Virus record (IMG/VR): IMGVR_UViG_3300029288_000063
Location: 128,001-192,000 of that record
DNA length: 64,000 nt
DNA from: a virus
Taxonomy: Duplodnaviria > Caudoviricetes
Reading direction: 5' to 3' (one strand)
Shown here: positions 1 through 64,000 of the stretch, one piece after another
Position numbering within the stretch: the first letter of the stretch is position 1
How the letters are laid out: each line of letters opens with the position of its first letter
The notes under the pieces: model-generated
Database searches by the model: none
The model's input: only the letters and a program-made list of their open reading frames with translations
What the model was told of the DNA's origin: nothing
Made by a program: the position numbers and the translations under genes

Positions 1-35
1 AGAGACCGAAGGTTCAAATCCTTCCGTGCCTACCA
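1..35 (+). tRNA. 3' part of a tRNA, truncated by the window edge; identity unknown
   Basis: T-arm GAAGG-TTCAAAT-CCTTC followed by acceptor strand and ACCA. Confidence 0.85.
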
Positions 36-38
36 AAT

Positions 39-114
39 GGGGTCGTAGCTCAACTGGGAGAGCGTCTGCATGGCATGCAGAAGGTAGAGGGTTCGAATCC
101 CTCCGGCTCCACCA
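39..114 (+). tRNA. tRNA-Ala(GGC)
   Basis: 76-nt cloverleaf, anticodon loop AT-GGC-AT, G3:U70, encoded CCA. Confidence 0.97.
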
Positions 115-183
115 AATTCAAGGTGGTTGGGTTGGCATAGATTACCCTGCCACAAGAGTTTTCCTCTGAGGAACACGTTTCTT

Positions 184-423
184 ATGAGTGATATTGATTA
201 TCTTCGTCATACTTTGTCTGGTCGAAACATGGTAACGAGGAATCCCGACCTATGCGTGTGCGCTTTTGCGTGTGCGTGTGTGTATCGGGATGGTTCGCGG
301 TTTCGGTGCCGTATAATAGACGAGGTAAACAAGGAAATTCAAAGTAGGATTGACGACTACAATCAGGCGGTTGAGCGGTGTCGCAGGGAAAAGCAGATTA
401 CCGGGAAAGAGTGGGGTGCTTGA
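184..423 (+). CDS. hypothetical protein
   Basis: ORF on the coding strand between RNA genes; ATG at 184. Confidence 0.5.
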   Translation: MSDIDYLRHTLSGRNMVTRNPDLCVCAFACACVYRDGSRFRCRIIDEVNKEIQSRIDDYNQAVERCRREKQITGKEWGA

Positions 424-430
424 GAGTTTT

Positions 431-577
431 ATGAGAAATGCCCACAACATCTATTATTCCGAGGACGACTTGTTCCCTGAACATCGTGTTCCGCCGTCCT
501 GTCCGTATCTTACCGAGTTTGTGATTCTCAGCAACCCCGAGGTAAACGATTTGCTTGTGTCGGGGGTTTTGTTGTGA
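431..577 (+). CDS. small hypothetical protein
   Basis: ORF directly following the previous gene. Confidence 0.35.
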   Translation: MRNAHNIYYSEDDLFPEHRVPPSCPYLTEFVILSNPEVNDLLVSGVLL

Positions 578-709
578 GATATTTTGAGCACGCCAAGGTG
601 AATTTGGTTGTCGCTTTCAAGGCCGCCCTGTTGTGTGTGTTTCATGTCGCACATGCCTTTGTCCCGTGTCGGTGGACCGAGCATGATTGGTGGGGGTTGA
701 ACCTTACAA
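572..709 (+). ncRNA. candidate rod-shaped structured RNA (6S-like shape, unassigned)
   Basis: Nested pairings TTGTGAG/CTTACAA, CGCCAA/TTGGTG, TTGGTT/GACCGA, AAGGC/GCCTT, GTGTGTG/CGCACAT in a non-coding gap. Confidence 0.35.
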
Positions 710-716
710 AAGATTC

Positions 717-793
717 CGGAGAGTAGTTCAGCTTGGTAGAACGCCTGCTTTGGGAGCAGGAGGCCGCAGGTTCGAATCCTGTCTCTCCGACCA
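717..793 (+). tRNA. tRNA-Pro(TGG)
   Basis: Cloverleaf, CCTGC-TT-TGG-GA-GCAGG, CCA. Confidence 0.97.
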
Positions 794-820
794 AATTCAA
801 ACACCCTCAAGGAGTTGGCG

Positions 821-1087
821 ATGTATGATGAGGAAATAAACAAAATGGTGGAAGAATTGTTTGACGCTTCCACAATGGAAGGGTCGGAGACAGGCGAGAC
901 GTGGAGTGCGCTTGCGCAGTTTGCGAATGCCCTACATTCGGATTTCGTCTCAGAGGAGTTTGTTGAAGCCCTCAAGAAAGAGATTCGTCGGCAGCATGAT
1001 GACTTGAAGGCTAATTTCCGGATTGTCGAAGAAGAACGTCGCGAAGAGGTTGTCAGGAAGTCCAGAACGCTGGAATGTATCGCGTAG
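821..1087 (+). CDS. hypothetical protein
   Basis: AAGGAG RBS upstream; acidic helical ORF. Confidence 0.7.
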   Translation: MYDEEINKMVEELFDASTMEGSETGETWSALAQFANALHSDFVSEEFVEALKKEIRRQHDDLKANFRIVEEERREEVVRKSRTLECIA

Positions 1088-1142
1088 CGGCGAGTGGCGG
1101 AATAGGAAGATGTAAGGGACTTAAAATCCTATCTCTCCGCCA
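1088..1142 (+). pseudogene. chimeric tRNA remnant (5' half tRNA-Leu(TAA), 3' end resembling tRNA-Pro)
   Basis: GGCGAGTGGCGGAATAGG..AAGGGACTTAAAATCC matches Leu(TAA); no variable or T arm; tail AATCCTATCTCTCCGCCAAATT resembles the Pro tail AATCCTGTCTCTCCGACCAAATT. Confidence 0.7.
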
Positions 1143-1237
1143 AATTATAATCCTGTGGAGAAACTATGTCTGTTTTTGATAGGTCACCGGATTGGTTGAA
1201 AAAACTCATCGGTTGGATTTGTGGTCCGTAGGGGTTC

Positions 1238-2080
1238 GTGATGTCCGTGCGCTGGTTGCTTGAAAAAGACGTGTTTTCTGAAGACTTGGAGCCGCTGAAA
1301 CAAGAGATTGTTCGTCAGGGGCACTCGTTCACAGAGATGGGGTACATCCCGTTTGGTGGCGGCGAATATGAGGACATTGTAGGCAAAGATTGTACCCTGT
1401 TTTATGGGTCGTTGAATCTCGCGTTGACTCTGTCGCGGCTGCCGTGCCCGCCGGTTATCTTTTGTGACCGGCCGAACTACGAATGCACGAAGTATTACGC
1501 CTATTTTGGCGAGTACCTGTTGAATCAGAAATATGTCATGCTGCCATTCTCCGAGTTGCGTCGTCGAAAGGATTGGTTGTTCGACAAGATTGGTGAGAAT
1601 GGGAGTATGTTTGTTCGCCCGAGTTCAGGGGCGAAAATCTTTACCGGCATGGTGATTCAAAACGACTCTTTTGAGCACGACTACAAGTTGCTTGGATTCT
1701 ATGATGTCGCGCCGCACGCTATGGTCGTTGTTGGTCAGCCTCATAATATCGTTCGTGAGTGGCGTTTGGTTATCGCGGATGACGAGGTTGTTGCCGGAAG
1801 CAAGTATCACGATGGAACCCTGAGCTTGATGTATGAGGGGTTTCCTGAGTCTGTTGGAGAGTTGGCGAATCGTATCTTGTCCGAAACGTCGTATCGTCCT
1901 GACCCCGTGTGGACTATGGATTTTTGCGAAACGAAAGATGGCAGGGTTCATCTCTTAGAAATCGGCGGGTTTAGCTGTGCCGGTTTGTACTTATGCGAGA
2001 TGGCTCCTATTGTCTCAAACGTCTCACGAATCGCAGAAAGCGTGTTTAACGGTGAATATGATGGGCGCGTGGCGGAATAG
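1238..2080 (+). CDS. ATP-grasp protein (DUF4343/R2K-like)
   Basis: FVRP..K.FTG, EWRLVI, WTMDFCE, LLEIGGFSCAGLY motifs. Confidence 0.8.
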   Translation: MMSVRWLLEKDVFSEDLEPLKQEIVRQGHSFTEMGYIPFGGGEYEDIVGKDCTLFYGSLNLALTLSRLPCPPVIFCDRPNYECTKYYAYFGEYLLNQKYVMLPFSELRRRKDWLFDKIGENGSMFVRPSSGAKIFTGMVIQNDSFEHDYKLLGFYDVAPHAMVVVGQPHNIVREWRLVIADDEVVAGSKYHDGTLSLMYEGFPESVGELANRILSETSYRPDPVWTMDFCETKDGRVHLLEIGGFSCAGLYLCEMAPIVSNVSRIAESVFNGEYDGRVAE

Positions 2081-2149
2081 GCAGACGTAAGGGACTTAAA
2101 ATCACTTATCCATAGTGTCGTGTGGGTTCGAGTCCCACCGCGCCTAACA
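2063..2149 (+). tRNA. tRNA-Leu(TAA), possibly degenerate
   Basis: Type II cloverleaf; G.A mismatch in the anticodon stem; ends ACA instead of CCA. Confidence 0.75.
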
Positions 2150-2164
2150 ACTAGGAGTGTGTTT

Positions 2165-2509
2165 ATGTCTGTTGACGGATGTTCGTGTGGTGGCGAGTGC
2201 GGGTGCAAGGGGGAAGAAAATATCCGTCGTGCCAAGCCCGGTGAGCTTGTGCGTTGTCGGTGGTGCGAAGAACTGCCGTTGATTATTTGGGATAAGGATT
2301 ACAACAATCTGAAGATTTGTTGTGATGGCGGCAACGGTGCAAAAGAGTGTTCGGCGTATCCGTCCACATCAAATGGAGGGTTTGGGCCGTCAACGGGACA
2401 TATTGTCAGTAGGCAATGGTCTGTCCTCAATTCGGAGTTGTCGCCACAAGACGCAAGGGATAGTGAAAAGCTCCACGAAGAGGTAAGTAGGAAACTTGAA
2501 GAAAAATAG
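2165..2509 (+). CDS. Cys-rich hypothetical protein
   Basis: AGGAG RBS; CRWC and further Cys motifs. Confidence 0.6.
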   Translation: MSVDGCSCGGECGCKGEENIRRAKPGELVRCRWCEELPLIIWDKDYNNLKICCDGGNGAKECSAYPSTSNGGFGPSTGHIVSRQWSVLNSELSPQDARDSEKLHEEVSRKLEEK

Positions 2510-2512
2510 CCA

Positions 2513-2532
2513 TTTTTTCTTCTGTAAACGAT
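2513..2532 (+). promoter_or_regulatory. candidate phage promoter TTTT-N12-CGAT
   Basis: Motif recurs with fixed spacing in 7-8 intergenic regions. Confidence 0.55.
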
Positions 2533-2556
2533 GTCGGTTCAAAGGAGAAAAACAAA

Positions 2557-2880
2557 ATGGCTCATAAGTTATTCACAAACGAAGTTAGAACCCGCGTGGG
2601 CAATTCAAAAAACTGGCGTCTTGCTTGTGAGTTGCGGTTTGAGGGTTCTGGTTCGTGGTGTTTTGATTGCCGTGAGTCTGGTTTCGAGATTGATGTTGCG
2701 TTCTGTGATGATGGTAATGTGTCGGCGTCCGTGTTTGCGCTTGGTGATGACGAGCAGGAGCCGATTTCATGTGTCGAACGGAAGGTATGTACAGAGGCGC
2801 AGCTTGGCACCGTGATTTCTGAAGCCGTGAAAAACGCGGTTAAGAGTCCGATGCTGAAGCATCGTCTCCTTGAGGTTTGA
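2557..2880 (+). CDS. hypothetical protein
   Basis: AAGGAG RBS, ATG. Confidence 0.75.
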   Translation: MAHKLFTNEVRTRVGNSKNWRLACELRFEGSGSWCFDCRESGFEIDVAFCDDGNVSASVFALGDDEQEPISCVERKVCTEAQLGTVISEAVKNAVKSPMLKHRLLEV

Positions 2881-2994
2881 GGTTAGTAACCGAGTACGAT
2901 TAGCCGTCCGAAAGGTGAAGTTCCCTCGGCGAAATTGAGTGAAACAGGTTCGGGTGGCACCCGTTCAATGTCGCGATAAAGTAGCCGAAAACCA
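2874..2994 (+). ncRNA. candidate multi-branched ncRNA ending in ACCA
   Basis: Closing stem GGTTT-GA-GGTTA/TAGCC-GA-AAACC; inner stems CCGAG/CTCGG, CC-GAAA-GG, TTGA/TCAA, CGGGT/ACCCG. Confidence 0.45.
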
Positions 2995-3006
2995 TTTTTG
3001 ACATAT

Positions 3007-3081
3007 TGCGGGGTGGAGCAGTGGCAGCTCGTCAGCCTCATAAGCTGAAGGTCGAGGGTTCGAATCCCTCCTCCGCTACCA
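3007..3081 (+). tRNA. initiator-type tRNA-Met(CAT)
   Basis: 1:72 mismatch, A11:U24, anticodon CAT, CCA. Confidence 0.92.
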
Positions 3082-3086
3082 ATTTT

Positions 3087-3190
3087 TCTCGTGCGTCGGC
3101 ACAGTGGACCCCACAAAGCAGTTCCCTGTGTCTAGTGTATGGTTGCATGTGGGTGTAGCCAAGATGGGTCACAGTCCCGTCGGCACGAGA
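3087..3190 (+). ncRNA. candidate structured RNA (long closing stem plus 3-way junction)
   Basis: TCTCGTGC/GCACGAGA, GACCC/GGGTC, CACA/TGTG, TGGTTGCAT/GTGTAGCCA; followed by a T-run. Confidence 0.45.
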
Positions 3191-3257
3191 GTTTTTTTCT
3201 ATGAGTGTGGTATGACCTTTTTTTGATTTGTGCCATAGGAAGAGGAGGTATCTTCCT

Positions 3258-4283
3258 ATGGTGCAAAAGGTTGTATGTCGTATTGAAGATTTGTCTGAGA
3301 AGGTCGGTTGGTATATTAGCCGTCCTGTTTTGGATTTTGAAACTTCAAGGTTGTTAATTGCCGTCAACAAGCAAGTTACGCTTGATATGGCGGAGGCTCT
3401 TGCACGACGTGGTGTTGATGTTGTTCAGGTGACTCCAGAGCCGATAGATGTTGAAAACATCGAGCCGGGAAAAGATGGCTCGATGATGGCGAAAAAGTCC
3501 AAAAAGAAGTTGATGGATTCTTTGGCTGAAATAACGATGTCTGTTCGTGGTAGACGGAAGACGGTAAACATGAAGAAATCGTTGTCGAACTTTGTTCTTG
3601 GCAACGTAGAACGAGCAATCATAGGTGTAATAGAGTCAATAAGTAACAATCCAACGTCGTGTGTGTATTTGAGTATGATTGAGGATGAAGATCCGTATTT
3701 GATTCATCATGGTGCAAACACAACGTATCTTGCGTTGTGCCTGATAAACAAGTCGCCTTATGTGAGGATGTTATTTCGAGACCCGGAAAAGGGTTTGCCA
3801 AAATTCAATGCGCCGGGTATGTCGTGTGACTATTCGGATTACGTTCCGCTTGGTATGGCGGCGATGCTGCATGACATTGGCAAAGTTTTCATGCTGGGTA
3901 CGGTGAAGGAAAACAAGAGGTTGACGGATGCAGACCAAGAGTCTTGGGAAACAATCCGTAAACACCCGAAGCTTGGCCACGATGTTTTGTTTGGGAAAAA
4001 GATAGACTCTCATGGGTTGTTGGGTATAAAATATCACCATGAGAACTTTGATGGGTCTGGTTATCCCTTTGGGATAAAGGGGTATAAGATTCATCTATAT
4101 GCGCGGATTTTGCGGGTCGTGGATAGTTTCGACGCGGCGACCTCAAAGCGTCCGGGCAGGGAACAGAAGTCTCCGGAAGAGGTGTGCGTCGAGATGTTGA
4201 AATTAGCGCGGACGCATTATGACCCGGAGATTTGTGCGCACTTTGTCGCGATGATTTTAGGTAAGGAAATTCCGGGGTCGTAG
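3258..4283 (+). CDS. HD-GYP domain cyclic dinucleotide phosphodiesterase
   Basis: LHDIGK, HHENFDGSGYP, VVDSFDA..SKRP; GAGGAGG RBS. Confidence 0.92.
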   Translation: MVQKVVCRIEDLSEKVGWYISRPVLDFETSRLLIAVNKQVTLDMAEALARRGVDVVQVTPEPIDVENIEPGKDGSMMAKKSKKKLMDSLAEITMSVRGRRKTVNMKKSLSNFVLGNVERAIIGVIESISNNPTSCVYLSMIEDEDPYLIHHGANTTYLALCLINKSPYVRMLFRDPEKGLPKFNAPGMSCDYSDYVPLGMAAMLHDIGKVFMLGTVKENKRLTDADQESWETIRKHPKLGHDVLFGKKIDSHGLLGIKYHHENFDGSGYPFGIKGYKIHLYARILRVVDSFDAATSKRPGREQKSPEEVCVEMLKLARTHYDPEICAHFVAMILGKEIPGS

Positions 4284-4349
4284 CTCAACTGGAAGAGCGT
4301 CTGCTTTGCAAGCAGAAGGTCAGGGGTTCGAATCCCCTCGGCTCCACCA
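4274..4349 (+). tRNA. tRNA-Ala(TGC)
   Basis: Cloverleaf, anticodon TGC, G3:U70, CCA. Confidence 0.97.
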
Positions 4350-4395
4350 AATTCAAAGTTGTTTGGTTTGTTCTTTCGGTTATTTTTTGTGATAT

Positions 4396-4481
4396 GGGTA
4401 AATGGCGAAATGGCAGACGCGCAAGGTTTAGGACCTTGTAGTCGAAAGACTGTGAGGGTTCAAGTCCCTCTTTGCCCACCA
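4396..4481 (+). tRNA. tRNA-Leu(TAG)
   Basis: CAAGG-TT-TAG-GA-CCTTG, long variable arm, CCA. Confidence 0.96.
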
Positions 4482-4498
4482 CAACAAAGGATACACAT

Positions 4499-4684
4499 AT
4501 GAACGTTTTCTGTAATGAATGTAAGTATTTGACAGATGATCTTCGTTGTGATTCGCCGTGCAACCTCCAAATAAAACTTTTTGGATTGGTTCTTTATGGA
4601 GGAGTTAAACCGTCGGTGCAAAATATGTATAATGACTGTGTGTTGTTTGAACGTGGAAAGGTTCCCCAAAAGGAATCTCGTTAA
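4499..4684 (+). CDS. small Cys-containing hypothetical protein
   Basis: AAGGA RBS; CNECKY motif. Confidence 0.5.
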   Translation: MNVFCNECKYLTDDLRCDSPCNLQIKLFGLVLYGGVKPSVQNMYNDCVLFERGKVPQKESR

Positions 4685-4696
4685 AATCTTCGAATA

Positions 4697-4782
4697 GGTC
4701 AAGTGGCGGAACGGCATACGCGGCAGACTCAAAATCTGCTGGTCGCAAGATCGTGAGGGTTCAAGTCCCTCCTTGACCACCA
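4697..4782 (+). tRNA. tRNA-Leu(CAA)
   Basis: GCAGA-CT-CAA-AA-TCTGC, CCA. Confidence 0.96.
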
Positions 4783-4793
4783 TTTTTCATCTT

Positions 4794-4878
4794 GGGCGAG
4801 TGGCGGAATCGGCAGACGCACGGGATTTAAAATCCCGTATCTTAAGATGTGCGGGTTCAAGTCCCGCCTCGCCCACCA
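4794..4878 (+). tRNA. tRNA-Leu(TAA), intact copy
   Basis: CGGGA-TT-TAA-AA-TCCCG, CCA. Confidence 0.96.
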
Positions 4879-4934
4879 ATAAGATATGCTTTTTTTATAT
4901 CCCTCCTAAATGTGTCGTGTGGAGGGGAAATGCC

Positions 4935-5396
4935 ATGTGTAGGTGTAATAGGTTAAAAGATATAATAAATGCTGAGAAAAGTGTTATTTTGCATCACATA
5001 GATAGACATAAATGGTTTAACAGTATTGTCGATCAGAATATCGCCATTGCAGATTTTGCATCAAAGTATGCGTGGCTTATGCGAGAAGTTTTTTGTGGGA
5101 TGATATGTGCTGAACATGAATCATGCGAGGCTGCGAAAAACATTCGTGTTTGTTTTTCCGAAGAAATCTGTCGTGAAGATTTGGAAAGTTTTGTTAAACG
5201 TTATTGCGCGAAAGAATCACTTGATGTCGCTGAAATATGCTTCCGTTTAGTAAGGCGTCACATAAATATTCACAAATGGATTCATGGAATATCTTGTTAT
5301 GATGAGGCTGTTTTTGATTTTATAGGAAGATTTGGGTGGCTGGTTTCTGATTTGTTGTGTTTGTCCAAAACTGCTTGTGATAGGTGTATTGATTGA
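4935..5396 (+). CDS. hypothetical protein with a tandem-duplicated HKW domain
   Basis: Two copies of HI..HKW...I.....A..DF...[YF].WL; GGAGG RBS. Confidence 0.7.
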   Translation: MCRCNRLKDIINAEKSVILHHIDRHKWFNSIVDQNIAIADFASKYAWLMREVFCGMICAEHESCEAAKNIRVCFSEEICREDLESFVKRYCAKESLDVAEICFRLVRRHINIHKWIHGISCYDEAVFDFIGRFGWLVSDLLCLSKTACDRCID

Positions 5397-6001
5397 ACAA
5401 GTTTTGTTTTTTCATTTTGTCATTTTTCATGCTTGTTTCGGGTTGTTCCTCTATTGGGACAACTGCCGTCAAATATTCTGTTGAAGGTCTTGGTTATATT
5501 TCCGCTGACAGGTATAAGCGGTCGGATGACGTTGTGTTAGTTAAGGGTTTTCCGGGGAAACCGAACAGGTTGTATGTTCGACGCGGGATGAATCCATTAT
5601 GGGGTCCGTCTGAACTTTTAGGCGATTCCGGGATAGGGTGGTGGGATTATGTTGAGAAAAATCGTCGCGTGCAGATTTACAGCAGCGTATCGGTTGCTAT
5701 GTTTGGAAAATATGAGTTCCTTTTGTCGCCTGATGCGTACAAGTGTTGGGTTAAAGAACGAGAACACATGAATGCAAAGTACGCATCCGAGGTTGACCTT
5801 GGTATGTATCAGCACCTTTTGCAAACTCAGGCTCAATTTGAAGAGTCGACATCGGAATTAAAGCAAGAAAAGAGAATGTTTAAAATACGTCAAAAACCTT
5901 ATATAGAGGCGGATATCAAAAAAGGGTCTCATGACGAGTTGTCTTTTGGTGAGTTAGTTGGTATTGGTTTTATTCATAAAAAGGAGATTGGGGGCGAATA
6001 G
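5393..6001 (+). CDS. putative lipoprotein
   Basis: Signal peptide with lipobox VSG-C; start overlaps the upstream stop. Confidence 0.7.
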   Translation: MNKFCFFILSFFMLVSGCSSIGTTAVKYSVEGLGYISADRYKRSDDVVLVKGFPGKPNRLYVRRGMNPLWGPSELLGDSGIGWWDYVEKNRRVQIYSSVSVAMFGKYEFLLSPDAYKCWVKEREHMNAKYASEVDLGMYQHLLQTQAQFEESTSELKQEKRMFKIRQKPYIEADIKKGSHDELSFGELVGIGFIHKKEIGGE

Positions 6002-6334
6002 GTATCGACTGAATAAGGACGTTATAGATTGCACGCCGTGGTTGGTCGGTTGGCCACGAAAAAAGCCGACTAAAGCAATAACTGCGAACGACAACGTTCG
6101 TCTCGCTGCTTAGGCGCAGCGACCGTCTGCCGGTGAGGACGCCTTAGTAACCGGACAGAAGGCCGATACGGAGGCTGACGGCGTCAAAGAACGCTGACGT
6201 TGCCCAAAGGGCAGTGACTTGGGGGAAAGTCTCCAGAAGCCCTGCTGGCGGGGCTATAAGCTGTCAGACAAGCGTGTAGACGTTTATAACTGAAATATTA
6301 CAGGACGCGGGTTCGATTCCCGCCGCCTCCACCA
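5990..6334 (+). ncRNA. ssrA: tmRNA; tag (A)ANDNVRLAA at 6084-6113
   Basis: GGGGGCG/CGCCTCC-ACCA acceptor with G3:U; TCGAC 5' motif; T-arm; resume context ATAACT-GCG; tag ends LAA-stop. Confidence 0.96.
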
Positions 6335-6349
6335 AGTAAGGGGTATTGT

Positions 6350-6574
6350 ATGGCGGATTACCATAAGTTCATTCGTAACGCCTTGGCTGCTTATGCGGAT
6401 GCCAAAGGATTTGAGTTGTCGGATAAAGCGGACAAGGTGATTGACCTTGTTGTGTTGAAGGATGGGTTCTGTCCGTGTCGTGCTGTTCCCGTTCCGTGTC
6501 CGTGTCCGTTTCACGAGGAAGAGATAGCTACAGACGGTCAGTGCCACTGTAACTTGTTTCGGAAAAAGCCATGA
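6350..6574 (+). CDS. ferredoxin-thioredoxin reductase catalytic-subunit-like Fe-S protein
   Basis: CPC..CPC..CHC.LF signature. Confidence 0.88.
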   Translation: MADYHKFIRNALAAYADAKGFELSDKADKVIDLVVLKDGFCPCRAVPVPCPCPFHEEEIATDGQCHCNLFRKKP

Positions 6575-6676
6575 AATTGTTTTTCAACTCTGTGTCTGTA
6601 AATGTGGTCGCTCGGTAATCTGACTCTATCACGTGGTAGCCGGGTTTAACACTGGCTACGCTACTTGGGGTGTTCT

Positions 6677-7147
6677 ATGGAACTTTCAAAGATGCTTCAG
6701 GAGTTTAGGGAGCAGGACTATTGCGACTATGAGAACGAGCCTCTTCTGACGCACGATGAGGACTTGTGGGGTCGTTTGACGCAGTATGCCCACCTTAACC
6801 CCGAGAAGATTTTTGCGATGGCGGAGTCGGAAGAATTTTTGAATGACCCGTCTATAGATAGAGAAGCTCTCAATGTTATGGTGAGGTACTGGTTGAAAAA
6901 TCGGTATCGTGGCGGTGGCGGTGAGATTGGGGAACCAATTCGCGGAGAGCAGTTGCCTTTCCGGCAAATCCGTTCGTTATCGGAGGCAGTCGGACAGTAT
7001 AGGTGCGAGCACGTTATGGCACAGCCTGTTCACAATGGCGGCGATAGCGGCGGTAGTGGTATTGATGAAACCGGTTTGTTCGACTTTGATATGCTGTCCG
7101 GAGACCCTGATGATGCGGATAAAGGGACAATCGAGGGATGCACGTGA
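6677..7147 (+). CDS. hypothetical protein
   Basis: Acidic ORF; 3' part overlaps another ORF. Confidence 0.55.
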   Translation: MELSKMLQEFREQDYCDYENEPLLTHDEDLWGRLTQYAHLNPEKIFAMAESEEFLNDPSIDREALNVMVRYWLKNRYRGGGGEIGEPIRGEQLPFRQIRSLSEAVGQYRCEHVMAQPVHNGGDSGGSGIDETGLFDFDMLSGDPDDADKGTIEGCT

Positions 7148-7370
7148 GTTGAGATTGATTTTTGGACGATGTCCGATTCACGGTATCCTGATGAAGACAA
7201 TAGATTGGTCACCCGGTGCTGGCGGTCAAAAGGACAGGATTATTGTCGAGTGCCCGCGCTGTCACCTTCGTGGTGACGCACTTTATGCTGATGGTCCGGT
7301 TGTGTTGTTTAGCAATCACCAGAGCGTTTTGGAAGAGTCTGCCAAAAAATCAAAAACAAAAAAGCGGTGA
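6909..7370 (+). CDS. hypothetical protein with possible Zn ribbon (start uncertain)
   Basis: CPIH...CPRC in the C-terminal part. Confidence 0.4.
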   Translation: MAVAVRLGNQFAESSCLSGKSVRYRRQSDSIGASTLWHSLFTMAAIAAVVVLMKPVCSTLICCPETLMMRIKGQSRDARELRLIFGRCPIHGILMKTIDWSPGAGGQKDRIIVECPRCHLRGDALYADGPVVLFSNHQSVLEESAKKSKTKKR

Positions 7371-7419
7371 TGGTTTGTATAGTTGTCCGACGGGTTTTTC
7401 GTCGAAAGGATGATGAGTT

Positions 7420-8586
7420 ATGGCTTCGAGTATTGTTGTGCCTATTGTGCGGATTGAAAAAGTCCGTTCCCACCCAAACGCTGACAAGTTGGAATTGTGC
7501 AATGTTCTTGGGTTTCAAATGTGTATTCCCAAGGGCAAACACAAGTCTGGCGACATCTGTGTGTATGTTCCTGCCGATTCTTTGGTTCCGAACGATTGGG
7601 CTGAAAAGTGGGGAGTCCTCCCTTATTTGAAAGGTCAGGAAAAGAACCGTGTCGGAAGAGTCCGGCTACGTGGTGAGCCGTCGTTTGGATTGATTGTTGA
7701 TATGTCGTGGCTGCCGGGAAGCGATAAGCCATACAACGTTGGGGACAATGTTGCAGACTGCTTCGGCATAAAGAAATACGAGCATCCGGTAAAGGCCGTT
7801 TCGTCGGATGCCGCAGCGTATGACTCTGACATTGACCCGTATGTCTCTCGTTATACCGACATTGAGAATGGACGTGTTTTCACCGAGGTATTCCGCGAAG
7901 GCGAAGAGGTTGTCGCCACAGAAAAGATTCACGGGACGAACTGTAAGGTTGGGTTCGTTCGTGTTGGCGATGAGTGGATTCCTGTTGCGGGTTCTATGGG
8001 TGTCCGGCGTAAGCGTCCTATGAGGCCGACATGGACTCCACAGTCATGGCTTGAGAGACTCTACGTGCGGCTTTTTGGCATGAAATACGTCGAGGCTGAC
8101 TTTGACGACCGCGAAATTCGTGGGAGCACATATTGGTCGCCATTTGCGCTTCCGTCTGTGCGCGTCCTGTTGATGCGTTTGTGTGATTGTGCCGAAAGGT
8201 CTGTTTTGCTGTATGGTGAGGTGTTTGGCCCGTGTGTTCAAAACCTCCATTATGGTGTCACGGCAGTTGAAGGTTTTCGCTTTCGTGCGTTTGATATTTG
8301 TATAGACGGGAAATTCCTCAACTGGGTCGAGTTCTCCGACTTGTGTGGGGAGGTTGGAGTTCCTGTTGTGCCTGTGGTCTATCGTGGCGCGTTTAGTTTT
8401 GAAGACATAAAGAAGGCTGCCGATGGACGTTCGACCTTGCCGGGGGCAGACAACATTCGAGAGGGAGTTGTCGTGAAGCCGGTCGTTGAAAGGGTCGACT
8501 CGAAGGTTGGTCGTGCGGTGTTGAAGTTTATCGGGACGGAATATGAGTTGTCCAAAAAGGACGAAGATGACTGTAAGGACGTTTGA
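7420..8586 (+). CDS. RNA ligase, Rnl2/DRB0094-like
   Basis: N-terminal HPNADKL module; motifs EKIHGTN, YGEVFG, FRAFDI, EGVVVKP, LK. Confidence 0.92.
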   Translation: MASSIVVPIVRIEKVRSHPNADKLELCNVLGFQMCIPKGKHKSGDICVYVPADSLVPNDWAEKWGVLPYLKGQEKNRVGRVRLRGEPSFGLIVDMSWLPGSDKPYNVGDNVADCFGIKKYEHPVKAVSSDAAAYDSDIDPYVSRYTDIENGRVFTEVFREGEEVVATEKIHGTNCKVGFVRVGDEWIPVAGSMGVRRKRPMRPTWTPQSWLERLYVRLFGMKYVEADFDDREIRGSTYWSPFALPSVRVLLMRLCDCAERSVLLYGEVFGPCVQNLHYGVTAVEGFRFRAFDICIDGKFLNWVEFSDLCGEVGVPVVPVVYRGAFSFEDIKKAADGRSTLPGADNIREGVVVKPVVERVDSKVGRAVLKFIGTEYELSKKDEDDCKDV

Positions 8587-8669
8587 TGTGGAAGAAGCGT
8601 CTGAAGATGGATTATCGTTCTCGTTAGGGTTATGTGACCAATGAAGTGTTTGAGTCCGGATTTGTGGTT

Positions 8670-8705
8670 AAAATATAACTGCCTTTATGGCAGTTATATT
8701 TTTTT
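8670..8705 (+). terminator. intrinsic terminator
   Basis: 14-bp stem AAAATATAACTGCC/GGCAGTTATATTTT plus T-run. Confidence 0.75.
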
Positions 8706-8784
8706 ATACATCACCGTTATGTGAGTATTTTGTCCAACGTCGTTTGCGTTGTGACCCCGGAAGTAAGATTGGGAAACACTGCGG

Positions 8785-9387
8785 ATGGTCCGCCGGTTTT
8801 TTGTCCTTGAAGAAGGCGCGAAAGAGAGGTATGTAGTGCAATTAGTACCGTTGTCGGCGAGTGATATTAGATTGGCGCTTGGCCGGGCGCAGAGGATGAG
8901 TTCGTTTCAGTGTGGCAGGACGTTTCGTGATGGGTTCAAACCAGAAATCGGAATATCTGCCGTTGGTTTCGAGAAGATGTTTCCAAGCTTGAAGCAGCCG
9001 AACGAAAAGAAGCATGTTTGGGTGGATGGTAAGGGTCGTAAGATTAAGCTGTGCACCAAACGTCGTGCGATTGAAACTGGCACGGAGTATTTGCACGATG
9101 CGTCGGCCACGACGAAGGATTGTGCAAGTGATGTCGACCTGTTCGTGTTTGCCTCCGTGGAGATGCCGAGGTGTTGGCGTGACTCGTTCCCGTCCCAGTC
9201 GGAGCTGGAAAGTCCTGAAAATTACCGATTGTGGTTGTGTGGCTGGATGGGGCGTGAAGAGTTCAACCTGAAAGCGCGTTCGGTTGACCGTGGGAAGTCT
9301 GAAAGCCCGACTTGGAGTGCGTCGGCAGACTGTAAGTCCATCAAGCACCACGAACTGCATCCCCTGTTTAACAAGGGAGGCAAATAA
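8785..9387 (+). CDS. hypothetical protein, degenerate PD-(D/E)XK-like; paralog of the next gene (start uncertain)
   Basis: Aligns by eye with 9387..9968. Confidence 0.65.
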   Translation: MVRRFFVLEEGAKERYVVQLVPLSASDIRLALGRAQRMSSFQCGRTFRDGFKPEIGISAVGFEKMFPSLKQPNEKKHVWVDGKGRKIKLCTKRRAIETGTEYLHDASATTKDCASDVDLFVFASVEMPRCWRDSFPSQSELESPENYRLWLCGWMGREEFNLKARSVDRGKSESPTWSASADCKSIKHHELHPLFNKGGK

Positions 9388-9968
9388 TGTCTGTTTCGTT
9401 GAGTCAATTGGTTTATGTCCCGCTGACAAAGAAAGAACTTGAGCTTGCAAGGAAGTATGGTGAGGAAATTCGGATTCAAACAGCAAACGAAAAGACAATT
9501 CGTGTTGGAAACAAATACTGTTGCGGCATCATGATTGTTGCTGTCCTGAAAATGTTTCCGACGTGGAGTATTCACAATCTCGCTCAGATGGAACTGATTA
9601 CGCCTGAGAAGGAAATCATCAGGCTTTGCTCCAAGCAGCGTTTTTCTGCAACTCGTGTTGAGTTTGAGGCGTCCGTTACTGCGGGCAACCTCAAGTCTTG
9701 CAATGGAAAGACTTTGATGTTTGGGTCGATTGAGTTCAACGACGATTGGAAGGTGAACGGATTTCCTGTTCATGATGATGCGGAGTATACCAATCAGGAC
9801 AACGTTCGGGCAATAGTTTGCGGGGAGATGTCTGGCGCGGATTACGATAATTTGAACAGTCCGCTTGAGGTTGGTGATGTTTCAGGGAGCAATAGTCACG
9901 TTTGCTCTGGTGCGTGTGGAAATCTGAAGTACGCTGACCTGAATCCGCTACGTAGTCGTGCTGTATGA
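9387..9968 (+). CDS. hypothetical protein; paralog of the previous gene
   Basis: GGAGG RBS; shared VPL, KMFP, I.LC[ST]K.R, CG.M, L.PL. Confidence 0.7.
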   Translation: MSVSLSQLVYVPLTKKELELARKYGEEIRIQTANEKTIRVGNKYCCGIMIVAVLKMFPTWSIHNLAQMELITPEKEIIRLCSKQRFSATRVEFEASVTAGNLKSCNGKTLMFGSIEFNDDWKVNGFPVHDDAEYTNQDNVRAIVCGEMSGADYDNLNSPLEVGDVSGSNSHVCSGACGNLKYADLNPLRSRAV

Positions 9969-10016
9969 TTTTTTTATAGCTATCCTCTATTGAGGTGATT
10001 GATAGGGGATAGCTAT
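9969..10016 (+). promoter_or_regulatory. T7-ATA motif plus RBS/ATG-occluding hairpin (candidate late promoter)
   Basis: ATAGCTATCCTCTATT pairs with GATAGGGGATAGCTAT, covering the RBS and start codon. Confidence 0.6.
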
Positions 10017-10266
10017 GCTTCAGGCGATTTTGACTGTTGTCATAAATGTTGTATTTAGTGGTTTGTTCGGTTGGTTGTCGAACAAACAAAACGAACAATT
10101 GCAGGATCAGGTCGACGCCCTGCAAGGTGCCCTGAACACTGTTGAGTCATCACACCAACAGGAACAGGTTGCGGAGGATGCTGCCCATGAAGCTTCAAGC
10201 AATGCACCGTCCATTATTGGCTCTGACGGTGGTCTTGACTTCTCTGGTTTTAATAACCGCACTTAG
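10015..10266 (+). CDS. putative inner-membrane spanin (Rz-like)
   Basis: N-terminal hydrophobic helix, then coiled coil; overlapped by a lipoprotein gene. Confidence 0.55.
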   Translation: MLQAILTVVINVVFSGLFGWLSNKQNEQLQDQVDALQGALNTVESSHQQEQVAEDAAHEASSNAPSIIGSDGGLDFSGFNNRT

Positions 10267-10573
10267 CGGCTGTGTAGTTTATACAGGGTCGTCACAAGCT
10301 CCGTCGTCTATTTTTGTCTATGCGCGGCAGCCTGTTTATGAGATGCCGGAAAATGTTGTGCTTTCGAATGTTCCCAGCTCTGAGATGATGAAGTTGTCGC
10401 CAGAGTACCGTGCGGTAATTGAAAAGAACTTTCAGGTTTTGACGACACGGGTTGTGGAGTTGGAAGCAATCATCAAGACCCATAACGAGTATGCGAAGCG
10501 CATGAACGAGACCTCTGGAATATACAAGAGTGCTCTTGGTGATGTGGGAAGCACGTCATCCGAGGTTAAATAG
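10187..10573 (+). CDS. putative outer-membrane spanin lipoprotein (Rz1-like)
   Basis: Lipobox LSG-C; GGAGG RBS inside the upstream gene; overlapped architecture. Confidence 0.55.
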   Translation: MKLQAMHRPLLALTVVLTSLVLITALSGCVVYTGSSQAPSSIFVYARQPVYEMPENVVLSNVPSSEMMKLSPEYRAVIEKNFQVLTTRVVELEAIIKTHNEYAKRMNETSGIYKSALGDVGSTSSEVK

Positions 10574-10585
10574 CGGGGGTTTCCT

Positions 10586-11050
10586 GTGCCTAACTTCGAG
10601 TGGATAAGTCCAGAAGACAGAAATGCTGAGGAGTTAATTGGCGAGCTGCAATACAAAGAATGCTTTGTGGGGCAGACCGACAGTTATCCGGGGAGAAGCA
10701 GGGTGCTGTTTCAAAACCTAACGTTATATGCCGGTGACAACAAGACCTATGTGGTCTATGTGAAAGACCGTGATGGAAATCCTGTTTTGGTTTCCGGCGC
10801 GGTTGCGGTGTTGACGTGGCGTCGTGCCAAGGGCGAGGCGTTGGTTTTTCAGAAGAGTACGGCTGTTGCCGGTGAAGGCGAAATTGGTGCGGCGAACAAA
10901 GGCGAGGTGTTTTTCTATTTGGTTTCTGCGGACACATCCGCAATCGAAAAAGATAGGCAGTATGTTTGGGATATTGCCGTGACGCTTTCCTCCGGCAAAC
11001 GGTATACTGTTCTTGAAGGTGTAACAACCCTGCGTAGCACTGTAGCCTGA
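10586..11050 (+). CDS. BppU-N-like Ig-fold virion/baseplate-type protein
   Basis: GD..Y.V.V.D.DG.P..SG ... YVWDI.VT...G..YT.LEG pattern. Confidence 0.6.
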   Translation: MPNFEWISPEDRNAEELIGELQYKECFVGQTDSYPGRSRVLFQNLTLYAGDNKTYVVYVKDRDGNPVLVSGAVAVLTWRRAKGEALVFQKSTAVAGEGEIGAANKGEVFFYLVSADTSAIEKDRQYVWDIAVTLSSGKRYTVLEGVTTLRSTVA

Positions 11051-11112
11051 ACCCCGTAAGGCGTAGTTTCGTTTCGATTCGATGAGTGTCGTGTGTCTGG
11101 AGAGGAGAGGAC

Positions 11113-12867
11113 ATGAACGAGAATTTTTTGGATATGGGCCGTGATGGCTCGTTGGTTATCCGTTGTAGGTTTGAAGAAAAAGACGTTGCCAAGGCTATCG
11201 GTGCGAGGTGGGACAAGCCAACGAAGACTTGGATTGCGGCATTTACCGTTCAGAACGTCAAGTTTTTGGTCGAAAACCTTGAAGACGTCTTTATTGCCGC
11301 ATCGGTAGAAGAGAGGCTTGGTAAAGATTCCGAGATTGACACGAAGTTGAACCAGTTGAGGGCGTTGTCAAAGAAAGATTCGCCGGTTCAATTGAGGGTG
11401 CCGGGGGTAAATGTTGCCCTCTACAACTATCAGAAGCTTGGTGTGTTGTATTCGACTGCCGGTATGCCCGGAGTATTGTTGGGTGACGAGATGGGCTTGG
11501 GTAAGTCGATTCAAGCCATTGCGACAGCCTGTTGGAAGCGTGCCAATGGGTTGGCACAAAACTGTCTGGTTATCACCCCGGCAAGTCTGAAATGGAACTG
11601 GCCGCTGGAGGTTGAGAAGTTCACAAATGCGAACTATGTGGTAATTGATGGGACACCTGAAGAACGCATACGTCAGTGGTTGAGGAAGGATGTGTTTTTC
11701 TATATCGTCAACTTTGAGATGATTTTGGAAGACCTATTTGGTGGCAAAGAAATCTCGTTTGACGAATTCGATTCGGCGGCAACGATTGTTCGCAAGGAAA
11801 AGCAGTTGGCGTCCGCTAAACACCGCATGGCAACCCTCGCACCCGTGAGGGACCGCCTGTGGGACATGATTGTTATCGACGAGGCGCATTCTATCAAGAA
11901 CCATTCGTCGAAGCGGACGAAGAACGTAAAGAAACTCAAGGGGAAGTTCCGGATGGCGTTATCCGGAACCCCGATGGATGGCAAGCTCGAAGACCTGCAC
12001 AGTATTATGGATTGGGTTGCGCCGGGTCTTTTTGAGTCCCGTACAAGGTTTCTGCAAAAACATGCAGAGTTTGACTTTTGGGGGCGCGTGGTTCGTTATC
12101 GTGAAATTGACGAGGTTCGGAAACGTATTGAACCGTTCTTTCTAAGGCGTCTGAAGAAGGATGTTTTGAAGGATTTGCCGGACAAGGTATACAACGACCG
12201 TTATGTCATGTTGCCGTCCAAGGAGATGAAGATTTATCGCAGTTTGGCGGAACGTGGTCACGAGGCGACTATGGATGCGCAGGCGATGACTGCGATTATT
12301 CGGTGCAAGCAGTTCTGCGATTATCCGGGTTTGTTGAAGGAAAACTTTGAAGGCGCGAAGATGGAGATGTTCCGCGAGGTGTTGCAGGAGGTTGTTATCG
12401 ACAACGGGCACAAGGCGTTGATTTTCAGCCAGTATTCCTCGATGTGCGAGGTTTTGTGTCGCGTGGCTGAGGATATGGGGCTGCGGTATCTCTACATTTG
12501 GGGTGATACGCCGAAGAAGGAACGTGCCGCGATGCAGGCAAAGTTCAATGGTGACCCCGAGCTGAACCTCATGATTGGGACGGAGGCAATGTCGACGGGT
12601 TTGAATTTTACGTCTGCCGATTACGTCATCAATTATGATGACGCGTGGAGTCCCGCAATCATGAAGCAGCGGGAAGACCGTGCCCACCGCATCGGTCAGA
12701 AAAGTGTTGTGACGGTGGTAAACTTCATTTGTCGAGACACAATTGAAGAGCGGATTCGTAGCGTTCTCGATGTTAAGGGTGCCGTTTCGTCCAAGGCGTT
12801 GGGCGACGAGACGGACGAACAGATTGTTGCACGCCTTAGCGTACAAGATATCGCCAAGATGCTATAA
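11113..12867 (+). CDS. SNF2-family helicase/ATPase with N-terminal DUF5710-like module
   Basis: DEMGLGKS, DEAH, QREDRAHRIGQ; EKDVAKAIGARWD. Confidence 0.93.
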   Translation: MNENFLDMGRDGSLVIRCRFEEKDVAKAIGARWDKPTKTWIAAFTVQNVKFLVENLEDVFIAASVEERLGKDSEIDTKLNQLRALSKKDSPVQLRVPGVNVALYNYQKLGVLYSTAGMPGVLLGDEMGLGKSIQAIATACWKRANGLAQNCLVITPASLKWNWPLEVEKFTNANYVVIDGTPEERIRQWLRKDVFFYIVNFEMILEDLFGGKEISFDEFDSAATIVRKEKQLASAKHRMATLAPVRDRLWDMIVIDEAHSIKNHSSKRTKNVKKLKGKFRMALSGTPMDGKLEDLHSIMDWVAPGLFESRTRFLQKHAEFDFWGRVVRYREIDEVRKRIEPFFLRRLKKDVLKDLPDKVYNDRYVMLPSKEMKIYRSLAERGHEATMDAQAMTAIIRCKQFCDYPGLLKENFEGAKMEMFREVLQEVVIDNGHKALIFSQYSSMCEVLCRVAEDMGLRYLYIWGDTPKKERAAMQAKFNGDPELNLMIGTEAMSTGLNFTSADYVINYDDAWSPAIMKQREDRAHRIGQKSVVTVVNFICRDTIEERIRSVLDVKGAVSSKALGDETDEQIVARLSVQDIAKML

Positions 12868-12876
12868 GGAGGATTT

Positions 12877-14475
12877 ATGGCCAACGTTTTTGACACAAGG
12901 CAACTTGAGCAGTCTTTGTTGCACCTGCTTGTATCCGAGAAAATGGTTGCCCGCGTTTACATGAATCGTGCGCACGAGGAGATGTTTGTAACGGCACCGA
13001 GGAGGTTCATATACAATCGTGCCAAGCGCCTGTTTGCCGAAACGAATGGGTTGCTGACTGATGCGTTGTTCGAGTTTGAGTTGAAGCAGAGTATTCCAGA
13101 AAACGAACAGTCGTCGTATACGGCCGAGTGGATGGTTGTTGCCGGAATGTCTGTTGATGAGTCGCCGGATTCACTTATGGACGCGTTGGAGCGTGCGTTG
13201 TTGGCCCAGCGTGTTTCTGAGATTTGCAAGGAGGCTGCCGGGCTATTGCAGGATGGCAGTGTTGAGGAAGCCGTCAGTTTGGTGAAGTCGGAATCGGTGT
13301 CGTTGGGGATGAAGAGTGCCGACATTCCGCACGTTGAAGTTGTTGAATATCTGCACCGGAAAAAACTGATTGAGGAAAAACAGGCCAACCCGAAAAAGTT
13401 CCTTGGAGTAAAGACTGGGCTTCCGTCGTTTGATTTTCACACCGGAGGTCTGTTTCCGGCAGAGGTGACGTTGGTGTCTGCCGTGACGGGCGTTGGTAAG
13501 TCGACGCTGATGAAAGCCATTGCCGCGAACGTCATCACGCTGGAGGGGAAAAACGTTCTGCATATCACCAACGAAGAGTCGCGGTTGCAGGTTGAAATGA
13601 AATATGACGCGTTGATTTCTGACATTGCGTACAGTTCGTTTAAGAAGGCTGAGATTACGCCGTCCGAGATTCAAACGTGGGAAGACTCTCTGACCGAGTT
13701 GAAAAAGCAGAGCATGTATGGTCGGTTGTTCATCAAGGAAATTCCGCAGTTTGACAACTGTTTGGCGATTACGCGGACATACTATGAGCTGCAACAGTTG
13801 GGCGTTCCGATTCACCTGTTGGTCATTGACTATATGGACCACCTTCTGCCCATCGAAAAGAGTTGGAGTGAAAACGACGAACAAGGCAAGGTTGCGGCGG
13901 ATGTTAAGGGTTTGGCTGTCTCGTTGAATATCCCTGTTTTGATTGCAACACAGGCAGCGACGAGTGCGGAGGCCAAACAGGAGAAGGGTCGTTCGTTCGG
14001 GAAGTTGGACGTGTATGGTTCGAAGCGCAAGGTTCACTCCTGCAACACCTTGATTTTTGTCATTCAAGATTCCCGCGACACAAGTCAGCTCAAGCCTGCC
14101 TTGGGTGGAACGGGTGTTCTTGAGTCGGAGTACGATTGTGACTGGTTGTGGTCGCTGGAAGCCGCAAAGAATCGTGATGGTGCGCCGTTTTTCCTCAAGG
14201 CGCGTCAACACGTTAAGACCGGCAGGGTCACTCAGATTGGTGGAAGTGGTGCCGGTGCCCCTCCGCGCCCCGGTGCGGGCGGGAAGTTGTCGTCGCCTGT
14301 TCGTGGTGCGGAAGAGACGGCGGCAGCTGCGGCGGAGTTTGATGCGATGGTTGGAAAGTCCACCGACAAGGCTGAGACGACGCCTGATGGCGCTTCGAAG
14401 CCTGAGAGTATCCCCGAGCCGCCAGAGCAACAAAAAACAGCGTCAAATCCGCCAAAGATGGCTAGGAAAAAATAA
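12877..14475 (+). CDS. dnaB: replicative helicase, DnaB-like
   Basis: Walker A TGVGKST, VIDYM, ATQ, KNRDG. Confidence 0.88.
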   Translation: MANVFDTRQLEQSLLHLLVSEKMVARVYMNRAHEEMFVTAPRRFIYNRAKRLFAETNGLLTDALFEFELKQSIPENEQSSYTAEWMVVAGMSVDESPDSLMDALERALLAQRVSEICKEAAGLLQDGSVEEAVSLVKSESVSLGMKSADIPHVEVVEYLHRKKLIEEKQANPKKFLGVKTGLPSFDFHTGGLFPAEVTLVSAVTGVGKSTLMKAIAANVITLEGKNVLHITNEESRLQVEMKYDALISDIAYSSFKKAEITPSEIQTWEDSLTELKKQSMYGRLFIKEIPQFDNCLAITRTYYELQQLGVPIHLLVIDYMDHLLPIEKSWSENDEQGKVAADVKGLAVSLNIPVLIATQAATSAEAKQEKGRSFGKLDVYGSKRKVHSCNTLIFVIQDSRDTSQLKPALGGTGVLESEYDCDWLWSLEAAKNRDGAPFFLKARQHVKTGRVTQIGGSGAGAPPRPGAGGKLSSPVRGAEETAAAAAEFDAMVGKSTDKAETTPDGASKPESIPEPPEQQKTASNPPKMARKK

Positions 14476-14570
14476 TTTGGTTTTTCCTAAAAAAGTCTCG
14501 TGTCGTTCGTATAATGATTGGTATGGCTAGGCCGATTGTGGCTATTTTCGTAACGTAAGGAGAAGAAGGC

Positions 14571-15614
14571 ATGACAGCGTCAGGTGTGAGGAAGAGGAAG
14601 GTTGCAACAGGCGAGGCAGAAAGCGTTGGTGCGTCGGTGGCGGCGGAACATGTGTTCCTTCGAAATGTCGCCGTCGGGGAGTCTTTTTCGGGTGTGTATT
14701 TTCTCGAAAAAGTTTTTTCCAAGGTTGCGCGGAATGGGAACAAATACAGCGACCTCACTCTTCGCGACAAGTCGGGGAGCATTTTCGCCCGCTATTGGGG
14801 TGAGGTGACGAGTTCGTCAGGCGGTGACTGGGTGAACATTTCCGCGACCGTTGAAGAGTATCAGGGAAACAAGCAAATCGTTGTCCAGAATATTGCCGAG
14901 TGTGAGGCACCAGCAGACCTTTCCAATCACGCCCCTACGTCTGACACCATCGTGACGGATGGAGAGTCGTTTCGTGGGTTGATGGAGTTGGTAAAGTCGT
15001 ATGACGAGGAAGCCAAGTGTGATACCTGTTCTGCGATTCTGGAGGACCTTTTCAAGGGTGTGTTCCTCTCGAAGTTTGAGCAAGCCCCGGCGTCCGCGTT
15101 TCCGTGTTATGGTCGTGTCGGTGGGCTGTTGGCGTATACAGTGCGCGTTGCTGAAATGGTAAACGACACGTCGAATCGTTTTCAGCTTTCCGCTCAGGAA
15201 AAGTCGATTGCCCTTGCGGCGGCGATTCTGCATCGTATCGGTGCGGCGTATGCCTTTGAGATTTCCGGCTGTGTTCCGCAGGAAACCAAGAAGGGGGCCT
15301 TGGTTGGCGCGATGCACATTGGTTTTTCGAAAGTTGTCAACGCTGTGAATCGTCTGACCCATAGTCGCAAGGAAGCCGAAGGCGACAAGGTTGTTGATGA
15401 CGATGTTGTGTCGCGTCTGATGCACGCAATTGTTGCGTCTGAAAATGAAGGTATCATGCCGATGACGCGTGAGGCGATTGTTCTGCATGGGGTTGTTGGT
15501 ACTATCCGTGAGTTGTCTGATGCGTCCGACTTCATTTCGAACGACGTGAATTCACATGAGATGTTTACGTCGTATGACCCGATTACCAAGCGGCGGTTCT
15601 TCAAAGGCGAATAG
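14571..15614 (+). CDS. YhaM/Cbf1-like OB-fold + HD protein with degenerate metal ligands
   Basis: OB fold (LTLRDKSGSI.A..W, V.EYQG..Q); GGLLAYT and LHRIG instead of GGL..H and LHDIG. Confidence 0.8.
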   Translation: MTASGVRKRKVATGEAESVGASVAAEHVFLRNVAVGESFSGVYFLEKVFSKVARNGNKYSDLTLRDKSGSIFARYWGEVTSSSGGDWVNISATVEEYQGNKQIVVQNIAECEAPADLSNHAPTSDTIVTDGESFRGLMELVKSYDEEAKCDTCSAILEDLFKGVFLSKFEQAPASAFPCYGRVGGLLAYTVRVAEMVNDTSNRFQLSAQEKSIALAAAILHRIGAAYAFEISGCVPQETKKGALVGAMHIGFSKVVNAVNRLTHSRKEAEGDKVVDDDVVSRLMHAIVASENEGIMPMTREAIVLHGVVGTIRELSDASDFISNDVNSHEMFTSYDPITKRRFFKGE

Positions 15615-15635
15615 TGCCGTTTATCGGGAGAATTC

Positions 15636-16748
15636 GTGAACATCAAGGAGCGGTTTCAATTCCGTGATATCAGCCTTTTGATGCAAAAGGTCGACGCTCG
15701 GCAGGTTCTTATCCGGCTGGGCGTCGACCCGTCATCTATAAAGGTGTACGGGAACGAATTGACGACGTTTTGTCCTGACCATCATCTGTTTGTTGGTCGA
15801 AAGTCGTCCGACCCGAATTGGGGTTTGAACCTGAAGTCCGGCAAATGCAAGTGCCTGACGGAGCCGCGTGGGTCGAACCTTGTATTCACTGTTGCCCGTG
15901 TGCGCGGGTGTTCGCCGCGAGAGGCTGTGTCGTGGATGCTTGGCAAAGAGGATGCCGAGCTTGACCTAAACATGATGAATCTTCAGTGCTTGGCGTCGTT
16001 GCCGGACGATATGCGTGCGGTGAATAACGACGATGAAGAAGAGCCTGTTTTGGAGGGATTGCAGAGCGTTGAAGAGGAGTCGTCGAAGGGGTATTTGTCG
16101 GATTCGGCTGTAAAGTTTTTTCTTTGCCCGCCGGAAAAAAAACCAACCAACATCAAGCTGCCCACGTTGCGTCATTACAAGGTGTTTGAGCGGACGTGGG
16201 GATATTATCACGGTCGAGTTGTTATTCCTTTTTATTTTAGGCAGCAAATTCAGGGTTTTTCGGCGATAGACAAATACGGCGTCAAGGAATGGTTGCGCCG
16301 CAATCCGTTAAAGGAAAAACAAGATTATAAGAAGGTTCTTTTCCCTCGTGGCATGTTCACGTCGAAAATTTTGTTTGGATTTGACGATGTAGAGCCGGGC
16401 TGTCCATTTTTAATTGTTACGGAGGGTCCACGAGAGGTTATGAAGCTGTGGCAAGAAGGTTACAAGAATTCTGTGGCGCTCTGTGGAACGAATCTTTCCG
16501 GTGAGCATATAAAACTGATTGCTGAGTTGCGTCCACAGTCTGTGGTTGTTATGTTGGATGGTGACAAAGCCGGTCGAAGAGCCGGGATAAAGATAGGCAA
16601 GAAACTCAAGGATACTTTTAGCGTATTTTTTGCAAATGTACCTGATGGTTTCGATCCCAAGGTGTTGCACAGAAAAGACTTCAAATCTATTATAAGAAAT
16701 GCGGACAAAATTGATAATTGCTTGTGTTTTGATGTTGAAGTAATATAA
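15636..16748 (+). CDS. dnaG: DNA primase
   Basis: CPDH Zn finger; TOPRIM TEG and DGDKAG. Confidence 0.88.
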   Translation: MNIKERFQFRDISLLMQKVDARQVLIRLGVDPSSIKVYGNELTTFCPDHHLFVGRKSSDPNWGLNLKSGKCKCLTEPRGSNLVFTVARVRGCSPREAVSWMLGKEDAELDLNMMNLQCLASLPDDMRAVNNDDEEEPVLEGLQSVEEESSKGYLSDSAVKFFLCPPEKKPTNIKLPTLRHYKVFERTWGYYHGRVVIPFYFRQQIQGFSAIDKYGVKEWLRRNPLKEKQDYKKVLFPRGMFTSKILFGFDDVEPGCPFLIVTEGPREVMKLWQEGYKNSVALCGTNLSGEHIKLIAELRPQSVVVMLDGDKAGRRAGIKIGKKLKDTFSVFFANVPDGFDPKVLHRKDFKSIIRNADKIDNCLCFDVEVI

Positions 16749-16823
16749 TATATCAAATTTATTGCCGGTTGTCGGTGCATTTCTTGGCATGCCAATATTG
16801 GCTATTTCAAGCGAAGGGGTCAC

Positions 16824-17540
16824 ATGAAACGTGTTCCTGTGTTGTGTCGTGTTCCTATTACCAACGAGAGCCTGATGATGAGCGCTTGTAAGGGTTCTGA
16901 TGGTTGTTTGCTTGAGAAGTACCCCTTTCTGATGGATTTGTTGCTTGAGCGGATTTTGGGAATTGTCAGGAGTTTGTCGTTTAAGTATGTTGTCAATTCC
17001 TCGCAAGAGTTTGAGGATTTAGTGCAGGACTGCTTGGTGCGGATTTGGTCAAGCAGGAAGACTTTTGACCCTAAGAAGGGTCGTTTGTCCACTTGGGTTT
17101 GGCGCGTGTGTTGTTCTGTCTTGAATTCTGACTTCGGCAAGTCCAAGAGGTATAAAGACAAATTTCGTTTCTGGAGCCAAACATCTTCGCAGGATTCTGG
17201 TGACCCTCTAGATTCCAGTGAGATATTCTGTTCGAACAACGCCGATGTTCAGGACATTGTTGCTTTTCGGTGTGCTGTTTCCGATTTGTACGTTCGTCAT
17301 GGTGCCAATTCGTCCCGTAAGGAAATGCTGGATGCCATCTTCTGCGTAGAGGAAGACGGCTTGTTTGTCGCGTCTATTGATCGTGCGGCCTTCCGCTTGG
17401 TGTTTCCGGGTGTGCTGTTTACCGACAAACTGCCTCAAGACCAGAAGTTGTTGTTTAAGAAAAAGCATGGAGAACTTATGCGTTTTGTTCGCACTTTCGT
17501 TCGTCCCGTATTCCTCAAACATATCAAGGAGGGGATTTAA
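16824..17540 (+). CDS. sigma70-family sigma factor (region 2 recognisable)
   Basis: EDLVQD.L...W....FDPKKG.LSTW. Confidence 0.8.
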   Translation: MKRVPVLCRVPITNESLMMSACKGSDGCLLEKYPFLMDLLLERILGIVRSLSFKYVVNSSQEFEDLVQDCLVRIWSSRKTFDPKKGRLSTWVWRVCCSVLNSDFGKSKRYKDKFRFWSQTSSQDSGDPLDSSEIFCSNNADVQDIVAFRCAVSDLYVRHGANSSRKEMLDAIFCVEEDGLFVASIDRAAFRLVFPGVLFTDKLPQDQKLLFKKKHGELMRFVRTFVRPVFLKHIKEGI

Positions 17541-17992
17541 TGTCGGAAGATGTTATGCTTGCCGGGAGATGTTACGGGCTTTTTGACAAATCCGATGCGG
17601 CGTGTTCTATCTGTCTTGTTAGAAAAAAATGTATTACGATGACGATGTCTGGTGTTGATGAGAACTTTGTTGGCAATATTCGTCGAGAAAACAAGGAAGA
17701 GCCAATTTCGACAGACCCGGTTGACTCCGTTCCTGTGGATGTCATGCTTTGCAAGATTTCCGAGTCTATTGGTACGCCGTCCATCGAAAGGGTTTCTGTT
17801 TCTGGTGGTGATATGGTGTTGTATCGGTTCTACAATGATGACGAGAACGAGGTCGTGCGCGTTGGTGTTGGTGTCGAGGGGAACGTGTTTGTCATGGTTG
17901 CCGGGATGGAAATGGAAGAATTCTCAAAAGATGCATCGTGCGATGATTTTTTGATCAAGGCGGAACTTGTCCTCAAAAATTTGATCGTCTAA
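17540..17992 (+). CDS. hypothetical protein with an N-terminal 4-Cys motif
   Basis: C-x10-C-x2-C-x5-C; GGAGG RBS. Confidence 0.7.
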   Translation: MSEDVMLAGRCYGLFDKSDAACSICLVRKKCITMTMSGVDENFVGNIRRENKEEPISTDPVDSVPVDVMLCKISESIGTPSIERVSVSGGDMVLYRFYNDDENEVVRVGVGVEGNVFVMVAGMEMEEFSKDASCDDFLIKAELVLKNLIV

Positions 17993-17994
17993 AC

Positions 17995-18930
17995 ATGAAG
18001 ACAATCGACTATCCGTATTTTCAGTGCCGTTTTGTGGAATTCAATTCGGCGCAAGCTCAGGTCATGCCCTTTTTCGACCAAGATGTAAATCTTGTCGTGT
18101 CGTTCCCTACGTCTACAGGGAAAACCACAATTGCAGAATGTGTTTTTGGATATCACCTTACGGCAGATTCCTGTTGTAAGGTTGTGTACGTTTCCCCGTT
18201 CAAGGGGATAACGTCGGAGAGGCAAAGAGACTGGATGGCTGACTCTCAGTTTTCCAGTCGCGGAATTGTCGTTTGTACGGGGGATAATCACCCGAAAGAT
18301 AAGGAGTACGAAGATGCCAGAATCGTACTGATGACTTCTGAGGCGTTTGACAACAGAACACGTTGTGCCGGGAAGAAGTCGTGGTTGTCGTCCGTTGCCT
18401 GTATTGTGTATGACGAAGCCCACATGATTGGCAAGATGGGTCGTGGCGCGGCTGTTGAGTCCTCGATGATGAGGATTGCGAGAATATCGCCACGTTGCCG
18501 ATTTGTTCTTTTGTCTGCCACTATGTCGAATTCTATGGATTTAGCCAAGTGGGTTAAGTCTTTGAATGGTAAAATCACGAAGAACATCAGGAGTACGTGG
18601 CGTCCCGTTCGTTTGAAGCACCGCCTGCACACGTATTATTCGCGTGGTGGGTGGAATGAAACTAATGCGTCAAGGTTGTCGAAGGCTGCGGATGTTGTAG
18701 GTCGCCCGATGGCCGGTCAAAAGGTTCTCGTGTTTGTCCAGTCCAAAAAGTTTGGACGGGAACTGGTTAAAGAGTTGCGTCGGCGCGGTGTTCGGTGTGG
18801 GTTTCACAACGCATCGGTGTCGCCCGAGAATCGTGGTTGTTTGGAAAAGATTTTTGATGACCCGTATTCTGGTGTTGATGTGTTGGTAAGTACCAGCACG
18901 TTGTCGGCGGGTGTGAATCTCGGGGGGTGA
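17995..18930 (+). CDS. Hel308/Ski2-like SF2 helicase, N-terminal part (motifs Q to V)
   Basis: PTSTGKT, DEAH, LSAT, FHNA, STSTLSAGVNL then stop; no motif VI. Confidence 0.9.
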   Translation: MKTIDYPYFQCRFVEFNSAQAQVMPFFDQDVNLVVSFPTSTGKTTIAECVFGYHLTADSCCKVVYVSPFKGITSERQRDWMADSQFSSRGIVVCTGDNHPKDKEYEDARIVLMTSEAFDNRTRCAGKKSWLSSVACIVYDEAHMIGKMGRGAAVESSMMRIARISPRCRFVLLSATMSNSMDLAKWVKSLNGKITKNIRSTWRPVRLKHRLHTYYSRGGWNETNASRLSKAADVVGRPMAGQKVLVFVQSKKFGRELVKELRRRGVRCGFHNASVSPENRGCLEKIFDDPYSGVDVLVSTSTLSAGVNLGG

Positions 18931-18933
18931 TTT

Positions 18934-19179
18934 GTGGCGTATACAATTGAAGACATGTCGATTGAACTGTCCAAACTCGGTTATCCTGCGAATGCAAAAA
19001 AGGCGGCAATAGAGGTGACAAGTCGTCTTATGTTGAATTTGAGAGAGGACGAACGAGGTATAGTGTTTTGGCAGTTGGTTCATCGGTTCGCCCTGATGTT
19101 GTCGCCTTGGTGGCGGGAGTTTTTCAGGTCGGACGTTTGCTTCGGCACCATTGTGGGGGCTTGGAATGAAAAAGTCTGA
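18934..19179 (+). CDS. hypothetical protein
   Basis: Tightly packed ORF between helicase-N and UDG. Confidence 0.6.
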   Translation: MAYTIEDMSIELSKLGYPANAKKAAIEVTSRLMLNLREDERGIVFWQLVHRFALMLSPWWREFFRSDVCFGTIVGAWNEKV

Positions 19180-20806
19180 TGTCGCTGGTAGTAAGGGAAA
19201 GACGCTTACGTCTTTGCGCTCGAAATGTTTGGGATGCCTGAAGTGTTCAATTGGTGGCTGCGATATTGGTGGTCACATTTCTAATGTTTTTTCGAACATG
19301 AACATGAAGGCGGGAGTGATGGTTATTGGGCAAAATCCCGGCCATGTTGAGGTCGAACGCGGTTTGCCGTTTGTTGGTCCGTCTGGTGAGTTTTTTGACC
19401 GTGCGATATCGGAAGTTCTCGGTGTTGGTCGTGATGCGTTTTACATCACCAATGTCGTTAAATGTCTCCGCTACAACACCCGAGTATTGCTTGGTGATGG
19501 TTCAACAAAGACTATCGCTCAGCTTGTTCGTGAAAAGTATGACGGGACTGTTGTGTCTGTTGGAAAGAACGGCAATCTGGAACAGAAGAAAGTAATTGGG
19601 TGGTATAAAACTCCAATTGCTGGTCGTAGGATGTTCAAGTTGTCTTACTCTAACGCCAAGGGTAATCCTTGTGGAAGCGTTGGACCAACTTTGACAGAAG
19701 ACCACCCGGTCAAGACGAGGTTTGGGTATAAGGATGTCTGTGAACTTAAAGAGGACGACGAGATTGCTATCGGAGAGGTGGCACCAAATTCATACTTGAA
19801 GGAGTTTTTGTGCGGAACATTGTTGGGGGACGGATGTGTTGTAAAGAATCACTTGGAGATTACGCACTCCAAAAAGGATTCAGGCTATATTGATATGAAA
19901 AAGCGTTGTTTGTCTGGCTTTGGTGTTGTTTCCGAGGATATTGAGATTGATTTGAACGGCAAGAAGCATTTCGCTACAAGGTTGAGGAGTCATGCTTCGC
20001 GTTATTTTTGTGAAGAGCGGTCTGTTTGGTATCAGAACGGCAAGAAAAGTGTCATGCATTTGGCGGGACTTTCCGACCTTGCTTTGGCTATTTGGTATCA
20101 AGACGATGGAAGCGTTGCGTCGCACAGGAAAAACTCACGGGTTGATTTGGCAACGAATGGGTTTTCTTCTGCCGATGTCGACCATTTGTGCTCGCTGCTT
20201 TGTGGTCGCGGTATTCCTGCAAAGAGAATTTATAGTGCTGGGTGGAGGGTGTCTATCGGTGTTGAAGGTGCCGATGCTTTTTATCGTGCTATCGCAAGGT
20301 ATGTTCACCCATCAATGAGAAGGAAGTTGCCCGAGAAGTATTGTTCTGTGAATTTTGTCGATGTTTCGCGCCGTTGTGGAGTTGAGTTGTATTGGGCTAA
20401 AAACCCAATTATCAAAGAGGTTCAGGTGCCAGAAAAGAGTGTTTATTGCCTTGATGTTGAAGGTAATCACAATTTTGTCGTGAATGGTGGTGTTGTGGTG
20501 CATAACTGCTTTACGAATCAAAACCGTTCGCCACACGACAATGAGATTCAAAACTGTCGCGAGCTTTTGGATGAGGAAATTCGTGTTGTAAATCCGTCCT
20601 TGATTGTCACGCTTGGCGGTCCGTCACTCAAGGCTGTTGCCGGGGTGAGTGGTATTACGAAGTATCGTGGTTCTTTTATCACGTCGTTGCGTTATGCTGT
20701 GAAGGTTTTGCCGTTATGGCACCCGTCACCGTTGAACATGAACAGCTCAGAAAAGCGGGAGCAGTTTTTTCAAGACCTACTTCTTGTGAAGCCTTTTTTG
20801 GAATAA
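19166..20806 (+). CDS. uracil-DNA glycosylase family 4, intein-containing
   Basis: CLGC, GQNPG..E...G.PFVG.SG, TNVVK-C, HPS. Confidence 0.9.
   Translation: MKKSDVAGSKGKTLTSLRSKCLGCLKCSIGGCDIGGHISNVFSNMNMKAGVMVIGQNPGHVEVERGLPFVGPSGEFFDRAISEVLGVGRDAFYITNVVKCLRYNTRVLLGDGSTKTIAQLVREKYDGTVVSVGKNGNLEQKKVIGWYKTPIAGRRMFKLSYSNAKGNPCGSVGPTLTEDHPVKTRFGYKDVCELKEDDEIAIGEVAPNSYLKEFLCGTLLGDGCVVKNHLEITHSKKDSGYIDMKKRCLSGFGVVSEDIEIDLNGKKHFATRLRSHASRYFCEERSVWYQNGKKSVMHLAGLSDLALAIWYQDDGSVASHRKNSRVDLATNGFSSADVDHLCSLLCGRGIPAKRIYSAGWRVSIGVEGADAFYRAIARYVHPSMRRKLPEKYCSVNFVDVSRRCGVELYWAKNPIIKEVQVPEKSVYCLDVEGNHNFVVNGGVVVHNCFTNQNRSPHDNEIQNCRELLDEEIRVVNPSLIVTLGGPSLKAVAGVSGITKYRGSFITSLRYAVKVLPLWHPSPLNMNSSEKREQFFQDLLLVKPFLE
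19463..20506 (+). mobile_element. intein (348 aa) with LAGLIDADG endonuclease in UDG
   Basis: Starts CLRYNTRV; block B TEDHP; GTLLGDG and WYQDDG; ends VVHN before Cys. Confidence 0.93.
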
Positions 20807-20809
20807 GCG

Positions 20810-21829
20810 ATGTCTGACCGGGTCGTTATTGTTGATATCCGACGCGGTCCCAATTTTGTTGACAGGGTAGACCTCTCGCAGATGGGGGGACGTGCCGGGC
20901 GTTCGCATAACGGGACAATGCGTGAGGCTTTTGTTGATGTTGTTGTATCAGAGGAAGACTCTTCACTCGCCTCTGATATGTTGTCGTCGCTGGACAACCA
21001 CCCGGTGGATTCCGTTCTGGACTCTGCCGAAAGTATAGCGTTCCATATTCTTCCGGACATCTATAACGGGGTCATTCAAAACATGGATGACGCCCGTGAC
21101 TGGATGTCGAAAACATTCTTCTGTTTCATGGGTGGTGACCCGGACATCGTGGAAGACGCGGTGGAACTTCTCGTTGAAGATGAAGCCCTGAAGATTGGTC
21201 GGGATAAACAATTTTTTGTTACTTTGCAGGGAAGTATATCGGCGACTTTATACTTCGCCGCTTCGGACGTTATGGCGTGGCGGATGAATTTCGAGGAGAT
21301 TTTTGACCGTGGAGTAGAGGACACCGACGTTGGTGTCGCGTGGGCGCTTTCCTCTGTTCCCGGACAAATACGCCACATCGGTTCGTCTGACTCAAAGTTT
21401 GCCGTGGAGGAGTTTAGAGACCAAGCGTCGGCATATGGTTTGAAGGTTATGGACGGGACTGCTGGTGTTGGCGCGTGCTGGTGGTGGTTGATGGGCGGGC
21501 CGAGCGTAAAGGGAATGAAGGCAGAGGCGTATTCGCTTCGCAAGGATTTTGGTCGTATCAAGCTGGCTTTGGACGGCATTGACAAGGCGTGCGGTTGGGA
21601 GCAAAAAGATTTTTTGCGTTGTTTGGATGTTCGTATAATGAGGCGTGTTCCGGCGGAAATAGCCCCGTTGTTTCAGGTTGAAGGTATTAGCAAAGAAGTT
21701 GCCTTTGAGTTGTATAATATCGGGATTGGTAGCCTTGAAGAATTGAACGAGAAAAAGTTTTTAGTTGAAGCAAGTGACAATGAAAGGTTAATCCGTGCCG
21801 TTAATAGATTTTTCGGGTCGGTTTCCTAA
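20810..21829 (+). CDS. Hel308/Ski2-like helicase, C-terminal part (motif VI onward)
   Basis: RVVIVD..R, QMGGRAGR, winged-helix region, C-terminal HhH-like VEGISK..A.ELYNIG. Confidence 0.88.
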   Translation: MSDRVVIVDIRRGPNFVDRVDLSQMGGRAGRSHNGTMREAFVDVVVSEEDSSLASDMLSSLDNHPVDSVLDSAESIAFHILPDIYNGVIQNMDDARDWMSKTFFCFMGGDPDIVEDAVELLVEDEALKIGRDKQFFVTLQGSISATLYFAASDVMAWRMNFEEIFDRGVEDTDVGVAWALSSVPGQIRHIGSSDSKFAVEEFRDQASAYGLKVMDGTAGVGACWWWLMGGPSVKGMKAEAYSLRKDFGRIKLALDGIDKACGWEQKDFLRCLDVRIMRRVPAEIAPLFQVEGISKEVAFELYNIGIGSLEELNEKKFLVEASDNERLIRAVNRFFGSVS

Positions 21830-22295
21830 GCGTGCTGTTCGTGCCTGTGTAGAGGCTATGTCTGATGGACGGTTAAGGTCGTCGCTTGTCAATGACGTTC
21901 TTAAGTATAGCAATGTCGATGTTACACCGATAGAACAATTTCTTTCATCTCGTGACGAAATAATCCGCCTGAACGCCGTTAGGATTATTGGGCAGAGAGG
22001 TGATGTTTCGAAGTTGGTCGATATGGCTCTGGTAGAACAGAATGTTACTGTTGTCTCGGAGATTCTGAGGTACGTTTCGAGGTCTCCAGAAAAAGTGGAT
22101 CGGCTTGTTGAGTTGTTAGTGGCGCAGGATTCTGTTGTGCGGGAACAGGCGATTCAGATGTTTCGTCGTGCCGGTCGTTCCGACTGTATGCTGCCACTGT
22201 TGTTTGATGGTGATGATTCATTGGTGTCCCGTGTGAAAAGGTACATGGAAGAGACAAATCATGACGACGACAGTTCGAGTACCAATAGAGCCTGA
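21795..22295 (+). CDS. HEAT-repeat-like protein
   Basis: Repeated L...D..VR..A units. Confidence 0.65.
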   Translation: MPLIDFSGRFPKRAVRACVEAMSDGRLRSSLVNDVLKYSNVDVTPIEQFLSSRDEIIRLNAVRIIGQRGDVSKLVDMALVEQNVTVVSEILRYVSRSPEKVDRLVELLVAQDSVVREQAIQMFRRAGRSDCMLPLLFDGDDSLVSRVKRYMEETNHDDDSSSTNRA

Positions 22296-22926
22296 TAATT
22301 TCAAGCGGTTCAGAATGTGGTTGATTGAGATGGAAGATGTTTATGGGGTCGGGAAGGTGAAGGATATTCACCACCACGTTTCCCTGCTGATTGAGTCGTT
22401 GGATAGGCACATATTTGAGTCGTCGACGCCGAAGAAGTCGTCACAAATGAATGGTATACGTACTTTTATTGCGATTTTTAGTAGTCGTTACAGAATCATG
22501 ACGGACTACGACTACAATCGAAAAGTTTCGAGTGTTGATGTAAAAACGATTGAAACGCTGATTAAGGAGCTGGAAAAGGTTGGATGCAACTCCGAGGACT
22601 ATCTTCGCTGGTTCTTCGAGGAGTTTCTTCCGGAAAACGAAAAGTTGTGTCCGCCGACCATCGGTTTGGCTTGCAGCAAGTTTTCGCTTTCCAAGTTCCT
22701 GTATACCAATCGTGGTGAAATCAAAAAGCGCGAGGAGAAGGCGTTGTTGTTTGCCGCAGAGAAAGACCTTTTCAATCGTTCGAAGGTTCTGTTTGAGAAG
22801 ACGGAAGACTCGAAGATTCGTATTTGGTCGGAGCAGTATCGGTCCGGCAGTATAACCCTTGAGGAGTGGCGGAAAAATATTATCGAGTCCGAGGATGCCT
22901 GTTCTTGTGGAGAAGAAAATGGATAG
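22261..22926 (+). CDS. hypothetical protein
   Basis: Long ORF in the replication operon. Confidence 0.75.
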   Translation: MTTTVRVPIEPDNFKRFRMWLIEMEDVYGVGKVKDIHHHVSLLIESLDRHIFESSTPKKSSQMNGIRTFIAIFSSRYRIMTDYDYNRKVSSVDVKTIETLIKELEKVGCNSEDYLRWFFEEFLPENEKLCPPTIGLACSKFSLSKFLYTNRGEIKKREEKALLFAAEKDLFNRSKVLFEKTEDSKIRIWSEQYRSGSITLEEWRKNIIESEDACSCGEENG

Positions 22927-23485
22927 GGAAAAAGTTGCAGATGCTATTTCGAATGCCTGTGAGGCGTGTGGCGGGATGTCGCTTCTTGATTCAAAGCTTG
23001 AGGATTGCAACCCGACTGTTTTGGATGTCCGTATCGGTTCGTTGGATGACCACGTTTCCATGCAACCGGCAGCTATTGCGTATTTCGGTTCCCTGTTGAA
23101 AGACGCGGAGCGCAAACTGGTCAACCTGAAGCATGGGTATGACCGGTGGCAGAAGAAAAAGTATGCAGACGCCAAGTCGGCGTTGTCGGCGTCCGGTGCG
23201 AAGTCGACGGTTGGTGATATCGAGGCGAAGGTTGTGGCGGACAATGAGGCGGATATCGTCAAATGGGAAAGCGACCTTGAGGAAGCCCAGCGTGTCAATG
23301 ACGAGCTGGAGGTTTGGTATGAGGCGTGGCGTCAGAAGTCGTACTCAATGAGCCAACACGCCAATTTGGTTGGTGCCGAATTTGGCTCGAATTCGAGCTT
23401 GGGACAGGGTGGTGAAAGTTCTGAAACAAAAGAAGATTTTCAATCACGGAAAGACCGCGTCAGAGCTATAATGGGGAAGAAATAG
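22919..23485 (+). CDS. coiled-coil protein, possible UvsY-like recombination mediator
   Basis: Helical; lies just upstream of SSB and RecA; function inferred. Confidence 0.5.
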   Translation: MDREKVADAISNACEACGGMSLLDSKLEDCNPTVLDVRIGSLDDHVSMQPAAIAYFGSLLKDAERKLVNLKHGYDRWQKKKYADAKSALSASGAKSTVGDIEAKVVADNEADIVKWESDLEEAQRVNDELEVWYEAWRQKSYSMSQHANLVGAEFGSNSSLGQGGESSETKEDFQSRKDRVRAIMGKK

Positions 23486-23611
23486 TTCTGAGGTGTTTTT
23501 TGAAGGCTTGTAAGAAAGGAGGCGAACCAGCAAAAGGCATATAAAGGCGTTCTATTGGGGCCTAAAAGGCCAAGGTCGAGGCATTGTTTTTTTTTGAGGA
23601 GAAGAAAAGTA

Positions 23612-24820
23612 ATGGGTACGTATGATAAGGTCAAGAAGTTTTCGGCGTCGCGCCCGCGTTATGGTTCTAACAGCAGTACTCGTGGTATTTTCCACACCTT
23701 CAATACGGGTGACAACATCATCCGTTTGGTGGGTGAGTTCATCGAAGTGAAGACCCACTTTATCGCCCCGGTGAAGTCGCGTGGCGAGAAGGGGTTGTGT
23801 ATGCAGGATGCCTTTGAGGGCGAAGACAAGCTCCCGCAGGTCGTCAATTGTCCCGACTGGGATATTGAGAATGAGAAGCCGCGTGCGACGAAGCAGTGCC
23901 CGATTTGTGCCCTGCAACGTGCGTACAGGGAAGCATCAAAGAAGCCCGGCATTGCCCCCGAGGAAAAGGCGCGTTTCGAAGAAATGGCTGGCAAGTGTGC
24001 TGCCCGCACCGCGCTGAAGTGGAACATCATCGACCGTGAAGACCCGTATATCGTCGAATCCACGGACAAGGGTGACCGCAAGGTGCTTGGTTTCAAAATC
24101 GCCACCATCGGGATGGAAGCGTGGAATGACATCGAGGGTATCTTCACGCAGTGTGGGTTTGACATTTCCGACGCCGAACAGGGCATCGACATCAATGTGT
24201 GCCGGACGGAGGCGAAGAAGACCTCGTATTCCGCTCGTGCCGTTCTTGAGGGGTTGTCCGTCAAGAAGTCTCCGCTGACCGCCGAAGAGCTTGAATTGCA
24301 GCAGCATGACCTTCGTCGCCTGTGTGGCAAGCAGACTGACCCGCTGGCAATTCGCGATGCCCTGCACAGCGAACTGATGGAAGACCTCCGTCAGTTGGGC
24401 GGGTTGGACGACAGCGAAGGTGATGCCGGGGACGAGGAAGGCGAGGTTGAAGAGCTTCCGCGCAAGCGTCCGGAATCAACGAAGTCTGCTCCTGCGACCC
24501 CTGCTTCGAAGACTGCTTCGTTTGCGTCGAAGAAGTCGGCTGCCGCCGCCCCCACAACCAAGGAGGAATCTGCGGAAGACGAAGAACTTCCGTGGGACAA
24601 GGAAGACGAACAGGCGGACGAGGAAGGTGTTGATGAAAACACCCCCACGGAAGACGCTGATGAAGATGACAAGCCTGTTGCGGAACCCGAGGAGTCGGAA
24701 TGGCAGTGCTTTGGCACAATCGACCCCGAGCACCCAGAATGCAAGTCGTGTGAATCCCGTGTCGCCTGTGCGGAAAAGAAGGGCGTTGCCCTTCCGCCCG
24801 AGAAGAAGGTCCGGAAGTAA
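23612..24820 (+). CDS. ssDNA-binding protein (gp32-like) with acidic tail and C-terminal 4-Cys motif
   Basis: CPIC, NIIDR, G.DI...R.....T.Y; very acidic C-terminus; next to recA. Confidence 0.7.
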   Translation: MGTYDKVKKFSASRPRYGSNSSTRGIFHTFNTGDNIIRLVGEFIEVKTHFIAPVKSRGEKGLCMQDAFEGEDKLPQVVNCPDWDIENEKPRATKQCPICALQRAYREASKKPGIAPEEKARFEEMAGKCAARTALKWNIIDREDPYIVESTDKGDRKVLGFKIATIGMEAWNDIEGIFTQCGFDISDAEQGIDINVCRTEAKKTSYSARAVLEGLSVKKSPLTAEELELQQHDLRRLCGKQTDPLAIRDALHSELMEDLRQLGGLDDSEGDAGDEEGEVEELPRKRPESTKSAPATPASKTASFASKKSAAAAPTTKEESAEDEELPWDKEDEQADEEGVDENTPTEDADEDDKPVAEPEESEWQCFGTIDPEHPECKSCESRVACAEKKGVALPPEKKVRK

Positions 24821-24825
24821 TTTTC

Positions 24826-24858
24826 TATGGGGTGGGAGGTAACGCCTCCCACCCTGTG
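24826..24858 (+). terminator. strong hairpin between SSB and recA (terminator or mRNA stabiliser)
   Basis: GGGTGGGAGG/CCTCCCACCC stem. Confidence 0.6.
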
Positions 24859-24905
24859 GTTCCGTCTTTTTCTTTGGTTGTCACATTTTGCTCAGGAGGG
24901 ATTGC

Positions 24906-27074
24906 ATGGCGATGGACAAGAAACGCGAAGACCGTATTCGCAAGATTTGCGAAGGCGTTCAAAAAGCGTTTGGTGGTGGTAACACTACCGATGGGAAGAT
25001 TATCACCTATTTGGGTGATGAGGAGCGTGAACCGCTGGAGCGGTTTTCGTCTGGGTGTTTCGAGCTTGATGAGGCGTTGGGTGGTGGTTGGCCGCGTGGT
25101 CGTATGATTGAGATTTACGGACCAGAATCTGGCGGAAAATGTCACGCCAAAGGAACCAAGATTTTGATGTTCGACGGATACCTCAAGAACGTAGAAGACA
25201 TCGAGGTTGGTGACTGGGTGATGGGACCGGATTCTACGCCTCGTCAGGTGCAAGCGTTGGCGCGTGGTTCTGAAATGATGTATCGCGTGACGCCACGTAA
25301 GGGACTGGACAACAGTTTTGTTGTAAACGAAAACCACGTTTTGTGCCTGAAGAACACCGAGATTGGTTCGAAGTTTGGTGAGATTGTCGACATTTCCTTG
25401 AAGGACTACATGGGGAAAAGTGACAACTTCCGTTACTACAACAAGCTGTTTCAGGTTCCGGTCGAATGGTCAGAGAAAGAGTTACCTGTAGACCCTTATT
25501 TCTTGGGTCTGTGGCTTGGTGATGGTAGTTCTGACTGTGTTCGTGTTTATACACAAGATGAGGAAGTTGTGTCGGCTCTGGAAGAGTACGGCGAAAGGAT
25601 TGGACACTCTCTTTCTGTGGTTGATGACGAGTCCGGAAGGTGTCCGGGTTACTCTCTTGTTGTTGGCAAAGGGAAGTACCAATCCGAGTTTTGCTTACAG
25701 GGTGCCTTGCGTTCTTTGGGTGTTTTGAACAACAAACACATCCCTCATATCTTCAAAACAGGAAGCCGCACACAGCGTTTGGAATTGTTGGCGGGGTTGC
25801 TGGATTCTGACGGGTATAAGGGTGCGTCAAAGTTGGTGTTTTGCAACACCAATAAAGTCCTTGCTGAAGATGTTCTATTTGTTGCTCGTTCGCTTGGTTT
25901 CTTCTGTAACCTCAAAGAGTACACGGCAAGGCTTGGCGAGTTTTCGTGTCCGGCTTACAAGGTTTACATTAACGGTGATTGTTCGGTTGTCCCGTTGCGT
26001 GTTTCCCGTAAACGTCCGTCGGAACGCGAGTCGAATAGGGACCCGTTGGTGTCGTCGTTTGAAGTTGAGTCGGTTGGTGTTGGAGAGTTTTTTGGTTTTA
26101 TTCTGGATGGTGACCATCGGTATCTGATGGGGAATTTTATCGTCCAGCACAACACCACCCTGTGTTATCATGCGGTTGCAGAGTTCCAGAAGAAATATCC
26201 GGACGAGGATATCGCGTGGGTGGATTCGGAATACGCGTTGGACCCTGAATATGCCGAGAAGATTGGCGTAGACATTTCGACGATTATCCACCACGAACCC
26301 ACAGACGGCAATCAGGCGTTTGAGGTAATTCGGCACCTGATCAAGAGCGGGGTCAAGCTGATTATTGTTGACTCTGTTGCCGCACTGTCGCCGAAAGAAG
26401 AAATTGAGGCGTCGATGGAAGACACTCAGCGTCTTGGTTCGGCAGCACGCATGATGTCGCAAGCGTTGCGTGTCTTGGTTGGCGAGGTTGGTCGTGCAGG
26501 TGTAACGATTCTCTTTACCAACCAAGTCCGTGATAAGCCGGGAGTGATGTGGGGAGAGAAAACCACTACCCCCGGTGGTCGTGCGTTGCGGTTCTACGCT
26601 TCGATTCGTGTGGATATTCGCGGCATTGGTCAGGAGAAGGATGGTGAGTTGGTCACATCCATGCACACGAAGGCGTTGTGCAAGAAGAACAAGACCGCGC
26701 CCCCACTCCGTGTTGCCAATTTCATCATTTCGTTTGGCGTTGGCGTTGACCGGATTGCCGGTATCTTCGACAAGTCTGTTGAGCGGAAGGTGATTGAAAA
26801 GGCCGGGGCTTGGTTCTCGTTTGACGGGAACCGTCTTGGTCAGGGTCGTTCCGCGTCCCTTACGCAGTTGCGTGAGAACGAGGAGCTGTTGGCTGAGGTG
26901 GAAAAGAAGCTTCTTGCCGCCCCGGCTGTTGTTGTCGAGAAGAAGTCGTCGATGAAGAAAGCCCGTGGGAAGAAGTCCTCTACGGAAGATGAGGACACAG
27001 AGCCGTCACCGGAACCCGATTTGGAAGTTGGTGGGGATGGTGCGGCGGAAGGAACCTCTGTCGATGACGCATGA
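24906..27074 (+). CDS. recA: RecA recombinase, intein-containing
   Basis: GG.PRGR..EIYGPESGGK|TT, VDSVAAL, AR.MSQALR, GG.AL.FYAS.R. Confidence 0.96.
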   Translation: MAMDKKREDRIRKICEGVQKAFGGGNTTDGKIITYLGDEEREPLERFSSGCFELDEALGGGWPRGRMIEIYGPESGGKCHAKGTKILMFDGYLKNVEDIEVGDWVMGPDSTPRQVQALARGSEMMYRVTPRKGLDNSFVVNENHVLCLKNTEIGSKFGEIVDISLKDYMGKSDNFRYYNKLFQVPVEWSEKELPVDPYFLGLWLGDGSSDCVRVYTQDEEVVSALEEYGERIGHSLSVVDDESGRCPGYSLVVGKGKYQSEFCLQGALRSLGVLNNKHIPHIFKTGSRTQRLELLAGLLDSDGYKGASKLVFCNTNKVLAEDVLFVARSLGFFCNLKEYTARLGEFSCPAYKVYINGDCSVVPLRVSRKRPSERESNRDPLVSSFEVESVGVGEFFGFILDGDHRYLMGNFIVQHNTTLCYHAVAEFQKKYPDEDIAWVDSEYALDPEYAEKIGVDISTIIHHEPTDGNQAFEVIRHLIKSGVKLIIVDSVAALSPKEEIEASMEDTQRLGSAARMMSQALRVLVGEVGRAGVTILFTNQVRDKPGVMWGEKTTTPGGRALRFYASIRVDIRGIGQEKDGELVTSMHTKALCKKNKTAPPLRVANFIISFGVGVDRIAGIFDKSVERKVIEKAGAWFSFDGNRLGQGRSASLTQLRENEELLAEVEKKLLAAPAVVVEKKSSMKKARGKKSSTEDEDTEPSPEPDLEVGGDGAAEGTSVDDA
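25140..26153 (+). mobile_element. intein (338 aa) with LAGLIDADG endonuclease in the RecA P-loop
   Basis: Starts CHAKGT; GLWLGDG, LAGLLDSDG; ends QHN before Thr. Confidence 0.95.
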
Positions 27075-27972
27075 AAGGGCTGAAAAACTGTTGCTGATTG
27101 ACGGCAACAATCTCGCCTTTCGTGTTGCGTGGTCGCACCGCGACTTGTCGTATCAAGGTACGCCTGTCGCGGTGCTTTTTGGCTTCTTCAAAAGCCTGAT
27201 TCGCTTCAAGCGTGACTTTCAAGACTACTTCACCATTGTTGTCTGGGATGCCGGGCATGACCGACGCGACCAAGAATCGTTGCGCGGCGTGCAGGAAGGC
27301 ATTATTGATTCGGCGTATAAGGCGAATCGTCACAAGGAAGAAGAGCTGCCGCCAGAGGTGCAGAGCGTTTTAGACCAGATTTCGCAGCTTCGAGAAGAGG
27401 CGTTGCCGTTGGTGAAAGTATTGCAGGCTGAGGTTGCGGGTTGTGAAGCCGACGATGTGATTTACACCTATGCGATGAATAATATCGCCGCCGGTGGACA
27501 GACTACCATTGTGACGTCTGACAAGGACTACTACCAGTTGCTTGGTAAGGGTGTTTCCCTTTATGACGCCATGAAGGACGAAATTTGGAACCGGAAAAAG
27601 TTCGTAGAGGAGTTCGGTTTTGAACCCGAGTTGTGGGTCGACGCAGGTGCCCTGATGGGTGATAAGGGTGACAACATTCACGGGGTTCCCGGTGTTGGTC
27701 AAGTGAACGCCTGTAAGTTGATTCGTGAGTTCGGCACCTATGAAAAGGTGTTGGAGGGTCTGAAGGGGAGAACGAAGCGTGGTAAACGTGAGGAAGACAT
27801 CCTCAAGCATGAAGCCCGTGTTCGGCTGGCGTATTCCCTTAAAAAAATGGACTTGGTTCCGTTTATCCCGCGCCTGAGGTATCATGGGGTGTATGATGAG
27901 GAAAAGGTGTCCGAGCTGTTTTTGCGGTTTCGGTTTGTCAGTTTGATGAAAGACATCAAGTATTTGATTTAG
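27064..27972 (+). CDS. 5'-3' exonuclease/flap endonuclease (PolI N-terminal-like)
   Basis: IDGNN, YKANR, EADD, SDKD, GDKGDNIHGVPGVG. Confidence 0.93.
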   Translation: MTHERAEKLLLIDGNNLAFRVAWSHRDLSYQGTPVAVLFGFFKSLIRFKRDFQDYFTIVVWDAGHDRRDQESLRGVQEGIIDSAYKANRHKEEELPPEVQSVLDQISQLREEALPLVKVLQAEVAGCEADDVIYTYAMNNIAAGGQTTIVTSDKDYYQLLGKGVSLYDAMKDEIWNRKKFVEEFGFEPELWVDAGALMGDKGDNIHGVPGVGQVNACKLIREFGTYEKVLEGLKGRTKRGKREEDILKHEARVRLAYSLKKMDLVPFIPRLRYHGVYDEEKVSELFLRFRFVSLMKDIKYLI

Positions 27973-27981
27973 GGGAACAGG

Positions 27982-28539
27982 ATGAAGTTGAGGATTGGAA
28001 TTGTTGGGAGTGCCGGGACTGGGAAGTCGTCGTTAGGGATGATGCTGGCGAAAGAATTGGGTATTCCCTTTTTGCCGTCAAAGTCGATTACGACTGATAT
28101 TCTGAATCGGGATGGGTATGACCATAGTTGTGGCATTCAGGTTGAGAAGTTCCTTGCCCAAGAGGGCAGGCAGGATTCTATCCTTAAGCGTACCGTTGCT
28201 GATCAGAAGTCGTCAGATTCGTTTGTCACAGATAGGACGGTTGTGGATTTGGCGGCGTATGCGATTGCCGAGCTTCATTCCTCGGATACCAAGAAAGTCA
28301 ACTCGATAGTCGAGAATTGCAGGGCAAATATCGGACTCTATTCCCATATTGTTGTTTGCCCGTGGGGGAAAGTCCCGCTCAAAGCGAATGCTCGTCGGAC
28401 GCTCAACCCGTGGTATCAGTTCATCATTCATGGCTTGGATTTGGCTCTGATGAACATGTGGGGTGTGCAGTTTTATATCTTGTCGTCTGATTCGGAAAAA
28501 GAACGTGTTGCAGAGGTTGTGAAGTTTTTGGGGAAATAA
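27982..28539 (+). CDS. P-loop kinase/ATPase (AAA_28/nucleotide kinase-like)
   Basis: GSAGTGKSS, FVTDRT..D. Confidence 0.8.
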   Translation: MKLRIGIVGSAGTGKSSLGMMLAKELGIPFLPSKSITTDILNRDGYDHSCGIQVEKFLAQEGRQDSILKRTVADQKSSDSFVTDRTVVDLAAYAIAELHSSDTKKVNSIVENCRANIGLYSHIVVCPWGKVPLKANARRTLNPWYQFIIHGLDLALMNMWGVQFYILSSDSEKERVAEVVKFLGK

Positions 28540-28570
28540 TTCCTGTTTTTTTTATAATGGCAAACATGTA

Positions 28571-28744
28571 ATGGTTGCCGAGGATTTCATGATGTCTGCA
28601 CAGCCTTTAAGAATGCGCCGGGATTACGGCGAAGTTGAACCAAAGAAGACTTTGTGTGAAGACCAGTATTGTAAACGAATAAATCGACATGCGGTTGTTC
28701 GTGAGTTGGTTGCTGTTGCGAGGTTTTTAAGTTCTGCGAAATAA
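28571..28744 (+). CDS. small protein with VVRELVAVARFL motif (not in the ORF track)
   Basis: 57-aa ORF translated by hand; motif shared with genes at 60.7-63.7 kb. Confidence 0.5.
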   Translation: MVAEDFMMSAQPLRMRRDYGEVEPKKTLCEDQYCKRINRHAVVRELVAVARFLSSAK

Positions 28745-28762
28745 ACGAGTTATTGAAAACAC

Positions 28763-28796
28763 ACTCCCAGATAAATCTGGGAGTATGTTTTTTTTT
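28763..28796 (+). terminator. intrinsic terminator
   Basis: ACTCCCAGAT/ATCTGGGAGT inverted repeat plus T-run. Confidence 0.7.
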
Positions 28797-28836
28797 ATAG
28801 TTGTTGTTTTGTAGGTTGCTGCTTTGGAGGATAAAG

Positions 28837-29169
28837 ATGGCGAACGAATTGATAACTTGGCGTCACCAGCCACAAGACCGGCGTCCGGAGACATATCCGG
28901 GTCGTACGGATGTTCCGTCTGTTCAGTTGAACGACCACAAGACCTTTCGGGTGTATGTTGGTGTTCCCGCTGTTGATGCGAATGAGGAAATCACACGCTA
29001 CCCGCGCACCGCGAAGTTGGGACGCCTGACGGTGAACGACCAAGTCCAACCAGAACCGATTCTTGGTGATACCGTTGAAATTGATGGAAATCAGCCAGAG
29101 CTGCCCGGCGCGAAGTACGAAATTACAGAAACAACCCTTCGCCCAGATTGGCCAAGTTTGGAAAAATAA
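28837..29169 (+). CDS. hypothetical protein, possibly structural
   Basis: GGAGG RBS; preceded by T9-ATA. Confidence 0.7.
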   Translation: MANELITWRHQPQDRRPETYPGRTDVPSVQLNDHKTFRVYVGVPAVDANEEITRYPRTAKLGRLTVNDQVQPEPILGDTVEIDGNQPELPGAKYEITETTLRPDWPSLEK

Positions 29170-29241
29170 TTTTTTTCTTAGAATCAGAGTTTCCAAATTC
29201 GACCTTGTGTGTATATTAAGGTCATATTTGGAGACCAAACG

Positions 29242-30162
29242 ATGTCGAAATTTTTGTTTTATACCGATTTGCATCTGTCGAATATTCCTCCCCGTCATCG
29301 TAAAGACGATTTCGGTCGCACAATCCTATCGAAGCTCGCCGAGGTTTATGACATCGGCAAACGCAACAATGTTGATTTCGCTGTGTTTGGTGGCGACTTC
29401 TTCGATGTGCATCGCATTTACAGCTACGAGTTGATTTCTGAAGCCGTGAACATCATTTCTGATTCCGGCTTTGAAACGTATGCTATTATTGGTCAACATG
29501 ACCTCAAGGGTTACAATTTGGGGACGTATTCAACGTCTGTGTTGGCGTTCCTTGAGAATCATTGTAAAAACTGGCACACAATGTACGATGAGACGGAGGT
29601 TGGTGATGTCGTCCTGTGTCCGTGCCATGCGAATGGTGATATAAACGAAGCGATGTCGAGAAAGATTGCTTCCTCAAAAGTTCCTGTTTTGGTTGCCCAT
29701 CTGCTTCTCCACGACACGAAAGCAATGTTTGATGTAATTCCCACAAGTTCAGTGGCTCATGGCCCGTATGTATTGGTATTGTCGGGCGACCTGCATTGTG
29801 GGTTCGAAGCCCACATGCACGAAGGAACTGTGTTCTGCAATCCGGGTTCTATGGCGCGGCGCACGGTTGCCGATAATCGTCCGGTTCAATGTTTGGTTGT
29901 TGATGTGACACCGCAGCGTGATGTTTCCGTGGAGACCATCGAGGTGTCGTGTGTAAAGCCTTTTGCGGACGTGTTTGATGAGTCATTTGTTGCAACTGTA
30001 AAATCTACAGCCTCGATGGATGCGTCGAGGTTTGTTGATGGTATTTTGGAAATTGAAATGGAATCAGTCGATGTCTTTGAGTTGGTGGAAAAAATAGGAC
30101 GACAAAAAGGAGTGAGGCGTGAAGTATTAGAGTTCATAAGTTCAAAACGTTGTGATACTTAA
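29242..30162 (+). CDS. sbcD: SbcD/Mre11-like metallophosphoesterase nuclease
   Basis: TDLH, GGDFFD, GQHD, VAH, GDLH, NPGS. Confidence 0.88.
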   Translation: MSKFLFYTDLHLSNIPPRHRKDDFGRTILSKLAEVYDIGKRNNVDFAVFGGDFFDVHRIYSYELISEAVNIISDSGFETYAIIGQHDLKGYNLGTYSTSVLAFLENHCKNWHTMYDETEVGDVVLCPCHANGDINEAMSRKIASSKVPVLVAHLLLHDTKAMFDVIPTSSVAHGPYVLVLSGDLHCGFEAHMHEGTVFCNPGSMARRTVADNRPVQCLVVDVTPQRDVSVETIEVSCVKPFADVFDESFVATVKSTASMDASRFVDGILEIEMESVDVFELVEKIGRQKGVRREVLEFISSKRCDT

Positions 30163-30202
30163 ATTCCATCTGGTTGTACGTTTATGTACGGAGGACAATG
30201 CG

Positions 30203-31408
30203 ATGAGTAAGGAAGAACGTGAGTTGATGGGTTCGTTTGGTGAAATGCCCGCGTTGAAGAAGGCGCGTAAGATTGAAGGTGCGACGGCTGTTTCCGAGCC
30301 GCAGAAGAAAGCTCGCGTGGCAAAGGAAGAAGTTCCGACGCCGAAGGATGCCCCGAAGGAGGCGGCACCGAAGAAGGATGTTCCCACCCTCAAGAAGCTT
30401 GCGAAGAAGCCGTTGACTGAGCGTGAGCGGTTCGTGCGTTTGCTCTTGAAGCGTGCAGGTCTGTCCGAGCTGCCGAAGCTTGAGTCGATGTTCGACAAGG
30501 ACGCCGGAAACGCGACGAAGAAGGTGAAGGACATTGCCATCTTCATCCAGAAGGGTGAAGGTATGTTGGAGGATGTTTCCAAGGAATGCCCGCACAAGAA
30601 CGTCGTCAACCTCAGTTCGGAGGTTTTGTTTCGTCAGGTGAAGTCTGTGGCGATGGATGTTTTCCACTCCAAGCGTTTCTATCACGTTATTGAGGTTTCA
30701 AACGTTACGGATGCGCCTGAGGGCGTTCACCCCCTGCAATGTGTGAGCGGTCGTCACCGTCTTGCGTTGATTGCGCTTCTTTGGGGTTCGGACGCTGAGG
30801 TTCCAGTTCGCCTGACATCTCGCTCCATGTGTGAGTGTCGCGATTCGGTTGTGTTCGCGAACAAGTCGCGTGCGACGTCGTCTGTCGAAAAGGCGGACCT
30901 TGTCATGGTTCAGGCCGTGAATGGCGATACTGCTGCGAAGCCTGATGAGGTTTACGAGAAGGTTGTTCGCACCAAGACATCGGCAGTTGATTTTGCGTTC
31001 CACCGCGCAATCCACAACCACATCTATGGCTTCAAGTTCGAGTTTGATGTGTCGATGCGGTCGACCATTGATGATTGTATGACGATGGCGAATTCGATTA
31101 AGGGCTTCCTGAAGTCCGTTGTGACTTGGGAGCCTTCGATGACTCGCATCCAGCTCGATACCGCCGTCAAGGACGCCTTGAAGTGGCTGAACGCTCTGGC
31201 GAAGGAGTTTAACCAGACTAAGGGTTTCGTCAAGGAGCAGCAGATGGCGCAGCATCCTCTGATTGCGTATGGTGATATCTATCGTTCCAATCTGGTTGCC
31301 GGGAAAGACCCGATGGAAATTATCCCGGCGCTCGTCAAGAAGGCTGTATCGCTTGGCGACATCGGTCGCGAGAAGACGGTCAAACTGGTCAACATGCTGA
31401 CCCGCTGA
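30203..31408 (+). CDS. ParB-N/Srx-like domain protein
   Basis: SGRHRL.A, VPV, AN.SR; paralog at 56747. Confidence 0.6.
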   Translation: MSKEERELMGSFGEMPALKKARKIEGATAVSEPQKKARVAKEEVPTPKDAPKEAAPKKDVPTLKKLAKKPLTERERFVRLLLKRAGLSELPKLESMFDKDAGNATKKVKDIAIFIQKGEGMLEDVSKECPHKNVVNLSSEVLFRQVKSVAMDVFHSKRFYHVIEVSNVTDAPEGVHPLQCVSGRHRLALIALLWGSDAEVPVRLTSRSMCECRDSVVFANKSRATSSVEKADLVMVQAVNGDTAAKPDEVYEKVVRTKTSAVDFAFHRAIHNHIYGFKFEFDVSMRSTIDDCMTMANSIKGFLKSVVTWEPSMTRIQLDTAVKDALKWLNALAKEFNQTKGFVKEQQMAQHPLIAYGDIYRSNLVAGKDPMEIIPALVKKAVSLGDIGREKTVKLVNMLTR

Positions 31409-31433
31409 TTGCGCTTGTGTTCTTCATTCTTCG

Positions 31434-31470
31434 TATGGGCGGCTCCTGTGTGGGGTCGCCCATATTTTGT
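31434..31470 (+). terminator. intrinsic terminator
   Basis: TATGGGCGGCTCC/GGGGTCGCCCATA plus TTTT. Confidence 0.75.
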
Positions 31471-31530
31471 TTCCTGATGATTGTGTTGGGGTGTGTATAA
31501 TCATTCAAACATATTTTGGAGGTTGTGGAT

Positions 31531-34500
31531 ATGAGTTTGGATGAACTTTATAAGTCGGAAAAGATTCCGTCTGAACACAAGCTGAAAATCGTAAAAAATG
31601 TTGTCCTTGTTACTCCCTCGAAAGACTTTGATGTGTCGCCCCTGTTGCCTGTTCTTGGTTTGGATAGGCGAGAGGTCTGTGTGACATATGTCGGAAAAAC
31701 AGAAGACCCGGCGTTCCTTTTCCGTGAGCTGCAAGCGATTGATGCCAAACTTGTTATAAGTGTTGGAGAGTCCGGCTCGCGCCGGTATCCTGCATTCATA
31801 TCGGAAGATGGTACGTCTATGTCGCCCGGCTTGTTGGCGTCTGTGCGTGATGCCGTTAGTGCGGATTGGTTTGTCAACCTGCACCACCACGACGAGTTCT
31901 CAGTACGTGACGGTTTGGGGACGGTTTACGGTCTTATGAAGTTGCTGAAAGCGCGTGGGAGCAATTTCTGTGTCGTGACGAACCACGGACACCTTGGTGG
32001 GTGGATTCGGCAGCACAGTGTTTGCAAAAAAGAGGGCGTGAAAGCAATCTACGGTGTCGAGGCGTATGTCAACGACTTCCGTGGTTCCGAGGAAGCGGAG
32101 GACATCGAGGCGATGCGTGAAAAACTTCGTGGACTTGTCGCCTCAAAGAAGGAGCTGAAGGTTCCGAAATTTGAAAAGCCGGAAAAGGTCGTAAAAGCTG
32201 CCAAACTCAAGGTCTCCAAGGAAGAAAAGGCGGCGATGTCGAAAGAGGAATATGCCGCCCGCAAAACCGTGGTGGAAGAGCACAATGCGCAGGTAGAAGC
32301 GGAATATGCGTCGGCGTGCGCGGCTCGTGATGCAGTGCTGGAAGAACAGGCGAAGGCGAAGTTGTCGGCGAAAGAAAGCAAGGACGCGGTTGCCCAAGAA
32401 GAATCGGAGCTTCGTGAACAGATTAAGCGTCGCGAAGAGGAACACAAGGCGACATTGCAGGCGAACAAGAAAAATAACCACCTCGTCCTGTTGGCGCGGA
32501 CCGAAGAGGGGTTTTACAACATCATTAAGCTGTCCAATGACGCGTCTGTGAACGGGTTCTATTATCGCCCGCGTATGACCCACGAAGCGTTGAAGAAATG
32601 GGGTAAGGGTATTATCGCTTCGTCAGCCTGCTATGCTGGTGAGATTCCCGCACTGTTGCTGGAAGGTAAGGATGAAGAGGCGAAAGCCCTGTATGAGTTC
32701 TACAAGGGCTGTTTCGACGAGTTCTATATCGAATTGACCATGATTGAAATGTCTGACCAAGTGGAGCTGAATAAGAAGCTTCTCTTGTTTGCGAAGTCTG
32801 TCGGTGCGAAAGTCATCCTGTCGTGCGACTCCCACTACCTTTTGCGGGAGCACGCAGACACGCATGACCTGTTGTTGCTTATCCGCGATGGTAAGACGAA
32901 GAAAGACCTGTTGGAGCGTCCGGAGGAGGTGTGGCAGTTTGAGGCACGGAACCTGTTCCATAGGAATTATGAGGAAATGAAAGAGTTGTGGTCGGAAGGG
33001 TTCACCGATAAGTCGGGCGTCCATCACAGCTATAAGGATGATGTTTTTACCGAAGAGGTGTTTGAGGCGGCGTGCGCGAATACTCGCGAGATTGCTCTGT
33101 CGTGTTCGGACATCAAGCTTGATTCGACTCTGAAGCTTCCGGTTCTGTACGACGATGGTCCGGCTATGCTGAAGAAAAAGGTTCAGGATGGTTTCCGTGA
33201 GCGTGGGTTGCGTGGTAAGGGGTATGTGGACCGTTTGAACCATGAGCTTGATGTTATCATCAAAAAGGGCTATGCGGACTATTTCCTCACGATGGACAAG
33301 ATCATCCGTGACACGATTGAGCGTCATGGTGTGAATGCGATAGGTTGGGGTCGTGGTTCAGCATCGGGCAGTCTTGTGTCGTTCTGTTTGGGGCTGACGG
33401 ACTTGGACCCATTGAAATATGGATTGCTGTTCGAACGGTTTTTGGACGAGTCGCGTTCAGACCCGCCGGATATTGATACTGACTTTGACTCCCGTATTCG
33501 TGAGCAGGTGAAGGAACGTATCGTAGAAATGTTTGGAGAGGCGCATACGTGTTCTATCGGCACCTACCAGACCTATAAGACCCGTGCGGTCGTGATTGAT
33601 GTTGCGCGGGCGTTGGGTTTGGATGTTTGGGAGGCGATGGAGGTAACGAAGAAGATGGACGCGTTGGCAACATTCGATGTTGAGTCGGATGATGGCGACA
33701 CGGAGGAAATGTCAATCGACAGTATGTCGTTTGAGGAGATTTGCAAGCACTATCCTGATTTGGAACTGTATTTCGAGCGTTACCCGGAAGTATTGCAGCA
33801 TTCCGAGGTATTGCGCAATCAGGTGAAGAATATGGGGCAGCACGCCGGTGGCGTAATTATCTCCAACCTGAATCTGCAAGACAAGATTCCGGTCATCAAG
33901 ACAAAGCACGGTGTTGTGTCTACTTGGGTTGAGGGTCAGGCGACTCACGAGCTTTCGGAAGTTGGCTTGGTGAAGTTTGATATTCTTGGCTTGAATCACC
34001 TTCCGGTTATTGATGACACCCTGAAACTTCTCCGGGAGAATCGTGGTATTGACATGAACCGCCGGGACATACCGATTAACGACCACGAGGCAATCAAGGT
34101 TGGTTCGCATGACGACATGATTGGCATCTTCCAGTTGGATTCCCCGCAGACCAAGCCGGTGGCGGACGCGGTTGGTATGGACTCAATTTTTGACCTGTCT
34201 GCCGTCACGTCGTTGATTCGCCCCGGCCCGAAGGATATGGGTATGCACATGACGTATGCCAAGCGCAAGCATGGCGAGCCGTACGATATGCCCGATTTTC
34301 TGCGTGAGCAGTTGGCGGAGACGTATGGTGTCCTGACGTACCAAGAGGATGCGATGCGTACGTCGCAGGTGTTGTCGTATTTCACCCCGGCGGAGTCGAA
34401 CCTTCTCCGCAAGGCTATCGGCAAGAAGATTCCCGAGCTGATGGCGGAGATGAAGGCGAAGTTTATCGCCGGTGCGAAGCCACGTATCGACAGGGGAGAG

Positions 34501-35457
34501 ATTACAGAGGAAGAGGTTGTAAAGATTTTCGACCTGATTGAATCGTTCGCCGGGTACGGCTTCAACCGTGCGCACGCCATGTGTTACTCGGCTGTGTCGG
34601 CTGCCGAGTTCTGGTTGAAGTATAACTACCCGACCGAATACATGGTTGCACTGTTGAATAACACCAAGATGGGCAAGGTGACCCGTGATGGTCGTCAGTA
34701 CATCGTGGTTTACCTGAATTATGCCCGCAGGAAGGGAATCAAGGTTTATCCGGTTGACATCAACGCCAGCAAGGTTGGGTTTTCTATTGAGAAACGTTGT
34801 ATTCGCTTTTCGATGTCGCACGTCAAGCAGGTTGGTTCGGCGGCTGAGTTGGTTGTTGCCGGGCAGCCGTATAAGGACATGGAAGACTTTGTCAGTCGTG
34901 ATTTCAAGTCCAAGGTGAATAAGCGTGTTGTGGAGCATCTGATTTTTGCCGGTGCGTTTGATTCTTTCTATCCGATGCTTGATGATATCCCGTCGAAGCG
35001 CATGCAGGCGTTTGTTGATTATTTCCGCCTGTCCGGCGGGAAATACGACCCGCCAGCAATTGTGTCCGAGCGCGAGTGGGCGGATAAGGAAAAAGAGGTT
35101 ACTCTGTTTTCGTTGTCCTGCAAACCGCTTATTGACAAATATCGTGAAACCATCAATGAACGGAAGTGGAGTTCTATTGGTAACGAGGGGCGTCGAGAAA
35201 AGTGTTTCGTGTTCGGGCGGGTAGAGTCGATAACGCCGAGGACGTCAAAGTCGGGGAATCCGATGTTCATTGTGAAGTTGTCCGACGACATCGACGAGAT
35301 GGAGTTCTATGTCTTTGACCGGGCACGGAAACAATTCCAGCGTGACGCGAAGATGGGGTGCGTGGTCGCTATCCCTATGAATCGCTTCGAGGATGGTGGG
35401 AAGCGATTCTTTGATTCGTCCAAAGACATCGAGGTTTTGGAAAAGGTTGGTGGTTGA
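31531..35457 (+). CDS. dnaE: DNA polymerase III alpha subunit with N-terminal extension and PHP-domain insertion
   Basis: PHP (LHHH..FS..DG, HLVLLA, DSHY), GRGSA, PDIDTDF, KFDILGL, YGFNRAH. Confidence 0.96.
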   Translation: MSLDELYKSEKIPSEHKLKIVKNVVLVTPSKDFDVSPLLPVLGLDRREVCVTYVGKTEDPAFLFRELQAIDAKLVISVGESGSRRYPAFISEDGTSMSPGLLASVRDAVSADWFVNLHHHDEFSVRDGLGTVYGLMKLLKARGSNFCVVTNHGHLGGWIRQHSVCKKEGVKAIYGVEAYVNDFRGSEEAEDIEAMREKLRGLVASKKELKVPKFEKPEKVVKAAKLKVSKEEKAAMSKEEYAARKTVVEEHNAQVEAEYASACAARDAVLEEQAKAKLSAKESKDAVAQEESELREQIKRREEEHKATLQANKKNNHLVLLARTEEGFYNIIKLSNDASVNGFYYRPRMTHEALKKWGKGIIASSACYAGEIPALLLEGKDEEAKALYEFYKGCFDEFYIELTMIEMSDQVELNKKLLLFAKSVGAKVILSCDSHYLLREHADTHDLLLLIRDGKTKKDLLERPEEVWQFEARNLFHRNYEEMKELWSEGFTDKSGVHHSYKDDVFTEEVFEAACANTREIALSCSDIKLDSTLKLPVLYDDGPAMLKKKVQDGFRERGLRGKGYVDRLNHELDVIIKKGYADYFLTMDKIIRDTIERHGVNAIGWGRGSASGSLVSFCLGLTDLDPLKYGLLFERFLDESRSDPPDIDTDFDSRIREQVKERIVEMFGEAHTCSIGTYQTYKTRAVVIDVARALGLDVWEAMEVTKKMDALATFDVESDDGDTEEMSIDSMSFEEICKHYPDLELYFERYPEVLQHSEVLRNQVKNMGQHAGGVIISNLNLQDKIPVIKTKHGVVSTWVEGQATHELSEVGLVKFDILGLNHLPVIDDTLKLLRENRGIDMNRRDIPINDHEAIKVGSHDDMIGIFQLDSPQTKPVADAVGMDSIFDLSAVTSLIRPGPKDMGMHMTYAKRKHGEPYDMPDFLREQLAETYGVLTYQEDAMRTSQVLSYFTPAESNLLRKAIGKKIPELMAEMKAKFIAGAKPRIDRGEITEEEVVKIFDLIESFAGYGFNRAHAMCYSAVSAAEFWLKYNYPTEYMVALLNNTKMGKVTRDGRQYIVVYLNYARRKGIKVYPVDINASKVGFSIEKRCIRFSMSHVKQVGSAAELVVAGQPYKDMEDFVSRDFKSKVNKRVVEHLIFAGAFDSFYPMLDDIPSKRMQAFVDYFRLSGGKYDPPAIVSEREWADKEKEVTLFSLSCKPLIDKYRETINERKWSSIGNEGRREKCFVFGRVESITPRTSKSGNPMFIVKLSDDIDEMEFYVFDRARKQFQRDAKMGCVVAIPMNRFEDGGKRFFDSSKDIEVLEKVGG

Positions 35458-35458
35458 T

Positions 35459-35851
35459 ATGAGCGTTCGTTTGGTTTGCATCGAGCGGGCGTGTCCGTCT
35501 GTTCCACCTGTATTGACGAATCCGTTTGTTGTGACGCCTGTGGTGGATGTTTGTATTCCGAATGGTATCCCGATCCCCGTGCGGACCGGGGTCCGGTTTC
35601 AGGTCACAAGTGGTTGGTTGATATCGGCGGAGTCGGTCAAGAATGGGCCGATTGTTTTTGGCGCGTCGTTGTATGAGGGTGAGTTGGTTGTGTTTTGTTC
35701 TGCCCCCATGAATAAGGTCAATTATCTGCACACGTCCGTCACACCGTTAGCACGAATCTTTCTTGGTGCAATATGTCCAGAGCATATTCGTTTTGTCGAT
35801 AACTCCTCAAAATACGTTAAAAAAGCGAGTGCCAACAGCAATCCACTTTGA
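35459..35851 (+). CDS. hypothetical protein, possibly a degenerate dUTPase fold
   Basis: V.TG, Y.GEL.V, LA.I remnants; catalytic motifs absent. Confidence 0.45.
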   Translation: MSVRLVCIERACPSVPPVLTNPFVVTPVVDVCIPNGIPIPVRTGVRFQVTSGWLISAESVKNGPIVFGASLYEGELVVFCSAPMNKVNYLHTSVTPLARIFLGAICPEHIRFVDNSSKYVKKASANSNPL

Positions 35852-35923
35852 AAAACGTGTTGTTTTTTCAACAAAATCCTGTATAATAGTGTTGTTTAAG
35901 TTGTTTCCACGATAAAGGCTTAG

Positions 35924-36625
35924 GTGAAGATTTGTTTGGGAATGGTTTTTATGGTTTCGTATAATCCTTCGGATTGCCTTGATGGTCTATATTCTAGCTT
36001 TCCATTGGTCGATGTTAGTTGCTTTGTTGGCAGGTGTCGTGATTTCGCGGTATCGTGTTCAAACAATTATGGGTTAAGAAATCAGTCCAGTTTGTGTCGT
36101 ATTGAAGACCAAGTGTGCTTTGGAAAGCTTGGTGAATTTGTTGCGTATAAATCTTTGTGCGGATTCGTTAATGATTTGTCTGAACCGGACTTATCTGTTT
36201 TCGGTGTCAATGAAAAATCTTTCGAATGGGATTTATTTGGTGGTGGGTGTAATTTTGCAGTAAAATCGTTTGACGTTCAGTCTTCCAACCCGGTGTCGTG
36301 GACATTTCAGTATTCTGATATGGGTGGATTTGGTCGTGATGATGTTATTTTTGATACGGTTCACACTACTCACGACTACGTGGTCTTTGTTGTTTTGGGT
36401 TCAACGTTGAACAAAGGGAGGATTTGTTCTGTTGTCCCGTTACAGGTTATCGACAACATGACTGGATATGATTTTGTTTCCTCTCACGGATGGGATATAT
36501 TTGAACGTCCCAAGAAGGCAGATTTGATTGGTATTAAAAAATGCATTTACTGGAGAAGATTGATAGATTTGTGTTTGGTTCCCAGTCTATATAAGGGTTC
36601 TGATAAAATTTGTCGTGGCGCATAA
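35924..36625 (+). CDS. PD-(D/E)XK-like nuclease (start uncertain)
   Basis: GKLGE, PD, WDL....VKS; AT-richer than flanks. Confidence 0.55.
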   Translation: MKICLGMVFMVSYNPSDCLDGLYSSFPLVDVSCFVGRCRDFAVSCSNNYGLRNQSSLCRIEDQVCFGKLGEFVAYKSLCGFVNDLSEPDLSVFGVNEKSFEWDLFGGGCNFAVKSFDVQSSNPVSWTFQYSDMGGFGRDDVIFDTVHTTHDYVVFVVLGSTLNKGRICSVVPLQVIDNMTGYDFVSSHGWDIFERPKKADLIGIKKCIYWRRLIDLCLVPSLYKGSDKICRGA

Positions 36626-36636
36626 AGGGGTCTGTT

Positions 36637-37539
36637 TTGGATATTGTTTCTGTTCCTGAGTGTGATGTCGTTCCTTTGTCTCAATCTGAAATAAAAAAAC
36701 TATCCACTCTTTCGTCTCCGTTTCGGTATCCGGGTGCGAAGACAAGGTTTTTGGGTAAGCTGTTGGCTTACCTTCGTCCTATGTTGACAGAGGAAGCTGT
36801 CTATGTGGAGCCGTTCATTGGTGGCGGGTCTGTGTTTTTGGGATTGGTCCAAAGTGGTGCCCCGTTCAAACGAGCTGTCTTAAACGATTTGGATTTTGCT
36901 GTTTCGGCGTTTTGGCGTTGTGTGTCCGATGAGTCGAAATCGGAAGAGTTGGTGGCTCGAATACTGTCTGTGGTGCCGTCTGTCGAAGAGCACGCGTCCC
37001 AGAATTCTCTCCTGTCGTCCGATGATATAGTAACGAGAGCGTTCGCTGCGTTATTTTTGAATCGGTGTAGTTTTTCCGGAATTCTGACTGCCGGTCCGAT
37101 TGGAGGGATTGAGCAAAAAAGCAAGTGGACGGTTGGGTGTCGGTATAATCCAGACCGATTGGCGAAGCAGGTTCGTACTATATCGAAGGCGATAGTTGGG
37201 CGTGTTGATGTTGTGAATGGGGATTTCGAGAATGTCATCCTTGATAACGACAAGGTCGGAACGGTTATATATTGCGATGCCCCGTATTACGTGAAGGGGA
37301 ATATGTTGTATCGCCACGGCATGTCCGAGAATGACCATGACCGATTGGCGTGTTGCCTGAAGGTTGTGAGGAATGCGCAGTTCGTTGCGAGTTATGACGC
37401 GGTTCCAGAGATTCTTGATAAGTTTTCGTGGGCGAAGGTTCGTACGATTTCCGTTCGCTATTCGATTTCCGGACAAAATCGGGAATCGTGGGAAGGGAAA
37501 AAGGAATTCATAATCTGTCGAGAGGGTGTCAATGGTTAA
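36637..37539 (+). CDS. DNA adenine methyltransferase (Dam/D12 class)
   Basis: SPFRYPGAK, EPFIGGGSV, NDLD, YCDAPYY; TTG start chosen from RBS spacing. Confidence 0.9.
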   Translation: MDIVSVPECDVVPLSQSEIKKLSTLSSPFRYPGAKTRFLGKLLAYLRPMLTEEAVYVEPFIGGGSVFLGLVQSGAPFKRAVLNDLDFAVSAFWRCVSDESKSEELVARILSVVPSVEEHASQNSLLSSDDIVTRAFAALFLNRCSFSGILTAGPIGGIEQKSKWTVGCRYNPDRLAKQVRTISKAIVGRVDVVNGDFENVILDNDKVGTVIYCDAPYYVKGNMLYRHGMSENDHDRLACCLKVVRNAQFVASYDAVPEILDKFSWAKVRTISVRYSISGQNRESWEGKKEFIICREGVNG

Positions 37540-39442
37540 TTATGATGAAAAGTCAATCAAGGTACTGAAGGGTTTGGATGGTGTCCGCAAGCGTCCGGCC
37601 ATGTATATTGGCGATACAGGTATTGACGGGTTCCATCACCTTGTGTGGGAAATCGTCGACAATGCAATCGACGAGGCTGTTGCGGGTCATTGCAACCACA
37701 TAACGGTGAAGTTCAATGACGATGGCTCTGTGACCGTTTCGGATAATGGTCGTGGTATCCCTGTCGGTAAACACCCGACCGAGGGCATCCCAACGGTTGA
37801 CGTCGTTATGACGGTGCTGCACGCCGGTGGTAAGTTTGGCGGTCCGGATTCGGCGTTCAAGACATCCGGCGGATTGCATGGTGTCGGGGCGTCGGTTGTG
37901 AATGCGCTGTCGGAGTGGATGACTGTTCAGGTTCGTCGCGATGGTGTTAAGTGGCTGCGCGAATACAAGAACGGCGTTCCGACTGCACCTGAGTTGTCGA
38001 AAGATGGAACGTGTGATAAGAAAGACACCGGAACCCTTGTTCGGTTTAAGCCGGACAAGAAGTATTTCCGCGACACCGAGTTTGATGATGCCCGTGTGCG
38101 TCGCCGGTTGCGGGAGCTGTCGTATCTGAATCCGGGTCTGAAAATTGACATGACGTGGATTGACGGCACCGTCGAGACCTTTCATTCGACCGGTGGGCTG
38201 AAGGAATATGTCGAACACCTTCTTGGTAAAAAGGCGAAGCTTTGCCAAACCATCTGCTTCGAAGAGAAAGTGGAAGGGTTTGAGGCGTCGTGCGCGTTTG
38301 TGTACGATTCCGGATTCGATGAGGCGACCCTGTCGTTTGCCAACAACATCAACACAATCGAGGGCGGCGTCCACATGAACGCGGCGTTGGATGCCCTGTG
38401 CAAGTCAATAACGGCTGTTGCAGATTCCGCCGGGCTGTTCAAGAACCTCGGTGAGTTGAAGCCGGTAAAGAGTGATGTGTGTGAGGGTTTGACCCTTGTC
38501 GTAAGTGTTCGGGTTCCAGACCCGTCGTTTGGCGGTCAGACGAAGACGAAGCTTGCGAATGACGAGTTGCGGAAGCCGATGGGTGATTGGTTTCTGGAGC
38601 AATTCGAAAAGGTGTTTGCCAAGGATAAGTCCGTGGCGAAAGCCATCGCGGGGAAGCTTGTCGACTCGATGAAAGCACGTGATGCAGCACGCAAGGCAAA
38701 AACCCTTTCTCGGAAGAAGTCTGTTTTGGAGAGTATGTCGTTGCCGGGCAAACTTTCCGACTGCTCCTCGAAAGACCCTGTTGCCAACGAGTTGTATATC
38801 GTAGAGGGTGACTCTGCCGGTGGCACGGCTATTATGGCACGGAACAGGACGTTCCAAGCTGTTTTGCCGTTGCGCGGCAAGGTGTTGAACGTCCAGAAGA
38901 CCACGTTGAACAAGGCGTTGGGCAACAACGAAATTGCCGCCCTGATTGCGGCGTTGGGTGTTGGTGTGACGGAGCGTGAGGCGTATATCGACGACCTTCG
39001 CTACCACAAGGTTATCATCGCGACAGACGCCGACCAAGACGGTGGTCACATTCTGTGCCTGTTGTTGTCGTTCTTCTTCCGGTTTATGAAGAAGATGATT
39101 GAGGAGGGGCACGTGTATATTTGTGAGCCGCCTCTGTATCGCGTGCGTATTGGTTCGGAATCGCGGTATCTGAAGAACGATGAGGCGTTAGAGGAGTTCC
39201 GCGAGAAGAATCCGGGTCGGAAAATCGAGGTGAGTCGTTTTAAGGGTCTTGGTGAAATGGATGTGTCCGAGTTTTCGGAGACCGCTATGGAACCGTCGTC
39301 GCGGACAATTCGCCGGGTATACATGGAAGACGATTGCTCTGTTGCGAAGACGCTTCACACCTTGATGGGTGATGGTCAGGACAATCTGGATGCGAGGAAA
39401 GAGTTCCTCTCGAAGAGGCTGAAGTTTGGAGACGCAGAATGA
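37532..39442 (+). CDS. gyrB: DNA gyrase subunit B
   Basis: EIVDNAIDE, LHAGGKF, GLHGVG, VEGDSAGG, PLRGK, TDADQDG, RFKGLGEM. Confidence 0.95.
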   Translation: MVNYDEKSIKVLKGLDGVRKRPAMYIGDTGIDGFHHLVWEIVDNAIDEAVAGHCNHITVKFNDDGSVTVSDNGRGIPVGKHPTEGIPTVDVVMTVLHAGGKFGGPDSAFKTSGGLHGVGASVVNALSEWMTVQVRRDGVKWLREYKNGVPTAPELSKDGTCDKKDTGTLVRFKPDKKYFRDTEFDDARVRRRLRELSYLNPGLKIDMTWIDGTVETFHSTGGLKEYVEHLLGKKAKLCQTICFEEKVEGFEASCAFVYDSGFDEATLSFANNINTIEGGVHMNAALDALCKSITAVADSAGLFKNLGELKPVKSDVCEGLTLVVSVRVPDPSFGGQTKTKLANDELRKPMGDWFLEQFEKVFAKDKSVAKAIAGKLVDSMKARDAARKAKTLSRKKSVLESMSLPGKLSDCSSKDPVANELYIVEGDSAGGTAIMARNRTFQAVLPLRGKVLNVQKTTLNKALGNNEIAALIAALGVGVTEREAYIDDLRYHKVIIATDADQDGGHILCLLLSFFFRFMKKMIEEGHVYICEPPLYRVRIGSESRYLKNDEALEEFREKNPGRKIEVSRFKGLGEMDVSEFSETAMEPSSRTIRRVYMEDDCSVAKTLHTLMGDGQDNLDARKEFLSKRLKFGDAE

Positions 39443-41838
39443 GTGCCGAAACTACAGGTGTTGGCTTGGCGGAAATGTCGGACACACTGTCGTCCAACTT
39501 TCTTATCTATGCCGAATATGTTATCAAAGACCGTGCGATTCCTGATGTCCGTGACGGGTTAAAGCCGGGTCAGCGGCGCGTGCTGTGGTCGATGTGGGAC
39601 ATGGGTTGTAAGCCCAAAACACCGCATCGCAAGTCTGCGCGTATTGTCGGCGATACGATTGGGAAATACCATCCACACGGTGACAGTGCGGTATACGAGG
39701 CTATGGCGCGTATGGCGCAGCCGTTTGTCATGGCGAATCCGTTGGTTGACGGCAAGGGAAACTTTGGTTCGGTGGATGGTCATCCACCAGCCGCCATGCG
39801 GTACACGGAAGCCCGCCTGTCGGAGTTTGGGGCGCATGTCCTGTTCAGCGATATTGACTTTGACACGGTTGAGTTCGTTCCAAACTATGACGGTTCGGAA
39901 AAAGAGCCGACGGTTCTTCCTGCCCGCGTGCCGCTGATTTTGCTTGCCGCGCCGTCGGGTATTGCCGTGGCTATGGCGACGAATACGCCGCCGCACAATT
40001 TGAGCGAGGTGTGTAAGGGTGTTATCGCCACGGTTGAGCTTGGGGCACCGTTGCCGCCGGAACGTGTTGCCCGGTTGATTATCGGTCCGGATTTCCCGCT
40101 TGGCGGCATGTCACGCTGCACGAAATACACCGGAGCGAAGGAATCTATCCCGTATCGTTCTGTTGCGGACTTCGAGTCGGAGGGTTCGAGTAAGGCTATT
40201 ATTATTCGCTCGATTCCGTATCTAGCCAACAAGTCGGAACTCATTAAGTCGATGGCGGAGTTGGTTCGGGATGACAAGCTTGCAGGTATCTCGGAGATTC
40301 GCGATGAGTCGTCAGGTCAGGAGGTTCGTATTTGTGTTGAGTTGAAGCGTGATGCCGACCACCAGTCTGTGCTGAACGCCATCTATAACTCCACGAAGCT
40401 TCAGACATCGTTCCCAGTGAACATCACGGCTATCTCTGGAAGGAAGCCGCATCTGTTTGATGTTTCGTCGGTGCTGTGGGAGTTCGTTCGGTTCCGTCAG
40501 GAGGTTATCCGGCGGCGCACGGCGTCTCGGAAATCCAAGGCGGAACATCGCAAGAAGTTGACTGAGGCTGTTATCGCCGCGTGTAAGAATCCCGACAAGA
40601 CGGTTCGCCTCATTAAAAACAACGAGGAGCCTGTCGTTGCGTTGATGGATGAGTACAAGTTCGACAAGGAATGCGCCGAGTATGTTTTCAATATGCCGGT
40701 TCGTCGGTTCTCGAAGGTTGATGTCGGTAAGCTCGATGAGGAGTTGAAGGAGTTTGTTGCCGTCATTGTTGATGCCGAAGATATCCTGACGCGCCCGGAG
40801 CGACTCAATTCGATTATCATCGAGGAGACGAAGGAAGTTGACCACATGTTCGGTGGTGAGCGCAAAACGCTTATCGTTCCCGACTTCTCGTCCATCTCTG
40901 TCAAGGACTTGGTGAAGCAGCAGGATGTCGTGCTGTCGTTCATGTCTGACAAGACGGTGAAATCGACCCCGCTGGCTGACTACCGAGTGCAGAAGCGTCG
41001 TGGGGTTGGTGTGTCGGGGACGAAGATTCCTGATGGTGTCTACCCGACCTTCGCCGTTACAGTGAGTTCGCATGACGAGTTGATGTTTATCACCAACAAG
41101 GGGAATCGTTACCGCGTGCGTGTGTACGATATTCCGGCGATGAACAAGGGGAGGCTGCCGAAAAAGTTGTCGGAGTACATTTCCGGTATTGCCGAGGATG
41201 AGGTTGTTGTGGCGGTTTCCCCGATGGATATTGCTGATGGCGAGTGTCTTGTCATCCTTGGTGCCAACGGGTTGGTGAAGAAGTTGGCGGCGGATTCCGT
41301 TCGGCGTGCGAAGAACGGGACGACGATTATCTATGATGTTGCCCGTGGCGGCGCGGTTGTCGGTGCTGTGGTGTGCAAGGTCGATGACGACATCATGATT
41401 GCGACACAGGGCGGTCAGGTGTTGCGTACGAGCCTGTCTGATATTCGTGAGGTCAAGGGTCGTGAGGCTGCCGGTGTTGCTGCTATGAAGGTGGATGATG
41501 GTGACCGCCTGTTGGGTGTGACCCGCGTGTTGCCCGGTGGGAAGGTGTTGACGGTGAGCAAGAAAGGCTTTGCAAAGCTGTCTGAGGCTGATGAGTATAA
41601 CGCGAAGGGTCGCGGTGGAAAGGGCGTTTGCGGTGCGGTGTTGCAGGATGGCGATTCGCTTCTGTATGCGGGCGTTGTTGTCCCGGCAGAGGACGCGACG
41701 CTGTTCCTGCTTACGAACACGACGCAGAGTATTCGGATTTCCATGTCCGATGTTCCTGTACATGGGCGTTCGACGCGTGGTGTGCGGCTGAAGCGTTTGG
41801 ACGAGAAGGAAGAAGTCACGGTTGCAAGTCCGGAGTGA
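39439..41838 (+). CDS. gyrA: DNA gyrase subunit A
   Basis: DGLKPGQRR, HPHGD, AAMRYTE; beta-pinwheel CTD with GyrA-box QKRRGVG. Confidence 0.95.
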   Translation: MSAETTGVGLAEMSDTLSSNFLIYAEYVIKDRAIPDVRDGLKPGQRRVLWSMWDMGCKPKTPHRKSARIVGDTIGKYHPHGDSAVYEAMARMAQPFVMANPLVDGKGNFGSVDGHPPAAMRYTEARLSEFGAHVLFSDIDFDTVEFVPNYDGSEKEPTVLPARVPLILLAAPSGIAVAMATNTPPHNLSEVCKGVIATVELGAPLPPERVARLIIGPDFPLGGMSRCTKYTGAKESIPYRSVADFESEGSSKAIIIRSIPYLANKSELIKSMAELVRDDKLAGISEIRDESSGQEVRICVELKRDADHQSVLNAIYNSTKLQTSFPVNITAISGRKPHLFDVSSVLWEFVRFRQEVIRRRTASRKSKAEHRKKLTEAVIAACKNPDKTVRLIKNNEEPVVALMDEYKFDKECAEYVFNMPVRRFSKVDVGKLDEELKEFVAVIVDAEDILTRPERLNSIIIEETKEVDHMFGGERKTLIVPDFSSISVKDLVKQQDVVLSFMSDKTVKSTPLADYRVQKRRGVGVSGTKIPDGVYPTFAVTVSSHDELMFITNKGNRYRVRVYDIPAMNKGRLPKKLSEYISGIAEDEVVVAVSPMDIADGECLVILGANGLVKKLAADSVRRAKNGTTIIYDVARGGAVVGAVVCKVDDDIMIATQGGQVLRTSLSDIREVKGREAAGVAAMKVDDGDRLLGVTRVLPGGKVLTVSKKGFAKLSEADEYNAKGRGGKGVCGAVLQDGDSLLYAGVVVPAEDATLFLLTNTTQSIRISMSDVPVHGRSTRGVRLKRLDEKEEVTVASPE

Positions 41839-41845
41839 GGAAAGA

Positions 41846-42595
41846 ATGGGTATAACGAAGACGGCGGTTCACCCGTCCGGTATCACAATCACGTTTACTG
41901 AGGAAGACCACAAGTATGTGGACTCCCGTGGCATGCCGTATAAGTCTGTGACGACGTTTATCCACGAGAATTTTCCCGTGTTCGATACCGAGGGTATTTC
42001 GGCAAAGTATGCTGCCAAGCGTGGATTGAATCAGGAAGACGTGAAGAGGGAATGGAAGGAAAATGGCGAGCGGGCGGCGGCGTATGGGACGCGTGTCCAT
42101 GCGTTTGCCGAGGCCAAATTGTGTGGGTATGAAATACCACAGCCAACCGACGAGATGGATTGTGCGTCGTTTGAGGCGGTTCGGGCGTATATCGAAAATG
42201 ACCTGTTGAAGCACAACACGTTTCTTGAATCTGAGAAAATCATTTTCAGCCCGAAGTTGTATCTCTCTGGAACCATCGACCTGCTCGTGAAAGACCGGAG
42301 TGGTCGGTTGTTCATTCTGGACTGGAAGACGAACAAAGAGCTGAAGCTCGGGAATGGGTATCAGTCGGGACTTGGGTGTTTGGAGCACTTGGATGACTGC
42401 AACTTCGTTCATTATAGCATCCAGTTGAACCTGTATCGTCGTCTGTTGGAGGACGAGGGGTACTTTCGTTCAGCCAAAGATGCCGGTATGGCGTTGTTGT
42501 TCGTTCGTCGTTCGCCGTCTTTCAAGGTAGAGGTCTATCCGGTAGACCGTATGGATGACGAGATAGATTGTTTGCTGGGAAGTATTTCCCGATAA
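41846..42595 (+). CDS. PD-(D/E)XK exonuclease
   Basis: GTRVH..AE, GTIDLL, ILDWKT, Y.IQLNLY. Confidence 0.88.
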   Translation: MGITKTAVHPSGITITFTEEDHKYVDSRGMPYKSVTTFIHENFPVFDTEGISAKYAAKRGLNQEDVKREWKENGERAAAYGTRVHAFAEAKLCGYEIPQPTDEMDCASFEAVRAYIENDLLKHNTFLESEKIIFSPKLYLSGTIDLLVKDRSGRLFILDWKTNKELKLGNGYQSGLGCLEHLDDCNFVHYSIQLNLYRRLLEDEGYFRSAKDAGMALLFVRRSPSFKVEVYPVDRMDDEIDCLLGSISR

Positions 42596-42605
42596 TTTTT
42601 CCCAG

Positions 42606-42625
42606 TTTTTCCTCGGTGGGTCGAT
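42606..42625 (+). promoter_or_regulatory. candidate phage promoter TTTT-N12-CGAT
   Basis: Recurring motif at the start of the accessory region. Confidence 0.55.
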
Positions 42626-42672
42626 GGTGTGTTGTAGGGAATAAAACATAAACCCTTTCGAGGAGAAACGAG

Positions 42673-43107
42673 ATGGCGAAGAATCTGACTGCTGGTGCCG
42701 TGGTTGCCGTTGGTAAGGCTGTGAAGGATGCCGCCCTGAAGTCCGCCGCGTCCGAAATGAAGGCGGGCACCTACAACGTGGACGTGACCGTTCACGTAAC
42801 CGGCGAATATACCGTCGGTGAAGCCTATGAGCAGCGCGTGGTTGCCAAGGCGAAGCCGTGGACCCTGCTTGCCGTCGCCCTGAACGAGCTGAACAAGAAC
42901 CTGTCGGCTGCGGGCGAAGCCGGTCTGGACATGGAAAAGCTGATTACTATGGCGGAGAAGGTTGACCCGTCCCTCGCCGACAAAGCGGAGGCGGATGCCG
43001 CCGAAGCCATTCAGAAGGTCAAGGCACCAACCGTGCAGACCTGCAACGGAAAGATTACCACCAAGCTGGCGGTCGAGGTGGTGAATGAGTCCGTGACTAC
43101 AAAGTGA
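42673..43107 (+). CDS. hypothetical protein
   Basis: AGGAG RBS; own promoter motif and terminator. Confidence 0.85.
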   Translation: MAKNLTAGAVVAVGKAVKDAALKSAASEMKAGTYNVDVTVHVTGEYTVGEAYEQRVVAKAKPWTLLAVALNELNKNLSAAGEAGLDMEKLITMAEKVDPSLADKAEADAAEAIQKVKAPTVQTCNGKITTKLAVEVVNESVTTK

Positions 43108-43137
43108 GACTCCTTGGCGGCAACCTCTTGCCGTATA

Positions 43138-43172
43138 GAACCCCGACTCGTCGTCGGGGTTCAGTTTTTTTT
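43138..43172 (+). terminator. intrinsic terminator
   Basis: GAACCCCGAC/GTCGGGGTTC plus T-run. Confidence 0.85.
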
Positions 43173-43184
43173 GTTTTTCGCCAA

Positions 43185-43204
43185 TTTTCCATTCCCCGAA
43201 CGAT
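43185..43204 (+). promoter_or_regulatory. candidate phage promoter TTTT-N12-CGAT
   Basis: Follows a terminator; downstream TCTTGTGTGAAA shared with the 47065 copy. Confidence 0.6.
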
Positions 43205-43252
43205 AGTCTTGTGTGAAAAGAAGAAGAACCCAAAACAAAAAAGGATAAAATC

Positions 43253-43516
43253 ATGGCGAACGATACAGTCGAAGACACGGTGGTTTGCACAAACGGCGTC
43301 GAATACACGCGCACACAGCTTCTTGCGGCTTTCGAGAGAATCACCAACAAGGACAACTGGAAGCTGCCGCTGCACGGCACCATCAAAGAGAACGAGTTCG
43401 ACCTTGTCAACGATGCGGCGATTTTCTTCGCGGGTTCGCCCCTGAGCATCCTCAAGAGGGACGGGGACATGGTTGAGGTTCACGGGTTGGGTTACTACGC
43501 ATACATCGGAGCGTGA
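43253..43516 (+). CDS. hypothetical protein
   Basis: AAGGA RBS. Confidence 0.75.
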   Translation: MANDTVEDTVVCTNGVEYTRTQLLAAFERITNKDNWKLPLHGTIKENEFDLVNDAAIFFAGSPLSILKRDGDMVEVHGLGYYAYIGA

Positions 43517-43527
43517 AGGGAGAGACC

Positions 43528-43776
43528 ATGAGTATGCCACTGTTTCTGGTGATTTTCGGCGGGATGTTCACATTTGTTGGCGCGGTTGGCATGTTGGCGA
43601 TCATGTGGCAACTCGCACGCTCCTTCAAAGCAACCGAAGGGGTTCCCGTTCAGGAGTGCGGACACCTGTTCTTCGGAAAGCTCTCTGCGTATGCAGGTGC
43701 CATTACTATTTTCGGGTGCGGGTTGTTGCTCTTGATCACAGGGTTCCTGTGGCGCATTGTTCAGATGTGTTTTTGA
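43528..43776 (+). CDS. small membrane protein
   Basis: Two hydrophobic segments. Confidence 0.7.
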   Translation: MSMPLFLVIFGGMFTFVGAVGMLAIMWQLARSFKATEGVPVQECGHLFFGKLSAYAGAITIFGCGLLLLITGFLWRIVQMCF

Positions 43777-43789
43777 ATGGAGGGCGAAC

Positions 43790-44362
43790 ATGGCAATCGA
43801 AGTCAAGGTGCCTGACGGACAGTCTGGCGTGTGGTCGGTAGAGACCTTCGTTGTTGACGAGGAAGGGGCGCGTCTGGCAAACCTGCGTGCCGCGTTCCGC
43901 AGTGGTCGGTATATCAATACGGGGACGTACAAGCGTCTCTGCCGTGGCTCGGTCATCGTGATGTCCAACACCCCCGCCGAGATTAGCGACCACCTCGGCT
44001 TCATTTGGAAAGCCCAAAAGGTCGAGAACGTCCTCATCAACGGTCTTGGTCTTGGTGTTGCCCTGTCGGAAATCCTCAAAAGCTCCGTTGTGAAGCGTGT
44101 CGATGTTGTTGAAATCTCCGAGGACGTCATCAAGCTGGTTGCGCCGACCTTCCAATCCGACAAGCGGGTCAATATCATCCATGCGGACGCGTTCGAGTAT
44201 AAGCCAGAAAGCGGCGTTCGGTATGGCGCGGTCTGGCACGATGTGTGGGACTATATCACTTGGGACAACCTCGAAGGGATGAAGAAGCTGCATCGCAAGT
44301 ATGGGCGGCGGTGTGACTGGCAGGGTTCGTGGTGCCGTGGTTTGTGTGAACGCGGTCGTTGA
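43790..44362 (+). CDS. class I SAM-dependent methyltransferase (spermidine-synthase-like fold)
   Basis: VLINGLGLG, VVEIS.DVI, HADAF, HDVW. Confidence 0.82.
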   Translation: MAIEVKVPDGQSGVWSVETFVVDEEGARLANLRAAFRSGRYINTGTYKRLCRGSVIVMSNTPAEISDHLGFIWKAQKVENVLINGLGLGVALSEILKSSVVKRVDVVEISEDVIKLVAPTFQSDKRVNIIHADAFEYKPESGVRYGAVWHDVWDYITWDNLEGMKKLHRKYGRRCDWQGSWCRGLCERGR

Positions 44363-44402
44363 TTTGTGTTCCTGACAACAAGATTCAGAGAGGAGAAAAC
44401 AG

Positions 44403-44621
44403 ATGGAGATTACTCGCAGAAGCCAGTTGACGGATGAACCTGATAATCGTGACGATGATTGCAAGCACGAGTGGGTAGTTGAGCCTATTCGGGATGCAAA
44501 CTTCGGCGTTACTTTCGGTAACATAAGAACGTGTTCTATTTGTGGCTTGCGCCAGCATGCTGACTCAACACAGGGGCGTTCTGGTGGTGACTGGGTCGTG
44601 ATGAAGGACAAGGAAATCTGA
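44403..44621 (+). CDS. hypothetical protein
   Basis: AGGAG RBS; CKHEW..CSIC. Confidence 0.6.
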   Translation: MEITRRSQLTDEPDNRDDDCKHEWVVEPIRDANFGVTFGNIRTCSICGLRQHADSTQGRSGGDWVVMKDKEI

Positions 44622-44623
44622 TT

Positions 44624-44830
44624 ATGGAAATCATTCGCAAGAGTCCGTTTTCCGGTGTGATTCACGCGATGGACTTGGACGTGACACAGGAACAACTCGA
44701 CCGATTCGATAATGGTCGTGGTGAGTTTGTTCAGGTTGTCTTTTCGCACCTGTCGCCGGGTGAGCGTGAGTTTATCAAAACCGGCATAACGCCTGAAGAG
44801 TGGGACGCGATGTTTGGCGACGAGGTGTAG
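44624..44830 (+). CDS. small hypothetical phage protein
   Basis: RBS; compact ORF ending EREFIKTGITPEEW. Confidence 0.75.
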   Translation: MEIIRKSPFSGVIHAMDLDVTQEQLDRFDNGRGEFVQVVFSHLSPGEREFIKTGITPEEWDAMFGDEV

Positions 44831-44893
44831 TTATTTGTTGAAAGCTCAGAGTTTTTTCTCTCTTGTGCGATGGTTCTCCAAAGGAGAATTATC

Positions 44894-45691
44894 GTGAAAC
44901 GATGCAATATCTGTATAGAAGAGGAATGTAAGGGCAAGCGTTGTTGCAACTGCGACACATGCGACAAGAAGGAACGTTGTGTCAAGGTGTTGCGTCCGAC
45001 CATTCGTATTACCACGAAGTGCACGCAAGCGTGTACCCATTGCTGCTTCGAATGTTCCCCGAAGAAAAACGACATGATGACCGTCGATATGGCTCGTCAG
45101 ATTGTAACGTTTTTCAAGTCGAATGATATTCGCATCATCTCAATCATGGGTGGCGAGGTTTGCTGCAATCCGGATTGGCGCGAAATCGTTTCGCTGCTTT
45201 TGGAAAACGTTGACTACTGCCGCTTGGTGACCAATAGCGACACCGTTGTGGAACGCGGCGCGGCGAAGTTTCTGTCGGGGTTCACCAACCTGAAAGTCTC
45301 CGTATCCAAGGACCGTTGGCACAATAACGAAAACGTGAAGAGGGCGGTTGCCGCCCTGCGTCGCCACAAGGTGCGGTTTGATGTTGCGACGCCAGAAAGA
45401 ACCACGGAAGAGTCCATTGTTCCGGTTGGTCGTGGCGAGCTGTTCCATAGTATGTATTCAATGTTTTCCTGTCACTGCATGAATCCGGATTATCGTTACG
45501 CGTTTCTCATCGACGAGATTGGTCGGATTTACAAGTGCGGGTTCGGCTCGTGGAACTATGCCGAAGTGTCTGAATATGTCGATGGTGGTTTCGATGAGCG
45601 TTTCAAGGAGTTCAATCAGGCGTTTTTCAAGGCGTTTGTTCCGAGTTGCTCGTCGTGTATCCGGGCGTGGGAAAGAAGGAAGCCGAGATGA
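44894..45691 (+). CDS. radical SAM protein with Cys-rich N-terminus and SPASM/twitch-like C-terminus
   Basis: CTQACTHC, GGE, TN; C-terminal G.IYKC and CSSC. Confidence 0.88.
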   Translation: MKRCNICIEEECKGKRCCNCDTCDKKERCVKVLRPTIRITTKCTQACTHCCFECSPKKNDMMTVDMARQIVTFFKSNDIRIISIMGGEVCCNPDWREIVSLLLENVDYCRLVTNSDTVVERGAAKFLSGFTNLKVSVSKDRWHNNENVKRAVAALRRHKVRFDVATPERTTEESIVPVGRGELFHSMYSMFSCHCMNPDYRYAFLIDEIGRIYKCGFGSWNYAEVSEYVDGGFDERFKEFNQAFFKAFVPSCSSCIRAWERRKPR

Positions 45692-46332
45692 ACATCGAAT
45701 CACTTGGCGCGATGCCACTTTGTGAAATCGAAAAACAGATATCCGAAGGCGGCGTGTTGCTTATGATGGGTGGCGATGACGAGTTGTCTGTTGCGTCTGT
45801 CAATCAGCAGCACGGCGTTCGTGCCGCTGCCATTGCTGTTATTGCCTATTGGTTTGTGGACCAGTATGGTGACCGTCTTGCCCTGCAAGCGTCTGTTGAC
45901 CTGTGGGAGAAAGCTGCAAAAAAGTCCAATATGAAGAAAGCGGCAGACAAGGTGGCTTTTTGTGCCCAAAGTCTGGACGAGTTGCTGGCGTGGGGTGGTT
46001 GTGCTGTGGAGGCTCCGTCTATAGAGTGTTCGGAGTCTCTTTCGCCGGACGAGCTGTTGTCTCTTGGGAACTTTTTGGCACTCGTTGCCTTGAAGCGTCA
46101 CGTTTTCGAAGATTGCACCACCTCTCAAAACCTCGCGTTTTTGTTTTTGCCGGGGGTGTTGCAGGATATCCTGTCGGGATTCCAAAAGTCGAAAAAAGGA
46201 AAAAATCCCGTAGTTCGTCCAGAAAATCTTCCGTTTGACGATACTCCTTCATACAAAGGAGGAATCGACAATGATTCAGAACGGAACGGTTACAATTCAG
46301 AATGTCAAAACCGGCGAACATCGTACGTTTAA
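45688..46332 (+). CDS. hypothetical protein
   Basis: ATGA coupling to the upstream gene. Confidence 0.55.
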   Translation: MNIESLGAMPLCEIEKQISEGGVLLMMGGDDELSVASVNQQHGVRAAAIAVIAYWFVDQYGDRLALQASVDLWEKAAKKSNMKKAADKVAFCAQSLDELLAWGGCAVEAPSIECSESLSPDELLSLGNFLALVALKRHVFEDCTTSQNLAFLFLPGVLQDILSGFQKSKKGKNPVVRPENLPFDDTPSYKGGIDNDSERNGYNSECQNRRTSYV

Positions 46333-46708
46333 GATTGCCACGGTTCGTGAGGGCAATCTTGAGGGAAAGCGTATCGTGTCGCTGTTGACCGGTGCTGATA
46401 ACGAGAACAGCTACTCGGGTTTCGCGTTTGTGTCGGACGACGGTGAGATTGTCAATGTCTGGCGCAAGAAGGTGTCGCCGACGTTCAGTTTCTATGCGTC
46501 GATGATGGTTCAGGCGTTCCGTTCCCTTGAATCCGTCTTTGATGCCGAGGTGGAGACGGTTTCGGCTGTGTTCGTCATGTCGGGTCGTGAGTATTCGGTC
46601 ACGTTGGAAAAGCGTTGCCGTTGCTGCAACCGCAAACTGACGACCCCGGCGTCCCTGAAGGCAGGTTTTGGACCCGAGTGTGCAAAGCGTCTTGGTGTGG
46701 CGTGGTAA
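46271..46708 (+). CDS. DUF6011-like Zn-finger protein
   Basis: C..CNRKLT.P.S...GFGPEC; AGGAGG RBS. Confidence 0.8.
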   Translation: MIQNGTVTIQNVKTGEHRTFKIATVREGNLEGKRIVSLLTGADNENSYSGFAFVSDDGEIVNVWRKKVSPTFSFYASMMVQAFRSLESVFDAEVETVSAVFVMSGREYSVTLEKRCRCCNRKLTTPASLKAGFGPECAKRLGVAW

Positions 46709-46718
46709 GGAGGGAATC

Positions 46719-47045
46719 ATGGCTGGAACGTTCACGCCGGGCGAGTGGTTCGCAAAGCAGCGCAGGGTTGGCGAATATCTGTTCAACTGGCAGGTTGTCG
46801 TTCAAGGCGGGTATTTCAAGGAGAATGGCAAAAGAATCGCCGTGGCTGCCTTTGGTGGGTCCGACGCCGAAGCAAATGCTCGCCTGAGTGCCAAGTCGCC
46901 AGAGATGTATCGGCTGTTGCAGGACATTCGGCACCAGCTTGCGACGGACAGCGACTTGGAAGGGCTTGTTGGTGCGCCGAAGTATCAGGCGATTGTCGAC
47001 CTTATTGATAAGCTCGACGAAGAAGTGAAAAAGCGGGACGGATAA
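46719..47045 (+). CDS. hypothetical phage protein
   Basis: TPG.W ... EANARL...SPEM pattern; RBS. Confidence 0.75.
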   Translation: MAGTFTPGEWFAKQRRVGEYLFNWQVVVQGGYFKENGKRIAVAAFGGSDAEANARLSAKSPEMYRLLQDIRHQLATDSDLEGLVGAPKYQAIVDLIDKLDEEVKKRDG

Positions 47046-47064
47046 AAAGATTTTTCCCTCCGAT

Positions 47065-47084
47065 TTTTTCCCTGTCTGAACGAT
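47065..47084 (+). promoter_or_regulatory. candidate phage promoter TTTT-N12-CGAT
   Basis: Recurring motif. Confidence 0.6.
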
Positions 47085-47131
47085 GTTCTTGTGTGAAACA
47101 ACAACAAGGATAACGAAAGGGAGAACAGGAC

Positions 47132-47362
47132 ATGTCGAATTTTGTCGAGATAGCTGATTTCCTCGAAGTGAATCTGAAAGCCATGTGTGTCGAGCTTCGC
47201 GACATGCGTAAGACGGGCACCCTCAAAAACGAAGGATTGGTCATGCAACTGGCGCACATGTGTCAAAGCGACGAGATGAACGCTGACGATGCCATCTGGT
47301 GTGTCACATCGCTTGTTCGGGAGCTGGCGGTGGATTTCGTCGTCAATAACGCAAAAACCTGA
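47132..47362 (+). CDS. hypothetical protein
   Basis: RBS and ATG. Confidence 0.7.
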   Translation: MSNFVEIADFLEVNLKAMCVELRDMRKTGTLKNEGLVMQLAHMCQSDEMNADDAIWCVTSLVRELAVDFVVNNAKT

Positions 47363-47374
47363 AGGAGAATACCG

Positions 47375-47560
47375 ATGAAGCGCATGGACCACAGAGCATA
47401 TCCGCTTTCGCTGCGCAAGAAGTCCGTGGAGCAGCTTCGGTTCATTATCAAGGACGCGGGCGATGCGATGCGGGCTATGCCGGATGGTGAGAACGCCGAT
47501 TACTATGCCGACGAAGTCAACTATGCGAGTATGGAGCTGCGTCTGCGAGGTGTCCGGTGA
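47375..47560 (+). CDS. hypothetical protein
   Basis: AAGGAG RBS. Confidence 0.7.
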   Translation: MKRMDHRAYPLSLRKKSVEQLRFIIKDAGDAMRAMPDGENADYYADEVNYASMELRLRGVR

Positions 47561-47647
47561 GTATGGTAGATTTCCTCATGCAGAACGTCGAGGGTTGTCG
47601 TAGGCTCGACCTCTGTCATAAGGCATGTTTGTGGTGCTGATTTTGTT

Positions 47648-48049
47648 TTGAAAAACGGCATGCCATTCAGGTTTGAAAGCCTTCCGGTTCACGTCGCCCG
47701 TGGTGAGCCGCGTCAGTGTTTTTATAACGCCTTTGTGGCGATGATGGACAATGACGGTTTAACCTACTGTGAAGGCTTCGCGTGTGGTGATAGTGAGTTC
47801 GCCCACCTGCATGCGTGGTGTATTGATGAGGATGGTGTTGTGGTTGACCCAACTTGGGAGTCCGGAGTGGAATACGTTGGTGTTCCATTCTCGTCGTCCT
47901 TTGTCCTGAAGAGTGTTTTGAAGTCTGGTTGCAGTCTCATTGATGATTGGAAGAAGAAATGGCCGCTGCTTTCCGGTGCCGTGTCGGTAGAATCAGTGAT
48001 AAGTTGTGATTGGTTTGAATTGTGGGAAAAACGTCCAGTTTTGTGTTAA
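47648..48049 (+). CDS. hypothetical protein with a transglutaminase-like C/H/D pattern
   Basis: CFYNA, HAW, VDPTW. Confidence 0.6.
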   Translation: MKNGMPFRFESLPVHVARGEPRQCFYNAFVAMMDNDGLTYCEGFACGDSEFAHLHAWCIDEDGVVVDPTWESGVEYVGVPFSSSFVLKSVLKSGCSLIDDWKKKWPLLSGAVSVESVISCDWFELWEKRPVLC

Positions 48050-48076
48050 ACCCCCGATGTTATGTAAAGGAGGGGT

Positions 48077-48481
48077 ATGATGGAAATACATAACCGTCGT
48101 GAGCTTGCCGATAAGGTGTTGGCGTGTCTGCTTGATGCTTTGAAAAACATTAACGCCGACAAGGACGCGAGTGCTTCTGTTGGCTCGTATCAGAATGGTC
48201 GTGAGCAGGGTCACTCCCTGTTTGTCACCAACTATAGTGGGACAAAGTTCAAGTCTTTGTGGGTCGGTTTTGCGGAGCATCGTATTTCGGACGACATTGT
48301 TGTGTATTTCGACGACAACGACCCGATGCAGTCCATTACCAATTCCATGTATGATAACTCATACCACTTCGGTTGCGATGAGGTTGATGGTGCTGTGAAT
48401 TTTATCGTATCCATTGTTGACCGTGTTGTCGTGCAGGGTGGCAAGAAAAAGACTCACAAGAAGAAAGACAACAACGCATGA
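48077..48481 (+). CDS. hypothetical protein
   Basis: AGGAGG RBS. Confidence 0.75.
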   Translation: MMEIHNRRELADKVLACLLDALKNINADKDASASVGSYQNGREQGHSLFVTNYSGTKFKSLWVGFAEHRISDDIVVYFDDNDPMQSITNSMYDNSYHFGCDEVDGAVNFIVSIVDRVVVQGGKKKTHKKKDNNA

Positions 48482-48939
48482 GAAACGAGTTTCCAGAAAA
48501 CACGGAAGAGCAAAACCGTATTCCCCGTGAGATGGTTGCCCTTGCCGAAGCTATTGCGAGAAAAGTCCATAATGGTCAGTTTCGTCGCTGTGGTTTGCCG
48601 TATATTGTTCACCCGGAGGATGTTGTTCGTCGGCTGCGGGAAACATACCCGGAAGATTTTTCCGTTCACTCTGTTGGTTGGTTGCATGATGTTCTTGAGG
48701 ACTCTGACATGCACCCGCAAGACCTGATTCGTGAAGGAATAACATGGGATGCCACATATGCCGTTTCCGTGATGACCAAGCACAAAGGGGAGAGGTACGA
48801 GGAATATCTCATTCGGGTCAAAGAAAACGATTTGGCGCGGCGCGTGAAGATTGCCGATATCCGTTCCAATCTTTCTGATGCACCAAAACCGGAAACAGCG
48901 GTAAAATATGAAAAGGCTTTGAAGTTTCTTGAAGGGTAA
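48478..48939 (+). CDS. small alarmone hydrolase-like HD protein (Mesh1/SpoT type)
   Basis: H.GQ.R..G.PYI.HP, LHDVLED, VK.AD..SN. Confidence 0.88.
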   Translation: MRNEFPENTEEQNRIPREMVALAEAIARKVHNGQFRRCGLPYIVHPEDVVRRLRETYPEDFSVHSVGWLHDVLEDSDMHPQDLIREGITWDATYAVSVMTKHKGERYEEYLIRVKENDLARRVKIADIRSNLSDAPKPETAVKYEKALKFLEG

Positions 48940-48950
48940 TTTTTTGATAA

Positions 48951-50956
<2,006 letters not shown>

Positions 50957-50957
<1 letters not shown>

Positions 50958-51313
50958 TGATGTCGCGAAATTATAATATGTATGTTGTGGTTCGCGGGTT
51001 CCGGAAGGAACGTATGCCGCAAATCGAAGAGGCGCTGTTGTCGGAGTGGGAGTTTGACGAAGATTGGATTGTGGATGAGAGCGATGCTTCTCGGTTGTCC
51101 ATATCCGGTGGCGGTGATGGGTGTCTGTGTGGTGGCGAATCGGAAGAAGAGTTTGCCGATAGTCTTGCGATGGCTGTAATGAAGGCGAACGGCGGAGCGT
51201 GTGAGGTTGGGGTTCGTGCGACATATTTGGAAGAGTTGCCGTTTGAGCGTTACATACGTGACGCTGATTGGTTTGAGGAAAACGTCCGTTCCTGCTTGGA
51301 GGTTGAGGGTTAA
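50957..51313 (+). CDS. hypothetical protein
   Basis: Acidic ORF coupled to ligA. Confidence 0.7.
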
Positions 51314-51314
51314 A

Positions 51315-51719
51315 ATGTCGAAGATTGAACTTCAAGATACCACGAAGGATGTCGTCATGAAGATGACCGAGGGGAATCCCGGCGCACTTCAGGTGATTAT
51401 GGGTATCATTGAGTATGGTGGCAAGATTGACCCCGATGATGCGTTTGGTGGTTTTGGTTCCCTATTGCACCTCGACAACATCGGCGTGTATGGCTCGAAA
51501 ATCTGGATGCTGTTCAAATACATTTGTGGGTGCAACCTTTCCCACACCATCGCCATGATTCGCGCAGTACAGCTTGGCATTCTGCCGGAGAAGGAATTGC
51601 TGGATGCCCTGAGTCGCCCGTATGCAAACGGAATCTTTGATGTTCCGTCGTATGTCGCGAAGGTAAAGGAACGTCTGAAGGCGTTCCGTGATGTTGGCGA
51701 TGTTGCGGAATTGGTGTAG
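51315..51719 (+). CDS. hypothetical phage protein
   Basis: RBS; EGNPGA motif. Confidence 0.75.
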   Translation: MSKIELQDTTKDVVMKMTEGNPGALQVIMGIIEYGGKIDPDDAFGGFGSLLHLDNIGVYGSKIWMLFKYICGCNLSHTIAMIRAVQLGILPEKELLDALSRPYANGIFDVPSYVAKVKERLKAFRDVGDVAELV

Positions 51720-51768
51720 TCTTGTAGGATCGTTGTGGGTCACACTTGATGCTTGAAGGAGAGGAATC

Positions 51769-52461
51769 GTGTCGCATTTCACCGTAATGGTTGTTACAGA
51801 TGAGCAGCCGACCAAAGAAATCCTCCACCGGATTCTGTTGCCGTGGCACGAATACGAATGCACAGGGTATGAGGACTTTGTCGAGTTCGTTCCCGCCGAG
51901 GAGTCCTTGGAGGAAATGCAAAAGAATTACGCCGAAAACGGACGCGAATCAACGTTTGAAGCGTTCGTCGGTGATTATTATGGATACCACAAAAACGAAG
52001 AGGGTGTTTTGGGTCGCAAGACGAATCCGAATGCGCGTTGGGATTGGTGGACTGTTGGCGGACGTTGGTCGAATTCCTTGATGAACAAAGAAGGTGTGTC
52101 CGGCGACTCGTTCAGGTTCGGTGATGTTGATTTTGATGGCATTCGGCGCAAGCGTGTTGAAAACGCCAACAGAGACTACGATGAAGCGTTCAAAAAGTAT
52201 CCGGAAGACGCCACCGCACGTTATTTCAACTTTGGTATCGAAGCTGGTGAAACGAAAGAGAAGTATGTGGCGCGTTTCGATGTCGCGTTTTCCGCTTTCG
52301 GCGTCGTGTTGGACGGCGAATGGATTGAGCGTGGGAAGATGGGGTGGTGGGCGTGTGTGTCCGACGAAAAGTCGACGGATGATTGGTCGAAGACGTGCGA
52401 AGTTGTTATGTCGAAGATTCGCCCCGACCAGTGGGTTACGATTGTTGATTGTCATATCTGA
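51769..52461 (+). CDS. hypothetical phage protein
   Basis: SHF.V.V, NP.A.WDW..GGRW, terminal VDCHI. Confidence 0.8.
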   Translation: MSHFTVMVVTDEQPTKEILHRILLPWHEYECTGYEDFVEFVPAEESLEEMQKNYAENGRESTFEAFVGDYYGYHKNEEGVLGRKTNPNARWDWWTVGGRWSNSLMNKEGVSGDSFRFGDVDFDGIRRKRVENANRDYDEAFKKYPEDATARYFNFGIEAGETKEKYVARFDVAFSAFGVVLDGEWIERGKMGWWACVSDEKSTDDWSKTCEVVMSKIRPDQWVTIVDCHI

Positions 52462-52472
52462 AAGGTTTTCTC

Positions 52473-52982
52473 ATGGGTGATTTTCTTGATGCGGCAAAAA
52501 AGACACGTGAATATCTCGACTACCTTGAGACGCATTATCGTTGTGTTCAGGAAGCCGTTGATATTGTGTCTCAGTCAATGCTTCTGTCGGTAAACAGCTC
52601 GCTGTTGCAGCTTTTGCGCAAAGAGGTCGAACAGCATGACATGAGTAAGTTTTCCGAAGCCGAATTTGTTCAGTATCGTCGGAAGTTTTTCCCGACAGAT
52701 GCCGATAAGCTGGTGCCCGAAGAGGTGAAGTCCGGGTTTGATTCCGCGTGGGAACACCACAAGGAGAACAATCCGCACCACTTCGAGCGCCGGATGTTCG
52801 AAACGAACGGCGTTATGGGTGAGGTTAACGGTATGCACATGATTTGTGATTGGGTCGCCATGTCGCTTGCGAAAGGCGAAAAGTCGCCGAGGAAGTATTT
52901 CGAGTCAAAGCGTGAGGAGATGAAGCTTCCCCAGTGGCTTGAGGCGTGTGTATATACCGTTTGTAATTACATGGAGAGCTAG
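52473..52982 (+). CDS. HD-like protein (DUF5662-like)
   Basis: HDMSKF, WEHH...NPHH.E, MICDW.AM. Confidence 0.75.
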   Translation: MGDFLDAAKKTREYLDYLETHYRCVQEAVDIVSQSMLLSVNSSLLQLLRKEVEQHDMSKFSEAEFVQYRRKFFPTDADKLVPEEVKSGFDSAWEHHKENNPHHFERRMFETNGVMGEVNGMHMICDWVAMSLAKGEKSPRKYFESKREEMKLPQWLEACVYTVCNYMES

Positions 52983-53018
52983 GCTTCAATCCGTATTTGT
53001 GTTGTAAGGGGGTGCGCT

Positions 53019-53786
53019 ATGAAGATTCTTGTTACAAGTGGCGGAACGAGGATTCCGATTGACCGGGTCCGGCATATCGCAAACATGTCGCAGGGGACGT
53101 TTGGTGCTGAAATTGCGAAAGAGTTTCTCCTACATGGTCACAATGTTGAATTTCTTCGTGCCGAACGGTCGAAGTCGCCGTTTCAGTTGACGCTTGATTT
53201 CAACAAGAGTTCGGCTGTGGAAGCCGTGCGTGATTTTGCCGATATGGCTTCTTTTTCCAGTGGGAGTCTTGCAAAATATCACGAAACCACGTATAAAACG
53301 TTTGACGATTATGCCCGTGAGCTGAAGGCGTTGGTGTGCCCCGAATACCCGGCAGAAAAGCCAGACGTTGTTTTTCTTGCCGCAGCCGTGTCTGATTATG
53401 GAACGAAGCCGCTGAAAGGCAAGGTGCGTTCCAGTGCGGCTGATATGTCCATCCACCTTCATAAGCTGCCGAAGCTTATCCGGATGGTGAAGCGGTGGAA
53501 TCCGGAAGTGTTTCTTGTTGGGTTCAAATTGTTGGTCGATTCGACTCCCGACGAACTGGAGATGGCTGCCAGAAAGACCATGAAGGCGAACAAGTGCGAT
53601 ATGGTTATCGCTAATGACCTTCGTGACATTCAAAACAACGACCACACCCTGAGGGTTTTTGTTCCCGGCAGCGATGTTGTTGTGATGAGGAAGTCCGAAG
53701 GTTCGTTGGCGTCTCGCGTTGCGAGTATGTCCGTCTCGCGTTGTAAGGAGATGTGGCATCCTAAACAAAAAAGGAAATCAAAGTGA
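53019..53786 (+). CDS. coaB: phosphopantothenoylcysteine synthetase
   Basis: VTSGGT..PID.VR.I.N.S.G.FG, AAAVSDY, VGFKL, ANDL. Confidence 0.9.
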   Translation: MKILVTSGGTRIPIDRVRHIANMSQGTFGAEIAKEFLLHGHNVEFLRAERSKSPFQLTLDFNKSSAVEAVRDFADMASFSSGSLAKYHETTYKTFDDYARELKALVCPEYPAEKPDVVFLAAAVSDYGTKPLKGKVRSSAADMSIHLHKLPKLIRMVKRWNPEVFLVGFKLLVDSTPDELEMAARKTMKANKCDMVIANDLRDIQNNDHTLRVFVPGSDVVVMRKSEGSLASRVASMSVSRCKEMWHPKQKRKSK

Positions 53787-54901
53787 AGATTCTGCTTGGG
53801 GTAACTGGTTCCGTTGCGGCCACCCTTACACCGAAGATGGTGAAAGCCCTTTCTGCAATTGGTGAAGTCGCTGTCGTCTGTACTGAAAACTCGAAATACT
53901 TCTTCAACCCGTCAGAGCTTGGTGTCCCGGTTTATTCCGACCGTGACGAGTGGTATGACGCGAATGGAGAAAAGATTTGGAAGAAAAAGGGTGACCCGGT
54001 TCGTCATATCGACCTTCGGAAAGAATATGGGGTGTTGGTTGTTGCACCTCTGTCCGCCAATACTGCCGCGAAGTTTGCCAACGGTATTGCCGACAACCTA
54101 TTGACAAGTCTTTTCCTTGCGTGGGACAACGTGAAGACACGTGTTGCGGCACCCTCCATGAACACCTTGATGTTCGAAAACCCGAAAACAAGGTTGAATC
54201 TTATGAGCGTCGGACAATATGCGATCATTGTTCCACCAATATCGAAAGTGTTGGCGTGCAACGAAGAGGGTGTTGGTGCGATGGCACTCATCGACGACAT
54301 TGTTGCTCGGGTGAAGACCGTTACGAGGTGGGTGTTTCCACTCGAAGATGTTTGTCCGGGCATTCCTGTTGGCGTGCATCCGGGTGCCTTTGGGGCGCAG
54401 CGTCGCCGTTCGTTCCACACGGGTGTTGACCTGTATTGCCCGGAAGGCTCGGTTGTGAGAGCGGTTGAGTCGGGTAGGGTTGTTGGTGTTGAACGTTTCA
54501 CGGGTGAGTCTGTTGGTTCCCCGTGGTGGAACGAGACTGACGCCCTGTTGATTGAAGGTTCGTCCGGCGTTGTGTGTTATGGCGAAATCAAGGTGTCGGA
54601 CGACATCTCCGTCGGTGATGTTGTTTTTGATGGGGGAAAAGTTGGACATGTTGTTCCGGTTGTCAAGGAAGGTCGGGAGCGTCCTGATGTTCCGGGGCAT
54701 TCGCGTTCGATGCTTCACCTTGAGCTGTATTGCAACGGGCGTACAAGTGTGTCGTCCCATTGGGGTTTGGATTCTGAAAAACACGACTATATGTTGGACC
54801 CGACAAAGATGATTCTGGAATCGGAAAATTGCCCGCCGGTGAGTTTCGATATGCCGTCGTGGCCGGATGAAATCGCGAAGGTCCGTGAAAATGTGGGGTA
54901 G
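53783..54901 (+). CDS. coaC: phosphopantothenoylcysteine decarboxylase fused to an M23 peptidase-like domain
   Basis: GVTGSVAA, HIDL, APLSANT.AK.A.G.ADN, PSMN..M, LAC..G.GAM; then HTGVD and LHLE. Confidence 0.85.
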   Translation: MKILLGVTGSVAATLTPKMVKALSAIGEVAVVCTENSKYFFNPSELGVPVYSDRDEWYDANGEKIWKKKGDPVRHIDLRKEYGVLVVAPLSANTAAKFANGIADNLLTSLFLAWDNVKTRVAAPSMNTLMFENPKTRLNLMSVGQYAIIVPPISKVLACNEEGVGAMALIDDIVARVKTVTRWVFPLEDVCPGIPVGVHPGAFGAQRRRSFHTGVDLYCPEGSVVRAVESGRVVGVERFTGESVGSPWWNETDALLIEGSSGVVCYGEIKVSDDISVGDVVFDGGKVGHVVPVVKEGRERPDVPGHSRSMLHLELYCNGRTSVSSHWGLDSEKHDYMLDPTKMILESENCPPVSFDMPSWPDEIAKVRENVG

Positions 54902-55184
54902 CAAGAACGAGAATTGTCTTGCCGGTATGGCCTGCCCGAGTTGTGGTTCGGAAGGTCCGTTTAGTATTGTCTCGACGTGTATTGCCGAGTGGACTGACGA
55001 CGGGACGGAGGAAGCAAGCGATTTGGAGTTTGACGATGATTCACACTGTCGTTGTATGGCGTGTGATTTTTGTGAGGTGGTAGACAAGTTCAGGAAACCA
55101 CAAATGCCCGGTGCGTTATTGGTTGTTTTGGCGGACAAAGAGGAGTTTGCCGATGTGGAAGGAAAACATCCGGAAGAACATTAA
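54891..55184 (+). CDS. Zn-ribbon hypothetical protein
   Basis: CPSCG ... CMAC. Confidence 0.65.
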   Translation: MWGSKNENCLAGMACPSCGSEGPFSIVSTCIAEWTDDGTEEASDLEFDDDSHCRCMACDFCEVVDKFRKPQMPGALLVVLADKEEFADVEGKHPEEH

Positions 55185-55197
55185 GGCTCTTGGTCAT

Positions 55198-55467
55198 ATG
55201 TATTTAAAGGGTGGAATCGTTCTGAATGTCGTTCGCCTTCGTCTTGGTGAGCGATATATTGTTTTTGGTCGTGAGGTTCGTTTTATCAAGGTCACCCCGA
55301 AAGGGTATAATTTCCTTGACGAGTCGACCAACTGTTGTGTGCTTCGTCGTCATGTGTACGAAACGAAGAAAAGTATCTCTCAGCGAGAAAATGGCTCGCA
55401 CACCGATGGTACGGTAAAGGTTCGCGTCGCGAGCCTGATGCGTATATCGGAGTGTTGTGCGGGTTGA
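55198..55467 (+). CDS. hypothetical protein
   Basis: ORF in a tightly packed gene run. Confidence 0.55.
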   Translation: MYLKGGIVLNVVRLRLGERYIVFGREVRFIKVTPKGYNFLDESTNCCVLRRHVYETKKSISQRENGSHTDGTVKVRVASLMRISECCAG

Positions 55468-55480
55468 TGTGGAGAAAAAG

Positions 55481-55783
55481 ATGTCGATGTGTTGTCCCGG
55501 TGCTGCGTCTCCCGTTGTGGTTCCTGATACATCCAGTGAGACGCGTTTGTGTCCGCAGTATCATGTGATGCTTCACAACGACGACGTAAATGATATGTGG
55601 CACGTCTGTCGGAGTTTAATGAGCATTCTTAGTCACAATGAAGAGGATGCTATCGAGATAATGCTGAAGGCGCACAATGAAGGCGTTGCGGTGGCGAAAA
55701 CGGAATCGAAGGAACATGCCGAGTTTCATCAGGAACAGCTTCAGGCTGTTTCCCTGACCGTTACTATTGAACCGGCAGAATAA
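55481..55783 (+). CDS. clpS: ClpS N-degron adaptor
   Basis: Y.V.LHNDD, A..IML.AH.EG.AV, E.AE. Confidence 0.88.
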   Translation: MSMCCPGAASPVVVPDTSSETRLCPQYHVMLHNDDVNDMWHVCRSLMSILSHNEEDAIEIMLKAHNEGVAVAKTESKEHAEFHQEQLQAVSLTVTIEPAE

Positions 55784-55889
55784 AAATAATTTTTATCCTG
55801 TTTTCCTTTCCGGTTCGATTGGTATCATGATGTGATGCTTCCCCGTGTGTGGGGTCAACTAACAGTCCGAGTGTGGACAAAGGAGGAAT

Positions 55890-56684
55890 GTGATGAAGTA
55901 CGAAGCGGTGTGGGATATTGTTGTTGGTTTGTTTGACAGTCTCGACAGAAGCGTGAAAAGGGCGAAGGGGAAGCTGTTGGAAGGTCTGTTGATGGCGTAC
56001 AATGACCTTTCCAACGACATTGACAGAGCGCGCCTTCTTATCGACATCGAGAAGAAATTCGGGGTGGAGTATTCATTCCTCCTTATGATGATGTCTGTCG
56101 GGTTCCCGGTCAAGTTCGTTCTTGAAGAGCAACGGGTAGTTGGTGTCCTCAAGAAGGCTTCGAGGTATGTCGTTAAGAAAGGCGTTTTGAAGCAGATTCT
56201 GGAACTCAACAGCGATTCGGATTGGCCGTCCGCAACGCTCGTCAAGGGTGTGTCGGTTCTCGAAGTGTTCTGGCTCGTGTACAAGTACAAGCTGGTTGTT
56301 CTCGGGGAAAACGACGTTTACGCCGACAAGACGTCTCGATGGCTGAAGGTCGTCCGCCTTTTGGGTGGCATTAACGGCGGCAACCACACCGGCGTCAACC
56401 TCGAACTTTGCAATCCGAAAATCGAAGAGCGCTCGAATTGTGGGTGCTCGAAGTCCGGACCCACGTTGGCGGTGACGATGGAGTGGCGCAATCACCCCAC
56501 CCGTTCACACCCGTTCATTCCCTATGTCGACGTCATGAAGGCTGGTTTGGGTGCTCTGTGCGGTGACGACTCGCACGCTGTGGTTGTTGAATTTGTCGGC
56601 ATCCTGAACGACCTGAAGCGCAAGAATCCGGAGTGTTCGGCGTTGTTCATGGCGATTGCAAAGGCTGTGAACAGCAAGAAGTAA
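55890..56684 (+). CDS. hypothetical protein
   Basis: AGGAGG RBS. Confidence 0.75.
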   Translation: MMKYEAVWDIVVGLFDSLDRSVKRAKGKLLEGLLMAYNDLSNDIDRARLLIDIEKKFGVEYSFLLMMMSVGFPVKFVLEEQRVVGVLKKASRYVVKKGVLKQILELNSDSDWPSATLVKGVSVLEVFWLVYKYKLVVLGENDVYADKTSRWLKVVRLLGGINGGNHTGVNLELCNPKIEERSNCGCSKSGPTLAVTMEWRNHPTRSHPFIPYVDVMKAGLGALCGDDSHAVVVEFVGILNDLKRKNPECSALFMAIAKAVNSKK

Positions 56685-56746
56685 TTCATGGCGGTTGACA
56701 GTTCGTGTGTTTTTCATAAAAATCATTCCAAAGAAGGAATCATATC

Positions 56747-58033
56747 ATGTCGCGTAGGTACAAAAAGACAAAAAAGTCCGCCTTGAAGATTGCAACAAAG
56801 TCCGTTGCCCCAAAGGTGCAGCCAGATATCAAGGATATGCTTGTCCGCACTCTGCGGAGGAACGGCGCAACGGAAGCAGAAATCGAAGCAATTTTTTCTC
56901 CGGAAAATGTTTTCGGTATGCTTCCGAAGCAGGAGATGATTGCCGCCAAAAACCTCTGTGTTGTGAACCCCGAACAGTTTTTCGACTTTTCCGACTCCGA
57001 CAAGCAAAAGGTTCTCGAAAACACCAAGTCGGATGTCCCTGTGATTCACAGTGTCAGCGTTGTGAAGAGGAAACACATTTTCAAGGTACACAAGCAGATT
57101 TTCTTGGAAGATGATGGGCGCATGTATTCCCCCATCCATGCATGTCGGTACAGGGGCGTAGTCCACATTTCGAGTGGTCGCAATCGTCTGATTGGGTTTA
57201 TCCTCACCGGCGTTGTCACCGCTGAGACGCTGGTTCCCGTCTTGGTTTACGATGTTGACAGTAAAGCCAAGATTAGCCGTTTGGTTGTGGAAGCCAACGA
57301 CTGTCGTTCGTCTGGTACACAAGAACGGTCGGTCGCGAACGTGTCTTGGTATTGTGAGCGTAGTCGGAAAGAAAGGCCGGAAGAGTGCGAGGACGGAATA
57401 ATTCCCATGTTTGGTCTTACGCCGTCAAAGTGGCTTAGATTGTCGGTCACTTCTCGGTTTTCAGCGATCTCGATGGATGCATGCAACCTTCCTCAAGTTA
57501 CTTTTCCATTTCGCATAGACGATGGTTTCCAATATACGGCTAACCTCGTGAGCTTCAGGAATCTCAATCCTTCTGGTATAATCTTTTGTTCGTGGGTACT
57601 TAAACACAAGAGTCGTGCCGGAGAGGTGTTGGAGCGTTCTGCAATCCCGCAGTTTGTGACGTTTATTTCTGGTCTGTATGAAAAATCCAAGGCGCTTGGG
57701 AAAGAAACACAGTTCTTCGAACTCGTTCGTGCTGGAAATAACGAAGGACTCAAGATTATCAGCGCGATTGTGTCCAACTTGCTGTATGGTGAAGGTATCG
57801 AATACTCCGAGGTGGATTTTCAGGAGCGTGTGAATCCCATCGTCGACAACATCCTGACGCTTCTCGGTGATGGCTCCTGTACCTCCGGAGAGGTCATGCG
57901 TGCAAAACTCGCTCTGCTGTTGACGGATAATGTTGAGGCGGCGGAAAAACTGTTGCTCGACATCTTCATGCCGGAGACAGCTGCAAAAGCGTTGGCCGAA
58001 ATGAAAAATGTCACAGTGAAAAAGGTTGCATAG
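56747..58033 (+). CDS. ParB-N/Srx-like domain protein (paralog of 30203..31408)
   Basis: SGRNRL, VPV, EAN..R. Confidence 0.6.
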   Translation: MSRRYKKTKKSALKIATKSVAPKVQPDIKDMLVRTLRRNGATEAEIEAIFSPENVFGMLPKQEMIAAKNLCVVNPEQFFDFSDSDKQKVLENTKSDVPVIHSVSVVKRKHIFKVHKQIFLEDDGRMYSPIHACRYRGVVHISSGRNRLIGFILTGVVTAETLVPVLVYDVDSKAKISRLVVEANDCRSSGTQERSVANVSWYCERSRKERPEECEDGIIPMFGLTPSKWLRLSVTSRFSAISMDACNLPQVTFPFRIDDGFQYTANLVSFRNLNPSGIIFCSWVLKHKSRAGEVLERSAIPQFVTFISGLYEKSKALGKETQFFELVRAGNNEGLKIISAIVSNLLYGEGIEYSEVDFQERVNPIVDNILTLLGDGSCTSGEVMRAKLALLLTDNVEAAEKLLLDIFMPETAAKALAEMKNVTVKKVA

Positions 58034-58061
58034 CAAAACTTGTCCGTTTGCTGTGTATAAT

Positions 58062-58099
58062 CAGGGGTTCGGGGATTGTCCTCGAATCCCTGTTTTTTT
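58062..58099 (+). terminator. hairpin plus T-run directly after a TATAAT
   Basis: CAGGGGTTCGGGGA/TCCTCGAATCCCTG plus T7. Confidence 0.65.
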
Positions 58100-58110
58100 G
58101 GAGTGCCGTC

Positions 58111-59457
58111 GTGCTGAAATCCATTGAAATTGTAAACTTCGAAAGTCACGCCCACACCATTATGGAAGACTTTTCGCCGGGGTTCAACCTGATTCGTGGA
58201 CCATCAAACTTCGGGAAAACGTCTATCATCCGCGCCTTGCGTTTGGTTTGCTTCAACGAGTTTAATCCGGAATCCGTTCGTATTGGAACCAAGTTTTGCG
58301 AGGTGACGCTGACCACTGACCGTGGCGTCGTGAAGGTTCGTCGTGGTGAGAAGGTCAACAAGTGGGAGGTCACCCCTAAAGGAGAACAGACCAAACACTT
58401 TGAGAAAATCGGTACAGAGCTGTTGCCGGATGTTATCGAGGTCACTGGGATGCAGCCGGTTTCGTTGGGCAACGTCGCGTTCAATGCCAACATTATGGAC
58501 CAGCTCGAAGGTCATTTCCTCATTGACGAGTTGGATGGCAAAAGCGCGTCCGGTTCTATGCGTGCGCAGATTGTCGACGAGATTTCCGGGCTGTCGGGTA
58601 TCGAGGGGTTGATTCGTGAGGTTTCACTGGATAACCTCCGCAACGGCAAGGACGTCAAGCGTCTGGAGGAAGAAGCGAAAGAGTTGGTTTCCGGGATGTA
58701 CGATAAAGACTCCTTGGTTTCCGAAGAGGGGAAGCTTGATCAAGCCAGCAAGCTTCTCGCAATGTCCGAAGGGAAGCGGTCGCAAGCCAACGACATAGAT
58801 GAGGCTGCCGTTGATATTGGGAAGGCGCAGAAATCCGTTCAGGGTGCCCGTGGCGCGTTGGACGCCCTGCCGGATATAGAGAAGGCGCTTAAGAGGCTCA
58901 AAAGTGCGGACAAGTCCGCCTCGGACTTTTCCTCGATGTCGTCGTTTCTGTCGGCACACGTTAAAACAGAAGCCACGGCAACAGGTGTCCGGTTTGAGCT
59001 GATGTCGATTCCTGACTCGGATGGTGCGAAGGACTTGCTTATCCGTTCCGGCGAGATGATTGGTGATGTTTCGGAAGCGGTAGAGGTGCTGTCGTCTATC
59101 GGGAAAACAACGTCTACGATAGATGGGCTAAAGAAAGAACTTGAAGGGATTCCTGACGTTGTTGCTGTTTCGAAGGTTGCGAAGCGGTTGGACGGGTTGG
59201 TTGTCGATTTGGGTGGTATGGTGGAAATGATGGCTGCCCTCGGCAAAGCACAATCATCGTCCTCGTTGGCGCGTTGCGAGTTGGAGATTGCGTCTGAACA
59301 ATATGCTGCCGCCTGTACTGAGGTTGATGCCGTTTTAGCTGAAGTTTCAATTTGTCCGTTCTGTCAGAAGCCGATTGACGGTAAAGTTCATAAGCATGTG
59401 GAGCCTGTGGCAATTCAGGAACCTCCGGTTCGCCGGGCGCGAGTGAAAAAATCTTAG
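58111..59457 (+). CDS. sbcC: SbcC/Rad50-like ATPase, N-terminal half only
   Basis: NFESH, Walker A GPSNFGKT, coiled coil, ends after the CPFC hook; no signature motif or Walker B. Confidence 0.82.
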   Translation: MLKSIEIVNFESHAHTIMEDFSPGFNLIRGPSNFGKTSIIRALRLVCFNEFNPESVRIGTKFCEVTLTTDRGVVKVRRGEKVNKWEVTPKGEQTKHFEKIGTELLPDVIEVTGMQPVSLGNVAFNANIMDQLEGHFLIDELDGKSASGSMRAQIVDEISGLSGIEGLIREVSLDNLRNGKDVKRLEEEAKELVSGMYDKDSLVSEEGKLDQASKLLAMSEGKRSQANDIDEAAVDIGKAQKSVQGARGALDALPDIEKALKRLKSADKSASDFSSMSSFLSAHVKTEATATGVRFELMSIPDSDGAKDLLIRSGEMIGDVSEAVEVLSSIGKTTSTIDGLKKELEGIPDVVAVSKVAKRLDGLVVDLGGMVEMMAALGKAQSSSSLARCELEIASEQYAAACTEVDAVLAEVSICPFCQKPIDGKVHKHVEPVAIQEPPVRRARVKKS

Positions 59458-59467
59458 GGAGACGGTT

Positions 59468-59848
59468 ATGGTTGGTCGATTGGTGAAGGTCAATGTGAAC
59501 GGTGTTGGAATGGTGAGCGGCGTGCTGCTGCGTGACACCAAGGAGTTGATGATTATCCGTGGTGAAGACGGCATAGTAACCACGGTTGTCAAGAAGTGGG
59601 TGACGATGTTCCGGGTTGCAGATACCGAGCAGCGTCCGTGCATTTATGTTTATGGTGTTAAAGACGGTGATGGGAAGGATTCCGGCGTACGATTCTTCCG
59701 TGTGGGTGAACCGTCCGAAAACGATGGGAAGATTCTGCTTGGTGCCGTGTCTGTCAAAGGGAAGCCCTTCCTGCTGGGTGAAATCAGCGAGCTTTCCGAA
59801 GAAGAGCTGAAAAAATCATTGGATGGTACAATAACGGGTGATAACTGA
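59468..59848 (+). CDS. hypothetical protein
   Basis: RBS and ATG. Confidence 0.7.
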   Translation: MVGRLVKVNVNGVGMVSGVLLRDTKELMIIRGEDGIVTTVVKKWVTMFRVADTEQRPCIYVYGVKDGDGKDSGVRFFRVGEPSENDGKILLGAVSVKGKPFLLGEISELSEEELKKSLDGTITGDN

Positions 59849-59859
59849 GGGAGTGTGGC

Positions 59860-60120
59860 ATGCCGAAAGTTTTTGACACAGAAGGCTTGATGGAGAGAAT
59901 GCGTCAGGCCAGAGAGCGTGCGGATGAGCTGAGTGCAACCAAAAGTCGGTTGACCGGCGAGTTGGCGACCCATGAAAAGCGTTTGAAAGAGCTTGCGGAT
60001 GACTGCGAGAGACGCTTTGGGGTGACGGTTGAAGAATTGCCGGACAAGGTTTCCGCCCTGTATGCGGAGGCCGAAAAATTGGTGTTGGATGCCGAAAATA
60101 TTCTCGGTGAGGAGGAATGA
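59860..60120 (+). CDS. small coiled-coil protein
   Basis: RBS; heptad pattern. Confidence 0.7.
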   Translation: MPKVFDTEGLMERMRQARERADELSATKSRLTGELATHEKRLKELADDCERRFGVTVEELPDKVSALYAEAEKLVLDAENILGEEE

Positions 60121-60692
60121 TGTCGAATTTGTTTGTTGGTCTTGACCTGTCGCTGACGTCGTCGGGTATGTGTTTGAAATCTGACGGGAAGGTTGTTGTC
60201 ATCGAGTCGGTGAAGACGGTTCCGAATTACTTCACGTGTGACCTTGAGCGGTATGCGCATATCGTCGATAAGGTTCTTGCGTTCATCCCGGAAGATGTGG
60301 CGTTGGTTGTGGTCGAGGACTTCTTCACACCCACCAACTCCGCCCAAATCGGTTCGGCGATGAAGTTGATTGGTTTGGGTCATCTCGTTCGGATGCGCAT
60401 GTACCAAAAGAAGATTCCGTTTGTCGTGCCCGCGCCGACCCAGTTGAAGAAGTTTGTGTCCGGGAAAGGCACCTGCCCGAAGGACATGATTTGCAAGGAA
60501 GTTTGGAAGAAGTGGGCCGTCGACACAAGTGATGATGACCAAGCGGATGCCGTGGTTGGTGCTAATCTTGCGGAAACGTTGGCGTGTAAGATGCGTGGCG
60601 GGGATGTGACTGAACTCCCGAAGTATCAATTGGAAGTCGTTTCGGCGGTTCTGCAAGACCGTCCGTTCTACAACCGCGAGAGCTTCAAGTAA
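60117..60692 (+). CDS. ruvC: RuvC-like Holliday junction resolvase
   Basis: GLDLSLTSSG, VVED, P..LKKF.SGKG..K, DDQADA. Confidence 0.88.
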   Translation: MMSNLFVGLDLSLTSSGMCLKSDGKVVVIESVKTVPNYFTCDLERYAHIVDKVLAFIPEDVALVVVEDFFTPTNSAQIGSAMKLIGLGHLVRMRMYQKKIPFVVPAPTQLKKFVSGKGTCPKDMICKEVWKKWAVDTSDDDQADAVVGANLAETLACKMRGGDVTELPKYQLEVVSAVLQDRPFYNRESFK

Positions 60693-60720
60693 ACACCCAA
60701 CGACCTGCAATATTTTTTAT

Positions 60721-60752
60721 ATCCGTCCCGTGGTATGGGACGGATTTTTTTT
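60721..60752 (+). terminator. intrinsic terminator overlapped by a T6-ATA motif
   Basis: ATCCGTCCC/GGGACGGAT plus T-run. Confidence 0.8.
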
Positions 60753-60762
60753 GGAGACAAAA

Positions 60763-61074
60763 ATGTATAGATTGGTCGTTGCGAAAGAATTGGTTGCCAT
60801 CTCCAAGACGTTGGTAGGTACAACTATTCGCGAGAAACTGAAACAGTATCCTGTGCGTTCGCGTGTGTGGCGGTTGACACGTGAGCATGGTCGGGATGTT
60901 TTTGTTGCGGAAGCCTCCGATTTTGGTTCGTCTGTCATTGTTGACCCGTGGGGTCGCAAAATCGACATGCGCCACATGAAGGAAGATATTGCCGCCGAGG
61001 ATGAGATTGTTGGATGGAGTGGTCGCACCACGGTTGATGGTATTCCGGTTGACCTCTACATCATCAATGACTAA
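60763..61074 (+). CDS. hypothetical protein with N-terminal VAKELVAISKTL motif
   Basis: GGAG RBS. Confidence 0.75.
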   Translation: MYRLVVAKELVAISKTLVGTTIREKLKQYPVRSRVWRLTREHGRDVFVAEASDFGSSVIVDPWGRKIDMRHMKEDIAAEDEIVGWSGRTTVDGIPVDLYIIND

Positions 61075-61083
61075 GGAGTAGCG

Positions 61084-61479
61084 ATGAGTATTTGGGAACT
61101 CTACAAGTCCATTTTCAGCCTGAAGGCGGATGACTTTGTTTTGGAAGGCGTGAAGCGTTCCGGTGGCGGCGTAAACCGCTCGAAGGATAAGACCTATCGG
61201 TTTACGGTTGTCCTGTCTGCCCCTGCCCCGGTTCAGTCGTTGGAAATCAGCGAGTCGGTTCAGGTTGTCCTGATAAACCGTGCCCGGCGGTTGCTGAAGA
61301 AGTTGGCAGGTCCGGATTTGGTTGTGCCGGTTAAGTGGGAGGTTGCCACGAAAGACGGTGGGACGAAGAAGAAGACATTCAACTTCGCGGGCAGCATTAC
61401 ACCTCTAACTGTTCTCGGATTCGAGATTTATGACGGGAAGTTTTTTGTGAAAGCCGAAATGCACGGCGTGTTTTATTGA
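61084..61479 (+). CDS. hypothetical protein
   Basis: AAGGAG RBS. Confidence 0.75.
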   Translation: MSIWELYKSIFSLKADDFVLEGVKRSGGGVNRSKDKTYRFTVVLSAPAPVQSLEISESVQVVLINRARRLLKKLAGPDLVVPVKWEVATKDGGTKKKTFNFAGSITPLTVLGFEIYDGKFFVKAEMHGVFY

Positions 61480-62442
61480 TTATTTCCCGTCGTTTGCGTT
61501 TTCTGTCAGGATTTTGCGAAGTGGAAAAACGGGCGCAGTCGTCCGTTTTTTCATTTTGAAGTGGATGAGTCCGTCTCGAACCTCTGTTCCGGTAACCCAA
61601 GGGATTTGTCCGGCTGCCTCGCAGACCCGTGCGGCGAACCTGTGGGGGTTTGTGTCGTCGCTGCCAAGTTGTTGTGCCATCTTCTCGACTCCTATCGCGT
61701 AACGGCGGCGGTTCGGGAGAAAGCTGAGGAGCCAGCGCAGGAAAACCGTCAAAGATCCGCTTCCTTGTCCCTCCTTGTAGTGAATAAACCAAGGGTTTGT
61801 GATAAGTTGTTCGATGTATCCGGGTTGCAGGTGGTATTCTATTCCCGTTTGCCCGGCGTAGTGCCCGCTGACGATGGCGGCGTGTTCCAATGTTATGGCG
61901 GCGTTTTGGAGTCCTGCCTTGAGTGCGGTGCCGTTCTGTTTGTCGGCTATGCGAGCGAAGTCGCTGTATTCGATGGTCAGGATTCTATCCCGCATCCGCC
62001 CGCAAACGATATGGTTTCCGATGCAAAGCATGGTCTGAAAAGCCAGCAGTCCGATATGTCCGTGCTTTGCCCGGCGCGGGGCGAAACGTGGCAATGGCGT
62101 TCGTGGGGCGGCGAGCCAGAGGGTTCTATCAACGGTTGTCGTGTCGATGCTGAGCTGACGTCGTCCGGGATGGCTTGCAGCGTGGCATCGGTCGCAAAGG
62201 GTTGCCGCGCTGACAAGGTCGGATTGATGCCGGATAAGGACGTGGTTATAAGCCTCGTCCCAATCGCCGTAGAATTTGTGGTGGTCCGCGATGCTGTGAT
62301 AAAGACTTTCGATATGGTGGAGGGTTACATTCTCTGTGCTTCCACAGCGAATACAGGCGGCTGCCCGGTTTCTGTCGACCCATTCCGAGTATATTTTGGA
62401 TGCCCGGATGCGTCTGATAATTTCCTGCGCGTTGTTCTTCAT
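61480..62442 (-). CDS. HNH domain fused to a TrfA/Rep-like winged-helix region
   Basis: CIRCG....LHHI ... LCDRCH...H; C-terminal Y.I.VE.....LGSD.T...F...V.EA ... DGLIHFK recalls RK2 TrfA. Confidence 0.65.
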   Translation of the reverse strand: MKNNAQEIIRRIRASKIYSEWVDRNRAAACIRCGSTENVTLHHIESLYHSIADHHKFYGDWDEAYNHVLIRHQSDLVSAATLCDRCHAASHPGRRQLSIDTTTVDRTLWLAAPRTPLPRFAPRRAKHGHIGLLAFQTMLCIGNHIVCGRMRDRILTIEYSDFARIADKQNGTALKAGLQNAAITLEHAAIVSGHYAGQTGIEYHLQPGYIEQLITNPWFIHYKEGQGSGSLTVFLRWLLSFLPNRRRYAIGVEKMAQQLGSDDTNPHRFAARVCEAAGQIPWVTGTEVRDGLIHFKMKKRTTAPVFPLRKILTENANDGK

Positions 62443-62740
62443 GCCCAAATTATATTGTTTTCTTCGGAGATGTTGGTAAAAAAACCCGGAGTTGTTGGTA
62501 GATTGTCACTTTTTGCCCTATGTCTGACACGTTTTATAAAGCCATGTACTGTCTGGGTTTATGCGGTCGTTTTTGCCCGTTTGGCTCTTCGTTTCTTCCG
62601 GATAATAACTATAATAGAGTATGATTGTCCACCCTCTTTGGATACCCGGAATGCTCTTGGGGGTGCCTTATTGGGTTGTTGTTAATTATTCTTTTATTAG
62701 TTGCCAAAGTAAGAGGTTAATATCTGAAAGGAGTAGGAAA

Positions 62741-63085
62741 ATGTCGTCAAGTCGGATTGCGAAGGAACTGTGTGTGATTGCCCGTGAGTTGGTTGGTGCG
62801 TCTGATATTGAGACGAAGGCGAAGGGTATTGCGGACAAGATCAATCGTTCGTCGAAAGTTCTTGAGGTGAAGTATGAGGTTGAGGAGAAGCGTCCGGGTA
62901 CGGTGGTGGTCTATTTTCGTGTGGAGTTGAAAGCGGACCCGTATGTGAATCCCGAGGGTGGTGTTTCTGTGTCGAACAAGTTCCGCAACGAGATGGAAGC
63001 TGCGTGCAAGAATGCGTTCGGTGAGGAGATTGACTGGAACAACACTGGAACGACTGGTTGGGTGTATATCCGCGAGCAGGCGTGA
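62741..63085 (+). CDS. hypothetical protein with N-terminal IAKELCVIAREL motif
   Basis: AGGAG RBS. Confidence 0.75.
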   Translation: MSSSRIAKELCVIARELVGASDIETKAKGIADKINRSSKVLEVKYEVEEKRPGTVVVYFRVELKADPYVNPEGGVSVSNKFRNEMEAACKNAFGEEIDWNNTGTTGWVYIREQA

Positions 63086-63097
63086 GGTTTATCCACA

Positions 63098-63481
63098 ATG
63101 GGTCACAACTCGTCTGTAGCGCGTTCTTTGTTGCGTATAGCCCGTCTTATGCTCTCGGGTAAAGAAAAGCCGTCCACGGCGTTTGAGGCGGCTTTTTGGG
63201 ATGTTCGTGAGAAGCTTCGTGCGGTAAAGGATGAGTTATCGGGGCGTGCGCGTGCGGGTTTGGAGTCGCGTCTGGTGGGTGATTTGCGTGGGCGTGGGTA
63301 TGAGGTGTTGGGTTGTGAGGTGAAGCTTGGGAAGTTTCGCGGGTCGTATTTTGTGACGTCGTGTCCGTTGCAGGTGCGAGGTGAGGCGAAGGGTTTGGAG
63401 GGGTATTTGGTTCAGACCTATAGTCCGAAGTTTCGGTTGAAGTCGTTTGAGGGTGGTATTTCCGTGTTTAACGTTCGGTGA
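63098..63481 (+). CDS. hypothetical protein with N-terminal VARSLLRIARLM motif
   Basis: GAGG RBS. Confidence 0.7.
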   Translation: MGHNSSVARSLLRIARLMLSGKEKPSTAFEAAFWDVREKLRAVKDELSGRARAGLESRLVGDLRGRGYEVLGCEVKLGKFRGSYFVTSCPLQVRGEAKGLEGYLVQTYSPKFRLKSFEGGISVFNVR

Positions 63482-63491
63482 GGGTAGTTTT

Positions 63492-64000
63492 ATGGAAGCG
63501 ATTTCGTTGACGCGTAAGGAACATGACAAGTTTATGCCGCTGGGTGACGCCGATGCGAAGGTGCTTCAGGGCATCAAGTCGAAGTGGAGTTTGGGCGGCG
63601 TGGTGTATATGCCGAGGAACGATAGGGAATTGGCGTTTTTGAAGCGTGTGTTCAAGAAAGCGATGGATAAGCAGAAGCTTGCTGGTGATTGCGAAGGGGC
63701 TTCTTGGCTTTGGCGGCAAGCTTGTTGGCAAGGAGTTTCGTTTGACGTGGGGGAACCTTGGGCTGGAGCTTCAAGAGCTTCATGCGCCGGGTTTGAAGCG
63801 GCTTCGTTTGTTTCATGCGAACGTGTGGGGTGGTGGGAATTTCCGTATCCTGAATGTTGAAAACTTCGTGGACAAGGTTGCGCCGGGCATGAGTTATGAG
63901 CAGGCGAAGATGTCCATCCAGAAGCAAATCGACGAGATGAAGGTGCTTGAGGTAAAGAAGTATGGCACCGACCCGAAGCATATGCAGTATGCGGTAAACA
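63492..64000 (+). CDS. hypothetical protein, apparently frameshifted near 63680; runs off the window
   Basis: The +1 frame from 63679 (LLVIAKGLLG...) is open to the window end with protein-like composition. Confidence 0.5.

Follow-up and report, generated by a model that had tools for sequence, protein, structure and literature searches.

Three protein genes of an uncultured tailed phage (Duplodnaviria; Caudoviricetes) appear to take their stop codons from inside the tRNA or tmRNA gene that follows, and the question is whether this arrangement serves a control purpose or is a consequence of tight gene packing. The genes lie in a stretch of 64,000 nucleotides (positions 128,001 to 192,000 of IMG/VR record IMGVR_UViG_3300029288_000063; hereafter the window). 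The initial annotation had proposed that maturation of each RNA by RNase P removes the stop codon of the upstream gene, so that its product would be tagged by the phage's own tmRNA and degraded.

Three protein genes terminate inside tRNA or tmRNA genes

The genes and RNA genes at the three junctions, in window coordinates, are the following.

1238..2080, + strand: R2K-clade ATP-grasp gene (ORF list; Pfam PF18299/PF14243; orthologues at 45-75% identity)
2063..2146, + strand: tRNA-Leu(UAA), class II (ARAGORN 2062-2148; Rfam 47 bits, 2063-2146; acceptor pairing read by hand)
3228..4283, + strand: HD-GYP (HD_5) phosphodiesterase gene (Pfam HD_5/HD; orthologues; alignment A1)
4274..4349, + strand: tRNA-Ala(UGC) with G3:U70 (ARAGORN and Rfam agree; stem checked by hand)
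5393..6001, + strand: lipoprotein-like gene (ORF list; three orthologues)
5990..6334, + strand: one-piece phage tmRNA with tag (A)ANDNVRLAA and G3:U70 (ARAGORN; Rfam RF00023, 141 bits)

The ATP-grasp gene, which likely starts at ATG 1241 (279 aa), ends with GGG CGC GTG GCG GAA TAG. Its final five codons (GRVAE) and its stop lie within tRNA-Leu, and the TAG (2078-2080) corresponds to nt 16-18 of this tRNA, which begins with G1 at 2063, has a G1-U72 pair and carries no encoded CCA. The HD-GYP gene likely starts at ATG 3258, preceded by AGGAGG (341 aa), and its final two codons (GS) and TAG (4281-4283) lie within tRNA-Ala, the stop being nt 8-10 (U8-A9-G10). This tRNA heads a run of four (Ala, Leu-UAG, Leu-CAA, Leu-UAA), after which a T-run is found at ~4885. 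The lipoprotein-like gene has a TTG start that overlaps the stop of the preceding gene (TTGA), and encodes a signal peptide with an LVSGC lipobox. Its final three codons (GGE) and TAG (5999-6001) lie within the tmRNA, where the stop is nt 10-12. The tmRNA, with its +1 at 5990, matches RF00023 over the full length (model 1-374 of 374), and is 76% identical to the tmRNA of a relative (L002). ARAGORN, Rfam and the ORF list thus bear out the placement of all three stops in the initial annotation.

The three ORFs show native codon usage (0.30-0.32 bits per codon) and each has orthologues, both of which support their coding status; two of the three contain Pfam domains (R2K ATP-grasp and HD_5/HD). 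Mis-called RNA genes or ORFs were rejected as an explanation for the three window cases.

All three junctions fit the class defined by Hudson, Lau and Williams 2014 (Front Microbiol 5:421, PMC4131195), in which a CDS overlaps a downstream t(m)RNA gene on the same strand, and maturation of the RNA is predicted to yield a non-stop mRNA. The idea of non-stop messages from such overlaps was therefore already published in 2014. In both settings the CDS runs into the downstream tRNA or tmRNA and a stop-less message is expected for trans-translation. That survey was bacterial and found overlaps to be rare, whereas here the overlaps affect roughly one in nine RNA genes, in a phage with its own tmRNA. 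The overlapped CDSs also differ: they are accessory phage genes and not smpB, for which an overlap with ssrA in Carsonella is attributed to Mao et al. 2009 in PMC4131195. Our literature searches for phage-specific reports of CDS-tRNA overlap found none.

Overlaps recur in the genome at the rate of general packing

In the 253-kb phage sequence at least three to four additional genes have their stop within an RNA gene or run through one.

574..726 of the window, + strand: 50-aa ORF, a possible fourth window case, with its TAG at nt 8-10 of tRNA-Pro(UGG) (717-793)
Hybrid histidine kinase (CHASE4), 710-723 aa: stop at nt 8-10 of the amber-suppressor tRNA(CUA)
HNH ORF: extends 51 nt into tRNA-Trp
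74-aa ORF: stop at nt 8-10 of tRNA-Gly(CCC)
181-aa ORF: frame passes through two whole tRNA-Gln genes

Coding of the 50-aa ORF is uncertain, with a weak score (0.15 per codon) and a DUF6356 match (E = 0.003) that fails the cut-off. The 181-aa ORF ends with TGGTGA, which overlaps the GTG with which the PTH2-like gene downstream starts. A relative, L213 (82% protein identity), retains the overlap of this ORF with the tRNA-Gln genes; the frame is open in both genomes, and the sole indel between them downstream of the tRNA-Gln genes is of 3 nt. This shows that such layouts can persist.

ARAGORN made 58 calls, one of which ('tRNA-Val', 48180-48268 of the window) is probably a false positive and was left out, leaving ~57 RNA genes, of which 6-7 are overlapped. 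The bacterial survey of Hudson et al. 2014 (PMC4131195) counted 250 upstream-CDS overlaps in a total of 115,660 t(m)RNA genes. The overlap rate is thus above chance relative to bacteria (~50 times), but not relative to the phage's own packing or to other phage tRNA regions. Among tight junctions of this genome, 6/10 gene-RNA junctions overlap vs 70/156 gene-gene junctions (Fisher p = 0.51, with a crude gene-gene caller). Unrelated viral and metagenomic contigs gave 18 junctions that overlap vs 37 that abut (p = 0.15 when compared with this genome). Stops within an RNA gene were found there in contigs L002, L140/L178, L094 and L189, and 1-nt overlaps with tmRNAs (TA/G) in viral contigs L025, L026, L031 and L131. 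A tmRNA motif in common with L002 retrieved mainly bacterial tmRNAs and was used as a baseline only. When only tRNA junctions are counted, the overlap is nominally higher here (5/9 vs 5-7/25-27 in other contigs, p = 0.08-0.13), and there may be a lineage-specific tendency to tRNA overlap. The reservation made at the outset, namely that overlaps can arise by genome compaction, is the best fit to these counts, since the gene-RNA overlap rate matches that of general packing. A rate that far exceeds the bacterial one means that phage tRNA arrays tolerate CDS-RNA overlaps well.

Orthologues carry their own stops

The initial annotation had proposed to look for conservation of the overlaps in related phages. 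Across ~95 loci of other phages, the orthologues of each of the three proteins end on a stop of their own and none overlaps an RNA gene, an outcome that the initial annotation had named as refuting its proposal. This holds for HD-GYP orthologues at 34-55% identity (L001-L003), for ATP-grasp orthologues at 27-75% identity (L004-L009 and 80 IMG/VR loci) and for lipoprotein orthologues at 52-57% identity (L010-L012 and L214). In the sole case of an ATP-grasp gene directly adjoining a tRNA (L274), the gene ends with a TAA 7 nt upstream of that tRNA. At the C-terminus the window proteins exceed their orthologues by exactly the tRNA-encoded residues (alignments A1-A3), with tails of 2-6 residues: ATP-grasp orthologues at 45-75% identity terminate 3-6 residues sooner, and two of the three lipoprotein orthologues end in ...EKK, five residues sooner. 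As judged from these alignments, the tRNA-encoded tails are not conserved.

Single-protein scans of IMG/VR with each of the three proteins returned no relatives; alignment-based scans returned one locus for the lipoprotein, one for HD-GYP and 80 for ATP-grasp, and none of them has an overlap. INPHARED phages gave only distant HD-domain matches. The databases searched yielded no relative near enough to have the three window junctions in common, and the surroundings of the 75%-identical ATP-grasp gene (L004) are not syntenic with the window.

Stops fall early within the RNA genes

The initial annotation had cautioned that tRNA 5' ends often contain TAG, and TAG is indeed commonplace there: in 29 of the 58 tRNAs of this genome nt 8-10 provide it in one frame. 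In five of the seven cases the frame intrudes by 10, 10, 10, 12 and 19 nt. The stop lies within 12 nt in 4/7 cases, vs 21% for random frames (p = 0.038). Such an excess of early stops is expected if termination at the stops within the RNA matters, and suggests that they are used on unprocessed transcripts and not discarded. The comparison with random frames runs contrary to the proposal of stops meant to be cut away.

Packing and its alternatives

These results point to zero-spacer packing of protein genes into the tRNA operons of a dense jumbo phage, in which trans-translation would be no more than a by-product; we give this reading a probability of about 0.68. A dedicated control system looks like a poorer fit than tight gene packing. 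Protein genes are interleaved on one strand with tRNA and tmRNA genes, and upstream genes would have lost their own stop, or an RNA gene would have been inserted at their 3' end. In either event the frame would continue to the first in-frame stop, which conserved t(m)RNA sequence provides almost free as U8-A9-G10, as the D-loop UAGG or as the UAG at tmRNA nt 10-12. Translation of the proteins would take place on the co-transcript before it is processed, for the most part while it is being transcribed or shortly afterwards, and termination at the TAG within the RNA would add 2-6 residues. The RNase P cut at +1 would free the RNA and put an end to the upstream message as a usable template. Trans-translation would rescue ribosomes trapped on the cut message, as a by-product and with no dedicated switch. 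From the arrangement we infer co-transcription, the relative timing of translation and processing, and the fraction that is tagged. A spacer between CDS and RNA gene is absent, which leaves no room for a promoter or terminator there. A scan for promoter and terminator consensus sequences gave no excess of sites; phage-specific promoters could lie inside the ORFs.

Two known systems are instructive. In mitochondria, tRNA excision sets mRNA 3' ends (tRNA punctuation), and a terminal U or UA is polyadenylated to UAA. There, too, CDSs abut or overlap tRNAs; the difference is that the phage messages would end in ...AUU CC, ...GAU and ...AUU, and with such cut ends A-addition cannot complete a stop. 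In E. coli secG-leuU, mRNA and tRNA lie directly one after the other on one transcript, as would be the case here; the RNase P cut at +1 of the tRNA splits the co-transcript and the mRNA decays in <30 s (Mohanty and Kushner 2008, NAR 36:364, PMC2241853). The two cases differ in that secG carries a stop of its own, 14 nt upstream of leuU, whereas the phage stops lie 10-18 nt downstream of +1 and would be lost on cleavage.

The premise of the initial annotation, that cutting at +1 removes the sole stop, is sound and published; the selected coupling of shut-off to tRNA processing finds no support in the comparison, and we consider such a switch unlikely. It would draw on the facts that the stops within the RNAs are the only ones available to the three ORFs, that a complete phage tmRNA with a tag ending in LAA is present, that 6-7 junctions among ~57 RNA genes amount to roughly 50 times the bacterial rate of PMC4131195, that two signalling enzymes (HD-GYP phosphodiesterase and CHASE4 hybrid kinase) are among the overlapped genes, and that one overlap is retained in L213. 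Against it stand the own stops of the orthologues, an overlap rate equal to that of general packing, and the enrichment of early stops, unexpected if they are destined for removal. In addition, the overlapped genes (ATP-grasp, HD-GYP, lipoprotein, HNH, kinase) have no common functional theme, and an SmpB gene is absent from the 253 kb, an estimated 75% of the genome. Neighbouring genes that end 1-3 nt before a tRNA would meet nearly the same fate after cleavage, so a stop within the RNA adds little. A programmed switch, if true, would tie the maturation of tRNAs to ribosome rescue and to protein turnover, and would give phage tmRNAs a concrete role. A broader proposal, slightly less probable still, is that the embedded stops are purposeful: the race between ribosome transit and RNase P cutting (maybe with a phage RNase P-like RNA) would set completion vs tagging of accessory proteins (HD-GYP, hybrid kinase, ATP-grasp and lipoprotein) and also t(m)RNA maturation, and tmRNA, PTH2-like hydrolase and RNA ligase would form one translation-rescue module.

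The coupling could also act in reverse: ribosomes in the 5' part of the RNA would keep it unfolded, delay RNase P and gate t(m)RNA maturation, and an open frame would feed the next gene by translational coupling. A ribosome halted at nt 8-19 would, from its footprint size, sit over the 5' strand of the acceptor and over the D-arm, and the 181-aa ORF, open through both tRNA-Gln genes in both genomes and joined to the PTH2-like gene, is what such coupling would look like. This evidence comes from one lineage and one informative indel (chance ~1 in 3), and most overlaps are short, which argues against it; we hold it to be about as improbable as the broader proposal. Much the least probable is amber suppression, in which the phage tRNA with anticodon CUA (genome 121632-121706) would read the TAGs late in infection and produce C-terminally extended or fused proteins. 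TAG accounts for 6/7 of the stops within RNAs, and if it is read as sense the ATP-grasp frame crosses tRNA-Leu into the next in-frame ORF and the HD-GYP frame gains 72 codons. On the other hand, TAG is simply what the 5' ends of t(m)RNAs have to offer as a stop, and the extensions would be tRNA-encoded junk.

General TAG recoding is a separate matter. Borges and colleagues reportedly described, in 2022, phages that recode a stop codon and carry suppressor tRNAs (genetic code 15 type). The present phage is likewise large and encodes a tRNA(CUA), but shows no sign of in-frame TAG use. Recoding was rejected: coding-flanked in-frame TAG was found 5 times vs 10 for TAA and 10 for TGA, TAG terminates 23% of genes, and ORFs gain equally whether TAG or TAA is read as sense.

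The layout has a practical side. Where a gene caller does not allow a CDS to overlap a tRNA, genes of this kind in the tRNA regions of phages will be cut short or overlooked, and the junctions described here are ready-made natural substrates for gauging how often RNase P gives rise to non-stop messages.

Three protein genes terminate inside RNA genes

The IMG/VR virus record is a single sequence of 253,102 bp (the window is bases 128001-192000), with a completeness of ~75% as estimated by CheckV. The phage genome (G+C content 49%) is strongly skewed towards G over C and T over A, and its + strand carries nearly all genes. ARAGORN detected 57 tRNA genes, one with anticodon CUA, and one tmRNA gene, and the majority of the RNA genes are concentrated between 106 and 134 kb of the genome. 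An 89-nt ARAGORN call, "tRNA-Val(CAC)" (window 48180-48268), is a probable false positive; the whole call falls within a 134-aa ORF with a strong coding signal, and Rfam gives no match for it at its gathering threshold. Bacterial RNase P RNA (RF00010) has a weak match of ~194 nt on the + strand (locus L212, genome 124609-124802), flanked by tRNA-Leu(GAG) and tRNA-Glu; at 26 bits (E = 2e-7) it stays far short of the gathering score, which is 100.

The initial annotation had placed the stop codons of three protein genes inside the downstream RNA gene, and direct reading of the sequence confirmed its coordinates.

Protein genes and the RNA genes in which they end (window coordinates)
1238-2080, +: ATP-grasp ORF; ends GGG CGC GTG GCG GAA TAG; G2063 is +1 of tRNA-Leu, TAG is nt 16-18
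2063-2146, +: tRNA-Leu(UAA); ARAGORN and Rfam agree
3228-4283, +: HD-GYP ORF; ends CCG GGG TCG TAG; G4274 is +1 of tRNA-Ala, TAG is U8-A9-G10
4274-4349, +: tRNA-Ala(UGC); ARAGORN and Rfam agree
5393-6001, +: lipoprotein ORF; ends GGG GGC GAA TAG; G5990 is +1 of tmRNA, TAG is nt 10-12
5990-6334, +: full-length one-piece tmRNA, tag ANDNVRLAA; ARAGORN and Rfam agree (141 bits)

The three ORFs are genuine protein genes: two have Pfam domains (R2K ATP-grasp in one, HD_5/HD in the other), and orthologue families and native codon usage were found for all three. With TTG 5393 as its start, the lipoprotein ORF encodes a signal peptide that contains an LVSGC lipobox. The HD-GYP gene comes first in a four-tRNA run that closes with a T-tract, and the lipoprotein gene, together with the ORF preceding it, forms the leader of the tmRNA. 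Another tRNA-Leu(UAA) gene is represented by its 5′ half at window 1088-1140, 1 nt past the TAG of ORF 815-1087: it has the acceptor 5′ strand, the D-arm and an anticodon arm with CUUAAAA, but neither variable arm nor T-arm. This fragment probably arose as a copy of the tRNA-Leu at 2063 that has since decayed.

Further overlaps in the same genome

All RNA genes called by ARAGORN were scanned frame by frame, and together with Pfam and sequence inspection this extended the observation to more cases. A hybrid kinase (CHASE4-HisKA-HATPase-REC, 710-723 aa) stops at nt 8-10 of the tRNA(CUA) gene (L013:13632-13706, genome 121632-121706), which is of the amber-suppressor type (anticodon loop UUCUAAA) and is followed immediately 3′ by a strong terminator, the three forming one unit. 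An HNH ORF extends 51 nt into tRNA-Trp, a 74-aa ORF stops at nt 8-10 of tRNA-Gly(CCC), and a 50-aa ORF (window 574-726) has a possible stop at nt 8-10 of tRNA-Pro.

A 181-aa ORF (L013:5986-6531, genome 113986-114531) has no stop ahead of tandem tRNA-Gln genes (CUG, UUG) and passes through both to a TGA that shares bases with the GTG start codon of the following gene. Its unique part of 124 aa belongs to a family of 604 matches with a usual length of 100-140 aa. The same read-through is kept in a relative (L213:40-585, 82% protein identity). A homologue with 63% identity and a length of 136 aa leaves no room for tRNAs but still ends in a similar ...VTW, and this comparison suggests insertion of the tRNA-Gln pair into the gene at its 3′ end. 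Directly past the pair, a 98-aa ORF (L013:6534-6830, genome 114534-114830) stops 3 nt before tRNA-Met and has a sub-threshold match to the peptidyl-tRNA hydrolase PTH2 (E = 1e-4, 22.9 bits against a cut-off of 23).

The intrusions into RNA genes measured 10, 10, 10, 12, 19, 51 and 174 nt. A stop by nt 12 is offered in one of the three frames by 29 of 58 tRNAs; with all frames pooled, the share is 21% up to nt 12 and 39% up to nt 25. Of the observed intrusions, 4 of 7 were of ≤12 nt against 21% over all frames (p = 0.038), a preference expected for real termination on the unprocessed RNA, and not for a stop that is merely cut away.

The overlaps are lineage-specific

The overlaps, whose conservation the initial annotation had proposed to check, are absent in the orthologues of all three genes. 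No RNA gene lies downstream of the HD-GYP orthologues (L001-L003, 34-55% identity), and none of the ATP-grasp orthologues (L004-L009, 62-75% identity, and 80 more distant IMG/VR loci) overlaps an RNA gene; in L274 the gene adjoins tRNA-Val, with its own TAA 7 nt ahead of the tRNA. The downstream sequence examined for the lipoprotein orthologues (L010-L012 and L214, 52-57% identity) contains no tmRNA; in L012 it comprises 67 nt only, which resemble a promoter and ribosome-binding site. In alignments, the C-terminal excess of the window proteins consists of RNA-encoded residues only: GS (HD-GYP), (D)GRVAE (ATP-grasp) and (EI)GGE (lipoprotein). As the orthologues lack the overlap and are shorter by just these residues, sequence comparison indicates that the three overlaps are lineage-specific and their tails not conserved. 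The analysis found no relative near enough to have the three junctions in common.

Of the 82 IMG/VR loci fetched, 80 (L216-L295) carry ATP-grasp genes; a tRNA or tmRNA lies within 3 kb in 14, all of them ATP-grasp loci, and in four (L279, L285, L287, L288) a tRNA(CUA) lies ~3 kb downstream. This family of R2K ATP-grasp genes seems to be associated with the tRNA regions of large phages. The related contig L002 has a TROVE/Ro60 gene directly upstream of the HD-GYP orthologue (L002:6818-9059), a tmRNA 76% identical to that of the window, and an overlap of its own, ORF 10628-10930 ending at nt 10 of a tRNA-Lys (start 10921).

Gene packing, regulation or recoding

RNase P cuts tRNAs and tmRNA at +1, and messages without a stop are handled by trans-translation. 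The three stops lie inside the RNA genes, with no spacer for a terminator between CDS and RNA gene. The proteins would be completed on the unprocessed precursor. After the cut the messages would end in ...AUU CC, ...GAU and ...AUU, so A-addition, which rebuilds the stop in mitochondria, could not do so here; rescue of the ribosomes left on the cut message, and tagging of what they had made, would be a by-product. In secG-leuU, the mRNA decays in <30 s once RNase P has severed it from the tRNA (PMC2241853).

The proposal that this removal of stops is a selected shut-off is physically plausible, but comparative support is lacking, the orthologues having no overlaps. The concept itself is not new (PMC4131195), smpB running into ssrA in Carsonella being described as a feedback situation (PMC4131195); no SmpB gene was found in the 253,102-bp record (~75% of the genome). 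The overlap rate is that of a packed genome. By a crude codon-usage gene caller (321 + strand genes), gene-gene overlaps occur at 70 of 320 junctions, and at 70 of the 156 tighter than 30 nt; at gene-RNA junctions with ORFs of ≥100 codons, 6 overlap and 4 abut (gaps of 1, 3, 5 and 18 nt), and the two rates do not differ significantly (Fisher p = 0.51). The other viral and metagenomic loci fetched gave 7 overlapping versus 20 abutting junctions for tRNAs and 11 versus 17 for tmRNAs; overlap is nominally commoner in the phage genome, not significantly so (p = 0.08-0.15). The phage rate is far above that of bacteria, where 250 of 115,660 t(m)RNA genes are overlapped by an upstream CDS (PMC4131195). 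We consider packing the best explanation of the overlaps, with a probability of roughly two in three.

If TAG were read as sense, the ATP-grasp frame would continue across tRNA-Leu and enter the next ORF, and that of HD-GYP would gain 72 further codons. Despite the tRNA(CUA), recoding was rejected: TAG ends ~23% of genes and the genome has no excess of in-frame TAG. The two extensions are most likely coincidence.

In 4 of the 11 overlapping tmRNA junctions (IMG/VR contigs L025, L026, L031 and L131; ORFs of 118-420 codons), the G of TAG is G1 of the tmRNA. A cut at +1 would leave an incomplete UA stop there, a likeness to the mitochondrial situation.

An RNA ligase gene (PF09414 with a PHA02142 OB-fold domain; window 7420-8586) lies ~1.1 kb downstream of the tmRNA, and in the relative L004 an RtcB ligase (L004:4778-6145) lies 0.5 kb upstream of the 75%-identical ATP-grasp gene; together they point to a tRNA-repair context.
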